Positions 1 through 64,000 of a stretch of DNA of 64,000 nt are shown here, one piece after another (positions within the stretch are counted from its first letter, which is position 1; each line of letters starts with the position of its first letter). The position numbers were made by a program, and so were the translations under genes. Below the pieces are notes generated by a model. The model saw only the letters and a list, made by a program, of their open reading frames with translations. It did no database searches and was not told the DNA's origin. Source of the DNA: an uncultured Planctomycetaceae bacterium (GTDB lineage Bacteria; Planctomycetota; Planctomycetia; Planctomycetales; Planctomycetaceae); the NCBI GenBank assembly GCA_963815195.1, contig CAWFGE010000007.1, positions 288,001-352,000 on the forward strand. Direction: 5' to 3'.

Positions 1-605
1 CGGGTTGGGCGGCGTGTCGGGGAGCGTCAGGCAATACAATCCGTAAAGGATCGAGATGACGCCCGAAACGCGGAGGGCGTCCGCGATCCGCGCCCGGCAT
101 CGGGCGGATCGTCGCCCGCGAAAAACGGCGGCAGAGAATCGAACCGCACATTGGTCTTGAGCCAAAGCATCGAAAACAACCAGCCCGCCGCGATCCAACC
201 GATCGTCCCCCACACCCGCACCAACGGAAACTGCCGCTTGGGATCCTCCAGATGACTCATCGCCAACGAATTGGTCAGGCCCAACGTCGGCATATAAAGC
301 ACGGCATAAATGATCGACAGCATGAGCCAGGCCGCGAACGTCGTTTGATCGGCCAGCAGGAAATTGATGATCCCGCCCGCGATCAATACGGCCGAGAGAT
401 ATTTTTGCGTCGCGAAATATCGGTCCGCCAACTGCCCGCCGAGAAACGGAGCCGCCACCGCTCCAATCGCCGCCGCCACCGCCGCGATCCACGCCACCTC
501 GCCGCCTTCGAAGCCGAGTTCGCCTTTCAGATACCGCGGCAAGATCGGCATCCAAATGCCCCACACGGCATACTGCAGGAACATCATCAAGCACAGTCGA
601 AACAT
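1..605 (-). CDS. MFS nucleoside:H+ symporter family (NupG/YegT-like), 5' part; runs off the window; frameshift near 90
   Basis: MMFLQYAVWGIW, GQLADRYF, LYMPTLGLTNSLA and FPLVRVWGTIGWI motifs. After the frameshift the reading continues as IADALRVSGVISILYGLYCLTLPDTPP. Confidence 0.85.
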
Positions 606-691
606 GGCGTCCCAAGGGGCAAAGGCCACACGGATCTCATAAAGGGAGCTGGGGTTCTTCAAGTCGGAGAACCTCAGATTTCGGAAGGTTT

Positions 692-726
692 TGTCCCCTC
701 TCCCCTTGGGGGAGAGGGTTAGGGGA
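692..726. repeat. REP-like palindrome (CCCCTAACCCTCTCCCCCAAGGGGAGAGGGGAC on the - strand)
   Basis: Hairpin cctctcccc-tt-gggggagagg in the intergenic gap. Confidence 0.6.
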
Positions 727-798
727 AGCGACTGGTTTAATCCGCATCCACTCTTGATCAAATCCGCTCAAGGAAAGAATGGGCGCAAATGTGCCGGT

Positions 799-2041
799 TC
801 AGTCTACACCAAAATGCTCGTTCAACGGGCGCTGGTAGGCATCGACGGTGCCGTCCAGCACATCTTGAACCCGAACCCGCGCCGGCGAGGGACGATTCCA
901 AGACCGCAAACGCGCAGGCGAGATCGGTGAGTCCCTCCCGGCCGTCGAGTTCCGGCTTCCGCTCGTGGCGGATTGCTTCCAACCAATCGTGCTGGGTCAA
1001 CACGAAGTCATCCTCCGAATCGATCGGAAAATCCCGCTGCCGAATTTCATCGCCCGCCTGGGACCGATAGAGTTCGCTCAAGCATTGCGGCCCGCCCTGA
1101 TCGGTCGAAAACTGATCGCCCGCGGCGCGGCCGCCTCGGCCGTGGAATACCATGCCCGGACCAAACGTCGTCACGCCGCCGTGCCCGGCCCAACTCGCGG
1201 TCAGGCTGCCGAAGGCTCCTTGGGCGGTTTCGAACGAGGCAAAGCAGGTGTCGTCCGCATCGCAATCGACGGCGTTTGTTTCCCGGCCGTCGGCGTCTTT
1301 TGTGATCCGCCGGGGCTCGACGATCGAAGCTCGGCCTTCGACCGCGACGACATCGCCCGCGACGTGGCGGATCAGGTTGAATTGATGCACGCCCAGATCG
1401 AGCGTGATGCCCCCGGCCTCCAGGCGTTTGTGCCGCCAAGGCGTTTCCGCGACGATGAGATCCGGTGCCCACCAGCGGGCGATATTCCCCGCGAGCACCA
1501 ATTGGAGCTTGCCGCCCGGGCCGCCGTGAAACAGCCAATGCAAGTGCCGGGCCGCCGGCCGAAAGCGGGCGTTCTCGAACACGCCGAACACCAGCCCGCT
1601 CTTTTCGGCATGCTCGCACATCCGCCGGCCGGCTTGGATCGCCGCCGCCAGCGGCTTTTGCGTGAGCAGATGCTTCCCCGCATCGAACGCGGCTTTTGCG
1701 ATTCTGTGATGCAGCGCATGCGTGCTGAAATCGTTAATGGCATCCAGCGGAGCCTCGGCGATCATTTGGCGGTAATCGGTGTAGGTTTTCACGTCGCCCG
1801 TGTCCTGGAAATCGGAAAGATATTCCTCTCCGATCGCCAGCGGATCGCCGGGAATGTCGCTCACCGCCGGCCGCTGGGCCGGGCCTTTTCCCCTCGCGAT
1901 ATAACTCGCGGCATCGGTTTCTTTCCGCGAGCAGAGGGCCGTGATGCGAAAGTCGTCAAACCCCAACTCGCGCAGCGTCCGATATGCCCGCAAATGCGCC
2001 GCCAAAATCCGCCCGCACCCGACAATGCCAATGCGAATCAT
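799..2041 (-). CDS. Gfo/Idh/MocA family oxidoreductase; frameshift near 875
   Basis: IRIGIVGCGRI Rossmann motif, HLLTQKPLA, LDLGVHQF. The likely true C-terminus, VQDVLDGTVDAYQRPLNEHFGVD*, lies in the alternate frame and ends at 799. Confidence 0.88.
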
Positions 2042-2061
2042 GATTCATCCTTTCGATCGTC

Positions 2062-2254
2062 TAAGTCAAACTGTAAGTCGAAGGTGGAGGGGGTGGCTGG
2101 GGCGCAAAGAGATGTTCCAGGAAAAATGGCATTTGAGGCCTGGGGCCGTGCGAGATTTTTCTCGCCCGACCACAGCCCCAGAATTCGTGGTTCAAACCCT
2201 GTTCAAAGCGGAATTAGCGCCCCAGCCACCCAATCGGTTACAGTTTGAAGTTTA
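2062..2254 (+). mobile_element. ~190-bp structured MITE/REPIN-like element, copy 1
   Basis: Nested inverted repeats TCAAACTGTAA/TTACAGTTTGA, GGGTGGCTGGGGCGC/GCGCCCCAGCCACCC and CTGGGGC/GCCCCAG. Aligns along its length with the reverse complement of 63164-63340. Confidence 0.7.
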
Positions 2255-2427
2255 AGAAGTATCTCGCGGCGGCTGGAGTCGCCGCTCCGGACGTTGCGCG
2301 CACCTTGCGTTGAAGATTGATTGGTTTCCGTCCCCTTGTAACACACGCCATGGGCCGCCGCCATTGTATGAAGAGGAAGATTGAGGCCCGCCCCGAAGAT
2401 GAGATTTATTAGTTCCAAAAAAGGCCT

Positions 2428-2496
2428 GAGCCGCGCACGTAGTAAGCGGTCTTGCATTGTGTGAATCCTGAAAACCGCTTACTTCGCACGCGGCTC
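2428..2496. repeat. REP family A pair (GAGCCGCGCACGNAGTAAGCGG...CCGCTTACTNCGTGCGCGGCTC)
   Basis: Inverted pair; further copies at 17266-17348, 40346-40367, 49758-49814 and 57943-57997. Confidence 0.85.
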
Positions 2497-2550
2497 TTGA
2501 AAACCAAACCAATTTCCTGAGCTTTTTTGGAAGTACTGACGTTGCCAAGA

Positions 2551-2576
2551 CCGGCGGCTAGCGCCCGGCCGCTCAC
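2551..2576. repeat. REP family B arm (CCGGCGGCTAGCGCCNNGCCGCTCAC), overlapping the antiporter stop codon
   Basis: Same motif at 21181-21286, 42888-43145 and 61991-62017. Confidence 0.8.
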
Positions 2577-4417
2577 TCCGCTTCCGATTCCGGCGGAGGA
2601 TCGATCAGGCTGATCAACACCTGGCCGGGTTCCAGGGTGGGCGGGTTGTCGGCTTCGCAGACTTTGATGCGCTTCGTCTCCGTGGAATACACGAAGAGCG
2701 GAATCGCCGAGTCGCCGTACATGTTGCGGTAATTCTCCGCGGTGAAGTCCTTGGTGATCGGGGTCTTCTTCACGATCGCCCCCGCCGCATGCCGATCCGC
2801 CAGGTCATGCCAGGTCGCGTGTTTGTCGAACAGGAAGCGGGCCGTCAGATGCCCGGCCACGGGTTTTTCGTGCCCGCCCTGCTTTGGTTCGGGCACGAGT
2901 TGAAACTGCTTCGCGCTGTCGAAGGCCTCGGCGAGTTGGATCGTCGCGAGCGAATTGACCTGATCGTTGGCCGTCATCGCGAGCAGATAGCCGATGCCCC
3001 GCAAGTCGAGTTGGTCGAGGATGTGTTCCGTGGTGATTTGCTCGTTGACGGCCCGCAAACCTTGCATGCGGGCATTGGCGGCTTTGCGGTAGTTGGAATC
3101 GACCATCAGCACGGGGATGTCGAGCGATTGAAGCATCAAAGCCAGCTCGACCGTGAAGGCGTCGGCTCCCACGAAGAGCACGCCCGCGGGGTCCGGTTCC
3201 CCGATCCCCAGCCGGCGGGCGACGAACCGGGCCGTCAATCCGTAAACCGAAACCGTGCCCACGATCACCAGGAACACGAGCGGGCTTAAGATCCTGGCCT
3301 CCTTCGCCAAAACCGCCAGCGACTTGGAGCTTTCGCTGGCGTGCGCGAGGTGAAAGATTTCGAGCGTGAACACCGAAGACACCGCCGCCGCCACGATCCC
3401 GCGCGGAGCGAGCCACGAAAGAAACAGCCGTTCTTTCCAGTTCAATTCCGATCCCAAGGTGGACAGCAACACCGCCGCCGGGCGGACCACGAGAATCAAC
3501 AGCAGCACGAACGCCGCCGCCGGCCAGCCGAGTTCCCAAAGCTGCTGCGGGCTGATCCGCGCGGAGAGCACCACGAACAGCACCGAGATCAACAGCACCC
3601 GCAGGGTCTCTTTGAAGGCGATCACGTGTTGAATCGGCGTCGAGTTTTGATTGGCGAGGAGGATGCCGAACATCGTCACCGTGACCAACCCGGATTCCGG
3701 CTGAATGCGGTTCGACAAGGCAAACGTGACGAACACCATCGCCAGGATCAAAGCGTTGTCGAGATAATCGGGAATCCAATGGCGTTTGAAGACTTCCACG
3801 ATCACGCGGGCCGCCAGCCAGCCCGCGACGAGTCCTACGATCCCGGTGCGGAGGATGCTCACGATCGTTTCCCAAGTCGCGGCGCGGATTTCGTGCGCGA
3901 ACACCGCATTGAGCACCAGCACCGCCAGCACCGCGCCGACGGGATCGATGACAATGCCTTCCCACTTCGCGACCGCGGCGACCCGTCCCGTCGGCCGCAC
4001 ATGCCTGAGGAGCGGACCGATCACCGTCGGCCCGGTGACGACCAGAATCGAGCCGATGATGTTCGCCATAAACCAGCTCACGCCCAAGACGTAATGGGCG
4101 AGCACCGCCGAGAGGCCCCACGTCAAGAGGCCTCCGATCAAGACCAGCTGCAACAGCGCTCGCCCGCACTCCGCCATCTCGCGGAACTTGAGCGTGAGTC
4201 CCCCTTCAAACAGAATCACCGCCACCGACAGCGACACGACCGAAAACAACAGCGTCTCGTCCAGGCTTTCAAAATCGCCGGGACGCCGGTACTCCCCCAA
4301 GGCAAACCCCGCCGCGAGCAACACCAGGATCGCGGGCAGATGCAGCCGCCACGCCAGCCACTGGGCCGCGATGCCCACGCCGACGACCAGGCTCAAATAC
4401 AAAGTGACCGACTCCAA
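2573..4417 (-). CDS. CPA1/NhaP-type cation:proton antiporter with C-terminal TrkA-N-like domain
   Basis: About 12-13 TM segments; [24 protein letters not shown] and [11 protein letters not shown] motifs; soluble Rossmann-like tail. Confidence 0.9.
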
Positions 4418-4479
4418 GGCGGCTCATCCTTTGGCGGAAAAGGGAGGATGTGTGTTTCACAAAAAGGAGGCAGGAACTT

Positions 4480-4519
4480 GGGTGCCACGCCCTTCGCTGC
4501 GCTCAGGGACGTGCCACCC
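4480..4519. repeat. REP family C (GGGTGCCACGCCCTTCGC..CTCAGGGACGTGCCACCC)
   Basis: Related inverted pair at 49587-49666. Confidence 0.7.
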
Positions 4520-4703
4520 GATCCATTTGAAAATACGGCGAAAGATCATCCCCCGGCCCTGTCGAAATCAGCCGGGCGTCCGTAGGATAACGTGTTGGAG
4601 CCGATTGGGAGAGCCAGGTTTCGCGCCTCGTCATTTTTTCGCCGAACGCCTCCATCGGCTAAAAAATCATCGAGCCACTCAAACGACTGGGCTGAGCGAA
4701 GTG

Positions 4704-5492
4704 ATGCAACACGAACTTGCCAGCGGGCAACAGGTGCGGCGGGCGTGCCGTCGCGGTGAATGGACCGGACCGACGGCGGGGCTGGCGGCGGGGTTTGCGC
4801 AGGCGAACCTCGTGGTCCTGCCGCGGGATCGGGCGTATGATTTTCTGGTGTTCTGCCAGCGGAATCCCAAACCCTGCCCGCTGCTCGAGGTCACCGAGCC
4901 CGGCGATCCCTGCCCCGCGAAATTCGCCCCGGATGCGGACCTGCGGACCGACCTTCCACGATACCGCGTCTGGCGAAATGGCGAACTAGAGAACGAGCCG
5001 ACGGACATCGCCGGCCTCTGGCGGGACGATTTTGTGAGCTTTCTGATTGGCTGCTCCTTCACGTTCGAGTCGGCCCTCTTGCGGGCGGGCGTTCCGGTGC
5101 GGCACATCGAAGAGAACCTCAACGTGCCGATGTATCGCACGAACATCGCCTGCCGATCCGCGGGAATTTTCGAGGGGCCGATGGTGGTTTCGATGCGTCC
5201 CTTGTCCCCGGCCAATGCAATCAAAGCGGTAGAGATCACCTCGCGGTATCCGATGGTGCACGGCGCCCCGGTGCACTGGGGGACTCCGGAAGAGATCGGC
5301 ATCGAAGATCTTTCGCGGCCCGACTTCGGCGACGCGGTGCCGCTGAAGGCCGGCGAAATCCCGGTGTTCTGGGCCTGCGGCGTCACACCTCAAGCCGCGC
5401 TCATGGCCGCCAAACTTCCGCTCGCCATCACCCACGCCCCCGGCTCGATGTTCGTCACGGATGTCAAGGATGAAACCTTGGCCGCCGGCTGA
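4704..5492 (+). CDS. Putative hydro-lyase, DUF1445 / D-glutamate cyclase family
   Basis: [50 protein letters not shown] and THAPGSMF motifs; ATG at 4704. Confidence 0.92.
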
Positions 5493-5508
5493 ATCCGCAA
5501 GGCAATTT

Positions 5509-5646
5509 AACGCAAAGGCGCAAAGACCAGACGCAAAGGGCCGCAAAGAAAAACTCTGGCCTCGCATTCATTTTCTGAAGTTGCTCCTCATTCTTCTCTT
5601 GGATTGCTTTGTGTCCTCTGCGTCTTCCCTTTGCGTCTTTGCGTTA
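5509..5646. repeat. REP-like inverted repeat (AACGCAAAGGCGCAAAG...CTTTGCGTCTTTGCGTT)
   Basis: Inverted arms; the right arm plus its flank recurs at about 5893-5970. Confidence 0.7.
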
Positions 5647-5685
5647 AAAAGTTTTCGGGGGCAACGAATCGGAAAATTTTTGCGC

Positions 5686-5882
5686 GGGGGCATCCGAGGA
5701 ATTGGCGCGACCCTGCCGACGGCATCAACCAAGGCAGTCAAACGTTCGGTGCTCGCAATCGGGATTGGTGCTTTCTCTTGATGGGCGACGGCTCCGTCCG
5801 CAAGTTCAATTCGTCCATGGGCCGCAAGCTGCTCAAAGCCCTCAGCACTCCGAATGGGCACGACGACGTGCCCGAATTCTGA
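5686..5882 (+). pseudogene. 3' remnant of a DUF1559 (prepilin/H-X9-DG-type) gene
   Basis: GHPRNWRDPADGINQGSQTFG...FLLMGDGSVRKF...LLKALSTPNG resembles DUF1559 C-termini. There is no 5' part or start; it is flanked by direct repeats. Confidence 0.7.
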
Positions 5883-6109
5883 AAGGTGTTTTCTTTGCGG
5901 CCCTTTGCGTCTTCCTCGCACTTTGCGTTAAAAAGTTTTCGGGGGCGACATATTTGAAAATTTTTACGCGATCGTTGTGGTTCATGGGGTTCCCGGTAGA
6001 ATGCGTGGTTGGGGAAAATGGTTCCCCACCAACTTTCAAACCGAAGATGTTTTTGGTTTCCCAAGTTGGCGGAAGTTTCGCACCCACCTGAAGAGGGAGA
6101 ACATAGCCG

Positions 6110-6757
6110 ATGCGAGACGTAGATAAGCAAGTTCCCACGGGTCCGCCGGAAACCGGGACGCCGCCTGCGGGCGGGTTCAGTCGCCGCGAGTTCCTGAAAG
6201 GCTCCAGTGCCGCCGCCGTGGCCACGGCGCTCGCGACCGCCGGAGCCGAAGCCCAGGCCCAGGACACCAAACCCAACGTGGCCCCGGCCAAGCCGCAAAA
6301 GATCACGCTCAATGTCAACGGCAAAGATCACACCGTGACCGTCGAGCCGCGGACGCTGCTCCTCACCGTGCTGCGGAACCACTTGAACCTCACGGGCTGC
6401 AAAGACATCGACGAGCGCGACGCCGCCGGGGCCGACACGGTCTTGATTGACGGCAAACCGGTGCTCGCCGGCAGTCGGCTGGCGATCGAATGCCAAGGCA
6501 AGAAGATCAAAACCGTCGAATCGCTCAGAAACGGCGAGATGGTCGACGAAGTCATCGCCTGCTTCGTCAAGCACGATGCGATGCAGTGCGGCATGTGCAC
6601 GCCGGGCTTCGTGATGGCCACGCGGGCGTTCCTCGACAAAAACCCGCACGCCACGCTCAAAGAAATTCAAAGCGGCCTGGGCGGCAATATTTGCCGCTGC
6701 GGGACCTACGACGGCATCACCAAATGCGCCCTCGAACTGGCGAAAGGAGGTGCGTAA
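6110..6757 (+). CDS. Xanthine-oxidase-family [2Fe-2S] small subunit (PaoA/CoxS-like) with Tat signal; N-terminal cluster ligands absent
   Basis: SRREFLK twin-arginine motif; QCGMCTPG and NICRCGTY intact; first cluster region reads TGCKDIDERDAAGADTV...VLAGSRL. Confidence 0.9.
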   Translation: MRDVDKQVPTGPPETGTPPAGGFSRREFLKGSSAAAVATALATAGAEAQAQDTKPNVAPAKPQKITLNVNGKDHTVTVEPRTLLLTVLRNHLNLTGCKDIDERDAAGADTVLIDGKPVLAGSRLAIECQGKKIKTVESLRNGEMVDEVIACFVKHDAMQCGMCTPGFVMATRAFLDKNPHATLKEIQSGLGGNICRCGTYDGITKCALELAKGGA

Positions 6758-8903
6758 TGGCGCGTGAAGTTGCTTGGAAACCGATGGGTGATAATGTCCT
6801 CATCGGCACCGAAGTTTCGCGGCTGGACGGCGTCGATAAAGCCTCCGGCTATGCGAAATACAGTGCCGACATCAACACGCCCGGCACCTTGTACGCTCTC
6901 GTCCTGACTTGCCCCCACGGTCATGCGACGGTGAAGAGTTTGGACCTTTCGGCGCGAAGAAAAGCCCCGGCGTGAAGGCGACCCACATCTTTAACGATAC
7001 CGGGGCGGAACTGTTTTGGGATGGGGCGCTCGTCGCCGCCGTCGCCGCGGAGACGCTCGAACAAGCCCAGGACGCCATTCGGGCCATCAAGGTCGAATAC
7101 GAAGTCCTCGAACATTTCGTGGATGAAGACGACCTCCGCGGCGCGGAAGTCGCCAAGCGGACGAAAGAACCGCAGGAATCCAAGAAAGGCGATGTGGAGG
7201 CGGCTTTGAAAAAAGCCAAGGTCGTCCACAAAGGCCATTATGGGATTCACACCATCACCCACTGCTGCATGGAGCCGCACGGCTCGCATTGCGAGTGGAG
7301 CGAGGACGGCAACGGTGTCCTCACCGCGCATCTTTCGACGCAAAACGTGTCGGGGACCGGCGGGCAGTACGCCGGGCCTTTGGGCGTGGATCAATCGAAG
7401 GTCACGATCATCTGCAACTACATCGGCGGCGGGTTTGGTTCCAAATTCGCCGTGGATGAGTGGGGCGTGGCCTGCGCCAAAATGGCCAAAGAAGCCGGCC
7501 GACCGGTGCGGTTCCTGCTCGACCGGGCGACCGAGTTGAAATCGGCCGGGCAACGGCCTTCGGGCTTTGCCGATGTCACCATCGCCGCCGACGCCAACGG
7601 CCGGATCACGGCGTGGGACAGCGTGCACTGGGGCTCGAACGGCATCAAAGGCGGCACCGTCGCGGTGAGCCAGTATCCCTACGTGTTCGATTTCGAGAAC
7701 CGCAACCGCAAGGCCATCGGCATCGAAACCAACACCGGCGATTCCCGCGCCTGGCGGGCACCGAACCATCCGCAGCTTTGTGCGATGACCTGCACGGTGA
7801 TTGACGATCTGGCCGCGAAGCTCGAAATGGACAGCTACGACGTGTTCATGAAGAACCTCGACCAGACTCCGAAAGCCGATGTCTATAAGGCCGAGATGGA
7901 GATCGCCGCCAAACTCATCGACTGGAAGAAGAACTGGCATCCCCACGGGAAAGGCGAGAGCAAAGGGGGGATGAAGCGCGGACTCGGAATGGCCCTCCAT
8001 ACCTGGGGCGGCCGGGCTCATGCCGGGAGTTGCACCGTGAAGGTCAATCCCGACGGCACGGTGGAATCCACCTCCGGCAGCCAGGACATCGGCACGGGCA
8101 CGCGGACGGTCATCGCCATCGTGCTCGCCGAGACCTTCGGCATTCCCGTGGAGATGGTGAAAGTCAATATCGGCTCCAGCAAGTATCCCCGCTCCGGTCC
8201 GTCCGGCGGGAGCACCACCGTGGGCGGCGTGAGCGGCCCCAACCGCCGAGCCGGCTTGGAAGCCCTGTGGAAGATCTTCGATCTCGTCGCCAAGAAGTAC
8301 AACGTCAATGCCGACGACCTCAAAGCCGACGGCGGAAAGATTCTCGCCGGCAGCAAAGTGGTGTGCACTTGGAAAGACGCCGCCCGGCTCACCGGGCCGA
8401 TGGGCCTTGAAGTCCAAGGCCAGGGACCGAAGAACGACGGCCTCACGTCCGACGGCGTCGGCGGCGTGCAGATGGCCGACGTTTCGGTGGACACCGAGAC
8501 CGGCAAGATCAAGATCAACAAGCTCGTGGCCGTCCAGGACTGCGGGCTGATCATCGACCTCAAAACCGCCGAGAGCCAGGTGCTGGGCGCGTTAATCATG
8601 GGCATTGCCTATGCGATTACCGAAGAACGCATCATGGACAAGAAGACGGGCCGGTTCATCAATGCCGACCTCGAAAATTACAAGCTGCCTCGCCTAGGCG
8701 ACATCGGCGAACTCGTCGTCGAGATGTACCAGCCCGAAAGCGAGTACAAACGCGGCGTGATCGGGCTGGGCGAACCGCCCGTGATTTCCCCCGGCGCGGC
8801 GATTTCCAACGCGGTGGCCAACGCCCTCGGCGTGCGGGTTCCCGTGCTTCCCATGACCCCCAAACGCGTCCTCGATGCGCTGGAGAAAGGAGGTAACTCA
8901 TGA
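6757..8903 (+). CDS. Xanthine-dehydrogenase-family molybdopterin-binding subunit; frameshift near 6955
   Basis: RLDGVDKASGYAKYSAD, HCCMEPH, GGGFGSK, AWRAPNHPQ, QDIGTG, SGGS and GLGEPP (catalytic Glu position); ATG overlaps the upstream TAA. Confidence 0.92.
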
Positions 8904-9901
8904 GACCCTTTGAGTATGCCAGTCCGCGGACCGAAGCAGGAAGCCGTGGAACTTCTAAACGACCACCAGGCCAACACCGCCGTCCTTGCCGGCGGGACGG
9001 ACCTCATCAACTTGATGAAACAAGACCTGCTCGCCCCCGCGCGGGTCGTGGACATCAAGAACATCGACAGCCTGAAAACCGTCTCCGCCGACGGCGACGG
9101 CGTTCTCGTCGGCTCGTTGGTGACCTTGGAGGATATGAAAGACAACCCGCTGCTCGCCGACTATCGGTCGCTGATCGATGTCGTGGACGGCGTGAAGTCG
9201 ATTCAGATCCAATCCATGGGCACCGTGGGCGGCGATTTGTGCCATCTGCCCAATTGCTGGTATTTCCGCAATGGATACGGGCTGTTGGGACAAGACAACG
9301 GCGAGTCGCTCGTGGCTGCCGGGGACAATCGCTACCACGCGATCTTCGGTAACTCTGGCCCCGCCAAGTTTGTCTCCGCCACCCGCTTCGGGCCGGCGCT
9401 GATTGCTTGGGCGCAAAAGTGCGGATCGCGGGACCGAAGCCCGATCAGGTCACGCTGCTGCCTTTGGAATACTTCTACGTCACTCCCAAGACGCAAAAGC
9501 AAGGCATCACGGTGCTCTCGCCCGGCCAGATGATTACCCATCTCTGGCTGCCGCCCGCGAAAGCCGTTCGCTCGGCGACCTATGAAGTGCTGGAACTCGA
9601 AGGTCTGGACTGGCCGCTGGCGGCGGCTTCCGCGTGTCTGGAAGTGGACGGCGGGATCGTCCGTGGCGGGCGGATTGTGCTCGGCCACGTCGCCCCCACG
9701 CCTTGGATTTCCGAAGCGGCGATCCGGGCGATCCAGGGCAGGACCATCTCCGAAGAAACCGCCGAACAGGCGGGCGAAGCGGCGGTCGCCAACGCGACGC
9801 CGCTCAAAGACAACCGTTACAAAGTCCGCCTGGCCCGAACCGCGGTCAAACGCGCGGTGCTCAAGGCGGCCCTACAGTTGAACTTGGAAGGAGGTGCCTA
9901 A
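8900..9901 (+). CDS. Xanthine-dehydrogenase-family FAD-binding subunit (PaoB/YagS-like); frameshifts near 8935 and 9410
   Basis: MRPFEYASP, LAGGTDL, GTVGGDLC...CWYFR, RIVLGHVAPTPW and PLKDNRYKV; ATGA overlap with the upstream gene. Confidence 0.88.
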
Positions 9902-9904
9902 GCC

Positions 9905-10135
9905 ATGTCCGAGAAGAATCCCGAACTCGAAATCCTCGATACCACCGGCGAGCGCTGCCGGCATCTCTTGTCTAAGGGCCTGTATATCAACTGGGGCCTG
10001 CCGCCCGGTGAAGAAGCCGCGGGCGATGGCAACTTCTGGTGCGCCCACACGCAAACCATCTTCGGCCCCGACAAACAAATCTGCGACAAAGACCCCTGCT
10101 GCAACCCGACCCGCAGCTGCTACGAAGCCCCCTAA
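9905..10135 (+). CDS. Small Cys-rich hypothetical protein (76 aa, 6 Cys) ending the molybdoenzyme operon
   Basis: GGAAGGAGG Shine-Dalgarno; starts 3 nt after the FAD-subunit stop; CRHLLSK..FWCAHTQ..GPD..C....CC.....C pattern. Confidence 0.75.
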   Translation: MSEKNPELEILDTTGERCRHLLSKGLYINWGLPPGEEAAGDGNFWCAHTQTIFGPDKQICDKDPCCNPTRSCYEAP

Positions 10136-10327
10136 AGGCGAGCAGACCAACCTGCGGTCGGTGCCCGCGTCAGCCCCCTGGTTACTCTAAACGTTTTTTC
10201 AGCGAGCTTTTTTAAGTCTGCAAATTACCGGCCAGCTTACACTGGCCGCTCGCCTTCAACAAAATGCCCGTCGGAGTTTCGGCCCCGGCGGGCGTTTTGG
10301 CGTTTTGGATTTCGCAGCGAACGTTCC

Positions 10328-10356
10328 TTGACGGTTCCGCGTGCGGTGAACAGAAT
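10328..10356 (+). promoter_or_regulatory. Sigma70-like promoter
   Basis: TTGACG-17 bp-CAGAAT, 50 bp upstream of the ATG at 10407. Confidence 0.5.
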
Positions 10357-10406
10357 GAAAGAGTGTAGAGCCCGTCATTCCCATCTTCAAACTGGAGGAT
10401 TTTCCG

Positions 10407-11075
10407 ATGCGTTTTGGACTTTTGGCCGCGGCCGCTCTGAGTTTGGGTCTGTTGACCAATGCCCGCGCCGCCACCATTGAGGGCGAATATCTCGAAGCCC
10501 GCACCTGCAATGTTTACACCGGCCCCTGCTTTGCCAACGGCGAAATGGGCATGGCCGGCAAAGAAGCCATCCTCGCCTGGAAAGTCGATCAGGGCAGTTG
10601 GAACGAAACCGCCTTAGACGGCCTGGGCGTCGCGCTCGTCGTCACCGCCGACAGCACGCTGGGCGACGACGGCGTGTTCGGCATGGAAACGCCCGAAACC
10701 AAGTCCGTGATCCTCGTCGATAAAAACGCCAGCGAAAGCCAAAAGAAAGCCCTCGTGGCCTTCGTGAAAGACTCCGCCAAGAAGCTGGCGAAGAACGTGG
10801 TTCGCATCGAAGAAGTCCCCTTTACTTTGGAAAACGACCATGTGGACGCCAAGGGCATGTTCGCGGCGGGCAACATCGCCAAGATCGAAACCCGCAAGCT
10901 CAAAAAAGGCGACTGCGTGTGCAGCAACGAAATCGTGTATTATCAACCGCTGACCAAAGTCGAAAACTTCCACCCCGCGTTTTCGCTGTCGAACAAATTC
11001 CAGGGCAAAGGCCTCCAAAACAACTGGTCCGCCGGCGGCGAACGCAGCGCCTTCCTCGCCACGTTCCGCCGCTGA
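10407..11075 (+). CDS. Exported DUF1326-family protein (putative metal-binding)
   Basis: Signal peptide ending ARA; GEYLEARTCNVYTGPCFAN, LAWKVDQG.W...LDGL and DCVCSNE; GGAGG RBS. Confidence 0.75.
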   Translation: MRFGLLAAAALSLGLLTNARAATIEGEYLEARTCNVYTGPCFANGEMGMAGKEAILAWKVDQGSWNETALDGLGVALVVTADSTLGDDGVFGMETPETKSVILVDKNASESQKKALVAFVKDSAKKLAKNVVRIEEVPFTLENDHVDAKGMFAAGNIAKIETRKLKKGDCVCSNEIVYYQPLTKVENFHPAFSLSNKFQGKGLQNNWSAGGERSAFLATFRR

Positions 11076-11103
11076 TTTCTTTCGGCGATCTAAGAAACTT
11101 GAA

Positions 11104-11140
11104 AACGGAACCTCTTTTGCGGGGGGTTCCGTTTTTTGTT
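11104..11140 (+). terminator. Rho-independent terminator
   Basis: AACGGAACCTCTT/GGGGGGTTCCGTT hairpin followed by a T-run. Confidence 0.7.
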
Positions 11141-11146
11141 TAAGCA

Positions 11147-11201
11147 TTCGAACGCAAAAAGCACAGCGCGGCTGAGCCGCGCTGTGTCCTTTGCGTTCGA
11201 A
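11147..11201. repeat. Long palindrome/REP-like hairpin
   Basis: TTCGAACGCAAA..CACAGCGCGGC-TGA-GCCGCGCTGTG..TTTGCGTTCGAA. Confidence 0.6.
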
Positions 11202-11315
11202 TCTCAAGAGCGGTCCACGGACTGGTGCGGGGATTGTTCCCTGGGTATGGTATGAAGACGATCCAATGGGATCCCGCTTTCCCGATTTCATACCACGACT
11301 GGAGAGGAACACATC

Positions 11316-11978
11316 ATGCGCTTAAATGGTTTGCCTTGGGTTTTGGGTTTGCTGCTCGTTTCGGGAACGATTTCCGCGGAGGACAAAGACGGCTTTATGT
11401 CAATGTTCGACGGGAAAACATTGGACGGTTGGGAGCAGAAAAACGGCACGGCCACTTACGGTGTAGAAGACGGCGGCGTCATCGTCGGCAAGACCAGCGA
11501 AGGCAGCCCCAACTCGTTTTTGTGCACAAAGAAAAACTACGGCGATTTCGAGTTGCTGTTTGAAGTGAAGGTCGATGATGAGCTGAACTCCGGCGTGCAG
11601 ATTCGCTCGGTCAGTAAGCCTGATATCAAAAACGGCCGCGTCCACGGGCCGCAGGTGGAAATCGCCACCAACGGCACCGCGGGGTTCATTTACGGCGAAG
11701 CCCTGGGCACCGGCTGGCTTAGCAGCGACGAAGCCCGCGCGAATCCCAAAAAACAAGCCGCGTTCAAAAAAGGCGAGTGGAACAAATACCGCGTCGTCGC
11801 CCAGGGGAAGGCCATCAAGACCTGGGTCAACGGCCAGCCCGTCGCCGATCTGGTCGATGACAAAACCGGGATGGAGTCGGGCCGAATCTGCCTGCAAGTC
11901 CACGGCATCAAAAAAGGCGCCGGCCCTTACGAAGTCCGCTGGCGAAGCATCAAGCTCAAAGACCTTTCGCGGAAATAA
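11316..11978 (+). CDS. DUF1080 / 3-keto-disaccharide hydrolase family exported protein
   Basis: Signal peptide; FDGKTLDGW, YGDFEL, NSGVQIRS, EWNKYRV and ICLQVH motifs. Confidence 0.92.
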   Translation: MRLNGLPWVLGLLLVSGTISAEDKDGFMSMFDGKTLDGWEQKNGTATYGVEDGGVIVGKTSEGSPNSFLCTKKNYGDFELLFEVKVDDELNSGVQIRSVSKPDIKNGRVHGPQVEIATNGTAGFIYGEALGTGWLSSDEARANPKKQAAFKKGEWNKYRVVAQGKAIKTWVNGQPVADLVDDKTGMESGRICLQVHGIKKGAGPYEVRWRSIKLKDLSRK

Positions 11979-12280
11979 ACTCGCGGCTCGCCCGTGAAAA
12001 AACCGAGGCGGACCACCGGGAAATTTTCCCCGTGGTCCCCTCGTTTTTTATTCGGCCGGCAAATTGAGGAGAACCCCTATCAGCCCGAAAGGAAATGCGA
12101 GCGGGCCAGAATTGTTGAAAATCGTGCAATCGGACTAAAGCCACGCCCGGCGAAAAAATCCCGGCTCCAGCGCGGAGAAGCTTTGACAACCGGGTTGCCG
12201 CCCCGATTCGGTGAAATAATCTTGCGGTAATCCGTTTCCCCGTCTCCTTGGGCGTTCAAAACTAACGAAAAGGGTTTTCC

Positions 12281-12472
12281 ATGAAGTCCGATGCCGAAAC
12301 TCGTTCCCCGCTGTTCAACTTCCCCGTCCTGTTGGCCCTCACCGCGATTGTTTGCCTGGTGATTTATCAAGTGTTTGGCTTGAACACCGCGGCGGCCGTG
12401 GCGTTTTGCTCGATCCTCTTCACGTGGTGCGCCCTGCGGCGGAAACCCCAAAACGCCGCCGAAACCAACTGA
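12281..12472 (+). CDS. Small two-TM hypothetical protein
   Basis: Two hydrophobic segments followed by a basic RRK tail. Confidence 0.5.
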   Translation: MKSDAETRSPLFNFPVLLALTAIVCLVIYQVFGLNTAAAVAFCSILFTWCALRRKPQNAAETN

Positions 12473-12489
12473 GCGATTGGCTCAATGGT

Positions 12490-13872
12490 TTAAGGAGCCA
12501 GCCGCACCGGGGTCAGGGAGCGGACGACGATGTTGTCCATCCGCAATTCGGGGCGATAGCTTCGTTGGCCGTAGAGGCCCATCGCTTTGCCGACGTAAGG
12601 TTCCAGATTCAAGCCGCGAACGGGCTGCAAGTACGCCAGCACCTGGCCTTGGGGCGTAATCAGCACATAGGCGGGCGTGCCGGCCCCGGCGGTCGCGGCC
12701 CGCTGCACGATGCCCGCCCCGTCGAAGCGGGGAACCGGCTGTGCGGATTGTGACGGCGGCGCGGGATCGGGTTTCCGTGGGATGGGCTCCACCCCCGGAA
12801 GCTCCACCGGATCGGGAACCTGGGTCTGGGCGAACGGATCGGGAATCGGAACCAACGGCTCGTCTTCCGCGGGCGTCGGCGTCGGAGTGGATTTTGTTTG
12901 CTGCTGTTGAATGGACATCAACTGCGCATCCCGCTTGCGGGTCTCCGTGGTGAGCTTGACCAGCGCATCGTAGCCCTCTTTGATTTTGCGATACCGGTTG
13001 ATCGCATTAAACCGGAGGTCAATCTGGCTGGCGAGGGCGGGGAGAGCCGCGTCCTGTTGAAGCTGGCGGTAGCCCTGTTCCAACGGGGCGAACGACCAAT
13101 CTTCGGTCCGGCCGTTGACCATCGTGCGGAACGCCGTGTCCAATTCCTCGAGCCGCTGATGCTGGGCGGCAAGCACGTTCGGATCGGGACCGCTACGCCT
13201 TACGGCGGGTTCGCCGGCGGGCTGGTTCCGCGAGGATTCGAACACATTCATGTTCGCCGACTGCGGCGGCTTGGTTTGGGTTACTGCGGAATTGGGTGCC
13301 GCCGGCGGGGCCTGTTTCGCTTGGGACGGAATCGCAAACGGATTTTCGTCCTGCTGCTGGCGGACGATCTGATTCACCGGCGTGATGTACTTCCCGGAGA
13401 CCCAGCGGTATTCGCCGATCGGCGGGGAGATCTTGTAGTGAGGCACCTGCCCGGCCGGCGTGGAGAGCACTTTCTCTTCGAGGATTTGCACCTGGTCGTT
13501 TCTGGACAGCCGAACTTGCTCGACCTCGCGGGTCTCATCGCCGAAAGCACTGCCTACGCGGACGACGACGTTGTTTTCGGCGATCGTCCCGCGATTGGGA
13601 GCGGTTTTTTGAACGTACTCGGCCCGGATCCAACTGAAGCTCCCGGGCGGCGGGGCGATCATGTACCACCCGCCGGGATCGTGCCGATGAACCGTGACCC
13701 GCGTGCCCCGGTTGAGTTGCCCCGTGGGATAAAATTGCTTGCCCGGGCCGCTGCGAACGTAGGCGGCGTCCGATTCCACCAATCCTTCATAAGGGAACTT
13801 TCGAATTTGCGCCGAGAGGGGACTGAGCATCAACAACAACGCGCTCGACCCGAACAGCAAGAAACGCAACAT
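12490..13872 (-). CDS. Exported bacterial SH3-domain protein with coiled coil and Pro-rich linker
   Basis: Signal peptide; two SH3b-like repeats (YVRSGPG...GWYMIAPP..SWI; VRVGS...YKISPP..YRWV); GAGGAGG RBS. Confidence 0.82.
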   Translation of the reverse strand: MLRFLLFGSSALLLMLSPLSAQIRKFPYEGLVESDAAYVRSGPGKQFYPTGQLNRGTRVTVHRHDPGGWYMIAPPPGSFSWIRAEYVQKTAPNRGTIAENNVVVRVGSAFGDETREVEQVRLSRNDQVQILEEKVLSTPAGQVPHYKISPPIGEYRWVSGKYITPVNQIVRQQQDENPFAIPSQAKQAPPAAPNSAVTQTKPPQSANMNVFESSRNQPAGEPAVRRSGPDPNVLAAQHQRLEELDTAFRTMVNGRTEDWSFAPLEQGYRQLQQDAALPALASQIDLRFNAINRYRKIKEGYDALVKLTTETRKRDAQLMSIQQQQTKSTPTPTPAEDEPLVPIPDPFAQTQVPDPVELPGVEPIPRKPDPAPPSQSAQPVPRFDGAGIVQRAATAGAGTPAYVLITPQGQVLAYLQPVRGLNLEPYVGKAMGLYGQRSYRPELRMDNIVVRSLTPVRLAP

Positions 13873-14285
13873 CGAAAACCTCCTCGCCCCGCGCGGCGAT
13901 TTCGGAAAATCTGACGGGAAATGGTGAAAACCGGCCTGGTCAATCGGGAAATTGAGTCCCGACGGCCCATCGCACCGGGTGAAATCGCATCCGGGCGGTC
14001 GGCGGCGTCGGTGAGAGAATTGGAGAATGGATAAGAAGCGGGTTCTTACAGAATTTTCAGAATCTCCTCAAGATCGGTCTCGAAAAAACCGACGCCCGCC
14101 GGCAAATTTCGCCGTTCGCCGGCTGGAAATGCCGAAAAACGGCTCGGAACCGGCCCGGCCCCGTGCTTGCGATCGGCATTTCGCTTCGCGAGAATGAAAC
14201 GATCGGCCGCCCGAAAGCGGGCATTGTCTCGAATCGCCGCGGACGCCCCGATTTCGCGTTTTGCTCCCTTTTTCCCTTCCAACTC

Positions 14286-14855
14286 ATGCGACCTCGCGTA
14301 CTGATTCTTCCCCTCTCCGCCGTCGTGATCGCGGGGTTATGTGCTTACAAGCTCTCGCAGTCGGAAGAACCGCCGGATCCCGACCGTTCGATCGTGCTCA
14401 CTCGCCAGGCTCCGTTTTTCGAGCTGTACAACGACCACAAGCCGCCGCAGTTGGTCTGGCTCAAAAGCTACATCGGCCGGCACCGGATCGTGCTCGTGTT
14501 TTTCGATCCCCAAACCGGTTTGAAAGGCGATCCGGCGCTGGTGTGGCTTCGCCGGCACGCGGGCGGCTTGCACAGCCGGAACGTGAAGGTGTTCGCCATC
14601 AGCCAGGCCCTCCCGCAAACGCACCGCAAAATGCTGAAAGCATGGCTCGCCGACGACGAGGAGCCGCCGTTCGAGTTCCTCACCGATTTGACGGGCAGCG
14701 CGCACCGGGCTTACGGCCGCTTCGACGAGAAAACGAAAGCCCTCCTCACGGGGGTGTTCCTCATCGACCGGGCCGGCAATCTGCCCTGGGACGAAAGCCA
14801 TCCATTGCCGCTCGAGCGCCCCTTGGAGGCACTCGAGCACGAGTTCTTGGAATAA
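14286..14855 (+). CDS. Membrane-anchored peroxiredoxin/redoxin-fold protein lacking the catalytic Cys
   Basis: APFFEL..LKSYIGRHRIVLVFF, VFAIS, FEFLTD, AYGR and VFLIDRAG; no Cys in the active-site loop. Confidence 0.7.
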   Translation: MRPRVLILPLSAVVIAGLCAYKLSQSEEPPDPDRSIVLTRQAPFFELYNDHKPPQLVWLKSYIGRHRIVLVFFDPQTGLKGDPALVWLRRHAGGLHSRNVKVFAISQALPQTHRKMLKAWLADDEEPPFEFLTDLTGSAHRAYGRFDEKTKALLTGVFLIDRAGNLPWDESHPLPLERPLEALEHEFLE

Positions 14856-14978
14856 ATCATCGGCTCGGCAGGCTTTTCTCTTTTGGCGGGTTCGGTACAC
14901 TGATAGGAAGGAATTGATAATTCGCAAACTGGTTGCGCGAAGCATTTTCGTTTGGGGTCTTTCTGAGGAATTTCGATT

Positions 14979-15554
14979 ATGATCAAGTGGATTGTGTGTG
15001 GGGCGATTTTGGGGATGGGGCTGTTGCAATCCGCCCGGGCGGACGAGAAGACCGAGGATTCCCCCGTGCTCAAGCACAAAATGAATTCGCTGGCCGGCAA
15101 GCCGGTGGACCTCTCGCAGTACAAAGGCAAGGTGCTGCTCATTGTGAACACCGCCAGCCGCTGCGGAGCCACTCCGCAGTACGAAGACCTCCAGGCGCTT
15201 CACGAAAAGTACTCCAAAGATGGCCTCGTGGTCTTGGGCTTTCCCTGCAACCAGTTCGGCAAGCAGGAGCCGGGCGACTCGAAGCAAATCGCCTCCTTCT
15301 GCAAGAAGAACTACGGCGTGACGTTTCCGATGTTCTCCAAGATCGAAGTCAACGGCGACCGGGCCTGCGACCTTTTCAAGTACCTCACCTCCAAAGAGGC
15401 TTACCCCGACGATTCGGGCAAGGTGAAGTGGAACTTCGAGAAGTTCCTTATTAACCGCGACGGCAAAGTCGTGAAGCGGTTCCGCACCGGCGTCAATCCC
15501 CGCTCGAAACCCGTGATCGAAGCGATCGAACGCGAGCTGAAAAGCGATTCGTAG
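14979..15554 (+). CDS. Exported glutathione peroxidase family protein
   Basis: NTASRCGATPQY, GFPCNQFGKQE and WNFEKFL; signal peptide; active-site codon is TGC (Cys, not Sec). Confidence 0.95.
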   Translation: MIKWIVCGAILGMGLLQSARADEKTEDSPVLKHKMNSLAGKPVDLSQYKGKVLLIVNTASRCGATPQYEDLQALHEKYSKDGLVVLGFPCNQFGKQEPGDSKQIASFCKKNYGVTFPMFSKIEVNGDRACDLFKYLTSKEAYPDDSGKVKWNFEKFLINRDGKVVKRFRTGVNPRSKPVIEAIERELKSDS

Positions 15555-15566
15555 ATGGAACTCTCT

Positions 15567-15637
15567 GGTGGCTCAGACATTCCTGCCTGTGCCGAAACAT
15601 GGCGATGATCTCCGCAGAGAAGAATGTGTGTGGCACG
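15567..15637. repeat. REP-like pair (GTGGCTCAGACATTCCTGCCTGTGC...GCAGAGAAGAATGTGTGTGGCAC)
   Basis: Imperfect inverted repeat just after the peroxidase stop. Confidence 0.55.
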
Positions 15638-15648
15638 TTCGTTCCAAG

Positions 15649-15688
15649 AAGCCCGGCCTTTCCGAGACGCCGGGCTTTTTGTTTTTTG
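15649..15688 (+). terminator. Rho-independent terminator
   Basis: AAGCCCGGC/GCCGGGCTT hairpin followed by TTTGTTTTTT. Confidence 0.7.
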
Positions 15689-15698
15689 AAAGCCTGCC

Positions 15699-16328
15699 AT
15701 GACGACCGCCGAGAAATCTTTGCCAAAACAAACGACCCGCCGGGCTCCGTTGGGGATTCCGCGGGGCAGCATTCGGGCGCTGCTCACGATTCTCGTGGTG
15801 GCGTTCATCGTGGTCCAAACCGCGCGGGGCAAAGACATCGGGCTGTTGTGGTCGGAAACTTTGATGATCATGCTGGCCCACTATTTCACGTCCCGGCGGT
15901 TTGTGGAGCTGCCGCGGGACCTGCGGGAGCAACTCGAAGCCGAGGGCAAAATCCCCGCCGATCGGCAACCGTTGTATTTGCCCAAGCACACGATTCGGGG
16001 GCTGATCGTGCTGTCGTTCGCGGGGTTGGCCTGGTACTTGTACCGGGAAAGCCGGTTGATGGAGCCTCGATCGCTCGCGATCCTGGGCACCGTCGGGGCC
16101 TACTTCTTGGGGATTCTGGCCAAAATCGTCACGGGCTGGTTTAGCCAAGAGGGAACCGCCCGGCCCGCCAACTGGTGGGACGACATGAAGGCCCTCGCGA
16201 CGCTGCTCATCGTCGCCGCCGCCATTGCGGTCGAGTTTTTGCACCTCCAGGACAAACTCCCCTTCACGCAGAATCAACTGGAGTCCACGACGCTCGGATT
16301 GATTCTATTCTACTTCGGCTCCCGCTAA
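15699..16328 (+). CDS. Hypothetical multi-TM membrane protein with internal duplication
   Basis: PLGIPRGSIRALL vs PLYLPKHTIRGLI; HYFTSR vs FYFGSR. Confidence 0.8.
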   Translation: MTTAEKSLPKQTTRRAPLGIPRGSIRALLTILVVAFIVVQTARGKDIGLLWSETLMIMLAHYFTSRRFVELPRDLREQLEAEGKIPADRQPLYLPKHTIRGLIVLSFAGLAWYLYRESRLMEPRSLAILGTVGAYFLGILAKIVTGWFSQEGTARPANWWDDMKALATLLIVAAAIAVEFLHLQDKLPFTQNQLESTTLGLILFYFGSR

Positions 16329-16404
16329 CCCTGGACGCACTCCGCCTCAGGTGCATAATGAATTGAAGACGCCACGCGGGGAACTTCGCCCCGAGGTGTT
16401 TTGG

Positions 16405-16449
16405 TGATTCGGATTTGGGATTTGTTTCGGATTTCGAGATTCGGATTTT
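16405..16449. repeat. Low-complexity TTCGGATTT-type repeat
   Basis: Same family as 59931-60070. Confidence 0.6.
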
Positions 16450-16483
16450 GTTTAGAACGGGGCAACTTAAAGGAGAATTGGTG

Positions 16484-17095
16484 ATGACACGTTTCTTCCT
16501 GGCGGCGGCATTGGCGAGTTGTGTGCTCGGTTTGAACGCGGGGGCGGCTTCGGCGGCGAAGTTCAACAAGAAAGTCGACGTCGGCGACACGCCGGCCGAG
16601 TGGAAAGATCTCGAAGGCATTGACGGCAAAACGCACAGCCTCGCCGATTACAAAAAAGCCGACGTCCTGGTGATCGCCTTCACCTGCAACCATTGCCCGG
16701 TGGCGAATGCTTATGTCGACCGCTTCAACAAGCTGGCCGAGAAATACGGCGAGAAGAAAGTGCGGTTCGTGGCCATCAACGTCAGCGACAGCCCGGTGGA
16801 CAGCATGGACAACATGATCAAGCGGGCGAAGGACAAAGGCTACAAGTTCGACTATCTCCAGGACCTCAGCCAGGACAGCGCCCGGGCGTACGGGGCGCTC
16901 GTCACGCCGCATTTGTTCGTGCTCGACAAAGACCGCAAGATCGCCTACATGGGGGCCTTCGACGACAGCATGAACCCCGCCGAGGTCGAAAAGCATTACG
17001 TCCGCGACGCCGTCGATGCCCTGCTCGCCGGCAAAAAGCCCGAGGTCAAAGAGTCCCTCCAATTCGGCTGCGGCATCGAATACAAGCGGAAATGA
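16484..17095 (+). CDS. Exported thioredoxin-like AhpC/TSA family protein
   Basis: Signal peptide; FTCNHCP, YGALVTPHLFV, YMGAFDD and GCGI; AAGGAG RBS. Confidence 0.92.
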   Translation: MTRFFLAAALASCVLGLNAGAASAAKFNKKVDVGDTPAEWKDLEGIDGKTHSLADYKKADVLVIAFTCNHCPVANAYVDRFNKLAEKYGEKKVRFVAINVSDSPVDSMDNMIKRAKDKGYKFDYLQDLSQDSARAYGALVTPHLFVLDKDRKIAYMGAFDDSMNPAEVEKHYVRDAVDALLAGKKPEVKESLQFGCGIEYKRK

Positions 17096-17378
17096 TGTCC
17101 TCGGCCTAAGCCCGGCTCATCTCGGGCGTCGTCTTTGCGATCGCGACTCGATGACGAGTGTGCGCGCGGACAACGGAGCCGCATGTGGGAGGCGGGACAG
17201 CTTGCGGTGCGGAATCGCGGCCGATACGATCGCGCTTTTGAGTTTCTGTCGTTCCAAAAATGCCAGAGCCGCGCCACGAAGTCAGCGGGACAGCGACTTC
17301 TGAATCTGAAGTCTGAAGGGCAAAAACCGCTTACTTCGTGCGCGGCTCCTAATGACATCCTTCGAGAGGGCATGGTTG

Positions 17379-18407
17379 ATGAAAGCATTGGTCAAACGCC
17401 GCGCGGAGCCGGGGTTATGGTTGGAGGATGTTCCCGAACCGGAGGTGGGACTCAACGATGTGTTGATCCGCGTGGACCGCACGGGCATCTGCGGCACGGA
17501 TTTGCACATCTACAAATGGGACAAGTGGGCCCAGAAGACGATCCCGGTGCCGATGGTCGTGGGGCACGAGTTCGTGGGCGAAGTCGTCCGCGTCGGCTCG
17601 AATGTGGCGGACTTTCATCCGGGCGAAGTCGTCAGCGGCGAAGGGCACGTGGTCTGCGGCCGTTGCCGGAATTGCCTCGCGGGGCGGAGGCATCTGTGCA
17701 AGGACACGCAGGGCGTGGGCGTCAATCGGCCCGGGGCGTTTGCGGAGTACATTTCGCTGCCGATGACGAACGTTTGGCATCATCGCGAGACGGTGGACCG
17801 GGACGTGGCGGCGATTTTCGATCCCTTCGGCAACGCCGTGCACACCGCGCTATCGTTTCCCGTCCTGGGCGAGGATGTTTTGATCACCGGGGCCGGTCCG
17901 ATCGGAATCATGGCGGCCGCGGTGGTCCGTCACGCCGGGGCGAGGCACGTCGTGATCACCGACGTCAACCCATACCGGTTGGAGCTGGCGCGGAAGATGG
18001 GAGCCACGCTGGCGATCGACGTCCGCGAAACCTCTATCGCCGAGACCCAAAAACAACTCGACATGCACGAGGGGTTCGATGTGGGCCTGGAAATGTCCGG
18101 CAATTCCGACGCCTTCAACGACATGCTCGCCAATATGTGCCACGGCGGGAAGATCGCGATGCTCGGCATCCCGGAGAAGGAAATGGCGATCGACTGGAAC
18201 CTGGTCGTGTTCAACATGTTGACCATCAAAGGCATTTACGGCCGGGAAATGTACGAGACCTGGTACAAAATGACCGTGATGCTCGAAAGCGGCTTGGACA
18301 TCCGCCCCGTGATCACCCACCGCTTCCACCACTCGGAATTTGAAAAAGGCTTCGAGGTCATGCGGTCCGGCAACTCCGGCAAAGTCCTTTTGAATTGGCG
18401 CGACTGA
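17379..18407 (+). CDS. tdh: L-threonine 3-dehydrogenase
   Basis: [44 protein letters not shown] and [14 protein letters not shown]. Confidence 0.97.
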
Positions 18408-18604
18408 CGGTGAGCGGCCGGCGTCAGCGGGTTGATCACGCCAAAAAAAATAATGCGTTTCCGAATTCAAAACGATCATGGGGCTGACGCCCGGCCTGAC
18501 GCCCCGCTCCCGGGGGAGAATTTCAGGACTGGCATTCGCGGGCCGTTGCTCGATAAAATGAAAATTGAGAGGGAGTCGTCCAATCCGCAATCGTGAGGTG
18601 GCCC

Positions 18605-19078
18605 ATGTCGGGGATGGCAATCGGAATCTGGACCGTCGCGGCGGTGGCCGCTTTCGTCCTCGCCTGGAGGCCGCTTAGGAACTGGTGGCGAAAACAGGAG
18701 GTGCGCGAAGCTGTGCGCAGGTTTCGCCTGCAGCGCGAGCAATTGGAGGCCCGCTTCTTCGACATGGCCCGCACGCAAGGCAAACCCCGCGGCCTTCGCT
18801 GGCTGGATTGCGATTGGCAGTCCGACGTGACCTTCGCCCGCGATTTGCATTCGGGGCTCTTAACCGCGTTCGTGGCGGTCAATATCTACTTTGAGGCCAT
18901 CGAAGGCGGCGACATGGAAGATGTGGAACACGTGAGCACCGTGCGGGACGCGGCGGCGCTGTTTCATTATCAGCACGGCCGCTGGGGAACGGGCGGCCGG
19001 CCGCTGTTCAACATGAACCCGCGCGAGGTTGTCTCCCGCTTTGAAGGCCAATTCGAGCCGGTCTCGATCGATCCATAA
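18605..19078 (+). CDS. Hypothetical protein with N-terminal membrane anchor
   Basis: TM segment, then GKPRGLRW..C.W, FEAIEGGDMED and GRPLFN; codon usage looks coding. Confidence 0.8.
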   Translation: MSGMAIGIWTVAAVAAFVLAWRPLRNWWRKQEVREAVRRFRLQREQLEARFFDMARTQGKPRGLRWLDCDWQSDVTFARDLHSGLLTAFVAVNIYFEAIEGGDMEDVEHVSTVRDAAALFHYQHGRWGTGGRPLFNMNPREVVSRFEGQFEPVSIDP

Positions 19079-19114
19079 GCCGGCCTCCGCGAGCCGGACG
19101 ATCGGAGCGAGTCA

Positions 19115-19143
19115 TTGACCCTGCCTGATTCGCCCACCATAAT
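19115..19143 (+). promoter_or_regulatory. Sigma70-like promoter
   Basis: TTGACC-17 bp-CATAAT upstream of the ATG at 19182. Confidence 0.55.
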
Positions 19144-19181
19144 GGAGTGGGAATTCTTCCGGCGGGATGAGGAGGTCTGGG

Positions 19182-20360
19182 ATGGCTCGGTTTGGAATCG
19201 CATCGATAATCTTCGCGCTCGCCTTCCTGCCCGCGAAAGCGTGGCCGCAACACCATCATCAGACGATCCGCTATCCGCGGGTGTACGGAGCCACGGGCCA
19301 TCTCTACGGGCCGACCCAGGCCTATTATCAATACCAAAGGCAGTACGGGCATCCCTGGAACGGATATGGCGGGATTACCGCCCCGGCGACCGTGGGCACG
19401 GGTTATCAATACGTCAACGGCTATCCCGCCGGCGGGTTGTCCTACGGGTATCTCGCCTACCAGGGCTACGGCGGTTTCGGGGTCGGCTACGGGGGTTTTG
19501 GGGCCGGCTATGGGGGCTATGTCGTGCCGCCGGGCTACAATCCGTTTCCCAGCTACACTCCGCCGGTGCCCACGATGATTTATTCCAACCCTCTGCTGTT
19601 GGGCAATGGCGCGCTGAACCCGGGTCTGCCGAATAACGCCGCGTTGAATCAGCCCCTGAATCTGCCGGACGCCCCGGGAGCGAACCTGCCCCCGCCGCCG
19701 AGCACGGCGGAAGCGAAACTAAAAAGCGTCCGGGCTCAGGCTCAAGGGGACATCTGGTTCAAACAGCAAGAGTACCACAAGGCGTTTGACCGCTACAAAG
19801 CGGCGGTGTCCGAAGCCCCGGACCGCGGGGCGGCCCATCTTCGCCTGGCGATTTGCTACGCGGCCCTGGGGCATTTGGATTTGGCGGTGCGGCAGTTGAA
19901 GGCGGGTGCGTTCTCGGATCCCAAACTGGCTGCGGACGCCGAACCGCTCAAGGACATCTACGGCGCGCAGAATTCGATTCCGCAAGCCTCGATGGTGCAT
20001 CGGGCCACGCTGTGGGCCAAGGATGATATCCGCGACCCGGACCGTTTGTTTCTGTTGGGGGCGATGTTGTATCTCCAGGGCGACGAGCGAGCCGCGATTC
20101 CGTTGCAGACGGGAATGGAGCTTCAAGGCGGGGGCGATCACTTCCGCAGTTTTCTGGTCGCCGCTCAAGCTGCGAAAAACGCGGGAAATCCAGCCGCCGG
20201 TTCCGCACCGCATCCCCAAGTCATCGACCAGACTCCGCATCCGCAAACGACTCCGCAAAACGGCAACGCCGGGGGCCTGCCGCCGTTGCCCGCGCCGCCG
20301 TCCTCCGCACCGGGCAATCTTCCGCAAAATCCCGCCCCGCTGAACCCGATCCTTCCCTGA
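19182..20360 (+). CDS. Exported TPR protein with Gly/Tyr-rich N-region and Pro-rich tail
   Basis: Signal peptide; GYGG repeats; TPR-like helices (GDIWFKQQEYHKAFDRYKAA..P; AHLRLAICYAALG). Confidence 0.8.
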   Translation: MARFGIASIIFALAFLPAKAWPQHHHQTIRYPRVYGATGHLYGPTQAYYQYQRQYGHPWNGYGGITAPATVGTGYQYVNGYPAGGLSYGYLAYQGYGGFGVGYGGFGAGYGGYVVPPGYNPFPSYTPPVPTMIYSNPLLLGNGALNPGLPNNAALNQPLNLPDAPGANLPPPPSTAEAKLKSVRAQAQGDIWFKQQEYHKAFDRYKAAVSEAPDRGAAHLRLAICYAALGHLDLAVRQLKAGAFSDPKLAADAEPLKDIYGAQNSIPQASMVHRATLWAKDDIRDPDRLFLLGAMLYLQGDERAAIPLQTGMELQGGGDHFRSFLVAAQAAKNAGNPAAGSAPHPQVIDQTPHPQTTPQNGNAGGLPPLPAPPSSAPGNLPQNPAPLNPILP

Positions 20361-20390
20361 CCGGCCCGATCCTCAAGAAATTTTTTCCGC

Positions 20391-21158
20391 ATGCGCGAAC
20401 GTCTTTTGGTCACCCTCTGCACCTACAACGAACGGGAAAACATCCGGGGACTGATTCCGGAAATCCACAAGCATGCCCCGGACGCGGATGTCTTGGTGAT
20501 CGACGACAACTCCCCCGACGGCACCGGGGCGTTGGCGGACGACATGAGCCAGGGCGACGGCCGGATCGCCGTGCTGCATCGGCCGCGGAAAGCCGGTCTG
20601 GGGGCCGCGACGCTCGCGGGTTTTCGCCACGCGATCGAGCATGGCTACGATTTTGTGATCAACATGGACGCCGACTTCAGCCACCCGCCGAGCGCGATGC
20701 CCGCGCTGCGGGCGGCAATGGAAACGGCCGACGTCGCGATCGGCTCCCGGTACATTCCCGGCGGCGGGATTCGCGGTTGGGGCTGGCTTCGGCATTTCAT
20801 GAGCCGGGGCGTGAACTGGTACTCCCGGCTGCTATTGGGCCTTCGCACCCGCGATAACAGCGGCAGTTACCGCTGTTACCGGATTTCCAATCTCGCGGAA
20901 ATCGATTTCGGCCGCGTGCGATCCAAAGGCTATGCGTTCCAGGAAGAAATCCTCTACCGCTGCCGGCGCGCGGGCTGCCAATTCGCGGAAACGCCCATCG
21001 TGTTTGAAGACCGCCGGTATGGATCATCCAAAATCAACCTTTGGGAAGTCCTCACAGCGCTGTGGGTCATCTTCCGCCTGGGCGTGGACAACTTTCTGGG
21101 CGTTCCCGTCACCGCCCTGCCCAAAACCGAACCGTCCAATGCGGACAGCGATGTTTGA
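20391..21158 (+). CDS. Polyprenol monophosphomannose synthase (GT2, DPM1-like)
   Basis: TYNERENI, IDDNSPDGT, MDADFSH, GSRY and GYAFQEE. Confidence 0.93.
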   Translation: MRERLLVTLCTYNERENIRGLIPEIHKHAPDADVLVIDDNSPDGTGALADDMSQGDGRIAVLHRPRKAGLGAATLAGFRHAIEHGYDFVINMDADFSHPPSAMPALRAAMETADVAIGSRYIPGGGIRGWGWLRHFMSRGVNWYSRLLLGLRTRDNSGSYRCYRISNLAEIDFGRVRSKGYAFQEEILYRCRRAGCQFAETPIVFEDRRYGSSKINLWEVLTALWVIFRLGVDNFLGVPVTALPKTEPSNADSDV

Positions 21159-21180
21159 GTCCAGATTTCACTCAGAAAAT

Positions 21181-21286
21181 GTGAGCGGCACGGCGTAGCC
21201 GCCGGTCTTGATGCTTATCGTTGATCAAAGCCGGCGGCTAGCGCCTTGCGTTGATCAAAGCCGGCGGCTAGCGCCTTGCCGCTCAC
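21181..21286. repeat. REP family B pair with a 30-bp tandem duplication of the right arm
   Basis: GTGAGCGGCACGGCGTAGCCGCCGG, then CGTTGATCAAAGCCGGCGGCTAGCGCCTTG x2. Confidence 0.85.
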
Positions 21287-22114
21287 TCAATCGTGGCTAT
21301 GTTCCGCCGCGGGGAATTCGCCCGAGAGGACTTCTCGCAGGTAGCGATCGGTGGCCGCGAGGACGGTGGACTTTAAGTCGGCGTAGCGTTTGAGGAACTT
21401 GGGTTCGAAGCCGCTTGTCAGGCCGAGCATATCGCAACTGACGAGCACCTGCCCGTCGCAATGGGCCCCCGCACCGATGCCGATGGTGGGGATGCTCAAT
21501 TCCGCCGTGATCGCCTGGGCGATTTTTTGGGGGATCAGTTCCAGAATGATCGCGAACGCCCCGGCTTTTTCGGCGGCGCGGGCGTCGGCGAGGAGTTGCT
21601 TTTCGTCGCGGGCGATTTTGGCCATCGTGCCCAACTTCCGCACGGACTGCGGCCGCATGCCGATGTGGGCCATCACCGGCAGGTCGGCCGAGGCGAGGGC
21701 TTCCATCGTGCCCGCCTGCTTGACGCCGCCTTCCAACTTGACCGCCGCCGCCCCGGTCTCCTTCAAAATCCGCCCCGCGTTGCGAATGGCCTGCGTCGGC
21801 GACTCCTGAAACGACATAAACGGCATGTCCGCAATGACTAACGCATATTTCGCCGCGCGGGCCACCATCTCGGTGTGGTAGATGATCTGATCCAGCGTGA
21901 CGGGCAAGGTGGTGGAGTGCCCCTGCACGACCATCCCCAACGAATCGCCGACGAGCAAACTGTCGACGCCCGCCTCATCAAAAATCCCCGCCCAGAGAAA
22001 ATCGTACGCGGTCAACATCGTCAATTGGCGGCCGTTTTTCTTGGCCGCCTGAAACCGCGGGATCGTCATCGGCTTGCGAGGCGAGGCGGACGAGGAATCG
22101 AGATAGGTGGGCAT
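21287..22114 (-). CDS. panB: 3-methyl-2-oxobutanoate hydroxymethyltransferase
   Basis: MLTAYD, LVGDSLGMV, ADMPF, VKLEGG, IPTIGIGAG and DGQVLV; start placed at MPTYLD (uncertain). Confidence 0.96.
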   Translation of the reverse strand: MPTYLDSSSASPRKPMTIPRFQAAKKNGRQLTMLTAYDFLWAGIFDEAGVDSLLVGDSLGMVVQGHSTTLPVTLDQIIYHTEMVARAAKYALVIADMPFMSFQESPTQAIRNAGRILKETGAAAVKLEGGVKQAGTMEALASADLPVMAHIGMRPQSVRKLGTMAKIARDEKQLLADARAAEKAGAFAIILELIPQKIAQAITAELSIPTIGIGAGAHCDGQVLVSCDMLGLTSGFEPKFLKRYADLKSTVLAATDRYLREVLSGEFPAAEHSHD

Positions 22115-22350
22115 GGCGAAGCGGTTTTCCATTCGAGGATTGCGATTCACCCCAAGTATCGGATTCGGCCCTCCGCCTGACAAGTGGTTGCACACAGTTT
22201 TCGCGGACGCGGCCGGAAGCGAATGACGCAATCTGATCCGCGCAGAATCAAACACATGTTGCGTTTTGCAACAGCCTTCCCGAGGAAACCCGCGAAGGCG
22301 GAATCGGTTGTAATTTTTTCAAATCCCATCTGCCAATGTGTTTGCGTCGA

Positions 22351-22489
22351 TATACTAACTCCGGGGCGACCTCTTGGCACGAAACATGCTTTCCAATGGG
22401 GCAGTCAAAAAGTTAAGCGTTGGCCCGCACTTGCTTTTTGATCAATTTCGAGCGTCTCAAGCAATTTGTTGTTTGAGACGCTTTTTTTT
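22351..22489 (+). ncRNA. Candidate small RNA or leader: TATACT box, hairpin and strong intrinsic terminator
   Basis: -10-like TATACT at 22351; stem TCAAAAAG/CTTTTTGA (22405-22441); 14-bp stem at 22451-22482 running into T8; no + strand gene immediately upstream. Confidence 0.4.
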
Positions 22490-22693
22490 GCGCGCACATT
22501 CCGATTCGAGGCGTATACATATCTTGTCCGCGCTCTTTCACCTCTCCAAATCCGTGGTTGATCACCACACAAACAGATCATCGGCGTCCGCCCCCCCGAT
22601 TCGCCGGAAGAGGCTTAGAAAACTGTCACGCGCGGCGGAAGTTGTTAGAATGAACAAAAACCAATCCGCCGGTCTTTTCACAGGTGCGATCGG

Positions 22694-23881
22694 ATGAAAG
22701 TTCTTCTCTCCTTCTGCCTGCTCGCAATCGCCGGGTCTGCCTGGGCGGAGGAACCGGTTCTGAATCGCCCGGTTCCCGATCGGCTGACTGGGGCCCCCCT
22801 GCGGAAGGCGCTCGCGACGTACTTCAGTTCCTCATGGGAGAACGAGGAACTGCGGATCATTCTCCATCGGCTGGCAGACGAGTATAAAACCGCCGTGCTT
22901 CTCGATCGCAGCCTCGATCCCAATCAAAAATTGACCCTGGATATTGGCTACCAAGCGCTGTCGTCGGGCTTCGGGGCGGTGGCTCAATCCGCGTCCGCGG
23001 GGCTGTGCCTGGCCGGGAACACCATGTACATCGGCCCGCCCGAGCGTGCCGCGAAGCTCCGGACGCTGATGTCCCTGCGATCGCAAGAGCCGATCGCCGC
23101 GGAAGCCAAGCTCCCGCCCGGACGCGGTTTGGCGCTGTCGCGGGTCGAGACGGTGCATTGGAACGATCTGGACGAACCGAAGCGGATCGCGATCGATTTG
23201 GCGAAGCGGGCCGGCGTGAGCATCGTCAATCCCGAAGCCATTCCGTACGACCTCTGGGCGTCGGCCACGATTCCACAAGCCAGCTTCGCGGAAGCGATGT
23301 CGCTGATTTTGATTCAATTCGATCTCACGTTCGCCTGGAACGCGGACACGACGAAAATCCAACTGGTTCCGGTCCCCAAGAGCGTGGGCGTGGAAAAATC
23401 CTATTCGCCAGCCGGCGGTCCGAGCCAGCGGGCGTCCGCCGCGGTTCGAGAGCGGTTCCTCGAAAGCGTCGCCAAAGCCTACAATCAGCAATTCCCCGGC
23501 ATCACTTGCCGGGTGGATGTGGAGCACCATCAGATCTGGATCAAAGCCACTCTGGAACAGCACGAGGCCCTCAGAAACGCCGGCCAGGCCAAGCCCCAAG
23601 CCAACCCCCCCGCGGCCAAGGTCCCCCCGGTCCGCCGGCGGGAATTTACGCTCCGCATCGAACAAGTGAAGGCCGGCGACCTGTTCAAGAAACTCGAAGA
23701 GACGGGCATCAACATGAAATATGATTCCCGGCAACTCGCCGCGAAGGGCATCGATCTCGAACAGCGGATTAACATCGATGTGGAAAAAGCGAAGGCCGAC
23801 GAGTTCTTTCGCACGATCTGCGATCCCTTAGGGCTGAAGTTCGCGATCGACAACCTGACCGTGACGCTTACGCCGAAGTGA
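22694..23881 (+). CDS. Exported hypothetical protein with STN-like repeats
   Basis: Signal peptide; repeated helix-strand modules (LRIILHRLADEYKTAVLLDR; FFRTICDPLGLKF). Confidence 0.7.
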   Translation: MKVLLSFCLLAIAGSAWAEEPVLNRPVPDRLTGAPLRKALATYFSSSWENEELRIILHRLADEYKTAVLLDRSLDPNQKLTLDIGYQALSSGFGAVAQSASAGLCLAGNTMYIGPPERAAKLRTLMSLRSQEPIAAEAKLPPGRGLALSRVETVHWNDLDEPKRIAIDLAKRAGVSIVNPEAIPYDLWASATIPQASFAEAMSLILIQFDLTFAWNADTTKIQLVPVPKSVGVEKSYSPAGGPSQRASAAVRERFLESVAKAYNQQFPGITCRVDVEHHQIWIKATLEQHEALRNAGQAKPQANPPAAKVPPVRRREFTLRIEQVKAGDLFKKLEETGINMKYDSRQLAAKGIDLEQRINIDVEKAKADEFFRTICDPLGLKFAIDNLTVTLTPK

Positions 23882-23937
23882 CGCTCATCATCCAGCGGGT
23901 TCTGGCTCGGCGCAAATCGATTTTATCGACACAACCG

Positions 23938-25114
23938 CTAACCCGGGGCCGCCAATCGCTTGAGCGCCTGATCCAGATGAAACCGCTCCACGCCCATCGC
24001 GGATTTGAGTTCCCGGGCCCTCTTTTCCGCTTCTTCTGACGCAGGCGACACCCCGTCCCGGCGGACGGCCCGGATGAGCACGTTTTTCGCGGTGTGCTCC
24101 ATGTCGATGAACTCCACAACCTGCACCTTGTAACCCAGGCGTTCGAGGGCTTGGGCGCGGAGGGCGTCGGTCAAGATCGCGGCCAGGCGGTCTTTGAGGA
24201 TCCCATGCTGCGTGACCGCCGGCAAAAACTCCGCCGGAAGTTTCGATGCAATCTCGTGCTGACAACAAGGCACGGCGAGAATGACCTCGGCGTTCCAGGC
24301 GACGGCTTTGGCGATCGCCTCATCGGTCGCCGTGTCACAGGCATGCAGCGACACCGCGAGATGCACGCGGTCTTCCTCATGTTCCCCAATGTCGCCCACG
24401 CGAAATTCCAGACCCGCCAGGTTCAGACGGTCCGCGATTTTTTGACAATCCCGAATCACGCCAGCTTTAAGGTCCAGGCCCACGATCCGCACCTCCCGCT
24501 GATGGATGTTCGTCAGCAAATGATGGAGCGCGAACGTGAGGTAACTCTTCCCGCAGCCAAAATCCACGACGTTCAAAACCCCCTCGCGGGGCAGGTGGGG
24601 AATCACATCGTTCACCAGTTCGAGATACCGGTTGATCTGGCGGAATTTTTTGTAGCGGCTGGCTTTGACGCCGCCGGCGGTGGTCATCACCCCGATCTCG
24701 GCCAGAAACGGGCAGGGCTGGTTATCGGGAATCAGATACTGCTTGGCCCGGTTGTGGGGTTCCTCGCCAGCGGGCTTTTGTTTGCTCGGCGGGGACGTGG
24801 TGATTTTCACTCGGCCTTTGCGGTTCACGCGGGCGGCATAATCGGCCTGCGACGTGAACACATGCCCGTCGGCAAAAACCTCCCCAAACAGCCGTCCCGC
24901 CTTGGCGAGAGTTTCCTCCGGCGAGAGATTTTCATGGATCTCCTGCCCGTTCCTGCGCGGCCCATTGGTAATGCCGGCGTCCGCGAAGCTCCACCGGCCG
25001 CACAGTCCATTTGTCCTCGGACACCGCGCACGCCGCGCAGGGTTTGCTGAGCACCAGCCCCAGCAAATCCTCCTCCGCCAACGCGGTTTTCAAAATGTCT
25101 TCAAACCGTTGCAT
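23938..25114 (-). CDS. Class I SAM-dependent methyltransferase (Methyltransf_32-like); frameshift near 24945
   Basis: HNRAKQYL, KKFRQINRYLE, VVDFGCGKSYLTFA, LHACDTATD, PCCQHE and EFIDMEHTAKN; the N-terminus LVLSKP..VRPVELRG..YQ is in another frame. Confidence 0.88.
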
Positions 25115-25217
25115 GCTGGTATTAAGCGGTAGGCGTTGAAAGAACCGACGAGTCGTCTCAATGATCCATTAGATCATAGCCGCAAACCAAATCGAGGGAA
25201 GCAACAGGATTCGTATT

Positions 25218-25271
25218 AGCCCGAACCGCCAGCGAGGGAATAGGTTACCCGCCTCGCTGGCGGTTCGGGCG
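25218..25271. repeat. REP-like pair (GCCCGAACCGCCAGCGAGG...CCTCGCTGGCGGTTCGGGC)
   Basis: Perfect 19-bp inverted repeat. Confidence 0.75.
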
Positions 25272-25419
25272 AAGTGAGAATCACGCAAAACGTATGCCTC
25301 TCGTCAAATTTCCTTGCGGAATGTCCGCTTGTTGAGGAAGGGGGCGGCGTCTATACTTCCAGTGTTCGCCCGACTTCAAGCGGGCCGGTTTTTTGATTGA
25401 AAAAATGGGTGGATTTACG

Positions 25420-26892
25420 ATGACCAAACGAATTCTTGCAGCCTTGAGCACCGTGTGTTTGATCGCATTGGGCGGTTGGCTGCTGCTGCGAACCGAGCCC
25501 GCCGTCGCCGCCAAACCCGATTGGCTCACCGATCTCGCCCAGGCCCAAAAAATCGCGGCCAAGGAAAACAAGGACCTGTTGATCAACTTCACAGGCTCGG
25601 ACTGGTGCGGCTGGTGCATCCGGCTGCGGGAAGAAGTCTTCGACAAGCCCGGCTTCGAAAAAGCCAACGACAATTTCGTCATGGTCGTGATGGATTTTCC
25701 GTCCGACGAAACCCTCGTCCCGCCCAAGACCCGCGAGCAGAACGAAATCTGGAGCAATCGCTTCGGCGTCCAAGGCTTTCCGACGATCGTCCTCGCCGAT
25801 GCCCAGGCCCGGCCGTATGGCACGTTGGGCTACACCCCCGGCGGCCCCAAGGCGTTTTTAGCCGAGTTGGATCAAGCCCAAAAAATCCGCCAATCCCGCG
25901 ACGAGATTCTGGCCCAGGCGGACAAAGCCCAAGGCGTCGCCAAGGCCAAGCTGCTCGATAAAGCCCTGGAAAAAATCCCCGCCAACTACCGCCTGCCGAT
26001 GTACAACAGCCAGGTGAAGGACATCATCGCCCTCGACACTCAGAACCAGGCCGGACTCAAATCCCAATACACCAAAGTCCTGCAGGAAGCGGAAGCCGAG
26101 GAATTCCTGAAAAAACTCCAGCAAGCCGTCCAAGTGGCGTATGAAAAAGACGGCCAGGATGCGGCCCTCAAACTGGTGGCCGATGCCCTCAACAGCAAAA
26201 ACGCCCAGTCCAACCCGGTGCTGCGGAGCCAACTCGCCAATGCGGAAGTGAATCTGCTCGTGTCGTTCGAGAAAACGAACCAAGCGCTGGCGAAGCTGGA
26301 AGCGCTGGTCGCAGACAAATCCGTGTCCAAAGAGGATCGAAAAACGTTCCGCCAATTAGAGGCCCAGTTGCTCAAGGACTCGGGCCAGACCGAAGCAGCC
26401 CTCAAAGTCTATGACGCCCTGCTCGCCGATGCGGATGCCGCGCCGGGCGAGATTTTAAAATATCTGACCGACAAGGCGGAAGTCCTGGCGGGGGCGGATC
26501 GGCCGAAAGAAGCGCTGGACGCGTACAACGCGGCCCTCAAGAAAACGAAGAAAGGCACCGACGAATGGCTGATCGTGCAGGTCAGCCGCGGCGATTTGCT
26601 CGCGAAATCCGAGCAGCCGAAACAAGCCGCGGGCGTGTTTGACGAGATGTTGACCTTGGAAACGCTGCAACCGATTCAAGAGGCGATGCTGCTGGTCCGC
26701 TCCGCCGAAGCCCACCACGCCGCCGGGCAAACCAAGGAAACGGAAACGCTAAGCCAAAAGGCGAACAAGATTTTGAAAGACCTCGCCAAAGCCGAGAAAT
26801 ACCCGCCGCAACTCTTGGAAGAACTCCAAGGCCGCGTGGACGCGCTCGGCAAGAAAGAGGACACGTCGAAGGCGGAGAAAAAGTCGGAATAA
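25420..26892 (+). CDS. Thioredoxin-family (disulfide isomerase-like) protein fused to a TPR-like helical region
   Basis: Signal/anchor; FTGSDWCGWC and GVQGFPT; long helical repeats at the C-terminus. Confidence 0.88.
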   Translation: MTKRILAALSTVCLIALGGWLLLRTEPAVAAKPDWLTDLAQAQKIAAKENKDLLINFTGSDWCGWCIRLREEVFDKPGFEKANDNFVMVVMDFPSDETLVPPKTREQNEIWSNRFGVQGFPTIVLADAQARPYGTLGYTPGGPKAFLAELDQAQKIRQSRDEILAQADKAQGVAKAKLLDKALEKIPANYRLPMYNSQVKDIIALDTQNQAGLKSQYTKVLQEAEAEEFLKKLQQAVQVAYEKDGQDAALKLVADALNSKNAQSNPVLRSQLANAEVNLLVSFEKTNQALAKLEALVADKSVSKEDRKTFRQLEAQLLKDSGQTEAALKVYDALLADADAAPGEILKYLTDKAEVLAGADRPKEALDAYNAALKKTKKGTDEWLIVQVSRGDLLAKSEQPKQAAGVFDEMLTLETLQPIQEAMLLVRSAEAHHAAGQTKETETLSQKANKILKDLAKAEKYPPQLLEELQGRVDALGKKEDTSKAEKKSE

Positions 26893-26927
26893 TCGAAAAC
26901 CGTGAGCAAGCGAGACGAGGTGGGCAG

Positions 26928-27269
26928 ATGCTTCCCAGATGCATTGTGCTTCAAACGCCGGCTTCTGACCATCTGGGCTTCCTGCTGCTCGTACCCGGTG
27001 ACCTCACGCATGGAGATTGTATTTTCAGCATTATTCCCAAAAACCCCGCCGTGTTTGACCACCCATCGGCGCAACAATTGTTTCCACGCCGCGATGTTGG
27101 CGAAAGCCGTTACACGCTCGATTGCCAATCCGGTTTCCAATTACGGATTGTCTCTGCCGGTTTGCCGGATCTCATTATCGAACTCGACGAAAATGGGAAG
27201 GGCATTTGGCGCGATGATGTCCCTGAAACGAATGGCGGCTGTGCATTGATCCCGACTCAAACCGAGTAA
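26928..27269 (+). CDS. Orphan hypothetical protein (113 aa)
   Basis: GAGGTG RBS before the ATG; globular-looking composition; visibly lower GC than its neighbours. Confidence 0.4.
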   Translation: MLPRCIVLQTPASDHLGFLLLVPGDLTHGDCIFSIIPKNPAVFDHPSAQQLFPRRDVGESRYTLDCQSGFQLRIVSAGLPDLIIELDENGKGIWRDDVPETNGGCALIPTQTE

Positions 27270-27371
27270 CTGATTAACGCCGCTCTCGCCAATTCATGAT
27301 CTTGCCGCTAGAAATGCCGATGTTCTCGGCGCTGTTTCCACACTCTTTTTACGAATTTCCCCCAACAGGCA

Positions 27372-29045
27372 ATGTCACAACAGTATATCTTTACCATCGA
27401 AGGCCTCACCAAGCAGTTTGGTGAGAAGGAAGTTCTGCACAACATCTGGCTGGCGTTTTATCCCGGCGCGAAGATCGGCGTATTGGGCAACAACGGGGCG
27501 GGGAAAAGCTCGCTCCTGAAGATCATGGCCCTCGAAGACACCGACTTCATGGGCACCGCCCGGCCGATGAAGGGGATTCGCATCGGCTATTTCCCGCAGG
27601 AGCCCCGGCTCGACCGTTGGGAAACCGTTGAGGAGTGCATTCAAGATGCGGTCGGGGAATCGCAGGCGATTCTCGACCGCTACAACGACATCAACATGAA
27701 ACTCTGCGAAGACCTCTCGCCCGAGGAGATGGAAAAGCTGCTCGAAGAGCAGGCCAAGGTGCAGGATCAAATCGACGCCGCGAATTTGTGGGAACTGGAC
27801 CGCCTGGTCGAGATGGCGATGGATGCGATGCGGCTGCCGCCCGGCGATGCGAAAATCGACCACCTCTCCGGCGGCGAGAAGCGGCGGGTCGCCTTGTGCC
27901 GCTTGGTGCTGCAAACGCCGGATATGCTGCTCCTCGATGAGCCGACGAACCACCTCGACGCCGAGTCCGTGGCTTGGCTCGAGCGGTATCTGCACGAATT
28001 CCCCGGCACCGTCGTCGCGGTCACGCACGACCGGTATTTTCTGGACAACGTCGCCGGCTGGATTTTGGAACTCGACCGCGGCCACGGCTATCCGTACGAG
28101 GGGAACTACACATCCTGGCTCGAACAAAAGCAGGCCCGGCTCGCGGTGGAGCAAAAACGCGAAAGCCGTCGGCAAAAAGAACTCGCCCGCGAACTCGAAT
28201 GGGTCCGCATGTCGCCCAAAGCCCGGCAATCCAAAAACCGGGCGAGACTCCAGCGGTACGAACAACTTGCGGCCCAAGCCTACGATGCCCGCGACGAGGC
28301 CCCGGACATCCAAATCCCCGTGGCCCGGCCGCTCTCCGATCTGGTCGTGCGGGCGGAGAACGTTTCCAAGGCCTTCGGCGATAAGCTGCTGTTCGAGAAC
28401 TTGAATTTCGATCTGCCCCGCGGCGGGATCGTCGGCGTGATCGGTCCCAATGGGGCCGGCAAGACGACGCTGTTCAAAATGATCGTCGGGCAGGAAAAAC
28501 CCACCCGCGGCGAGTTGCGGATGGGCGATTCGGTCGAATTGTCTTACGTCGATCAAACCCGCGATGCTTTGAACGATGACAAAACCGTCTACGAGGAAAT
28601 CTCCGGCGGCGTCGATCAACTCGACGTGGGCGGCGTGCGGATTCACGCCCGGGCCTACTGCGGGCGGTTCAATTTCAAAGGCCCGGACCAGCAAAAGAAA
28701 GTCGGCAAGCTCTCCGGCGGGGAACGCAACCGCGTGCACCTGGCGAAGTTGTTGCGGTCGGGCGGCAATTTGCTGCTGTTGGACGAACCCTCGAACGATC
28801 TCGATGTGGACACCCTGCGGGCGCTCGAAGAGGGCCTGATGAACTTCGGCGGCTGCGCAATGGTCACCAGCCACGACCGCTGGTTCCTGGACCGCATCGC
28901 CACGCACATTCTCGCGTTTGAAGGCGACAGCCAGGCGGTTTGGCACGAAGGCAACTACGAAAGCTACGAAGCCGACCGCCACGCCCGCCTGGGCGAAGAC
29001 GCCGACCGCCCGCACCGCGTCCGCTACCGCCCCGTGGCGCACTGA
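27372..29045 (+). CDS. ettA: Energy-dependent translational throttle protein (ABC-F)
   Basis: [18 protein letters not shown]; two ABC cassettes; [15 protein letters not shown] linker; PHRVRYR tail. Confidence 0.96.
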
Positions 29046-29249
29046 GTCTTGTGCCACGGGCATTTGCGAAGAATCTTCGCAGACGGGGTAGGCAAAGCAG
29101 GGAGAAATTGGGTAGGCTTGAGGACTGCGCGAAATTTGGGAATGTCTTCTTCAATTTCCGCGGTCGAGACTTTTCACATTTGGCGATGACGGCCAATCGC
29201 ATACAATGGGAATTTTGCATCTGGGAACCTAACGGGCAGGGAGCCGTTT

Positions 29250-32200
29250 GTGACGTTAACAGAACTTCTGGAAAATAAATTTCGGGCGGATCTCAGGTTT
29301 CGCGGGGAAACCTACGTCAAAGCCGAGCGCGTCTCGCTGATTCGGATAACGCCGGACCAGGTGTTCGGCATCGTGCAGGACAGCGTCGAGTACGAAACCC
29401 AGCTCAGCCGCGACGATTCGCAGCTCAAAATGTATTGCACCTGCGAAGCCTTTCAGCGGTCCGGGGTGTGCAAGCATCTGTGGGCGACGATTGTGGCGGT
29501 GCAGGAAGCCGGTCTCGTCGCGGGGGCGGTTCGTCCCGGGCATATCCCACCGTTCGCCGCCGAGATGGAACCCAACTTCCTCGCCGGCAGCATCTGGGAC
29601 GAAGACGACGAACTCGACGACCTGAGCGACGTCTATCATCCTCCCGCATCCGCGGCCGGCGGGAACGGCCAGAGCGCGGTGCACGTCAAGCCCCGGCTCA
29701 GGCCTTGGGAAGCGAAACTCCAGGAGCTTCGCGGCAAGATGCAGACGAACGAACCCGCCGCCCCGAACGCCGGCCGGGAGCGGGAGATTTTTTACGAGAT
29801 CGACGTCAGCGATAGCCGGTCCGTGGGCCAGTTGGTGATCCAGACGTCCCAGCGGCAACGCCGGGCCAACGGGCAGTGGGGAAAACTCAAGCCGCTCAAA
29901 CTCCGTCCGGGGAAGCTCGATGAAGTCGAGCACGAGGACGACAGCAAGATCCTCGCGTATCTGTCCGGCGGCACGCCCGAGCGGACCAACTGGCACGCGC
30001 AGCAGGCGGAGATTCAAACCGCGGTTTACCGCTACCGGGTGCCCTTTGAATTGAGCGAATTGATCCTCCCGCTGATGTGCCACACCGGACGGGTACGGTA
30101 TCTCGATTCGCACGAAACCGACCGGCAAAACTTGGAATGGGACGACGGCCCCGCGTGGGAACTCACGATGCGCATCGCGCTGGATCAGGACCAGGACGAG
30201 TGGAAGCTCGAGGGCCTGCTCAAACGCGACGAGGAATCGATGCCGGCCCGGAAAGCGGTGCTCATCGTGCCCGGCGGGTTGGTGCTAACGCACACCAAGA
30301 TCGCCCGTCTCCGGGATTTCGACGCCTTCGATTGGATTAACGTCTTATCATCGGAAAATGCGCTCCGCGTGCCCCACGGCGAGCAGCAGGAGTTGGTGGA
30401 CACGCTCTTCGACATGCCCACGCTGCCCCGGTTGGAACTGCCCGAAGAACTCCAGCTTGAGGAAATCACCTGCGATCCGAAGCCGCAACTCACGATCCAA
30501 TCGCCCCGCGGCAAGCGCTGGCATTTGGAGCGGCTCCAGGGCCAGGTGCATTTCGATTATCTGGAGTCCCTGGTCCCGGCGAGCAGTTCGCAATGGGCCT
30601 TGGTGCAGCGCGAGCAGGGGCGGTGCATCTTGCGGAACCGCGATCAGGAAGACGAGGCCTGGGCGCAGCTTCATGAATTGGGATTTCGGCGGATGCTCGA
30701 CCAGCGCCGCCGGGGCCACGATGTCGAAATCGCCGCCCGGTTTTTGGGGCCGGCCGTTCGGCGGTTGATGGAGCTCGGCTGGCAGGTCCACGCCGACGGC
30801 AAGCAGGTCCGGCAACCCGGCGAGTTCAACTTTCGGATCAAATCGGGCATCGACTGGTTCGAACTCCACGGCGAAGTGCAGTTCGAAGGCCAATCGATCT
30901 CCTTCCCCGAACTGCTCTCGGCCCTCGCGCGGGGCGACAGCACGGTCCGGCTCAGCGACGGTTCGTTGGGGATTCTCCCGGAAGACTGGGCGAAAAAGTT
31001 CGGACTTCTGGCGGGGCTGGGCGTGGCCGAGGAAGACCACATGCGGTTCGCCCACAACCAGGTCGCGCTGTTGGATGCGCTCCTCTCCGCCCAGGAGCAT
31101 GTCGAGCGGGACGAACAGTTCGAAATCCTCCGCGACCGCTTCAAAAACTTCACCGGCGTTGATCCCGCGGGCGAACCCAAAGGCTTCGTCGGCGAACTGC
31201 GCGGCTACCAGCGCGAAGGCTTGGGCTGGCTCGAGTTTCTCCAAGAGTTCCGCCTGGGCGGGTGTCTCGCGGACGACATGGGCCTCGGCAAAACGATCCA
31301 GGTCCTGGCTTTGTTGATGGACCGCCGGAAGAACCAGAAAAAGCAGCAGCCCTCCTTGATCGTGGTGCCCAAATCGCTGCTCTTCAACTGGCATCACGAA
31401 TGCACCCGATTCACGCCGCAGCTTTCGGTGCTGGAATACACCGGTCTCGACCGGGAAAACCTCCGGCCTCACTTTGAAGACCACGATGTGATCCTCACCA
31501 CCTATGGCACGCTCCGGCGGGACATCGTGCACCTCAAAGACACGCGGTTCGATTACGTCGTGTTGGACGAGGCCCAGACCATCAAAAACGCCGGCTCCCA
31601 GGTCGCCAAGGCCTCCCGGTTGCTGCAAGCCAATAACCGCGTCGCTTTGAGCGGGACGCCCATCGAAAACCACCTGGGCGATTTGTGGTCGATCTTCGAG
31701 TTCTTGAACCCCGGCATGCTCGGGCGAAGCTCGATCTTCAAAAGCTACGCCAACGACTCCGGCGACGACAACACGCGAAGCCTGTTGGCGAGTGCCCTGC
31801 ATCCGTTCATTCTCCGGCGGACCAAACGCCAGGTCGCCAGCGAACTGCCCGAAAAACTCGAGCAGACCATCTACTGCGACATGGGCCGCGAGCAACAACG
31901 GCTCTACAACGAGCTCCGCGACCATTACCGCAGCTCGCTGTTGGGACTCGTCCAAAAGCAGGGCCTGGGCAAATCCAAGATGCACGTCTTGGAGGCGTTG
32001 CTCCGGCTCCGGCAGTCCGCTTGCCATCCCGCGCTCTTGGACAAGGGCACAGAGGACGAGTCCTCCGCGAAGCTCGACGTCTTGGTGCCGCACCTTCAGG
32101 AACTCATCGAGGAAGACCACAAGGCCCTCGTGTTCTCGCAATTCACGAGCATGCTGTCGATCGTGCGGAAGCACCTGGACCGCGAAGGGATTCCCTACGA

Positions 32201-32570
32201 ATATCTCGACGGCCAGACTCGCAACCGGGCCGATCACGTCGAGCGGTTCCAGACGGATCCCGATTGCCCAGTGTTCTTAATCAGCCTGAAAGCGGGCGGA
32301 TTGGGCCTGAACCTGACGGCCGCGGATTATGTGTTTTTGCTCGATCCCTGGTGGAATCCCGCCGTGGAAGCCCAAGCCATCGACCGGGCGCACCGCGTGG
32401 GCCAAACCCGCCAGGTGTTCGCCTACCGCCTGATCTGCCGGGGCACCGTGGAAGAAAAAATCGCCGAGCTTCAAAACCAGAAACGCGACCTGGCGGACGC
32501 GATCTTGGAAGCGAACAACAATATGCTTAAGGACCTCTCGACCGAGGACCTGGAGATGTTGCTGTCGTAG
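29250..32570 (+). CDS. SWIM zinc finger-SNF2 family helicase/ATPase
   Basis: CTC..CKH SWIM motif; LADDMGLGKT, DEAQ, SGTPIEN, GLNLT and QAIDRAHRVGQ. Confidence 0.95.
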   Translation: MTLTELLENKFRADLRFRGETYVKAERVSLIRITPDQVFGIVQDSVEYETQLSRDDSQLKMYCTCEAFQRSGVCKHLWATIVAVQEAGLVAGAVRPGHIPPFAAEMEPNFLAGSIWDEDDELDDLSDVYHPPASAAGGNGQSAVHVKPRLRPWEAKLQELRGKMQTNEPAAPNAGREREIFYEIDVSDSRSVGQLVIQTSQRQRRANGQWGKLKPLKLRPGKLDEVEHEDDSKILAYLSGGTPERTNWHAQQAEIQTAVYRYRVPFELSELILPLMCHTGRVRYLDSHETDRQNLEWDDGPAWELTMRIALDQDQDEWKLEGLLKRDEESMPARKAVLIVPGGLVLTHTKIARLRDFDAFDWINVLSSENALRVPHGEQQELVDTLFDMPTLPRLELPEELQLEEITCDPKPQLTIQSPRGKRWHLERLQGQVHFDYLESLVPASSSQWALVQREQGRCILRNRDQEDEAWAQLHELGFRRMLDQRRRGHDVEIAARFLGPAVRRLMELGWQVHADGKQVRQPGEFNFRIKSGIDWFELHGEVQFEGQSISFPELLSALARGDSTVRLSDGSLGILPEDWAKKFGLLAGLGVAEEDHMRFAHNQVALLDALLSAQEHVERDEQFEILRDRFKNFTGVDPAGEPKGFVGELRGYQREGLGWLEFLQEFRLGGCLADDMGLGKTIQVLALLMDRRKNQKKQQPSLIVVPKSLLFNWHHECTRFTPQLSVLEYTGLDRENLRPHFEDHDVILTTYGTLRRDIVHLKDTRFDYVVLDEAQTIKNAGSQVAKASRLLQANNRVALSGTPIENHLGDLWSIFEFLNPGMLGRSSIFKSYANDSGDDNTRSLLASALHPFILRRTKRQVASELPEKLEQTIYCDMGREQQRLYNELRDHYRSSLLGLVQKQGLGKSKMHVLEALLRLRQSACHPALLDKGTEDESSAKLDVLVPHLQELIEEDHKALVFSQFTSMLSIVRKHLDREGIPYEYLDGQTRNRADHVERFQTDPDCPVFLISLKAGGLGLNLTAADYVFLLDPWWNPAVEAQAIDRAHRVGQTRQVFAYRLICRGTVEEKIAELQNQKRDLADAILEANNNMLKDLSTEDLEMLLS

Positions 32571-32589
32571 TGGCGTGTCGGAAACGGCA

Positions 32590-32673
32590 GGCGAGCGGGA
32601 GGCGTAAGCCTCCCCGTCATTCGAAGCAACCCAAAACTCCCCGAAACCAGGAGGCTTACGCCTCCCGCTCGCC
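32590..32673. repeat. REP family D pair (GGCGAGCGGGAGGCGTAAGCCTCC...GGAGGCTTACGCCTCCCGCTCGCC)
   Basis: 24-bp inverted repeat between convergent genes; single arm at 40309-40333. Confidence 0.8.
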
Positions 32674-32680
32674 AAAAAAA

Positions 32681-33553
32681 TCAAAAAACCAGCCGCTCGG
32701 CGGGGAATACGGGGCCTTCGACGCAGGTGCGGCGGTAGTCCCAGCCCTCCTCTTCCCGGATGCGGGTCACGCAGCTAAAGCAAGCGCCGATGCCGCAGGC
32801 CATGGGGGTTTCGAGCGACAGCCAGCAACGGACGCCGTGCTTCGCGCAGAGTTCTGCCACGCGGTGCATCATCGGTTCGGGGCCACAGGTGTATACGCAG
32901 TCGGGCGGGTTGTCCCCGGCAAGTGATCGGGCGAGAAGGTCCGTCACGTAGCCATGATGGGCAAAGCTGCCGTCGTCGGTGGAAAGTTGGAGGTCGAGTC
33001 CCTCCATCGAAAAATCATCGAGTCCGGCGAGATAATCTTTCGACCGCGCTCCGTAGCAGAGGGAAACGGTTTCGGGCTTCCGGGGCAGCTTGCGGGGCGG
33101 ATCGCCGTAGGTTTTTTGGCCCAGGGCTTCGCGGACGACGGCCAAAAACGGCGTCTGCCCGATGCCGCCCGCCACGCACATCAGATGCCTGCCTTCGGGG
33201 ATCGGAAAACCATTCCCCAACGGCCCCCAAATCCCCAAGGTCTCGCCCGGCTTCCAGGTGCTCATCAGCGACGTGAGCTTGCCAATGACCACATAGCCAA
33301 AGTCCAATCCCGCAGGCTGGCCGGCTTCTTCAAAGACATCATAGAGCGCAAACGGCCGGCCCAAGAGCGGATCGTTCCGCCCCAAGGCCCGGATCATAAA
33401 AAACTGCCCCGGCACGATCTGCGCAGCGATTTCCGGACACCCTAGCCTCAGCCGATAGGTGTCCTTCGCCATCCGCTCTTGCTCCACCACCGGCACGATC
33501 CGCTCAACCGCCCGCGGCATCAACCCCGGCAAACATAAGGCATTCTCGGACAT
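32681..33553 (-). CDS. pyrK: Dihydroorotate dehydrogenase electron-transfer subunit
   Basis: PGQF, RPFAL, GPLGNGF, AGGIG, CGPEPMM and [11 protein letters not shown]...CVEGPVF. Confidence 0.9.
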
Positions 33554-33610
33554 GATCGTCCTTCGGATTTCAATTCGTATCAATCAGAAAAATCGCAGTC
33601 TCTCAACAAG

Positions 33611-35029
33611 TCACGGTTTTAGCAACGCATCCAGTTCCGCGTCGAGCCGGGTTCGCTGCTCTTGCATTTTGGGTTCTTGAATGAGGTTCGTCATTTCGTA
33701 AGGATCGGCTTTGAGGTCGTAGAGTTCATCCATGCCTTTGAGGTCGGTGTAGCGGATGTATTTCCAACGATTCGTGCGGATGGCGCGGTAGCCCATGTTT
33801 CGGACCCGCGGGAAGACCGTGTCGGTGTTGTATTGGATGAGGAAGGACGTTCGCCAATCCGCGGGCGTTTGCCCCTCGAGCAGGGGCTTTAAACTTCGGC
33901 CGTCGGTTCTCATTGCGTCCGCGGGAACTCCGGCCAAATCCAGAATCGTGGGGGCGAGATCGATGCTCAGGGCGAATTGATCGATCACTCGACCGGGCTT
34001 TACGAGCCGGGGATCGCGGACCAAGAGCGGAATGCGGATGCCTTCTTCGTAGGCCAGTCGGCGTTCGACGCTCAGGCCGTGCTCGCCGTACCAATAGCCG
34101 TGGTCGCTGGTGAAAATGAACACGGTGTCATCGAGCGTGCCGAGGGTGTTCAATTCGGACAAGAGCCGCCCCACCCCGTCATCGATGCCCGCGAGCATTC
34201 GCAGCCGATCGCGGACGGTCTCGTCGTCGGTGCCGGTTTCGGGTCCGAGCGGCGGCTGGCCTGCGATCTTTTGCGTCAAGGCGGGTTTGTCGCTCACATC
34301 GTCCAACACATTGAGCCGGCGGGGAATCGCATCATCCGTGTAAAGGGTTTCATGCCGTTTCGCGGGCAGGAACTTTGCGGCTTGGGGATCGGTGATGCTG
34401 CCGTCGTCCCGCTGCGTCAGTTCGGGATGCAGGGCTTTATGAGAGAGATACAAACAAAAAGGCTTCGTGCGCTTCCGGCGGACGAAAGCCAAGGCTTTGC
34501 CGTTGAGCACATCGCTGGTGTGCCCGGTGGTGTGGAATCGCTTCCCGTCCACATTGAGCAAGGGATCGAACGAAGTGCCTTGGCCTTTGAGGCAGACCCA
34601 ATGATCGAATCCGGGGCGGGGGGTGTCATCGTTGCCCATGTGCCATTTGCCGATGAAGGCGGTTTCGTAGCCGGCTTTTTGGAGGGCCTGCGGGAAGGTT
34701 TTGAGCTGATGGCTCCGCTCGCTGCGGTTGGTGTTGTCGAGGATCCCGTGATGATGGGTGTGGAGTCCCGTCAACAAGCCCGCCCGCACCGGCGAGCACA
34801 AAGGCGTCGTGCAGAAGGCGTTGCGGAAGCGGGCTCCTTCCGAAGCGAGCCGGTCGATGTGCGGCGTCTTCACAAAGGGATGCCCCGTGCAGCAAAGCTC
34901 ATCCCAGCGCAAATCATCCACCAAGACCACGACGAAACTCGGCCGCGTCCCCGCCGCGCCGGCCGGCTGCCAAGCGGTAAAAAAACCGGCCAGCAGAATC
35001 AAAACAATCAGCCGATGGCCAAGTCTCAT
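33611..35029 (-). CDS. Formylglycine-dependent (S1) sulfatase, exported
   Basis: DDLRWD, CSPVRAGLLTG (CxPxR), GKWHMG, FTSDHG and ELYDL..DP.E; start at MRLGHR. Confidence 0.95.
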   Translation of the reverse strand: MRLGHRLIVLILLAGFFTAWQPAGAAGTRPSFVVVLVDDLRWDELCCTGHPFVKTPHIDRLASEGARFRNAFCTTPLCSPVRAGLLTGLHTHHHGILDNTNRSERSHQLKTFPQALQKAGYETAFIGKWHMGNDDTPRPGFDHWVCLKGQGTSFDPLLNVDGKRFHTTGHTSDVLNGKALAFVRRKRTKPFCLYLSHKALHPELTQRDDGSITDPQAAKFLPAKRHETLYTDDAIPRRLNVLDDVSDKPALTQKIAGQPPLGPETGTDDETVRDRLRMLAGIDDGVGRLLSELNTLGTLDDTVFIFTSDHGYWYGEHGLSVERRLAYEEGIRIPLLVRDPRLVKPGRVIDQFALSIDLAPTILDLAGVPADAMRTDGRSLKPLLEGQTPADWRTSFLIQYNTDTVFPRVRNMGYRAIRTNRWKYIRYTDLKGMDELYDLKADPYEMTNLIQEPKMQEQRTRLDAELDALLKP

Positions 35030-35364
35030 GGTTTCACCTGTTTGCCTTAGGATCCCGTCATGCGGTTTGGGGAAAGGTCCATTTCGTGAAAACCCCGATT
35101 TTCGAAGCGTGTTCATAGATTGGGGATTCTCGCGGCAAACTGCAACCAATTTCGCCGCGAGTTGCGGGGATTCGCCGGCCGGTTTTCCCGGGAATCCCGG
35201 CCGCGAATGTAACGAGCCGCTTACGAAATGCGATTTTTCGTGGCAATCTTCTTGGAGATAGATATACTGGGGAAAGTGGATTTTTCCTCGAACTTTCCAA
35301 AACCGGGCCGAGTTTGCTCTGCACGTATTTGTCAGGGCGGTCTTTCGGCGGGAGTGAACGGTCA

Positions 35365-38300
35365 ATGTACGGAACCCAATCTCGGTTTGCTGATTTCTTC
35401 GCCATCTTTTCGAGCCGCCGAGTGATCCTTTTGGGGGCATTGGCCTTGGGCCTTGCCTTGGGAGGCCGTCTGGTTCTGGCCCAGGTGGAGGAAAAGCCGG
35501 CTGAAACGCCCGTGGCGAAACCGGCGGAGAAAAAACCCGAGGCCAAGACCGACGCGACCGCAAAAGCCGAGAAACCCGCCCAGAAGAAAGACGACGCCCA
35601 GAAGCCGGCGGCGAATCCGCTGAAGAACCTGTTTCGCGGGATTTTCGGCGGGGTCAAACCGCAGCAGGGGATCATTCCGCAGAATCCCCAGAACGCGGGC
35701 AACGTGAAGGAACCGGCCAACGGCGACACCGCCGCGCGGGACCGCATCGACGCCCGGGCCCCGTTTGATCCGACGATGGCCAAGCTGCTCCGCCGGGCCG
35801 AGAAGCACATGGAAGCGGCCCGCGCGGGCGACGATGAGGAATGGGCGTTGGCTTTGCAGATTTTGAAGCATATCCTCGATCCCTCGCGGCCCACGGATGA
35901 CAATCAGCCGGTGGAAAACTCCCTCATCCGCGGACCGGACGGGAAGCTGACGACCATGCGGCACGAAGCGAACCGGCTGTTGTCCGAATTCCCGCCCGCC
36001 CGGTTGGCTTCGTATCGCGAAGAGTTCGGCGGGCTGGCCGGCAACATGTTTGAGGACGCCAAGCGAAACGGCAACATCGAGCAAATCGTGACCGTGGCGA
36101 CGCAGTTCTTTCATACCCCCGCCGGCCAGGAAGCGGCCAACTGGATGGGGATGCGGCACTTCGACCACGGAGAGTTCGGCATGGCCGCCCGCTGGTTTCG
36201 GCAACTGCTCAAATACGAAGCCGGTCTCACGCAGGATCGGCATTGGCTGCTGAAGGCGGCGGTGGCGTTTCATCAAGCCGGCGACGAAAAAGCCAGCCGG
36301 GAGCTTTTGGAAAAGACCGCCGGGATTTCGCTCCGTGTCGGAGAAAAACCCGTCTCGCCGGTGGAGTTCCTCGCCCGCCTGAATCCGGAGATGGAAGCGC
36401 GGGTGCCCGTTTTGGATGACTGGCCCATGCTCTACGGCACCCCCAGCCATTTGGCCAAGGCCCAGGGCGGCGATCCGCTGTTGTTGTCGCGGTGGTCCCA
36501 ACCGCTCACCAACAGCCACCGGGCTCTCGAAAGCATCGATGAACTGGTCGACGACCTGAACGACGAGCAACTCGCCACGGTGCCCGCGTTCTCGCCGATC
36601 ATGGTGGACGGCAAAGTGATCTTCCGCACGCTGGGCGGCGTGCGCGTGGTCGAAGCGAAGAGCGGGCAAATGCTGTGGGAAACCCGCGCGGGGATTTCTC
36701 CCGAAAGCCTGCTCACGGGCGTTCAAAACACCCAGCCGCAATACATGCAGCAGATGGCCTTCATGGGCGGGTTTCCGGGGAACTCGGTGTCCTATTACAC
36801 CGGCAACGGGGCGAACTTCAACGCGCTCACGAGCCTGTTGTTCCGCGACGGCACGTGGGGGACGATCTCCAGCGATAGCGAGCAGTTGTTCGTTCTGGAA
36901 GATCACGCGGTGATGCTGCCCTATCAACCGGGAAATTATTGGGCGTTTCGCGACGGTATGACCGACGCCCACCGCCGGGATTACTCGACCAACAAGATCG
37001 TTTCCTACCACCTCGAAACCGGGCGGCCCCGCTGGGAGATCGGCGGAACCGAAATGGACGAGCCCTTCGACCGCCGGCTCGCGGGGCAATATTTCTTCGG
37101 CGTCCCGGTGGCCGATCAGGGCGAACTGTTCGTCATCGGCGAGCGGGACAATGAAATCCGGCTGTTCACTTTGGACCGCGAGACCGGCCGGCCCATATGG
37201 TCGCAGCTTGTCGCCTATTCCGACGCCAAGATCGAGCGCGACTTCGGCCGGCGGTGGTGGAACGCCCAAGCGGGCGTGAGCCGGGGCGTGCTCGTCTGCC
37301 CGACGACAGTGGGCTGGCTGGTGGCGATCGACCGTTTGAACCATTCGGTCCTCTGGGCCCACCGCTACACCGAACCGAACCGCGCGCCCGAACCGAACCG
37401 CTTCAACGATTACAACAACAACCTCGTCCCGCAATCGTCGCTGAACACGGTGTGGGGGCCGTCGGCTCCGATCATCGCCGGGCATCGCGTCGTGTATGCC
37501 CCGCCCGAAGATGCCACGCTGGTTTGCCTCGATCTGTTCACGGGCGAAAAACTCTGGTCCCGCCAGAAAGAAGACAACCTGTATCTCGCGGGCGTCTTCG
37601 AAAACCAGGCCGTGGTCGTCGGCAAGACCTCGGCCTCCGCGATTTCGATGGAGACCGGCTCCACGCTCTGGTCGCTCTCCTGGGAAGCCGACGACGGCAA
37701 GCCCTGCGGCATGGGCGTGGCCGTCGGCAACGTTTATCACCTGCCCTTATCCTCGGGCCAACTTTGGACGCTCGACTTAAACGGCGGCAAGGTGCTGGCC
37801 AAATCCCAACTGCCCGACGATTTGCCGCAATTGGGGAACCTGGGGATGTACCGGGGGATGCTCTTGTCGCTCGGGCCCAAAGGCCTCACCGCCTACGCGC
37901 AGCAGCAGGCGATCGAACAGGAAATCCTCGCTCGCCGAAAACAGAACCCGCGCGATTCCTGGGCCGATTTGTTCGAGGCGAACATCCAGTCCCTCAAGCA
38001 GAACCACGACCCGGCCCTCGAACTGTTGCGGAAGGTCGAGCCCGAAAAACTCTCGCCCCAGGACCAGACCCGCTACCGCAGCCTGATGATGGCATCGCTC
38101 ACGGAACTCTTGCGGGCGGACTTCCGGCACCGCGACAAGGAGTTCGGCGAACTCGAGGCGTTCGTGAAATCCGACGAGGAGCGGCTGACGTTCCGCCGGC
38201 TGACCGCGGACCGCCTGAGCGCCACGGGCGATTTTGCGTCAGCCTTTGACGAGTACCTGGAACTGGCCGACAGCAACGGCAGCCGGGAAGTCGCGCGGGA

Positions 38301-40302
38301 CGACGATCCCCGCGTGCGGTTGAGCCTGGAGCGCTGGCTGTCGGGCCGGTTGGAGCAGCTTTGGCGGAACGTGTCCGGCGACGACCGGGCCCGGCTCGAT
38401 GAACGGATCGCCGCGACCGCGGAAGCCGCCAAATCGCAGGACGCCCTACAGGCTGAGCGGTTCTTGCTGTTGTTCGGCTTCCACCCCGCGGCCGTCACCG
38501 TCCGCCGGGCCTTGGTGGAAGAGTTTGCCCTCGCGGGCGATGTGGCCCGCGCGGAGAACCAACTCCTCAAACTCAGCCGGGATCCCGACGACCGCGTGGC
38601 CGCGATGGCCTTAAAGCGCCTGGCCCGTTTGTTCCGCGACCAGGGTTTCCCCCGCGATGCGAATTATTATTACAAGCGCCTCGAAGAACGCTTCCCGAAA
38701 GTCCGCCTGGAAGACGGGAAACAGGTCTCCGTGCTGCTCGCAGAGTTGAAGGCCGGCGGAAAATTCGGCTCACCGGCCAGCCAGCCCGTCGCCTGGAGCG
38801 ATGCAAAGATCGAAGAACTCCGCACGGGGACCAACTATTCCTACGGCAACCAGGAACACGACCTGCAATACTCGCCCTACCGCCTGCCTTACTTCCAGGA
38901 TCGCCGGCTGCGGTTCTTTTACACCGATCAGCACCTGGGCGTGACCAAGGCGGCGACCGACGAGATGGAATGGCTCATACCGCTCCGGCGGGGACCCGAC
39001 GGCGGGCCGGGCCAAAGCAACATGATGCCCGCGGATACCTCCGGGCATTTGCTGTTCGTCGTGCACTACGGCGTCTTGCACGCGCTCTCGCCGATCGATC
39101 GCAAGATCCTCTGGACTTATGCCCTTGATCCCAAGGCGCACCAAAACTCTTACTATTCCAACTCGAACGCGCCGCTGCCGATGCAGTCGAACCGTTCGCT
39201 GAACACGCAGCAATGGCTGCAGCAGGACGGCTCCCGCCGGCATCAACAGTCGGCGCTTGCCGTCGTGAACAGCGATTATGTCTGCGTCAAGGGCCGGCGG
39301 ATGATTTCGGTCCACGATGCCATCACCGGCCGGCTGCGCTGGTCCAAGGACCGCTTGAAAACCAACACCCTGGTGTACGGAACCGATTCGGTGGTGTTCC
39401 TCGTCCCGCCGGACATGCAGAACGCGGTCGCGTTGAGCGCGACCGACGGGCGGCGAGTCGATGTGCCCAATTTGGATCAACTCATGCTGAGCACGATCCG
39501 CATTCTCCCGGGCGGCATGGTGCTCGCCGAGTCCAAAGCCTCCAAGAGCATCTTGGGCCTCTCGCGGGGCACGACCGTCATGCGGTTCTTCGACCCGTTC
39601 GAACGCCGGGACCGCTGGACCGCCGAGTATCCCAGTGGCTCGTATCTGGCGTTGACGGACGACGATTACCTCGCGGCCCTCAAACCGGACGGGCATTTGG
39701 ACCTGCTCGATCTGGAAACAGGCAAAACTCAAACCATGCAGGGCGTGACGGAAGACGACCTGAAATCGAAAACCGAGGTCCGGGTGCTCGCCGACCACGA
39801 CAACGTGTACCTCATCATCAACCGCAAACGCGACACCAGCGGCCGCTTCTATTATTACAGCGACGGGAACATGGCCACCGTGACCGTGAACGGCTCCATC
39901 TTCGCCTGGAACCGCGAAACAGGCAAATTCCTCTGGCAGCAAAAAGTCGACGACCAGAAGCTGGTGCTGATGCACTTCACGCACTCGCCGCTGCTCGTGT
40001 TCTACACGCGGATGTACAAACGCGTGGAGAACTTCGGGTTTTATGCGACGAACACCTTGGCCGTTGACAAGTTCACCGGCAAGAAGCGCGTGGAGGTCTC
40101 GGCCCCGACGAATTATTCGGGCTTTCAGACGTACGACCTCAGCCTGAGGGAACGCACGCTGGAGATGAGGTCCTATCAATCCCGGCTCCGCATCACCGCC
40201 CTCGCCCCCGGAACCGCCGAGGACGACGACGGGAAATCCAAGCCGCCTAAGGACAAACAACTCACCGAAGCCGCCACGGCCGAGAAGCCGAAACCGAAGT
40301 AA
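35365..40302 (+). CDS. Large PQQ-like beta-propeller/TPR envelope protein (BamB-like repeats)
   Basis: Signal peptide; DWPMLYG, multiple 'TG..LW' propeller blades and helical TPR-like inserts. Confidence 0.85.
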   Translation: MYGTQSRFADFFAIFSSRRVILLGALALGLALGGRLVLAQVEEKPAETPVAKPAEKKPEAKTDATAKAEKPAQKKDDAQKPAANPLKNLFRGIFGGVKPQQGIIPQNPQNAGNVKEPANGDTAARDRIDARAPFDPTMAKLLRRAEKHMEAARAGDDEEWALALQILKHILDPSRPTDDNQPVENSLIRGPDGKLTTMRHEANRLLSEFPPARLASYREEFGGLAGNMFEDAKRNGNIEQIVTVATQFFHTPAGQEAANWMGMRHFDHGEFGMAARWFRQLLKYEAGLTQDRHWLLKAAVAFHQAGDEKASRELLEKTAGISLRVGEKPVSPVEFLARLNPEMEARVPVLDDWPMLYGTPSHLAKAQGGDPLLLSRWSQPLTNSHRALESIDELVDDLNDEQLATVPAFSPIMVDGKVIFRTLGGVRVVEAKSGQMLWETRAGISPESLLTGVQNTQPQYMQQMAFMGGFPGNSVSYYTGNGANFNALTSLLFRDGTWGTISSDSEQLFVLEDHAVMLPYQPGNYWAFRDGMTDAHRRDYSTNKIVSYHLETGRPRWEIGGTEMDEPFDRRLAGQYFFGVPVADQGELFVIGERDNEIRLFTLDRETGRPIWSQLVAYSDAKIERDFGRRWWNAQAGVSRGVLVCPTTVGWLVAIDRLNHSVLWAHRYTEPNRAPEPNRFNDYNNNLVPQSSLNTVWGPSAPIIAGHRVVYAPPEDATLVCLDLFTGEKLWSRQKEDNLYLAGVFENQAVVVGKTSASAISMETGSTLWSLSWEADDGKPCGMGVAVGNVYHLPLSSGQLWTLDLNGGKVLAKSQLPDDLPQLGNLGMYRGMLLSLGPKGLTAYAQQQAIEQEILARRKQNPRDSWADLFEANIQSLKQNHDPALELLRKVEPEKLSPQDQTRYRSLMMASLTELLRADFRHRDKEFGELEAFVKSDEERLTFRRLTADRLSATGDFASAFDEYLELADSNGSREVARDDDPRVRLSLERWLSGRLEQLWRNVSGDDRARLDERIAATAEAAKSQDALQAERFLLLFGFHPAAVTVRRALVEEFALAGDVARAENQLLKLSRDPDDRVAAMALKRLARLFRDQGFPRDANYYYKRLEERFPKVRLEDGKQVSVLLAELKAGGKFGSPASQPVAWSDAKIEELRTGTNYSYGNQEHDLQYSPYRLPYFQDRRLRFFYTDQHLGVTKAATDEMEWLIPLRRGPDGGPGQSNMMPADTSGHLLFVVHYGVLHALSPIDRKILWTYALDPKAHQNSYYSNSNAPLPMQSNRSLNTQQWLQQDGSRRHQQSALAVVNSDYVCVKGRRMISVHDAITGRLRWSKDRLKTNTLVYGTDSVVFLVPPDMQNAVALSATDGRRVDVPNLDQLMLSTIRILPGGMVLAESKASKSILGLSRGTTVMRFFDPFERRDRWTAEYPSGSYLALTDDDYLAALKPDGHLDLLDLETGKTQTMQGVTEDDLKSKTEVRVLADHDNVYLIINRKRDTSGRFYYYSDGNMATVTVNGSIFAWNRETGKFLWQQKVDDQKLVLMHFTHSPLLVFYTRMYKRVENFGFYATNTLAVDKFTGKKRVEVSAPTNYSGFQTYDLSLRERTLEMRSYQSRLRITALAPGTAEDDDGKSKPPKDKQLTEAATAEKPKPK

Positions 40303-40367
40303 GCTCTCGGCGAGCGGGAGGCGTGAGCCTCCTGGTCACAAAGGACCGCTTACTTCGTGCGCGGCTC

Positions 40368-40664
40368 TTACCCGCCCGAAACCGCCCCGACAACGATGAA
40401 CGGCTCGCGTCCGGTTGTCACGTCGTCGGGCAGCGGCGTGTCGGGCGAATCGTGCGAGAGATCCTCCTGGCAGGCATAAAACCGCAAGAGCGGCCGCCGC
40501 TGTTTGGTGACCTGATCGCGGATCGTCCCCACGAGTGCCGGGTGCTTCGCTTCCAGAGCATCCAAAACCGTTCGCTGCGTCACGGGGCCTTTCACCTCGA
40601 GCGCCACCTCGCGGTCAACCCCGGCCAGGTTCCGCAAATGATACGGCAATTCCACGCGGATCAT
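40368..40664 (-). CDS. MoaD/ThiS family sulfur carrier
   Basis: Ubiquitin-like pattern (VELPYHLR..., LEAKHPAL) ending in AVSGG. Confidence 0.9.
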   Translation of the reverse strand: MIRVELPYHLRNLAGVDREVALEVKGPVTQRTVLDALEAKHPALVGTIRDQVTKQRRPLLRFYACQEDLSHDSPDTPLPDDVTTGREPFIVVGAVSGG

Positions 40665-40785
40665 CTTAAGCTACGTTCCAAGGATAATGGGAGTGTTTTA
40701 ATCAAACGAATTCCGCGGGCTCATCATCAAATCCTCGCGACCAACTCGGCCGTTCAGCCGTGGATGTCTTCATCGTACCGCCCCG

Positions 40786-42396
40786 TCATTTCTCGTTCGG
40801 TCCGCGGAAGGCGTCGAAGCGGTAGCGGATCATCTCGCCTTTGCCTTTGACGCTGATGAACTCGAGGGCCGAGCCTTCGCACAGGTGGGCCACCTTGTCC
40901 CAGGCGTCGCCGCTCAAGGCGATCGCTCCGCTGACGCCGTGGCTTTCCATGCGGGCCGCGGTGTTCACCGTATCGCCGAACAAATCGAACAAATACTGCC
41001 GGCTGCCCAAAACGCCGCCGAGCACCTGGCCGAAGTGAATCCCCACCCGCAGGTTCCAGCCGGTGGGCAGGCTGTGCGTGGCGGCGATCATCTCCTGCCC
41101 GAACTTGATGCAATTCAGCACCGGGTTTTCGACCGGCACCAACAGCCCGCACGCCGCCATGAACGCATCGCCGATGGTTTTGATTTTCTGAATCTCGTGT
41201 TTCTGGGCCGCCTCTTCCCAGGCTTCGACGAGCTGCTGAAGATGATGCACCACGTCTTCGGGCGTGTGCTTTTCGCAATACGGCGTAAAATCGACGATGT
41301 CCGCAAACAGCACCGCCACCTGATCGTACCGCCGCGGCGCGACGGAGTTGGTGGCCTTCAGCTCCGAAACGATTTGAGGCGGCAGAATCACGTGCAGCAA
41401 TTCGTCGGCCCGCCGGCGTTCGCGGTCGATCTCCATCAAATGCTTCCGCTCCCGCTCCCTGAGCCGCTTCTTCTCGAGGCACGCCCCGATGCGGGCCTTG
41501 AGAAACACCGGATTGTAGGGCCGAGTGAGGTAGTCCTCGGCTCCCATTTTGATGCAGCTGACCACATAGTCGATCTCGTTGAGCGCGGAGATCATAATCA
41601 CCGGCACGTCGCGAAGCCGCTTGTCGGATTTGAGTTTGATCAAGACGGAAAAGCCGTCCATCTCGGGCATCACGATGTCCAACAGCACGAGGTCATAAAC
41701 CCCCGCCGCCAGCATCGCCAGGGCGTCCCGTCCGTTGGAGGCGGCCTCGACTTCGTGGCCGTGCGATTCGAGCAATCGCCTGAGAATATCGCGGTTGATC
41801 TCGTTGTCGTCGACGATCAGAATCCGTCCCGTCTCGGAGCTTTCGTTCTCCGAATCCCGCGCCATCCGCTGCACCATCTCTTGGATTTTTTTGAGATCCG
41901 GCAGGTCCGCGGGCATCACCGAGGCTTCCATGTTCCACGAGGCGAGGATCGTATCGATTCGCTCGAAGCACCGCTTGCCGAGCGTATGCAGCATTTCGAG
42001 ATCCGGAAGAAACTCGTCGAGAAAAAAATCCCCCGCATCTTCGATCCACATCTCCGAATAGTTGATCACCGGGTTCAGCTTGTTCAACATGTCGTGCCGA
42101 ATCCGGGAGCGGAGGCTCTCGAGCTCGGCTTCGTCCGCCGCGTCGAGTTCCGCCGGCGCGAGCACGGTTTCGATCAGTCTTTTGAGTTCGACCGCCGCCT
42201 GGCGGATCCGCGCGATGTCTTCCTGAAACCGCGGTTGCTCGGCGGCTTTGGGATCGGCCGCGATGCGATCGGAGACCGCCAAAATGGCTTCGACCGGCGT
42301 GAGCAGCTCGTCCCGCTGCGTCGCCAGAAAAGCCCGCAGTGCCCGGGCCGGCGGATCGACCGATGCCGAAGTCGTCAAGGAGGAAGCAGCGTCCAT
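40786..42396 (-). CDS. Class III adenylate cyclase with a receiver domain and two N-terminal HisKA-like helical hairpins
   Basis: RDELLTPV and RHDMLNKLNPV; REC (ILIVDD, LLDIVMP); FADIVDFT, KIKTIGD and FDLFGDTVNTAARME. Confidence 0.92.
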   Translation of the reverse strand: MDAASSLTTSASVDPPARALRAFLATQRDELLTPVEAILAVSDRIAADPKAAEQPRFQEDIARIRQAAVELKRLIETVLAPAELDAADEAELESLRSRIRHDMLNKLNPVINYSEMWIEDAGDFFLDEFLPDLEMLHTLGKRCFERIDTILASWNMEASVMPADLPDLKKIQEMVQRMARDSENESSETGRILIVDDNEINRDILRRLLESHGHEVEAASNGRDALAMLAAGVYDLVLLDIVMPEMDGFSVLIKLKSDKRLRDVPVIMISALNEIDYVVSCIKMGAEDYLTRPYNPVFLKARIGACLEKKRLRERERKHLMEIDRERRRADELLHVILPPQIVSELKATNSVAPRRYDQVAVLFADIVDFTPYCEKHTPEDVVHHLQQLVEAWEEAAQKHEIQKIKTIGDAFMAACGLLVPVENPVLNCIKFGQEMIAATHSLPTGWNLRVGIHFGQVLGGVLGSRQYLFDLFGDTVNTAARMESHGVSGAIALSGDAWDKVAHLCEGSALEFISVKGKGEMIRYRFDAFRGPNEK

Positions 42397-42432
42397 GTTT
42401 GTCTCGGATGGGAGTAAATGAAATCGACCAAA

Positions 42433-42810
42433 TCAACTCGCGGCACGGCCTTCGAGGAGCGTGCGGATTTTTTCTAGGAGCGAGGGGAACTCGATGGGCT
42501 TGGTTTCGTAGTCGTCGCAGCCCGCCTCCAAAACCCGCTCACGGTCCCCGGACATCGCAAGGGCCGTCAATGCGATGACGGGAATTGCCTCGGTCGCGGA
42601 ATCGGCTTTGATCAGCCGCGTCGCCTCGAGTCCATCCATCACCGGCATGCTGACATCCATGAGGACCAAATCCGGATTTTCCGACAGAACTTTCTCGCAG
42701 GCGTCCGCCCCGTTCACGGCAGTGGTCACTTCGTAGCCGCGCTTCTGCAAGCGGCGCACCAGGAAGTCGCGGTTCAGTTCTTCGTCGTCGACCAGCAAAA
42801 TCTTAGGCAC
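42433..42810 (-). CDS. Single-domain response regulator (DivK-like)
   Basis: ILLVDD, LMDVSMP, IALTA and ETKP; AGGAG RBS; GTG start. Confidence 0.95.
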   Translation of the reverse strand: MPKILLVDDEELNRDFLVRRLQKRGYEVTTAVNGADACEKVLSENPDLVLMDVSMPVMDGLEATRLIKADSATEAIPVIALTALAMSGDRERVLEAGCDDYETKPIEFPSLLEKIRTLLEGRAAS

Positions 42811-42887
42811 TCAGACTTCTCCTTGGTTTCGAACATTTCGCGTGGAAATGGGTTCTTCAATTCACGAGCTTAAAAAGTGGTTGAAAT

Positions 42888-43145
42888 GTGAGCGGTAGGC
42901 GCTAGCCTCCGGCTTTGATGGAACGCGAAAATCAGGGCCGGCGGCTAGCGCCTTGCCGCTCATGTTTTCGGGGCCGGCGGCTAGCCGCCTTGCCGCTCAT
43001 GTTTTCCGGGCCGGCGGCTAGCGCCGTGCCGCTCATGTTTTCGGGGCCGGCGGCTACGCGCCTTGCCGTTCATGTTTTCGGGGCCGGCGGCTAGCGCCTT
43101 GCCGTTCATGTTTTCGGGGCCGGCGGCTAGCGCCGTGCCGCTCAC
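42888..43145. repeat. REP family B left arm plus a tandem array of six ~36-bp right-arm units
   Basis: GGGCCGGCGGCTAGCGCCTTGCCGCTCATGTTTTCG repeated over about 42935-43145 (last unit partial); opposite arm GTGAGCGGTAGGCGCTAGCCTCCGG at 42888. Confidence 0.92.
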
Positions 43146-43165
43146 TTTGGCGTTTTTAAACACGT

Positions 43166-46100
43166 TCAGACCTTTCCCGAGGGGCCGCTACTGCGGGCGA
43201 CCCCCGCAAACTTCCGCACTTGATCCAGAAGCTGCTCCCGGCTGTAGCTGCCTTTTTGCAGAACTTGCCGGACTTCGCCGTTGAGCCAGTTCCGTTCGTC
43301 GGCCGTCAATTCCTTGGCCGTGATGACGACCACGGGCGTCGCGCTCCATTCGGTTCGCTTCCGCATTTCGGCCAAGAGCGAAAAGCCGTCCATCACCGGC
43401 ATCATCAAGTCGAGCAGCATCAGAGCCGGCCGGCAATTCGCCAGTTTTTCCAGGGCGACCTTTCCGTTTTCGGCCTCGGTCACGTTCCAACCGGCCCCCT
43501 CCAGAATCCGGGAGATGAGCGTCCGCGTGGAGTCATCGTCTTCCACCACAAGCACGTCATGATTTCCCTCGGCCGGATTCCGGTACCGCGACGCGAGCGC
43601 CATCAGGCGGTCCCGGTCGATGGGCTTCGTCATATAATCCGTCGCCCCCAAAGCGAGCCCCAGGTTCTTGTCGTCGACCATCGTCATCATAATGACCGGA
43701 ATCTGGCAGAGTTCGTCGTCGGCCTTGAGCGCGCTCAACACGTCCCAACCGTCCATGCTGGGCATCATCACGTCGAGCGTGATGAACACCGGCTGGAGTT
43801 CGCGGGCTTTTTGGATCCCGTCCTCGCCTCCCGCGGCCGTCACCACATGAAAGCCTTCTTTGGAAAGATACCGTTTGATCAGATCGCGGGCCGAGGCGTC
43901 GTCGTCGATTACCAGCACGGTGCCGGCTTTTCCATTGTGCTCGGCCTCTCTGGGGCCTGCTTCGGTTTCGGCCTCGTCGGCTTTGGCGGGCGGCTCCTTG
44001 AGGAGAGGGATTCTGACCGTGAACGTCGAGCCTTGGCCGTATTCGCTGTCCAGGACAATTTCGCCTCCCATCAATTCGCAGAGGTGCTTCGTGATGGACA
44101 GCCCCAGCCCGGTGCCGCCGTATTTCCGCGTGGTCGAGGCGTCGGCCTGCTGGAACTTCTGAAACAATTTCGCCTGCTGGTCGGGGGTGATGCCGATCCC
44201 CGAATCCTTCACGGCGAACACGACGCTGTCTTTCCCGTTCGCGGAATCCAGCGTGGCGTCCAGGCGGATTTCGCCGTGTTCCGTAAACTTGCAGGCATTG
44301 CTGAGCAGGTTGAACAGCACCTGGCGGACCCGCGTGCGGTCGGAATACAGCGTCTCGATCTCCGGATCGCAGGTCCATTTCAAGCGGTTGGAATTCTTGT
44401 TGACCAGCGGGTCCACGGCACTGACGACGCTCTCGATCATCGGTTGGACCTCGAACGATTCGTAGCAGAGCTCCATCTTGCCGGCTTCGATCTTGGACAG
44501 ATCGAGAATGTCGTTCACTAACGCCAACTGGTGTCTTCCGCCTTCGATAATCTTCTGGAGATCGGGGATGTATTTTTCGTTTCCGTCGTCTTCGACGTCC
44601 TCGATCAAGAGTTCCCCGTAGCCGATGATCGCGTTGAGGGGCGTGCGCAGCTCGTGGCTCATCTGGGCCAAAAAGGCGCTTTTGCGCGGTTGGCCTCCAA
44701 GGCGGCGTCGCGGGCGGTTTCCAATTCGGCCGCCGACTTGCGAAGCTCGTCCGTCCGCTCATTCACGCGGACTTCCAGGAGGCTCTTTTCTTTTTCGAGG
44801 TCCTGGTTCAATTCCTGAACCTTTTCCCGCTCTTCTTCGAGCTTGCGGTTTCGCTCGCGGATCTGGTCGGCCATGTTGCGAAAGGAGCGGGCCAAATCGC
44901 CGATCTCGCCCCGGTCGTTCACGGGCAGGACGACGTCGAAGTCGCCCGCGCCGAGCCGCTGTGTGGACGTGATAATCTTATGCAGCGGGCGGGTGATGAT
45001 CAGGGAAAACAGAACGGCCAGAATCGCGGCCCCGCCGCCGAACCCCAAGAGGGCCATGTCTCGAATCTCCGCCACTTCCGCATCGACGTCCGACCGCAGC
45101 TCCTCGTTCGACACGGCGACGGCCAGATCGACATAAAGGTCATTTTGCAATCCTCCATAAAACATCCGGACCTGATGCATCGCAAAGGTTTTGAGTTCGA
45201 CGGGTTCATTCCATTGAATCGTCCCAGGAATGCCCGCATCTTTGAGCAGGTCGGCGATCTTGTTCTGAAACTCCAGAACATCCGGCTTTCGCGGCGACGA
45301 GCACCGCAGCTTGAAGCGGGGAATCTCTTTCGAGGGCATTCCCGTGCGGTATTCCGGATGTTCCCGAAGCAGTGCGTAGAGTTTCGTTTTGAACTCGCTG
45401 CGCTGTTTGCCTTTGTCTGTGTCTTCAATTCTCCAATCAAGAACGTCGATCATCTCTTTTGGCAGGATCTCGCTGAAGCCGAACCACGAATGCAGCGACT
45501 CGAGCGCGGCGTTTTTCGACGTTTTGCCCCGCTCCTTGTTGTTTTTGGCTTCCTCCGAGCTCGTCGGTTGGTTCATAAACGTTTTAAAGTCGTCGTGCAG
45601 CTTGCGGAGTTCCCGCCCGGCTTTTTCGAGCGTCGCCCCCGTGCGGGTTTTGAGATCGAAATTCTCGCGCCGTTGCGGATGCTGCAGGAATTCGCCTTCC
45701 GAATTGATGACAAACAGAAAATGCCGCGGGGACACGGCCGTCTGCTCGTCCCGGCTCAAATCCGAATCCAACAAGCGGAAATGCAGCGTGCCCACCATGA
45801 CAAGCGCGGTGTCGCCGTGGTTTGCCTTGTGGAGTTCGGGGGGAACTTGAATCGCCAATTGCAGCGTGAGCCGCCGTTGATACGGCCATCCGCCCGGCAA
45901 ATCGCCCGCATCCGGGTCGGAGTCGTAAACGATCTCGGCCTGACCAAATTCCGACGTGCAAATCAGCGACGCCCCCTCCTCGCGGATGGACTTGAACAGC
46001 TCGGCTTGCGTCGTGGGCTCCGACACCGCGCGAACGCTCGGCTTTCGGACTTGGGCCACGGGCTCGGCCGCCTGCGGTCTTCCGTCCGGCGCCACGGCCC

Positions 46101-46443
46101 AGATTTCCACCTGGACGAGGTCGCCGAACGACTCCACCAACTTTTCGGCGGCGTCCCGCCACTCTTCTAACACGACTTTCTTTGGCTCGCCCGCCAGCAA
46201 TGCTCCGGCGGAAACGTTGTCGGGGACGGATTTTGCCAACGTCCAGAAATCTTGGCGAAAAATCGTGGTGGACTGTTTCATGCGCTGGGCGGAAAGCTCG
46301 GTTTCATCCGCCAGGTCCACGACTTCGTGCTCGATGACGTGCTCCACCGACTTGCTCAACACCCAACGCGAAACGATCCCTGCCGTGATGAGCACCAAAA
46401 CCGTCGTGAGCAGGCAAATCTTGGCCCCGATGGTGATTTTCAT
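43166..46443 (-). CDS. Hybrid sensor histidine kinase (TM-periplasmic-TM-HAMP-HisKA-HATPase-REC-REC); frameshift near 44680
   Basis: ANRAK|SAFLAQMSHELRTPLNA is joined by adding one A in an A-run; NLLSNACKF, DSGIG and GGTGLGL; two receiver domains. Confidence 0.93.
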
Positions 46444-46729
46444 TTTCGATCGGCTTCCCGCAGGATGTGAAGGTTCGGCGCGGCGAATGGCGGAGTCGAT
46501 GGACCAGAGAAAACCCTAGATTAACCCGGAGTCACCCGCTGAGCAAGTGGCAACCACGCCGGCAAAATCAGGTTTCGCCCCTTTTAATCCTGAGATACCG
46601 TTCAACCACTAAAACCGGTCTCGATGGTCCACGAAGTCGGCCGCGATGACGCAAACGGGTGATGAAAAGCGGGCCTCCGGTTGCAAGTTTGGGCTCTTCC
46701 GACGAAACGCCCAATTCCCCGCAACGGGC

Positions 46730-47281
46730 TCAGGGGGCGGACGCGAGATCGAAGAACGAGTCGAGGGTGATGATGATCAGCATCATCACGCCGATAATCA
46801 ACTTGCCCGCCGTTCCCAACAGCCGGCCGATGAAGGCCCCGCGGCCGATGGCCATCCGCTGGGTGTGGGGAATGCCGGTCCCCATCTCGCCCAGGTAGGC
46901 TCCCAGGTAAGCCCCCACCGATCCGCCGACCAAGGCTCCGATCAACGGTCCCACCACCGGGACCGGCAGCCCGATCGCAGCCCCGGTGAGGCTGCCGACG
47001 ATCGCGCCCAGAATCGCCGCCACCACGCCCCGGCGGCTGCCGCCCAGCTGAGCGGCCCCCGCGGCCCCGGCAAGAAACTCCACAATCTCCCCCAATACCG
47101 CCAGCCCCAACGCCACCCAGACGACGGTCCAACTGATCCGCGGGTGCAAATCGCTGGGCAACAGGTAGGCGTAAAGCACGGTGAAGCCGAGCATAAACCA
47201 GTTGCCGGGCAACGTAAACAGCGTGGAAATCCACGAGAGGACATTTCCCGCAAACAGGAATATGGCCCAAACGTAAACCAT
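46730..47281 (-). CDS. DUF456 family membrane protein
   Basis: LPGNW, GEIVEF, GGSRRG and Gly-rich TM helices. Confidence 0.85.
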   Translation of the reverse strand: MVYVWAIFLFAGNVLSWISTLFTLPGNWFMLGFTVLYAYLLPSDLHPRISWTVVWVALGLAVLGEIVEFLAGAAGAAQLGGSRRGVVAAILGAIVGSLTGAAIGLPVPVVGPLIGALVGGSVGAYLGAYLGEMGTGIPHTQRMAIGRGAFIGRLLGTAGKLIIGVMMLIIITLDSFFDLASAP

Positions 47282-47508
47282 CCGGGGCGGCTCCTCGAAA
47301 ACCAGCGGTCAAATGCATTCGTTCCTTTCCATTGTCGCGGTCGATGTTCGTTTGAGAAGCCCGGAATGTTTTTCCCAATATTTTCCGCGATTTGGGGAAT
47401 ATAGAAGAAGAGCGGGTTTGCGGACGATTTTGCGCTGATTTTTGGAGAAAATCGTGATGGCCCCGTCCCCATTCGGTAAAATGGAACGAGGAACCAGGAA
47501 CTTTCAGG

Positions 47509-48120
47509 ATGCAACCGTTATCGATTCGCTGCCCGCTTTGCGGCAATGAGAATCTCTTTCCGCCCCAATACGCGGGGAGGACGCTTTCGTGCGCGCACTG
47601 CGGGGAACGCTTGCCCGTTGCCGCTCCGGGCCAGGGGACCGTTGCCCTACCGGCCGGTTCGACGCAGACGCAAAGCCCGGCCCGCGAGACGGGACTCCGG
47701 CGGTTGATGCGCGCGATTTGCTCCGGTTTTTGCCTCGTGTGCTGTCTGGTGCTCGGAGCGGCGGGCGGCGGTTGGGCGGGGATCGAATTGGCTTTCCGGG
47801 TGGGCGTTTTGGGATATCTGATCGCCCTCGTCACCTGCCCGGCGGGAGGTCTGTTGGGGCTTTGGGCGGGACGCTGGCTGGGCCGGGGCTTGGGACGGTT
47901 TTTGGGGTCGTACCGGTTAAGCCTGCCGGGCATGTTCGCGGGCTTTGGGGGCGGTCTCTTGTATTGGGGGCATACGGTCGAGTCTTCGTACTCCCGCTTC
48001 CTCGCCACAGAGTTGGCTTGGAATGAATGGCTGCTTTTGTCCGTGGCGTTGGCGTGCGGCGGCCTGGTGGCGGCGGTTCTCGCGATGCTTCTCGACGCCG
48101 TTTTGAATTTCACCCGCTGA
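47509..48120 (+). CDS. Zinc-ribbon membrane protein
   Basis: CPLC..CAHC followed by 4-5 Gly-rich TM segments. Confidence 0.7.
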   Translation: MQPLSIRCPLCGNENLFPPQYAGRTLSCAHCGERLPVAAPGQGTVALPAGSTQTQSPARETGLRRLMRAICSGFCLVCCLVLGAAGGGWAGIELAFRVGVLGYLIALVTCPAGGLLGLWAGRWLGRGLGRFLGSYRLSLPGMFAGFGGGLLYWGHTVESSYSRFLATELAWNEWLLLSVALACGGLVAAVLAMLLDAVLNFTR

Positions 48121-48451
48121 ACTGGCAGAGATTGACGGCTGGGAAATCTTCACGGAATCGTTCCCCCCGTCTCTTCGGCTTTCCCGCGAACGCCGAGGAA
48201 ATTCTTGAAATAAAGCCCGGCCCGCTTCCGATACTGCGCTGTGAGAGAAGCCGGGTTTTACCCAAATCTTCCATGGATGTTTGCTGTGTGTTGAAGGGAA
48301 TCCCTCGGCCCGGTCCATTGGAGTCTCTCACGCGGACCATGACGGGACCTGCTCGGAGAGGATGCCGAGAGCCTGAACCACAAGGACCACGCTGGTGCCT
48401 GCCGAGGTTTCGGAGACGATCTCCCACCAGCCTGACATAGCGGGGGACCGG

Positions 48452-49414
48452 ATGTTAAAACCGATGTGTTTTTCACGTGGGCTGCTGATGCTGGGGGCGC
48501 TCGCCTTGCTGCCTTGGGGCACGGCGTCGGCCCAGATGGTGGTGCCCGGTACGGGCTACCGCATCGCCTACGACGACTTTGAAGCCGACGGGTGGGATTT
48601 CTTTCACAACCACCCCAAAAGCAGCGAAGAGCAGGATGGACAGGTCCGCCAGCCGGCGGGCTACTCCAACAACGGCATGTGGGGCGAAGGCCTGAAGCGC
48701 GGCCAGCCCGATTATCTCAAAACGATCGAAACGCCCGCCGGCGGATTGGAAGGCAGCAAGCGGGCTTTGCTGATGCGCACCCGCGACGCGGGCCGGCCCG
48801 GCCTGCACAGCTTCAAAATGCAGCAGGACGACCTGATTTTTAATACATTCGCCCGCACCGGCGGAGCGATCCCGATTTCCCAATCGCCCAGCGCCGTCGT
48901 CCGGGTGTATTTCCCGCCTTTCGAGCAATGGGATCCCGTGACGGGCACGACGTTTGGACTTCGCGGCGACCTGACCACCACAAAAACCGAAGAAGTTACC
49001 AAGCGGTTTTTGTTCATCAAACGCAAGAAAAAAGAGGAAAAGACCGAGCTGTATTGGCCGGGGCTGTTTGTGCAGTTCAATTCCAAGAAAGACCCCAAGA
49101 ACGCCGAGGATTCCGCGTTTTTCATCATCCGCTGCGATTCGTCGGGAAAGGATCTCGTCGGGCCGCAGATCAAGCAGTTGGGCTGGTGGACGCTGGGGAT
49201 GTCCTTCACGCCCGACGGCCGCGTGCATTATTTCGCCAGTCCGGGCGTCGATAATCTCACGTACCGCGACCACATCGCCTCGCATTATCCCTACGGGTAT
49301 AAAACCGAGCAGTTCAATACGATGTTCTTCAACATCACCAGCCGCGACGATGGCCGAACGTGGTCCACGCCTTGGGTGGTCGACGACATGGAAGTTTTCG
49401 TCCGCCGGCGTTGA
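48452..49414 (+). CDS. Exported hypothetical protein
   Basis: Signal peptide ending ASA; aromatic/beta-rich sequence; strong GC3 coding pattern. Confidence 0.8.
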   Translation: MLKPMCFSRGLLMLGALALLPWGTASAQMVVPGTGYRIAYDDFEADGWDFFHNHPKSSEEQDGQVRQPAGYSNNGMWGEGLKRGQPDYLKTIETPAGGLEGSKRALLMRTRDAGRPGLHSFKMQQDDLIFNTFARTGGAIPISQSPSAVVRVYFPPFEQWDPVTGTTFGLRGDLTTTKTEEVTKRFLFIKRKKKEEKTELYWPGLFVQFNSKKDPKNAEDSAFFIIRCDSSGKDLVGPQIKQLGWWTLGMSFTPDGRVHYFASPGVDNLTYRDHIASHYPYGYKTEQFNTMFFNITSRDDGRTWSTPWVVDDMEVFVRRR

Positions 49415-49450
49415 GCTTGGCTTCTGCCTGTGAAATTAGGTAAGCTTCAC

Positions 49451-49495
49451 AATCACCGCGGTCCCCGGAAAGCACTGGGAACCGCGGTGATTTTT
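49451..49495 (+). terminator. Rho-independent terminator
   Basis: AATCACCGCGGT/ACCGCGGTGATT stem followed by a T-run. Confidence 0.65.
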
Positions 49496-49496
49496 C

Positions 49497-49814
49497 CGTA
49501 GCGGCCGCTTCCAGCCGCCGACTTGACCGATCATCGACTTGATTCTTCGGCGGCCGGAAGCCACCGCTACGAAAACTAACAGTTCTGGGTGGCACGTCCC
49601 TGAGCCTCAGCGAAGGGCGTGACAATTGCCAAGACCACGCCCTTCGTGCCTCAGGGCGTGCCACCCCGATTCCCTTGAAATGAGCGAATCAAGATTTTCC
49701 ACCGATTTTTTGAGACACACCCGCTTGGCCTGGCTTGTGCCCGCAAACGTGGAAAAAGAGCCGCGCACGCAGTCAGCGGTCCATTTTTCTTCCCGCTTAC
49801 TGCGTGCGCGGCTC
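49497..49814. repeat. Mosaic of three REP-like families (GTAGCGG..CCGCTAC pair, family C pair, family A pair)
   Basis: Inverted pairs at 49497-49571, 49587-49666 and 49758-49814. Confidence 0.75.
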
Positions 49815-49839
49815 ATCTAAGAACCCCTAAACAATTGCC

Positions 49840-50139
49840 ATGCAACGCTTTCTGGTCAATTACCTCCAAAGGCATCAGAACCGCTGGAACCAATGGCTCC
49901 ACATGGTCGGCGTGCCTTTGACGTTTGTGGTTTCCCTGGTCCTGTTGGTTCTGGGATTGGGCTGGTGGGCGCTCGGGGCGTTTTTGGGGGGATACGCGCT
50001 TCAGTTTGCGGGGCATGCCATCGAAGGGAACGATGCGGGGGAAGTTGTGCTTTTCAAACGCTGGCTGGGGCGGCCCTATACAGAATTCGGCCCCCAAGGG
50101 CTGGCGATGAAGGCGGATCAGTCAAAGTCTAACGATTAA
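49840..50139 (+). CDS. DUF962 / Mpo1-like membrane protein
   Basis: YLQRHQNRWNQWLHMVGVP and LQFAGHAIEGN. Confidence 0.85.
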   Translation: MQRFLVNYLQRHQNRWNQWLHMVGVPLTFVVSLVLLVLGLGWWALGAFLGGYALQFAGHAIEGNDAGEVVLFKRWLGRPYTEFGPQGLAMKADQSKSND

Positions 50140-50196
50140 CTCGCCGATACTGATTCTATCACTTGTGCTGAAAGTGCGGAATCAGGAGAGGCGGCA

Positions 50197-52614
50197 ATGG
50201 CAAACTGGCGATTGGGATGGGCCGGCCCGGTGGCGGCCCTTTCGGCCGTTTTAATCGGGTGCGCGGACAATCCGGCCAAACTGCACTACTTGGGTCATGC
50301 CGATCTCAATTACTACAAAGACCACGCCACGAGCATCGACTATACGACCGTGGACTCCCCGACGGCGTGCGATGTGATGGCCACGCAGAAGCCGCGGGCC
50401 GTCAACGATCGCCGCGAGGATGAGATCCGCGATCTCTCCCTCCAAGAAGCCATCCGGGTCGCGCTCGAAAACAATCCCATCGTGCGAAGCAGCGCCCAGT
50501 TGGTGTCGCCGAGCAATCCCGTCCTCGCGCACCCCGACGGCTTGCCTTCGATTTACGACCCGGCGATTCAGGAATCGGGCGTGCTCTTCGGCGGGCGCGG
50601 TGTGGAATCGGCTCTCTCGCAGTTCGATCCCACCTGGACGACCTCCATGACGTGGGGCCGAAACGAGCAAATCCAAAACAACGCGTTCCTCGCCGGGGGC
50701 TTGCAGAGTGGAAACACGCTGGTTCAGGAGACGGGCGTTTTCAACACGCAGCTCCAAAAAACCTTCGCCGACGGGGGAACCTTCTCCGTCACGCATAACT
50801 GGAATTATCTGGGGGTGAACATTCCCAACCAGCTCTTTCCGTCATCCTACGCCGGTTCGGTCGGCGTCGGGTACTCCTTGCCGTTATGGGCCGGAGCGGG
50901 AACCGAGTTCACGCGGATTGCCGGCCCGGTGGCCAATAGCTTCGGCGGTTTATCGGGCGTCACGCAAGGGGTGTCGATCGCCCGCATCAACAACGACATC
51001 ACCCTCGCCGACTTTGAGCTCGCGGTGAGAAACCTCACCAAGGACGTGGAAGACGCCTACTGGGATCTCTATTTGCAATACCGCCTGTACGACACGGCCG
51101 TCAAAACCCGCAACAGCACTCTGGCGATTTGGCGGAAGACCCATGACATTGTCGTCATCGGCGGGAAAGGCCCAAACGACCTGACCAACGAAGCGCAGGC
51201 CCGCGAACAGTATTACGAAACCCGCGCCGCGGCGGCGACGGCGCTCGGCAATCTTTACAAGGCCGAGGTGCAGCTCCGGCGGCTTATGGGCCTGCCCTCG
51301 AACGACGGGTACATGCTCCGTCCGTCCGACGAGCCGCCTCTGGCCGAGCTCGTTCCCGATTGGGAAATGAGCCTGGCCGAAGCCCTGACGAACCGCGTCG
51401 AACTTCGGCGTCAAAAGTTCAACGTCAAAAGTCTCGAACTCCAACTGCGGGCCGCTCGGAGTTTGACCAAACCCCAATTGAATTTCGTGTCCAACTACCG
51501 GGTGAACGGATTTGGGGACAATCTGCTGGCCTATACCGACAACGACAAGAGGAACACGTCGCAGGGCCTCAACAGTGCCTACGGGTCGCTCACCCAAGGC
51601 AATCAAACCGGTTGGAATTTAGGATTCCAGATGTCGATGCCGTTCGGCTTTCGCTCGGCCCGCGCCCAGGTGCGCAACGTGGAACTGCGACTGGCCAAGG
51701 CGCGGGAAATCCTGGCGACCCAGGAAATGGACGTCAGCCACGAAGTCGCGGTGGCCTATCAGGATCTGGCCACAAACTACGCGGCCGCGCAGTCAAACTT
51801 CAATCGTTTGCGGTCCTCCGAGTATCGCGTGGAATTGTTCCGCAAACGGAGTTCCGTTGAAGAAGTGGACCTGCCCTTGCGAGCCGAGTTGTCCCGGGCC
51901 CTGTCGGAGTCGGCGTTCTATACGAATCTGTCGAATTACGCGAAATCGATTGCCGCGTTCCACTTCGCCAAAGGCGATTTGTTGGAACTCAACAACGTGC
52001 ACCTTGCGGAAAGTTTGTGGACCCCGGAAGCATATCAGCAGGCTCTCCGCCGGGCGATGGCTCGCAGCCATGCATTTCAGAACCAGTTCTTGCACACGGA
52101 ACCGGAAGAGTTTGTCTATCCGGGGGACGCTCACGACGTGACGATCGAACCTTCCGGTTCTCCCGAACCGGACGGCGCGCCGCAGCTGGAAGACTTGCCC
52201 GTGGAAGTGCCTTCTCCCGGGACAGAGATGCCGAATTTGATCCCGCCGGCCCGCGAGAAAGAGCCGGCTCCCATGCCGACGCCGGCTCCCGCCGCGACGG
52301 AAGCGGGCGCCTCCTCGTTCCGTGACCCGACAGCGGAAGAAGTCTGGGACCGCACACCTTGGCCGCAAAGACAACAGCCTGGCTTGGAATCCCGGAACCT
52401 GGCCCGCGTGCGCGAACGCACACAGTCTCGCCGGACCGAGGCCGCTTTGCCCAAGTCGGTCACCGGCACGAAAGCCGGAGTCTTAAAACCCGCGGCGGGG
52501 CAAGCCGGGACCTTGACGCCCGCGGTCAATCAAGCGGGCTTCTTCCCGCTCCCGGACACGAACGCCCCGGAAGAACCCCTCCACTTGGACGCCCAGCGCG
52601 ACTTGCTGCAATGA
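50197..52614 (+). CDS. TolC-family outer-membrane efflux lipoprotein, planctomycete type
   Basis: LIGC lipobox-like; LSLQEAIRVALENN, DVEDAYWDL, ALTNRVELRRQ and PQLNF; long disordered tail. Confidence 0.88.
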   Translation: MANWRLGWAGPVAALSAVLIGCADNPAKLHYLGHADLNYYKDHATSIDYTTVDSPTACDVMATQKPRAVNDRREDEIRDLSLQEAIRVALENNPIVRSSAQLVSPSNPVLAHPDGLPSIYDPAIQESGVLFGGRGVESALSQFDPTWTTSMTWGRNEQIQNNAFLAGGLQSGNTLVQETGVFNTQLQKTFADGGTFSVTHNWNYLGVNIPNQLFPSSYAGSVGVGYSLPLWAGAGTEFTRIAGPVANSFGGLSGVTQGVSIARINNDITLADFELAVRNLTKDVEDAYWDLYLQYRLYDTAVKTRNSTLAIWRKTHDIVVIGGKGPNDLTNEAQAREQYYETRAAAATALGNLYKAEVQLRRLMGLPSNDGYMLRPSDEPPLAELVPDWEMSLAEALTNRVELRRQKFNVKSLELQLRAARSLTKPQLNFVSNYRVNGFGDNLLAYTDNDKRNTSQGLNSAYGSLTQGNQTGWNLGFQMSMPFGFRSARAQVRNVELRLAKAREILATQEMDVSHEVAVAYQDLATNYAAAQSNFNRLRSSEYRVELFRKRSSVEEVDLPLRAELSRALSESAFYTNLSNYAKSIAAFHFAKGDLLELNNVHLAESLWTPEAYQQALRRAMARSHAFQNQFLHTEPEEFVYPGDAHDVTIEPSGSPEPDGAPQLEDLPVEVPSPGTEMPNLIPPAREKEPAPMPTPAPAATEAGASSFRDPTAEEVWDRTPWPQRQQPGLESRNLARVRERTQSRRTEAALPKSVTGTKAGVLKPAAGQAGTLTPAVNQAGFFPLPDTNAPEEPLHLDAQRDLLQ

Positions 52615-52683
52615 CGGGCGGCCGCGTGTCGCCTCACCGGAGCGAGGTTGTCCGAGAGAAACAGCGGTTTCCGCGCCTCGGAT

Positions 52684-55600
52684 TCAGGGGACGTATTGAA
52701 AATGGCCTTTGTGGTCGCCCGCAATGCCTTTAAGAATTCCGCTGGCGTCCGGCACGCAGAATCCGATCGTATGGATGACGGTTTCGCTCCGGTTTTCCTG
52801 GCGGGCAATGTCTCGCGTCTCCGGGGGGATTTGGCCGTCGGTGAGGAAGAAGATCACTTCGGGCTTGAGAGACAGGGCAATTTTGAACGAGTCGAGCGGC
52901 AGCGTGCCTCCTCCCGGCGTGACCTCTTGGATCCAGGGGCGAATCACCCGCAGTCCGGTTCGCGAGCCGGGGAGCATTCCCCGGCGTCGGCGGGGAAACG
53001 GTTGTGGAAAGGTTTCATGGTTGTAAAAGATCACAAAGAACTTCTGGCGGGACGTGAGCTGCCCTAACGCGGAATGCAGTTCGGACCGCGCCCGTTGAAA
53101 TCGCGTGGTGTCGCCGGCGAATTCCGTCATGCTGCCGGAGCAATCCACAATAAACGCAAACGAATTTCCCATCCCTTTGAGGCCAAAAAAGTCCACCTCG
53201 ACATTCCGGGGCTGTTTCGGATCCTCAGGTTGTCGGGCTTCAGGCGGAAGCGAGATTTCCGCGTCGTCTTTGACGAGTTCCGGCTTCAGCGAGGCCAGCA
53301 GGTCGCGGGCTTTTTGCGCGGCGACGGTTTCGGGGAACCGCCGAATCACATCCAAAAGCCACTCCCGCCCTTCATCGATTTTCCCCGCCTGGACTAAGTC
53401 CCGCCCCAATTCAAAGAGCCGCTCGGCTTCCTTTTCCCGGTCCGCCGTCTCCGAGGAGTTTTCTTCGGACGATTCCTTCGCGTCGGGCTGCAATGCAATT
53501 TGCCCCAGCGACGTCGGTTGATTCGGAGAAATCCGAACGGTCGCCGGTTGCGGTTGAAATCCCCGGGCCGAGATTCTGAATTTGAACCTCCCGGGGGATC
53601 AACCCCCGCATCTGAAATCGTCCCAGCGAATCGGTGGTTGTCTCGATGCCCTGTTTTTCCAGATTCACCGTCGCATTGGCCACGCCTTGGCCCGAAGAAT
53701 CGACGATGCGGCCCGTCAATTCCGCGGCTCCCAAAAGAGCCACTTTCAGGGGAGCCTCATCGCCTTTCGCGAGGTTCCGCGTGATCACAGCCGGTTCGTA
53801 GCCGGGAAGTTCCGCTTCGAGCACCACCAGTCCGCTGGGGACATCCGCAAAGCGAAAGTGTCCGAGTTCGTCCGTGGTCGCCTGCCGGGATGTTCCGGTC
53901 AACTTGAGTTTCACGCCCGCGAGAGGAGAATCGTCATCGCTTTGGATCACCGTCCCGGAGATCAAGGTATCTCCTCGCAGGGGCAGCGAGATTTGGGTCT
54001 CCTCGCCGGACCGCGTTTCGGCGGCTTGCTCCGCGGGACGATAACCCGCCGCCGCGACGGTCAATTTTACAGGCCCCGCCACGACATCGTCGAACCGAAA
54101 CCGCCCTTCGGAATCGCTGTGTGTCTTTCGGGACGTGTCCGCGAGTTCGACCTCGGCTCCGGCAATCGGTGCCTGCGTCGCCGCGTCCTGAATTGTCCCG
54201 GACAAAATCGTGCCCCCTTTGAGCGAAACCTCGACGGTTTCCTCTTTCTCGGCCGAAAATGCGTGCTCCCGTTCGACAAGTTGATACCCCTTGCCCAGAA
54301 TTTGCACGCGGGAGGCGCGGGCGGGAATTCCGGTCAGTCGGAACCGGCCGTTCGCTTCGGTTTTCGCAATGAGATTCGTGTTGACGACCCGAATCTCCAC
54401 GCCTTCCAGCGGAGTGTTCTCCACGGCATCTTGGATTGTTCCGCTGAGCGAGGCATTCCCGACAAGGCCGAACGGCAGCGGAGCGGAATCCCCCTGCACG
54501 TGGATCGTGGTTTCCAGAGAACGAAATCCCGCGGCTTCCGTACGAATGGCGATGTCGCCCGGCGGGACCTTCGTCAATTCGTACTCCCCCAGTTCATTTG
54601 TTTTCACGGTTCGGCCGAATTGCGGCAAGCGAATAAGAGCACCGGCGATCGGCCGCCCGTCCGCTTGGGAACGCACGATGCCCATGCGAACCCCCGAACC
54701 ATGCAGGCCGACGCGAATCGGCGAGACTTCCGCTCCCGCCAACTGACGCCCCAAATGTTCCGGCAAATAGCCGGGGGCTTGGACCGCGATCGTCGTGTCG
54801 CCGCTGGGCAGACCGGCAATGTCGAATCGCCCGCCCGCGTCCGTTTGCTCCCGCAGCGAGGTTCCCTGGACATACACGGCCGCCCGCGGGATGGGCTCGA
54901 GCGTCAAGGCGTCAATGACGATGCCCGCCAAACGCCCGGCCCCCAACAAATGCCATTGCGACGGCCGCGGCGAATCGAGATTCGCGGCTTCAATTCGGCT
55001 TTGTTCTTGAAAACCGCCGGCCGACACAACGACCTCGGCCGATTCGCCGGGAACGTCCGCCAAATAAAACGCACCTTGCTGGTTGGTGAGCGTGCTGAGA
55101 TGAAAACCAGGCAACGACACGCGGGCCTGCGGGATCGGTTGACCCGTCAACTTGCCGAGGACCACCCCGCGCAATTCCCCCGCGCCCTTCAGACCGATCT
55201 TCACCGTGCGCTCGCCTGTCTGGGCCAGATCAAACGGCAGCGTCTCCGCACGAAATCCCGGCGCCGAAATCTCCAGCACGCCCGTTTCTGCAGAGAGATC
55301 GTTCAATCGAAAGCGGCCGCGCTGATCCGTGGCCGCGGTGATGTCGGTTCCCGCCAGGCGGACCTTCGCACCGGCAATCGGGCGGTTGGGGCCGACGGCG
55401 GAAAACACCGTTCCTTCCATAGGCACCGGTTCACGGTCCCGAGAAATCCAATAAGCTCCTCCGCCCGCCAGGCTCAATATGAGGACCAAGGCGGCCAGCA
55501 GCGCATTCAGCCGCCGTGATTTCCCAAGTTGGGCCTCACAGCGGGGACAGCGGGCTGTTTTGTGATCGAGTGCCGTAACCGTTCGGCAATCCTCCGCCGG

Positions 55601-56092
55601 GCAGACCGCCAGCTTCCCCGCACTCGATGTCGTCCGCTCGTACCCCCAACACCAGGCCAATCTCCACCGGCCCGACGCGTCGCGGTATTTGAAGAACACC
55701 CCCGCATCGGCCGCTTTTTGCGGATCGCCGGTGAGCCGCTTCAATCTGTCCAGGACCAAACGCTGGAATGTCCGCTCCATCCCATTCGAGGGGCGGGCGG
55801 TTTCCAGATTCTCCCGGAGCGCGGAGAACTCGGTCTTGAGAGCCGCTTCAACGTCCTCGGCCGAGACGGGCTGGACGCGGCGGGGCAGAACGTCCTGTCC
55901 CGACTCGTCCCGCAAAGAATACGCAACATTCGCCCCGTCCCAACGCGGTTCCGCGAACCAGGGCCCGATCCATTTCCGCAGAATGGAAATCCAGGCGAGA
56001 TTTCCGTCAGTCAGCCCCATGCCCACGGGCATCGAGATGCGTTGAAAGCACGATAACGAACCGGAGACGGGAATTTGAACGAGCGGCTTCAT
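52684..56092 (-). CDS. Membrane-anchored protein: SrfA-like N-domain, zinc ribbon, TM, 8 carboxypeptidase-regulatory-like repeats, TPR-like hairpin, VWA; frameshift near 53575
   Basis: Eight ~80-aa G.V.D....PI.GA.V...TD..G.F repeats. Removing one A fuses the 893-aa and 269-aa ORFs (QISARGFQPQ...LQPDAKES). VWA MIDAS DCSGS and FLTDG. Confidence 0.8.
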
Positions 56093-56256
56093 CCGTCGGG
56101 ATCCTGCGGCAGAGAGAATTCAGTTCACGATCGATCACTGTTCATCTCCCCGACACCTTACCGGCAATCGCTCGGAAAATCGACTAAATTCTCAAATAAC
56201 GGTGAAGTGGGTTGGCTTTTCCGTCCACGACCGACGTGCGGTTCGAGTTGGAACCA

Positions 56257-57903
56257 CTAGATCTCGGTGGGATCCAGCCGCGAGAAGGTGCGCACGGAAA
56301 GCCAGACGCCCGCCGCGGCGGCCAGGGTCGCAAAACCTGCGATGCCCGCCCCGAAGATCAACCGAAATTGCTCGGCGTGCCCGATGGCGTGACAGAACCA
56401 CTGGGCCGTCCGCAGCCAGCCCATCAGCCCGAACAACGCGGCCGTCAGCAACATGCCTTTGCCGGTGAATGTCAGTGTGGTTCGCAGAAAAACCTCGACC
56501 CCCTCCTGGTGCAGCCGATGCGGATAGCAGAGAAAGATCAGATTGTCGAGCGCGCTCACAAAGAAATTCATCGGCAACAAAAACACGATCGCGGCGGCGG
56601 CCGATTCCCAGGGCACCGAGCACACCGCGGCCGCGATTGTCAATAACGTGATCTGAAACGCCCACGTCAGCCCGATGGGAGCCGCCAACTGTCCAAGCAC
56701 CACCGAGAGCGGCCCCAGCGGCAGGCTCTTTAACAGGCCCAGATGATCGAAATCGCGGCGGAAGTCGAGCTTCAAAGCCGCCGGCAACAGCACATACGAA
56801 TAAAACACCACACTGACCAACACGGTCAAAAACGTGGTCATCCCGTCGCCCGCCGCCAACAGCGGCAGACACGACAACAGGGCCGGAAATCCGAGCCCTA
56901 AGCTCAAGGTGGTCCAATGCCTCTTGGCGAAATTCAGTTGCCGCCACGCCACGGTCCCCGCGCCGCCCCAGCGAAAAATCCGCGGCCAACTTGGCGATGC
57001 CGTTTTGGTCTGCGGGATGCGTTCCCGATCGGTGTGGGCCAATTCCTTGTCTTGAGACCGCCGGTAAAACACGCCGTCCAACCGGACCGCCGCGTGGGCC
57101 GTCGCCGCCACCACGAACATCGCCCCGCCCAAATCCGCGAGGAAGCCCGCCGAAAGTTCCCCGGCCGTGATGACGTGCGCTATGAGCCGAAACGGGGCTT
57201 CGATCAACTGCCCGAAGGAGGAGTTGTTAACGGCTCCCAAAGCCGCCGCCCACTCCCGCAGGAACGGCCAATGGTTGCCGGGCCTCAGCTCCACCCGCGA
57301 AACTGCCTCGCCCAATCCATAACCGGCGAGCGCCGCCAAGGCCCCGAACACGCCCGCGCGGAATAACAGGTATTGCCTTTCGCTCATCGCGCAGGCCAGG
57401 GTTTCCAAAATCAGCCGGACGTATTCGAGAAACACGAGCCCCAACAGCAGTCCGAAAAACCCGCTCCACACCATCGGCAGATCGGGATAAAGCACGAACG
57501 CAACCAAGAGAGTTTTAGGAAGCGTTGCGGAGAAAATGCCCATCAACCGATAGGTCAGCAATTCCCGCCGGGAAAACGGGCCGCCGCAAAGCAGGGTCTC
57601 TTCCGCGGCGGACCATTCCAAGGCAGCCTCCGGCCGGGAATAGGCCACGCGAATCAAATGCCAAAAGAAATAAAGCAGCAAGCTTCGCGACATCCAGCGG
57701 CCGAAGGTCGCCGGGTCGTAAGCGTCCCGCAAGAGCACGCTCGCCACCGCATTCCCCAACCAGACGACGGTCAGAAGCACCGCGATCAAAGACAAGACCT
57801 GCCGGCGAGGTGAAGAAAAACTCGCGCGAAGTTTGCGGACCTTTCCCAACGCTTCAAATCGGAACAACTGCCAAAGCGCAGGATGGATGGCTAACGATTG
57901 CAT
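56257..57903 (-). CDS. Putative ABC exporter permease
   Basis: About 12 TM segments; GPFSRRELLTYRL and LLKSLPL motifs; directly downstream of an ABC ATPase. Confidence 0.8.
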   Translation of the reverse strand: MQSLAIHPALWQLFRFEALGKVRKLRASFSSPRRQVLSLIAVLLTVVWLGNAVASVLLRDAYDPATFGRWMSRSLLLYFFWHLIRVAYSRPEAALEWSAAEETLLCGGPFSRRELLTYRLMGIFSATLPKTLLVAFVLYPDLPMVWSGFFGLLLGLVFLEYVRLILETLACAMSERQYLLFRAGVFGALAALAGYGLGEAVSRVELRPGNHWPFLREWAAALGAVNNSSFGQLIEAPFRLIAHVITAGELSAGFLADLGGAMFVVAATAHAAVRLDGVFYRRSQDKELAHTDRERIPQTKTASPSWPRIFRWGGAGTVAWRQLNFAKRHWTTLSLGLGFPALLSCLPLLAAGDGMTTFLTVLVSVVFYSYVLLPAALKLDFRRDFDHLGLLKSLPLGPLSVVLGQLAAPIGLTWAFQITLLTIAAAVCSVPWESAAAAIVFLLPMNFFVSALDNLIFLCYPHRLHQEGVEVFLRTTLTFTGKGMLLTAALFGLMGWLRTAQWFCHAIGHAEQFRLIFGAGIAGFATLAAAAGVWLSVRTFSRLDPTEI

Positions 57904-58012
57904 GTGTGTTGTCGATCGTCAGGAACAAGAGGAGACCTTGAAGAGCCGCGCACGCAGTAAGCGGAATCTCACAATCCGCTTACTGCGTGCGCGGCTCTTT
58001 TTGTATTTGAAA

Positions 58013-58852
58013 TTACGGCACGGCGAAGACGTCGGCTTCGATCGTGTCTGCTTGCGTGGCGAGGAAGAAGATTTTCTCAAGCGTGGCGTTTTGCTCTTCG
58101 CGGAGGTATTGCTTCTTGAGGTCGCCCAACGTGCCGAAGAACTTCTGCTTGCCCGTGTCCAAGATCAAAATGTGCGTGCAGATGTCTTCAACCATCGCGA
58201 GCAAATGGGAGCTGACGAGAATCGCGGCCCCCTGCTCGGCTCGTTCGCAGATGGAGGCTTTCAGCCGGCGAATCCCGCGCGGGTCGAGCCCGGTTAAGGG
58301 TTCATCGAACAAGAGCGCGGCGGGGTCGTGAAGATAGGCGCAGCAGATGGCAAGCTTCTGCCGCATCCCGCGGGACAAGTCCCGGGCCCGGGACTGGCGT
58401 TTGCCCGAGAGCTCGAACTCCTCCAACAGCTCGGCGGATTTTTCCCGGGCGTTTTCGACGCCGAACGCCGACGCGATGAACGCGAGATGCTCGTCTGCGG
58501 TGAGGTCGGGAAACAGTTGCGGGTCGTCCGGCAGATACGCCAGCGACCGCTTCACGCCGACGGGATCGAGGGCCACATCATGTCCGCGAACCGTCAGTCG
58601 CCCGCCGCTGGGTGCAATGATGGCCGCGAGCGACCGCATCGTCGTCGTTTTGCCGGCCCCGTTGGGACCGACGAGGCCCAGAATCTCCCCCGGCCTGACG
58701 GCGAAGCTCAACTCCGACACGGCCACGGTCGAGCCATAAGACTTGGAGAAGCCTTCGACCGCGATCACCGGAGGGTGGGGATTTTCCGGGCGGTTCGATT
58801 TTTTCGATGGCAGCGGCATAACTGGGGAATCCGGCAGAAACGGCAACATCAA
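58013..58852 (-). CDS. ABC transporter ATP-binding protein (start may be 58819)
   Basis: [23 protein letters not shown] and SSH. Confidence 0.95.
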   Translation of the reverse strand: MMLPFLPDSPVMPLPSKKSNRPENPHPPVIAVEGFSKSYGSTVAVSELSFAVRPGEILGLVGPNGAGKTTTMRSLAAIIAPSGGRLTVRGHDVALDPVGVKRSLAYLPDDPQLFPDLTADEHLAFIASAFGVENAREKSAELLEEFELSGKRQSRARDLSRGMRQKLAICCAYLHDPAALLFDEPLTGLDPRGIRRLKASICERAEQGAAILVSSHLLAMVEDICTHILILDTGKQKFFGTLGDLKKQYLREEQNATLEKIFFLATQADTIEADVFAVP

Positions 58853-59039
58853 ACGGCCGGAACATCAACCCGGCCCGATTGTTTCCCCAAACATAGCTCA
58901 CCGATCTGTTCAGACGATGAAAAAAGCCGCCCAAGAGCATCAGCCGCAGGGCGCTAGTGTCGCGTCAATCTTGGTTTGACGCGTGCCATTGGCTCCGCCA
59001 GTGCGAGATCGAGTTTACCGTTCCTTTCAAGCACTGGCA

Positions 59040-59459
59040 TCACGAGACCGATGCAGGAAACAGGGCGGCCCACAGGGGCGGGCCCAGGATCAATAAGCCC
59101 ACGGCGATCGCCGTCAGCGACAACACCAGCACCGTGCCCGCCGCGACGTCTTTGGCGACTTTGGCGAGTTCGTGGTATTCCGGCGAGGCCAAATCCACCA
59201 CGGCTTCGACGACGGTGTTGATCAGCTCGCCCGTCAACACCGCTCCAATCGTCAAGGCGATCACGGCCCAATCCCGGAGCGGCAGTCCCAAATAAATCCC
59301 GAGCGCCACCACGACCACGCCCATGCCGATGTGAATCCGCAGATTCCGCTGGGTTCGCACCGCGTGTTTGAGCCCCTCGAAGGCGTATCCAAAACTTTTC
59401 CAAAGCGACGACGCCCGCACCGAAGTCTCCACCGAAAAGGCCCAAGAACGATTTCCCAC
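59040..59459 (-). CDS. dgkA: Diacylglycerol/undecaprenol kinase family (start uncertain)
   Basis: SFGYAFEG, QRNLRIH, ELINTVVEAVVDL and AKVAKDVAAG. Confidence 0.88.
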   Translation of the reverse strand: MGNRSWAFSVETSVRASSLWKSFGYAFEGLKHAVRTQRNLRIHIGMGVVVVALGIYLGLPLRDWAVIALTIGAVLTGELINTVVEAVVDLASPEYHELAKVAKDVAAGTVLVLSLTAIAVGLLILGPPLWAALFPASVS

Positions 59460-59514
59460 GCCTTTATTGTGAGTTCCGGCAGAGGGCTGCGTCAAACCGT
59501 GATTTGCGGGAATG

Positions 59515-59542
59515 TGGACAAATAAAGACAGTTGCTTAGAAT
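59515..59542 (+). promoter_or_regulatory. Sigma70-like (extended -10) promoter
   Basis: TGGACA-16 bp-TAGAAT with TG one base upstream of the -10. Confidence 0.45.
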
Positions 59543-59601
59543 GGGTGTCTGTCGCGAGAACCCGTTTTGAACCCATCCCTCAACCATCGGGCAGATTGTT
59601 C

Positions 59602-59889
59602 ATGGCGAAGAAAAAAGCCGCCCGGAAGTCCGCATTCGCACCTGGGCAATCGGTCCGCATCAAGGAGGGCGTCACGGCTCCCGAGTTTCCCGACGTCTCC
59701 TGTGCCGGCTGGACCGGCGTGGTCGTCGAGTTGATCGGAAAAAAAGCCGATCCGCAGTTCGTCGTGGAATGGGACGAAGCCACGTTAAGCCGGCTGCCCC
59801 CGTCCTACAAAGACCAGTGCGAGGAACGGAATCTGACCTATTCTTTCTCGTGCTTCTCGGCCGCGGACATGGAGCCGGCGGAGACCTGA
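59602..59889 (+). CDS. Small hypothetical protein, possible SH3/KOW-like barrel
   Basis: F.PGQSVRIK.G..AGWTG.V.E...VEWD..TL pattern. Confidence 0.75.
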   Translation: MAKKKAARKSAFAPGQSVRIKEGVTAPEFPDVSCAGWTGVVVELIGKKADPQFVVEWDEATLSRLPPSYKDQCEERNLTYSFSCFSAADMEPAET

Positions 59890-59930
59890 TGCCCCCCGCC
59901 CGAGATTTTCGTGCGCGATTCCGCGCGGGA

Positions 59931-60070
59931 AAATCCGAAATCCGAATCGCCGAAACTCAGTGTTCAAACGCGGGAAAACCGAATGGGCTTTACGAGTTGA
60001 GGGATTTGTTTGGGACATTCGGATTTGGGATTGTTGATTTGTTTCGGATTTCGATTTCGTGCTTCGGATT
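59931..60070. repeat. AAATCCGAA/TTCGGATTT low-complexity inverted repeat
   Basis: AAATCCGAAATCCGAA at the left; several TTCGGATTT at the right. Confidence 0.65.
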
Positions 60071-60195
60071 TCCACCAGAAAACGTGCAGAATTGCCCACG
60101 CGGATTTAGAATTCGTGGTTGCTTTCGACGGCACGAAAGCGGAGAATCGAAAGGAGTTTGCCGCAAGTCCGCCGACTTTCTTTTGAGATGGTGTC

Positions 60196-61977
60196 ATGTC
60201 AGGCGAATTGTCCACTGAATGGTCTTTCTCGGGCGTGTTGGTCCGGTTGTACGCGGCGTGCTGCGAAACCGCAGAGTCCCTCCCCGACCTGGCGTTCTTT
60301 CTTGAGCAGCACGAGCACATCGACCGCCGGCAGCATGCGGACGTACTCCTGCTCGACCAGTTCTACCGCTGGAAACGCGGTGCCCGCCGGCCCGTCGAAT
60401 GGTACCTGGAGCGGTTTGCGGGATTGGATTCTCCCAACGACTGGCGGCTGGAACTGATGCTGGAAGAGTTCGGCTACCGTGAAGACGCCGGCGAACACCC
60501 GACCGCCCTAGAATACCAACACCGCTTTCCCGATTACGCGGAGCCGCTCGGACGGTCTCTGCCGTACCGCGAGGAGCATCAGCGGTTCGCCAAGTGCGCG
60601 GGGCTGTTGGCGGCGCCGTTTCACGCGGAGTCTTTGGCGACGACGCGGTTCATGAATTCCACCCTGGGCCCCACCGAGTATCGACCGAGGACCGAGTGGG
60701 ATCCCAGCGCCAACTGCGAAGTGGAAACCTCGCTCGCCGAGGATTCGCCCTTCGACGAACTGCCGGCCGACGTGATGGACGCCATTGAATCCCGCATGCA
60801 CCCCGAACGGTTCGCCGAGGGCGAATACCTGATGCGGCAAGGCGAACCGGGCACATCGCTGATGGTGCTCTTGGAAGGCCAGGTGGAGGTCACGGTCGAT
60901 AATCCGGACGGGACGCGGCGTCTGATCACGCGGACAGACGCCTGCCAGGTCTTCGGGGAGATGTCGCTTCTGGCCGAGGAACCGCGCACGGCGAACGTTG
61001 TCGCCCTCGCGCCTGTGGTGGCCAGCGTCTTGCCGGTGGAATCCTTTTACGAACTCGTCAGCCAGAGTCCCTCGATCAGCGTCGTGTTGACCAGGCTGAT
61101 TTCCCAGCGCTTGGGCCGTTCGGGCCGGACGGACGTCCTCGCCGGCCGAACGTTGGGCGGGTACGAGATCGTGGGCCGTTTGGGGCGGGGCGGAATGGCC
61201 GTCGTTTACGAAGCCTTCGACCCCGTCCACAAGCGGCAAGTCGCGTTAAAGATGATGAGCCATCGCCTGGTCTATGATCAGGAAGCCCTCGATCAATTCC
61301 AATGGGAAGCGGACATCATCGAGTCCTTCGAGCACCGGAACATCACGCGGATGTACGGCCGATTTAAGGCGTTTCACACGTTTTTTACGGTGATGCAGTT
61401 CTGCGACGGCATGACGCTCAGGGACCTCATTCAACAAAACGGCCGGCTTCCCGAAGCGGCCGCACGGAGCATCCTCGGGCAACTCGCGTCGGCGCTCCGC
61501 TATGCCCATTCCAAAGGCGTGATCCACCGCGACATCAAACCCGCCAACGTGATGGTCAACCGCGACGGCATGGTGATGCTGATGGACTTCGGCCTCGCCA
61601 AGCCCGCGGACGATTCGCAATCGTCGCTGGTCAATCTCATCGTGGGCACTCCGCGGTATATGCCCCCCGAGCAAATGGTCGGCGGGCAGGTCGGTCAGGC
61701 CTCGGACTATTTCGCCATCGGCTGCGTGATTTATGAGATGCTCGCCGGCGAACCGCTCATTCCCGAAACGGATTGGCTGAACCTGCTCCGGCATCATGCG
61801 GCGTGGCGTCTGCCCGATTTCGAGCAAATCCTCCCGGGGCTGGATTCGTCCATATACAACATCCTCCGCGGATGTTTGCAATCCGATCCGGAACGCCGCC
61901 GACTGCCTTTGGACGAATTGTCCGCATGGGCCGAGTCCATCGACGTCAAAACCCTCCGCGGCTTCGAATCGGCCTGA
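60196..61977 (+). CDS. Ser/Thr protein kinase with a cyclic-nucleotide-binding domain
   Basis: cNMP: LMRQGEPG, FGEMSLL..EPRTANV; kinase: GRGGMAVVY, VALK, HRDIKPAN, DFG and GTPRYMPPE. Confidence 0.93.
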   Translation: MSGELSTEWSFSGVLVRLYAACCETAESLPDLAFFLEQHEHIDRRQHADVLLLDQFYRWKRGARRPVEWYLERFAGLDSPNDWRLELMLEEFGYREDAGEHPTALEYQHRFPDYAEPLGRSLPYREEHQRFAKCAGLLAAPFHAESLATTRFMNSTLGPTEYRPRTEWDPSANCEVETSLAEDSPFDELPADVMDAIESRMHPERFAEGEYLMRQGEPGTSLMVLLEGQVEVTVDNPDGTRRLITRTDACQVFGEMSLLAEEPRTANVVALAPVVASVLPVESFYELVSQSPSISVVLTRLISQRLGRSGRTDVLAGRTLGGYEIVGRLGRGGMAVVYEAFDPVHKRQVALKMMSHRLVYDQEALDQFQWEADIIESFEHRNITRMYGRFKAFHTFFTVMQFCDGMTLRDLIQQNGRLPEAAARSILGQLASALRYAHSKGVIHRDIKPANVMVNRDGMVMLMDFGLAKPADDSQSSLVNLIVGTPRYMPPEQMVGGQVGQASDYFAIGCVIYEMLAGEPLIPETDWLNLLRHHAAWRLPDFEQILPGLDSSIYNILRGCLQSDPERRRLPLDELSAWAESIDVKTLRGFESA

Positions 61978-62020
61978 GAACCTTTGCAAAGTGAGCGGCA
62001 CGGCGGTAGCCGCCGGCTTC

Positions 62021-63088
62021 TCACCACGGCACGCTGAGGCCCAGACCCTCAACCAGCGACTTGAGCATTTCGGCGTCTTGCCGATGAATCGAAACGCCCG
62101 CCGTTTCCGCCCGCTGAAGGTGTTCCCATTGGCGCTCGCCCGGCAACCGCACGCGCTCAAAACCCGGTGCCGGCGCGAGCGCATGCAAAGCATCCACCGC
62201 TTCCCGGATGCGGGCTTCGAACCGGTCGCGTTCGACGAACTTGTCGGGATCGATCACGTAGAAGAAATGCTGCGAGCCCTCGGCCATCGCTTCGCGTTTG
62301 CGGGCGATCGGCAATCGGCCGCCTTCCAAGGCCCCCGCCAGAATGCCGGACACGAGCCCCAATCCAAACCCGCGCGGCCCCGCGGCCGGAAGCAGAGTCT
62401 TCGCGGCCCCGGGATCGGTCGTGGGTTCGCCGGCTTTGTCGAGCGCCCAATCGGGAGGAATCGGCAATCCATATTGCGCCAGCGAATTGATTTTTCCCCA
62501 CGACGCTTGGGCGCACGCCATGTCCAAAATGATCGGAGCGCCGCCGGGCACCGGGATGCCCCAGGCCAGGGCATGATTGGACGTGGCCCGCGCGGTGGTT
62601 CCATATCCCGCGACCGAAGCCCGGCCCGTGCTCGTGGTGCAATAGCCGATCATGCCTTCGTTCACCGCGAGTTGGACATAAACGCCCGCCGCCCCCAGGT
62701 GATGGCTGTTCTTCACCGTGACCGTGCCCGTGCCGACCGCGCGGGCCTTGTCGATGGCGAGATTCATCGCCTTCGTGGCGGCGATTTGCCCCAAGGCCCG
62801 GCTGCCGTCGAGCGCCGCCAGCGCCACGGTCTCGATAAGCGTGAGCACCTCTCCGCGGGGATCGATGTGGCCTTGATCGAAACCCTCCGAATACCACTTC
62901 ATCATTCGGCAGCCGTGGGAAGGGAACCCCCGCAGGTCGGCTTCGACAATCCGCGCCGCCGCGATCTCGGCATCCGCGGCGAACACGCTTTTTTTGACGA
63001 ACAACGCCGTGAGCAAGGCTTCCAAGTCGCCGCGGCGCACTTGGATTTCTTGGGCGGGATCTTGAGGGTATTCCACCGGTTCCGGCAT
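62021..63088 (-). CDS. Ldh_2 family (type 2 malate/L-lactate dehydrogenase-like) oxidoreductase
   Basis: EADLRGFPSHG, DGSRALG, SHHLGAAG, LDMA, WALDKAGEPTTDP and VRLPGE. Confidence 0.92.
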   Translation of the reverse strand: MPEPVEYPQDPAQEIQVRRGDLEALLTALFVKKSVFAADAEIAAARIVEADLRGFPSHGCRMMKWYSEGFDQGHIDPRGEVLTLIETVALAALDGSRALGQIAATKAMNLAIDKARAVGTGTVTVKNSHHLGAAGVYVQLAVNEGMIGYCTTSTGRASVAGYGTTARATSNHALAWGIPVPGGAPIILDMACAQASWGKINSLAQYGLPIPPDWALDKAGEPTTDPGAAKTLLPAAGPRGFGLGLVSGILAGALEGGRLPIARKREAMAEGSQHFFYVIDPDKFVERDRFEARIREAVDALHALAPAPGFERVRLPGERQWEHLQRAETAGVSIHRQDAEMLKSLVEGLGLSVPW

Positions 63089-63137
63089 CGCGTTCCCGCC
63101 TTTCCTGTCATGGATTCAGCGAAGCAATTTTCGCGGG

Positions 63138-63167
63138 CTACTTCTCTATCCGAAACGGCGAAGCCGG
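63138..63167 (-). repeat. 30-bp duplicate of the sialate esterase 3' end (PASPFRIEK*)
   Basis: 28/30 identical to 63338-63367, exactly 200 bp away. Confidence 0.85.
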
Positions 63168-63340
63168 TCGGGTGGCTGGGGCGCAAATTCCCCTTTAAGA
63201 CAGGCTTAGGTTCCAAGTACTGGGGCCATGGACGAGCTAGAAAATTCTCACACGGCCCCAGCTCTCAAAACCCTTTTTGTGCTCGGGACCTTCTGTTGCG
63301 CCCTAGCCACCCCGTCACCTTCCATTGACATTTTGAATTA
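63164..63340 (-). mobile_element. Structured MITE/REPIN-like element, copy 2 (outer end of one terminal repeat missing)
   Basis: Reverse complement aligns with 2062-2237: TAA.TCAAA.TGT.A.T.GAAGGTG..GGGGTGGCT.GGGCGCAA ... CTGGGGCCGTG.GAGA ... GCCCCAG ... GCGCCCCAGCCACCC. Confidence 0.7.
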
Positions 63341-64000
63341 CTCCTCTATCCGAAACGGCGAAGCCGGCAGGCCTTGGCCGTTGTAGAGATTGCACTTTGG
63401 GTCCGGGGCCCAGGCGTATCGCACGGCGGCCGGTTTGGAGACATCCGGACTGGAGACGATGACTTGATCCCCCTCGATCCGCGCTTTCGCGGGTTTCCAT
63501 TCACCGTCTTTGCCGGCGACCTCGAAGCCTGTCAGTTCATCGCCCTTCGCCTTTAAGCCTCCCTCCGCGTGCGTGAAAGAGACGGCGAGTTCGCTGTCTT
63601 GAGCTTTCGCTCCCGCGGGCAAGGGGCCGCTGGTCGCGATGTCTTTTTTTCCATAGACATCGCCTAAGGCCCACATTGCCAGCCGCCGGCCCACGTCCTG
63701 TTTGTTCTTGGGATGGATGTCTTTCGTCTCGCCGATGTCCACGGTGATCGCCATGCCCGTCTTCGGCAGCCGAAGCGTTTTGAGCATGCCTTCGCGGACG
63801 AGCATCCAGCCTTCCCCGTCCCGGCCGAAGTTGGGAAGCTGCACCCAGGCCAACGGAAGCTCTTCGCCCCACCGCTTTCGCCAATCCTGGACCAACAGCG
63901 GCAGTTGATATTGATAGAACTGCCCTTTGCCCGGCTGCGAATTGGCTTCGCCTTGATACCACAGCACCCCGCGAATCGCATAAGGAACCAGCGGCGCGAT
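63338..64000 (-). CDS. Sialate O-acetylesterase (SASA) family, 3' part; start lies outside the window
   Basis: IRGVLWYQGEAN, VQLPNF, DIHPKNKQDVGRRL, VRYAW and GLPASPFR. Confidence 0.93.
   Translation of the reverse strand: MAPLVPYAIRGVLWYQGEANSQPGKGQFYQYQLPLLVQDWRKRWGEELPLAWVQLPNFGRDGEGWMLVREGMLKTLRLPKTGMAITVDIGETKDIHPKNKQDVGRRLAMWALGDVYGKKDIATSGPLPAGAKAQDSELAVSFTHAEGGLKAKGDELTGFEVAGKDGEWKPAKARIEGDQVIVSSPDVSKPAAVRYAWAPDPKCNLYNGQGLPASPFRIEE

What the first reader, a model, noticed from the sequence alone, without database searches (positions are those of the whole stretch)
6110..10135. Tat-exported xanthine-oxidase-family molybdoenzyme whose internal electron chain appears dismantled
Seen: the small subunit keeps its C-terminal cluster motif (QCGMC...CRC). 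Its N-terminal ferredoxin-type site reads TGCKDIDERDAAGADTV-LIDGKPVLAGSRL, where the family has G-C-x4-C-G-A-C-T-V...S-C. All four ligand positions are D, A, D, G, changed by multi-base codon substitutions that indel errors cannot explain. The Mo subunit keeps GGGFGSK, the AWRAP loop and GEPP. Established: in this family electrons go Mo -> Fe/S I (C-terminal domain) -> Fe/S II (N-terminal domain) -> FAD. Even FAD-less members such as Desulfovibrio aldehyde oxidoreductase keep both [2Fe-2S] clusters. Inference: an intact Mo site plus only the proximal cluster implies a different electron exit, or chemistry with no net redox change, in the periplasm. This may be an uncharacterised subfamily.
Basis: partly seen in the sequence, partly recalled or inferred. 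Interest (0 to 1): 0.8.

Follow-up and report, generated by a model that had tools for sequence, protein, structure and literature searches.

The report
Molybdoenzyme repeatedly losing one iron-sulfur relay
A likely exported molybdenum enzyme of planctomycete bacteria lacks all four cysteines that normally hold the iron-sulfur cluster wiring its metal site to its flavin, a loss that likely happened several times in its family while the genes stayed under selection, so electrons are predicted to skip that relay.

Summary
In the Tat-signal small subunit (6110-6757) the four Fe/S II ligands read D101/A106/D109/G121, while the Fe/S I cysteines and the Mo-site motifs are intact. It is not decay: the three frameshifts are single-base indels that an intact congener lacks (short-read contigs of public runs lack two), and dN/dS is 0.07-0.14 for all genes. 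Of 104 Planctomycetaceae orthologues, 57 lack all four cysteines and 47 keep them. The two states are interleaved on the tree (about 6-10 losses; one clade rejected), and 55 of the 57 put Asp at ligand 3. E. coli XdhD (25% identical) has the same Asp and no Fe/S cysteines at all, yet is reported to reduce urate with NADH, so the loss has a precedent. Best reading (~0.42): a slow redox hydroxylase passing electrons directly from Fe/S I to FAD. Rivals: closed-cycle chemistry at Mo (~0.25) or exit through X (~0.22). This scan noted the same lineage before in another genome. Verdict: new variant of a known kind.

The parts
6110..6757 (+). S subunit (PaoA/CoxS-like, 215 aa): Tat signal, Cys-less ferredoxin-type domain, intact Fe/S I domain
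6110..6259 (+). Tat signal peptide, SRREFL at residues 24-29; cleavage after AQA inferred
   Evidence: motif in 53 of 55 Asp-type and 45 of 47 Cys-keeping orthologues
6410..6472 (+). Former Fe/S II ligand positions D101, A106, D109, G121; D109 is Asp in 55 of 55 Asp-type orthologues and in E. coli XdhD
6587..6700 (+). Fe/S I ligands C160, C163, C195, C197
   Evidence: 55 of 55 Asp-type orthologues keep all four
6757..8903 (+). L subunit (PaoC-like Mo subunit, 715 aa in the congener); one single-base indel near 6950 that short-read contigs do not share; STQ, GGGFGSK, WRAPNHPQ, SGGS and GEPP motifs
8900..9901 (+). M subunit (PaoB-like FAD subunit, 333 aa in the congener); indels near 8935 and 9409; AGGTD and GTxGGD kept; PaoB-type insertion keeps only one of four cysteines; family-specific R162
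9905..10135 (+). Gene X, 76 aa, four conserved Cys (C18, C46, C65, C72), no signal peptide seen, no Pfam/NCBIfam/PDB match; follows M in Planctomycetota and Acidobacteriota operons
10407..11075 (+). DUF1326 protein with a signal-like N-terminus; frequent downstream neighbour (cluster in 62 of the 178 loci scanned)
4701..5492 (+). D-glutamate cyclase family / putative hydro-lyase; recurrent neighbour (18 of the 178 loci scanned); link to the enzyme untested

Best explanation
This is a PaoABC-like molybdenum enzyme, likely exported by Tat, whose Fe/S II cysteines are gone, and it is predicted to still oxidise a substrate at Mo and pass electrons slowly from Fe/S I straight to FAD. Shown: the S-L-M-X operon, intact Mo-site and Fe/S I residues, invariant FAD-binding glycine motifs, purifying selection on all four genes, and interleaving of Cys-less and Cys-keeping orthologues. 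Inferred steps: (1) the family's ancestor remodelled the flavin pocket (R162 in all 90 family M sequences, in none of 58 outside); (2) after that Fe/S II was no longer needed for the required turnover, so it was lost about 6-10 times; (3) the loss is all-or-none and Asp109 likely stands in for the anionic cluster in its backbone-amide nest, keeping the domain folded for Tat export and assembly; (4) electrons tunnel roughly 18-20 A from Fe/S I to FAD (distance recalled, not measured); (5) the final acceptor is likely O2 or a periplasmic carrier. The substrate is unknown; an aldehyde or N-heterocycle is a guess from the family.
For: No L, M or X column separates Asp-type from Cys-keeping family members by more than 0.6, whereas the S ligand columns separate them by 0.98-1.0. 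M dN/dS is 0.124 (14 Cys-less pairs) against 0.139 (11 Cys-keeping pairs); L 0.111 against 0.107; S N-terminal domain 0.081 against 0.089. M G32, D34, G107, T108, G111, D112 are invariant in 46 of 46 and 42 of 42. E. coli XdhD has G-S-D where the window has G-A-D and no Fe/S cysteines, yet XdhD-YgfM is reported to reduce urate with NADH (PMC12507026 passages; PMC12990295 passages). A recalled tunnelling rule gives about 4-1800 per second at 18-20 A, against kcat 68 per minute for mouse AOX3 (PMC3864932 table). In human AOX1 the single Fe/S II ligand change C44W gives an unstable protein (PMC6874515 passages), which fits the absence of partial states.
Against: No cofactor was measured. The distance and the tunnelling rule are recalled; at 22 A the estimate falls to 0.3-7 per second. 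Two residues recalled as flavin-ring contacts are charge-reversed (CoxM D124 to R162, K185 to E229), and conserved arginines at M104, M231 and M233 are mostly lost in the family, which could mean the flavin is redox-idle or absent. G31 of AGGTD is changed in 11 of 46 Asp-type M sequences (one clade) and in 0 of 42 Cys-keeping ones. The XdhD assay used 10 uM enzyme with an LC-MS readout; I saw no rate or iron analysis in the passages, so a co-purified carrier is not excluded. The model does not explain why X is kept in Cys-less operons.
Confidence: 0.42

Rival explanations
1. The reaction closes at Mo: hydration or hydrolysis, or ping-pong oxygen transfer from one substrate to another. Fe/S I serves as a structural and one-electron buffer, and the FAD subunit is structural.
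For: Family-specific flavin-pocket changes precede the losses. Precedents: MhyADH hydrates enones without an acceptor (PMC3044224 passages), and XO/AO couple substrate oxidation to nitrite reduction (PMC10420851 passages). A putative hydro-lyase gene is a recurrent neighbour (18 of 178 loci).
Against: Acidobacteriota operons with the same WRAPNHPQ/GLGEPP site keep the ligands (38 of 39 aligned S have all four; 1 was not covered at the first). MhyADH keeps both Cys motifs. The FAD glycine motifs are invariant.
Confidence: 0.25
2. X is a fourth subunit whose four cysteines hold a redox metal centre near Fe/S I. It gives an alternative electron exit that made the Fe/S II-FAD branch redundant.
For: X follows M in 42 of 43 Asp-type, 2 of 2 Ser-type and 32 of 40 Cys-keeping family operons with enough sequence. 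It was not found in 10 of 10 genomes whose operon lacked it. The one Cys-less operon without X (L190) has a damaged Mo site, so among Mo-intact operons X was lost only where Fe/S II is kept (two or three events). It has four near-invariant Cys and a confident, mostly loop model (pLDDT 85.8).
Against: X is older than the loss and sits in Acidobacteriota operons with a full chain. Counted as events, the bias is weak (4 against 1, p=0.375). Two further X-less operons (L182, L186) also have damaged Mo sites, which fits a maturation role. The cysteines could bind Zn or form disulfides.
Confidence: 0.22
3. The N-terminal domain still binds a cluster or a redox metal through other ligands (C97, C128, Asp).
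For: Asp109 is invariant in 55 of 55 and the loop is acidic.
Against: C97 and C128 are neither conserved in nor specific to Cys-less forms. The other three positions vary freely (D/Q/E/F/Y/K/S/G; D/S/A/T/I/V; G/S/N), and two orthologues have Ser at all four.
Confidence: 0.04
4. The operon is a decaying pseudogene.
For: The window's L and M frames are broken three times; the 9409 indel is not bridged by any contig.
Against: The congener L102 is intact with the same ligand pattern. Short-read contigs lack two of the three indels. dN/dS is 0.07-0.14 in Cys-less pairs and 0.087 for the window's N-terminal domain against L102.
Confidence: 0.02

Closest known systems
E. coli periplasmic aldehyde oxidoreductase PaoABC (PDB 5g5g/5g5h) and the aldehyde oxidase of PDB 5y6q
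   Same: Three-subunit XO-family layout, Tat signal on the Fe/S subunit only, best PDB matches for L (5g5h_C, E 5.6e-62) and M (5y6q_B, E 1.3e-31), same insertion in the FAD subunit.
   Different: Fe/S II ligands absent; three of the four insertion cysteines absent; active-site loop WRAPNHPQ rather than MRAPGEAP; no xdhC/paoD in the operon (one lies elsewhere in the genome); extra gene X; far below the NCBIfam cut-offs (PaoA 131 against 322, PaoC 316 against 1180).
E. coli XdhD-YgfM urate reductase (PMC12507026)
   Same: XO family; Fe/S II cysteines replaced, with Asp at ligand 3.
   Different: XdhD also lacks the Fe/S I cysteines, is an S-L fusion with no Tat signal at its N-terminus, is only 25% identical and uses NADH; the resemblance is convergent (inferred).
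Desulfovibrio gigas aldehyde oxidoreductase
   Same: XO-family enzyme with a shortened internal chain.
   Different: It lacks FAD but keeps both clusters and uses the exposed Fe/S II and flavodoxin (PMC10223205 passages); here the FAD subunit is kept and Fe/S II is lost.
MhyADH hydratase/alcohol dehydrogenase of Alicycliphilus denitrificans (PMC3044224)
   Same: Shows that an XO-family enzyme can do acceptor-free hydration.
   Different: Keeps both Cys motifs and four Fe; no sequence comparison was made here.

Membership tests
Xanthine oxidase family (molybdenum hydroxylases) | Mo-pterin subunit with hammerhead and MoCoBD domains, GGGFG, STQ and catalytic Glu | tested here: met
   (Glu673 in 45 of 46 Asp-type L sequences; the exception is a frameshifted row)
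Xanthine oxidase family (molybdenum hydroxylases) | Fe/S I motif CxxC...CxC | tested here: met
Xanthine oxidase family (molybdenum hydroxylases) | Fe/S II motif C-x4-C-x2-C-x11-C (usual, but also absent from E. coli XdhD) | tested here: not met
   XdhD
Xanthine oxidase family (molybdenum hydroxylases) | Bound sulfurated Mo cofactor and FAD, and hydroxylase activity | not testable with these tools
   only motifs were seen; an xdhC gene is in the genome
PaoABC periplasmic aldehyde oxidoreductase | Tat signal on the Fe/S subunit | tested here: met
PaoABC periplasmic aldehyde oxidoreductase | NCBIfam equivalog cut-offs for PaoA and PaoC | tested here: not met
   run on the intact congener L102
PaoABC periplasmic aldehyde oxidoreductase | Four cysteines in the FAD-subunit insertion (a [4Fe-4S] site, recalled) | tested here: not met
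   alignments: only the first is kept
PaoABC periplasmic aldehyde oxidoreductase | paoD (XdhC-type) gene in the operon | tested here: not met
   gene X follows M; xdhC is on another contig
XdhD-YgfM urate reductase | S-L fusion, orthology-level similarity, uricolytic gene cluster | tested here: not met
   separate S and L, 25% identity, different neighbours
Aerobic CO dehydrogenase / 4-hydroxybenzoyl-CoA reductase | NCBIfam equivalog cut-offs | tested here: not met
   (e.g. 120 against 991; 272 against 995)

The most novel reading that the evidence does not exclude
A four-subunit periplasmic molybdoenzyme class in which a 76-residue, four-cysteine protein with no known fold carries its own redox centre and takes electrons directly from Fe/S I. 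This makes the textbook Fe/S II-FAD branch dispensable, so that it has been discarded again and again, with a convergent Asp plugging the empty site as in E. coli XdhD.
Probability: 0.2. Interest if true: 0.85.

Novelty: new variant of a known kind. Interest (0 to 1): 0.62.

Why it matters
The Mo to Fe/S I to Fe/S II to FAD wire is taught as fixed in this family. Here are sister enzymes with the same Mo-site motifs, with and without the Fe/S II ligands (for example L145 against L140, L153 against L136). That makes the old question of what the second cluster is for directly testable. The same Asp in E. coli XdhD suggests a general structural route to losing the cluster, and it raises an electron-transfer question about a recently described gut urate reductase; the main text of that paper has no occurrence of '2Fe-2S' or 'cysteine'. 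The operon is common (119 of 250 sampled family genomes) and includes an unnamed small protein family (304 clusters at 50% identity).

Tried and rejected
Complex prediction of X with S, M and FAD gave no verdict; it is no evidence either way. The first fold of X from 71 close rows was poor (pLDDT 51); the 146-row model was good but matched nothing in Foldseek-PDB, VIA-align wide or PDB sequences. That does not show a new fold. A search for longer fused forms of X found 1 protein among 7997 scored, with no recognisable partner domain. A 325-aa FAD subunit clustered with X homologues has no X part. No RNA holder was listed. A metagenome scan with the deep X alignment could not run. Gene conversion of the loop as the cause of the patchy pattern was tested and not supported: synonymous identity in the loop is 0.52 against 0.51 elsewhere over 1473 Asp-type pairs, and the 19 of 23 match of L145/L153 is equalled by L145/L174 (21 of 25). 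L140 and L136 share a one-residue insertion and 15 of 22 loop codons, so they may be one event. Alternative ligation and pseudogene decay were rejected (see rivals). The bovine XOR structure paper was not held, so cofactor distances and FAD contacts are recalled. Paper searches listed no paper on this planctomycete operon or on a natural Fe/S II-less XO-family enzyme; most subscription journals are not covered, and no supplements were read (the XdhD model in Supplementary Fig. S2b of PMC12507026 may bear on this). The promoter/terminator scan gave nothing clearly above shuffles.
Full report
OBSERVATION. The small subunit S (6110-6757) has a Tat signal and the Fe/S I motif. The four positions that align without gaps to the Fe/S II cysteines of 1ffu_A, 5y6q_A and 1t3q_A are D101, A106, D109 and G121. 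Downstream lie a Mo subunit L (6757-8903), a FAD subunit M (8900-9901), a 76-aa gene X (9905-10135) and a DUF1326 gene. Named homologues and record titles are mostly Planctomycetaceae. The genome holds two other S genes with all eight cysteines and an xdhC on another contig.

FRAMESHIFTS. L and M are broken by three single-base indels relative to the congener L102, which is 91% identical over the operon and intact. Short-read contigs of public runs lack the first (X1, X2, X3) and the second (X4); none bridges the third. Three other congeners or relatives are broken at different places (L003, L012, L013). I read these as assembly errors; the third is inferred only.

DISTRIBUTION. Of the 120 best protein hits, 117 have Asp109 and 3 keep the cysteines, but that list is ranked by likeness to the query. 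A genome sample is fairer: 119 of 250 family genomes match at E<=1e-45. I fetched 104 of the 119. 47 keep four cysteines (one with a shifted register), 55 have none and Asp at ligand 3, and 2 have Ser at all four. No other partial state occurs. All 16 fetched operons from other Planctomycetota families and 2 Acidobacteriota loci keep CCCC. X is found in 58 of 251 Acidobacteriota genomes (the count includes one unpublished genome, G651). In the 40 I fetched, chosen by X score, L and M lie upstream of X, and 38 of the 39 S sequences aligned show all four cysteines, with 1 not covered at the first. In these samples the loss is confined to one family.

REPEATED LOSS. On a tree of L+M, which does not contain the trait, the two states are interleaved (109 rows). 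On 49 rows that I picked to span it, the fewest changes is 10, and one clade of the 22 Asp-type rows is rejected (p-AU 6.8e-68). An S tree without the loop columns also rejects it, more weakly (9 changes, p 0.017; 10 changes on 113 rows). Assuming no regain gives 10 losses. About six rest on branches of 95 or more; four sit in an unresolved part, and L140/L136 may be one event. Loop-specific gene conversion was not supported. The root state is CCCC because all outgroups have it.

SELECTION. In 15 Cys-less and 12 Cys-keeping close pairs that I chose from the tree (simple counting method; saturated or incomplete pairs dropped per gene), pooled dN/dS is: S N-terminal 0.081/0.089, S loop 0.074/0.039, S C-terminal 0.088/0.092, L 0.111/0.107, M 0.124/0.139, X 0.137/0.138. 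The empty domain is maintained. C97 and C128 do not track the loss, so alternative ligation is unlikely.

THE REST OF THE CHAIN. No column of L, M or X separates the two states by more than 0.6, so both forms likely do the same chemistry. M keeps AGGTD and GTxGGD. Its PaoB-type insertion keeps one of four cysteines; this is shared with the 12 nearest outgroup operons and many Acidobacteriota ones, so it is older. Specific to the family: R162 in 90 of 90 M sequences, against 0 of 18 outgroup and 0 of 40 Acidobacteriota; loss of Arg at 231 (kept only in the 2 Ser-type) and at 233; Gln104 in 78 of 90, though 5 of 40 Acidobacteriota have it too. That R162 and E229 face the flavin ring (CoxM D124, K185) is recalled, not from a call. 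Whether FAD is bound and redox-active is therefore open.

GENE X. It has four near-invariant cysteines and 304 clusters at 50% identity. It has no Pfam or NCBIfam match, and its nearest Atlas clusters are unnamed. The model is confident and has no structural match. X is present in 42 of 43 Asp-type, 2 of 2 Ser-type and 32 of 40 Cys-keeping family operons with 500 bases after M, and was not found in 10 of 10 genomes lacking it there (those calls had no positive control, but the same alignment hit). L190, the Cys-less exception, and L182/L186 have damaged Mo-site motifs. The pattern 'Fe/S II or X' is a hint only: p=0.013 by rows, which ignores kinship, and p=0.375 by events.

PRECEDENT. I checked: XdhD has no cysteine before residue 190, so it lacks both ligand sets, and it has G-S-D at the window's G-A-D. 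PMC12507026 (passages) reports NADH-dependent urate reduction by XdhD with a co-purified 30 kDa protein, putatively YgfM, at 10 uM enzyme; PMC12990295 (passages) repeats this. Another note (e1-9726980) reports this same lineage and gene X from another genome; I reached those points before seeing it. Other papers, all seen as passages: PMC3864932 (Fe/S I nearest Moco, Fe/S II nearest FAD; kcat 68 per minute), PMC6874515 (C44W unstable), PMC10223205, PMC3044224, PMC10420851, PMC2997495 (PaoABCD), PMC12316806 (about 12 A spacing, and the opposite I/II naming for the Desulfovibrio enzyme), PMC8097209, PMC13653126 (nothing relevant). PMC4273604 (Tat co-export of PaoABC) was seen only as a search listing.

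MECHANISM. Best reading (0.42): a slow redox hydroxylase that skips Fe/S II. With a recalled tunnelling rule, 18-20 A gives about 4-1800 per second and 22 A gives 0.3-7, which brackets known slow turnover. Asp109 would replace the cluster's negative charge; its invariance in 55 of 55 and its recurrence in XdhD fit that. Against it: nothing was measured, the flavin pocket is altered, and G31 is relaxed in one Cys-less clade (11 of 46). Rivals: closed-cycle chemistry at Mo (0.25), exit through X (0.22), alternative ligands (0.04), decay (0.02).

VERDICT. A real, widespread, uncharacterised XO-family subfamily. It is built like PaoABC but is not a member of it. New variant of a known kind; interest 0.62. 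The main value lies in natural sister pairs with and without Fe/S II, the convergent Asp and the unnamed partner X.

Noticed in passing
L273:11317-11856 (E. coli K-12 xdhD): XdhD lacks the cysteines of both [2Fe-2S] sites (first Cys at residue 190) although annotated as having an Fe-S binding subunit and reported as an NADH-driven urate reductase; how electrons reach Mo is unexplained.
   Followed up: partly
L182, L186 (G610, G505) and L190 (G534), L subunit: Mo-site motifs are altered (STQ to STE, GGGFG to GSGFG, GEPP to SEPP in L182/L186; SGGS to SRS-like and His338 lost in L190), and all three lack X: possibly decaying or neofunctionalised copies.
   Followed up: partly
L185, L196 (G548, G444): Earliest-branching family operons have Ser at all four Fe/S II positions, three of them with AGY codons; a separate route to the loss without Asp.
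   Followed up: partly
window 10407-11075; L057, L058, L059, L066, L067: The DUF1326 neighbour has a conserved Cys-rich motif and is fused in several Planctomycetota to a second unnamed protein that follows it as a separate gene in L006 and lies on contig C15 in the window's genome. Only one paper in the library mentions DUF1326.
   Followed up: partly
window 4701-5492: D-glutamate cyclase family gene, on the same strand upstream, recurs beside the operon in 18 loci; it may hint at the pathway or be old synteny.
   Followed up: no
window 5506-5970: A 50-nt direct repeat (5637-5686, 5921-5970; 88%) and two inverted repeats flank a short stretch that looks, from recall, like a remnant of a DUF1559-type C-terminus (no significant Pfam match).
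   Followed up: partly
window 27-761 (-) and G000:C23:538956-540441: A nucleoside:H+ symporter ORF ends early and an argininosuccinate-lyase-like gene (name recalled) lies in two overlapping frames: further signs of indel errors in this assembly.
   Followed up: no
G000:C12:301200-302700, C15:55898-58124, C23:542871-545615: Other XO-family genes in the same genome; both other S genes keep all eight cysteines.
   Followed up: partly
M subunit C114 and C119 (window 9241-9261 region): Two cysteines five residues apart are invariant in 88 of 88 Asp-type and Cys-keeping family M sequences; possible disulfide or remnant ligands.
   Followed up: no
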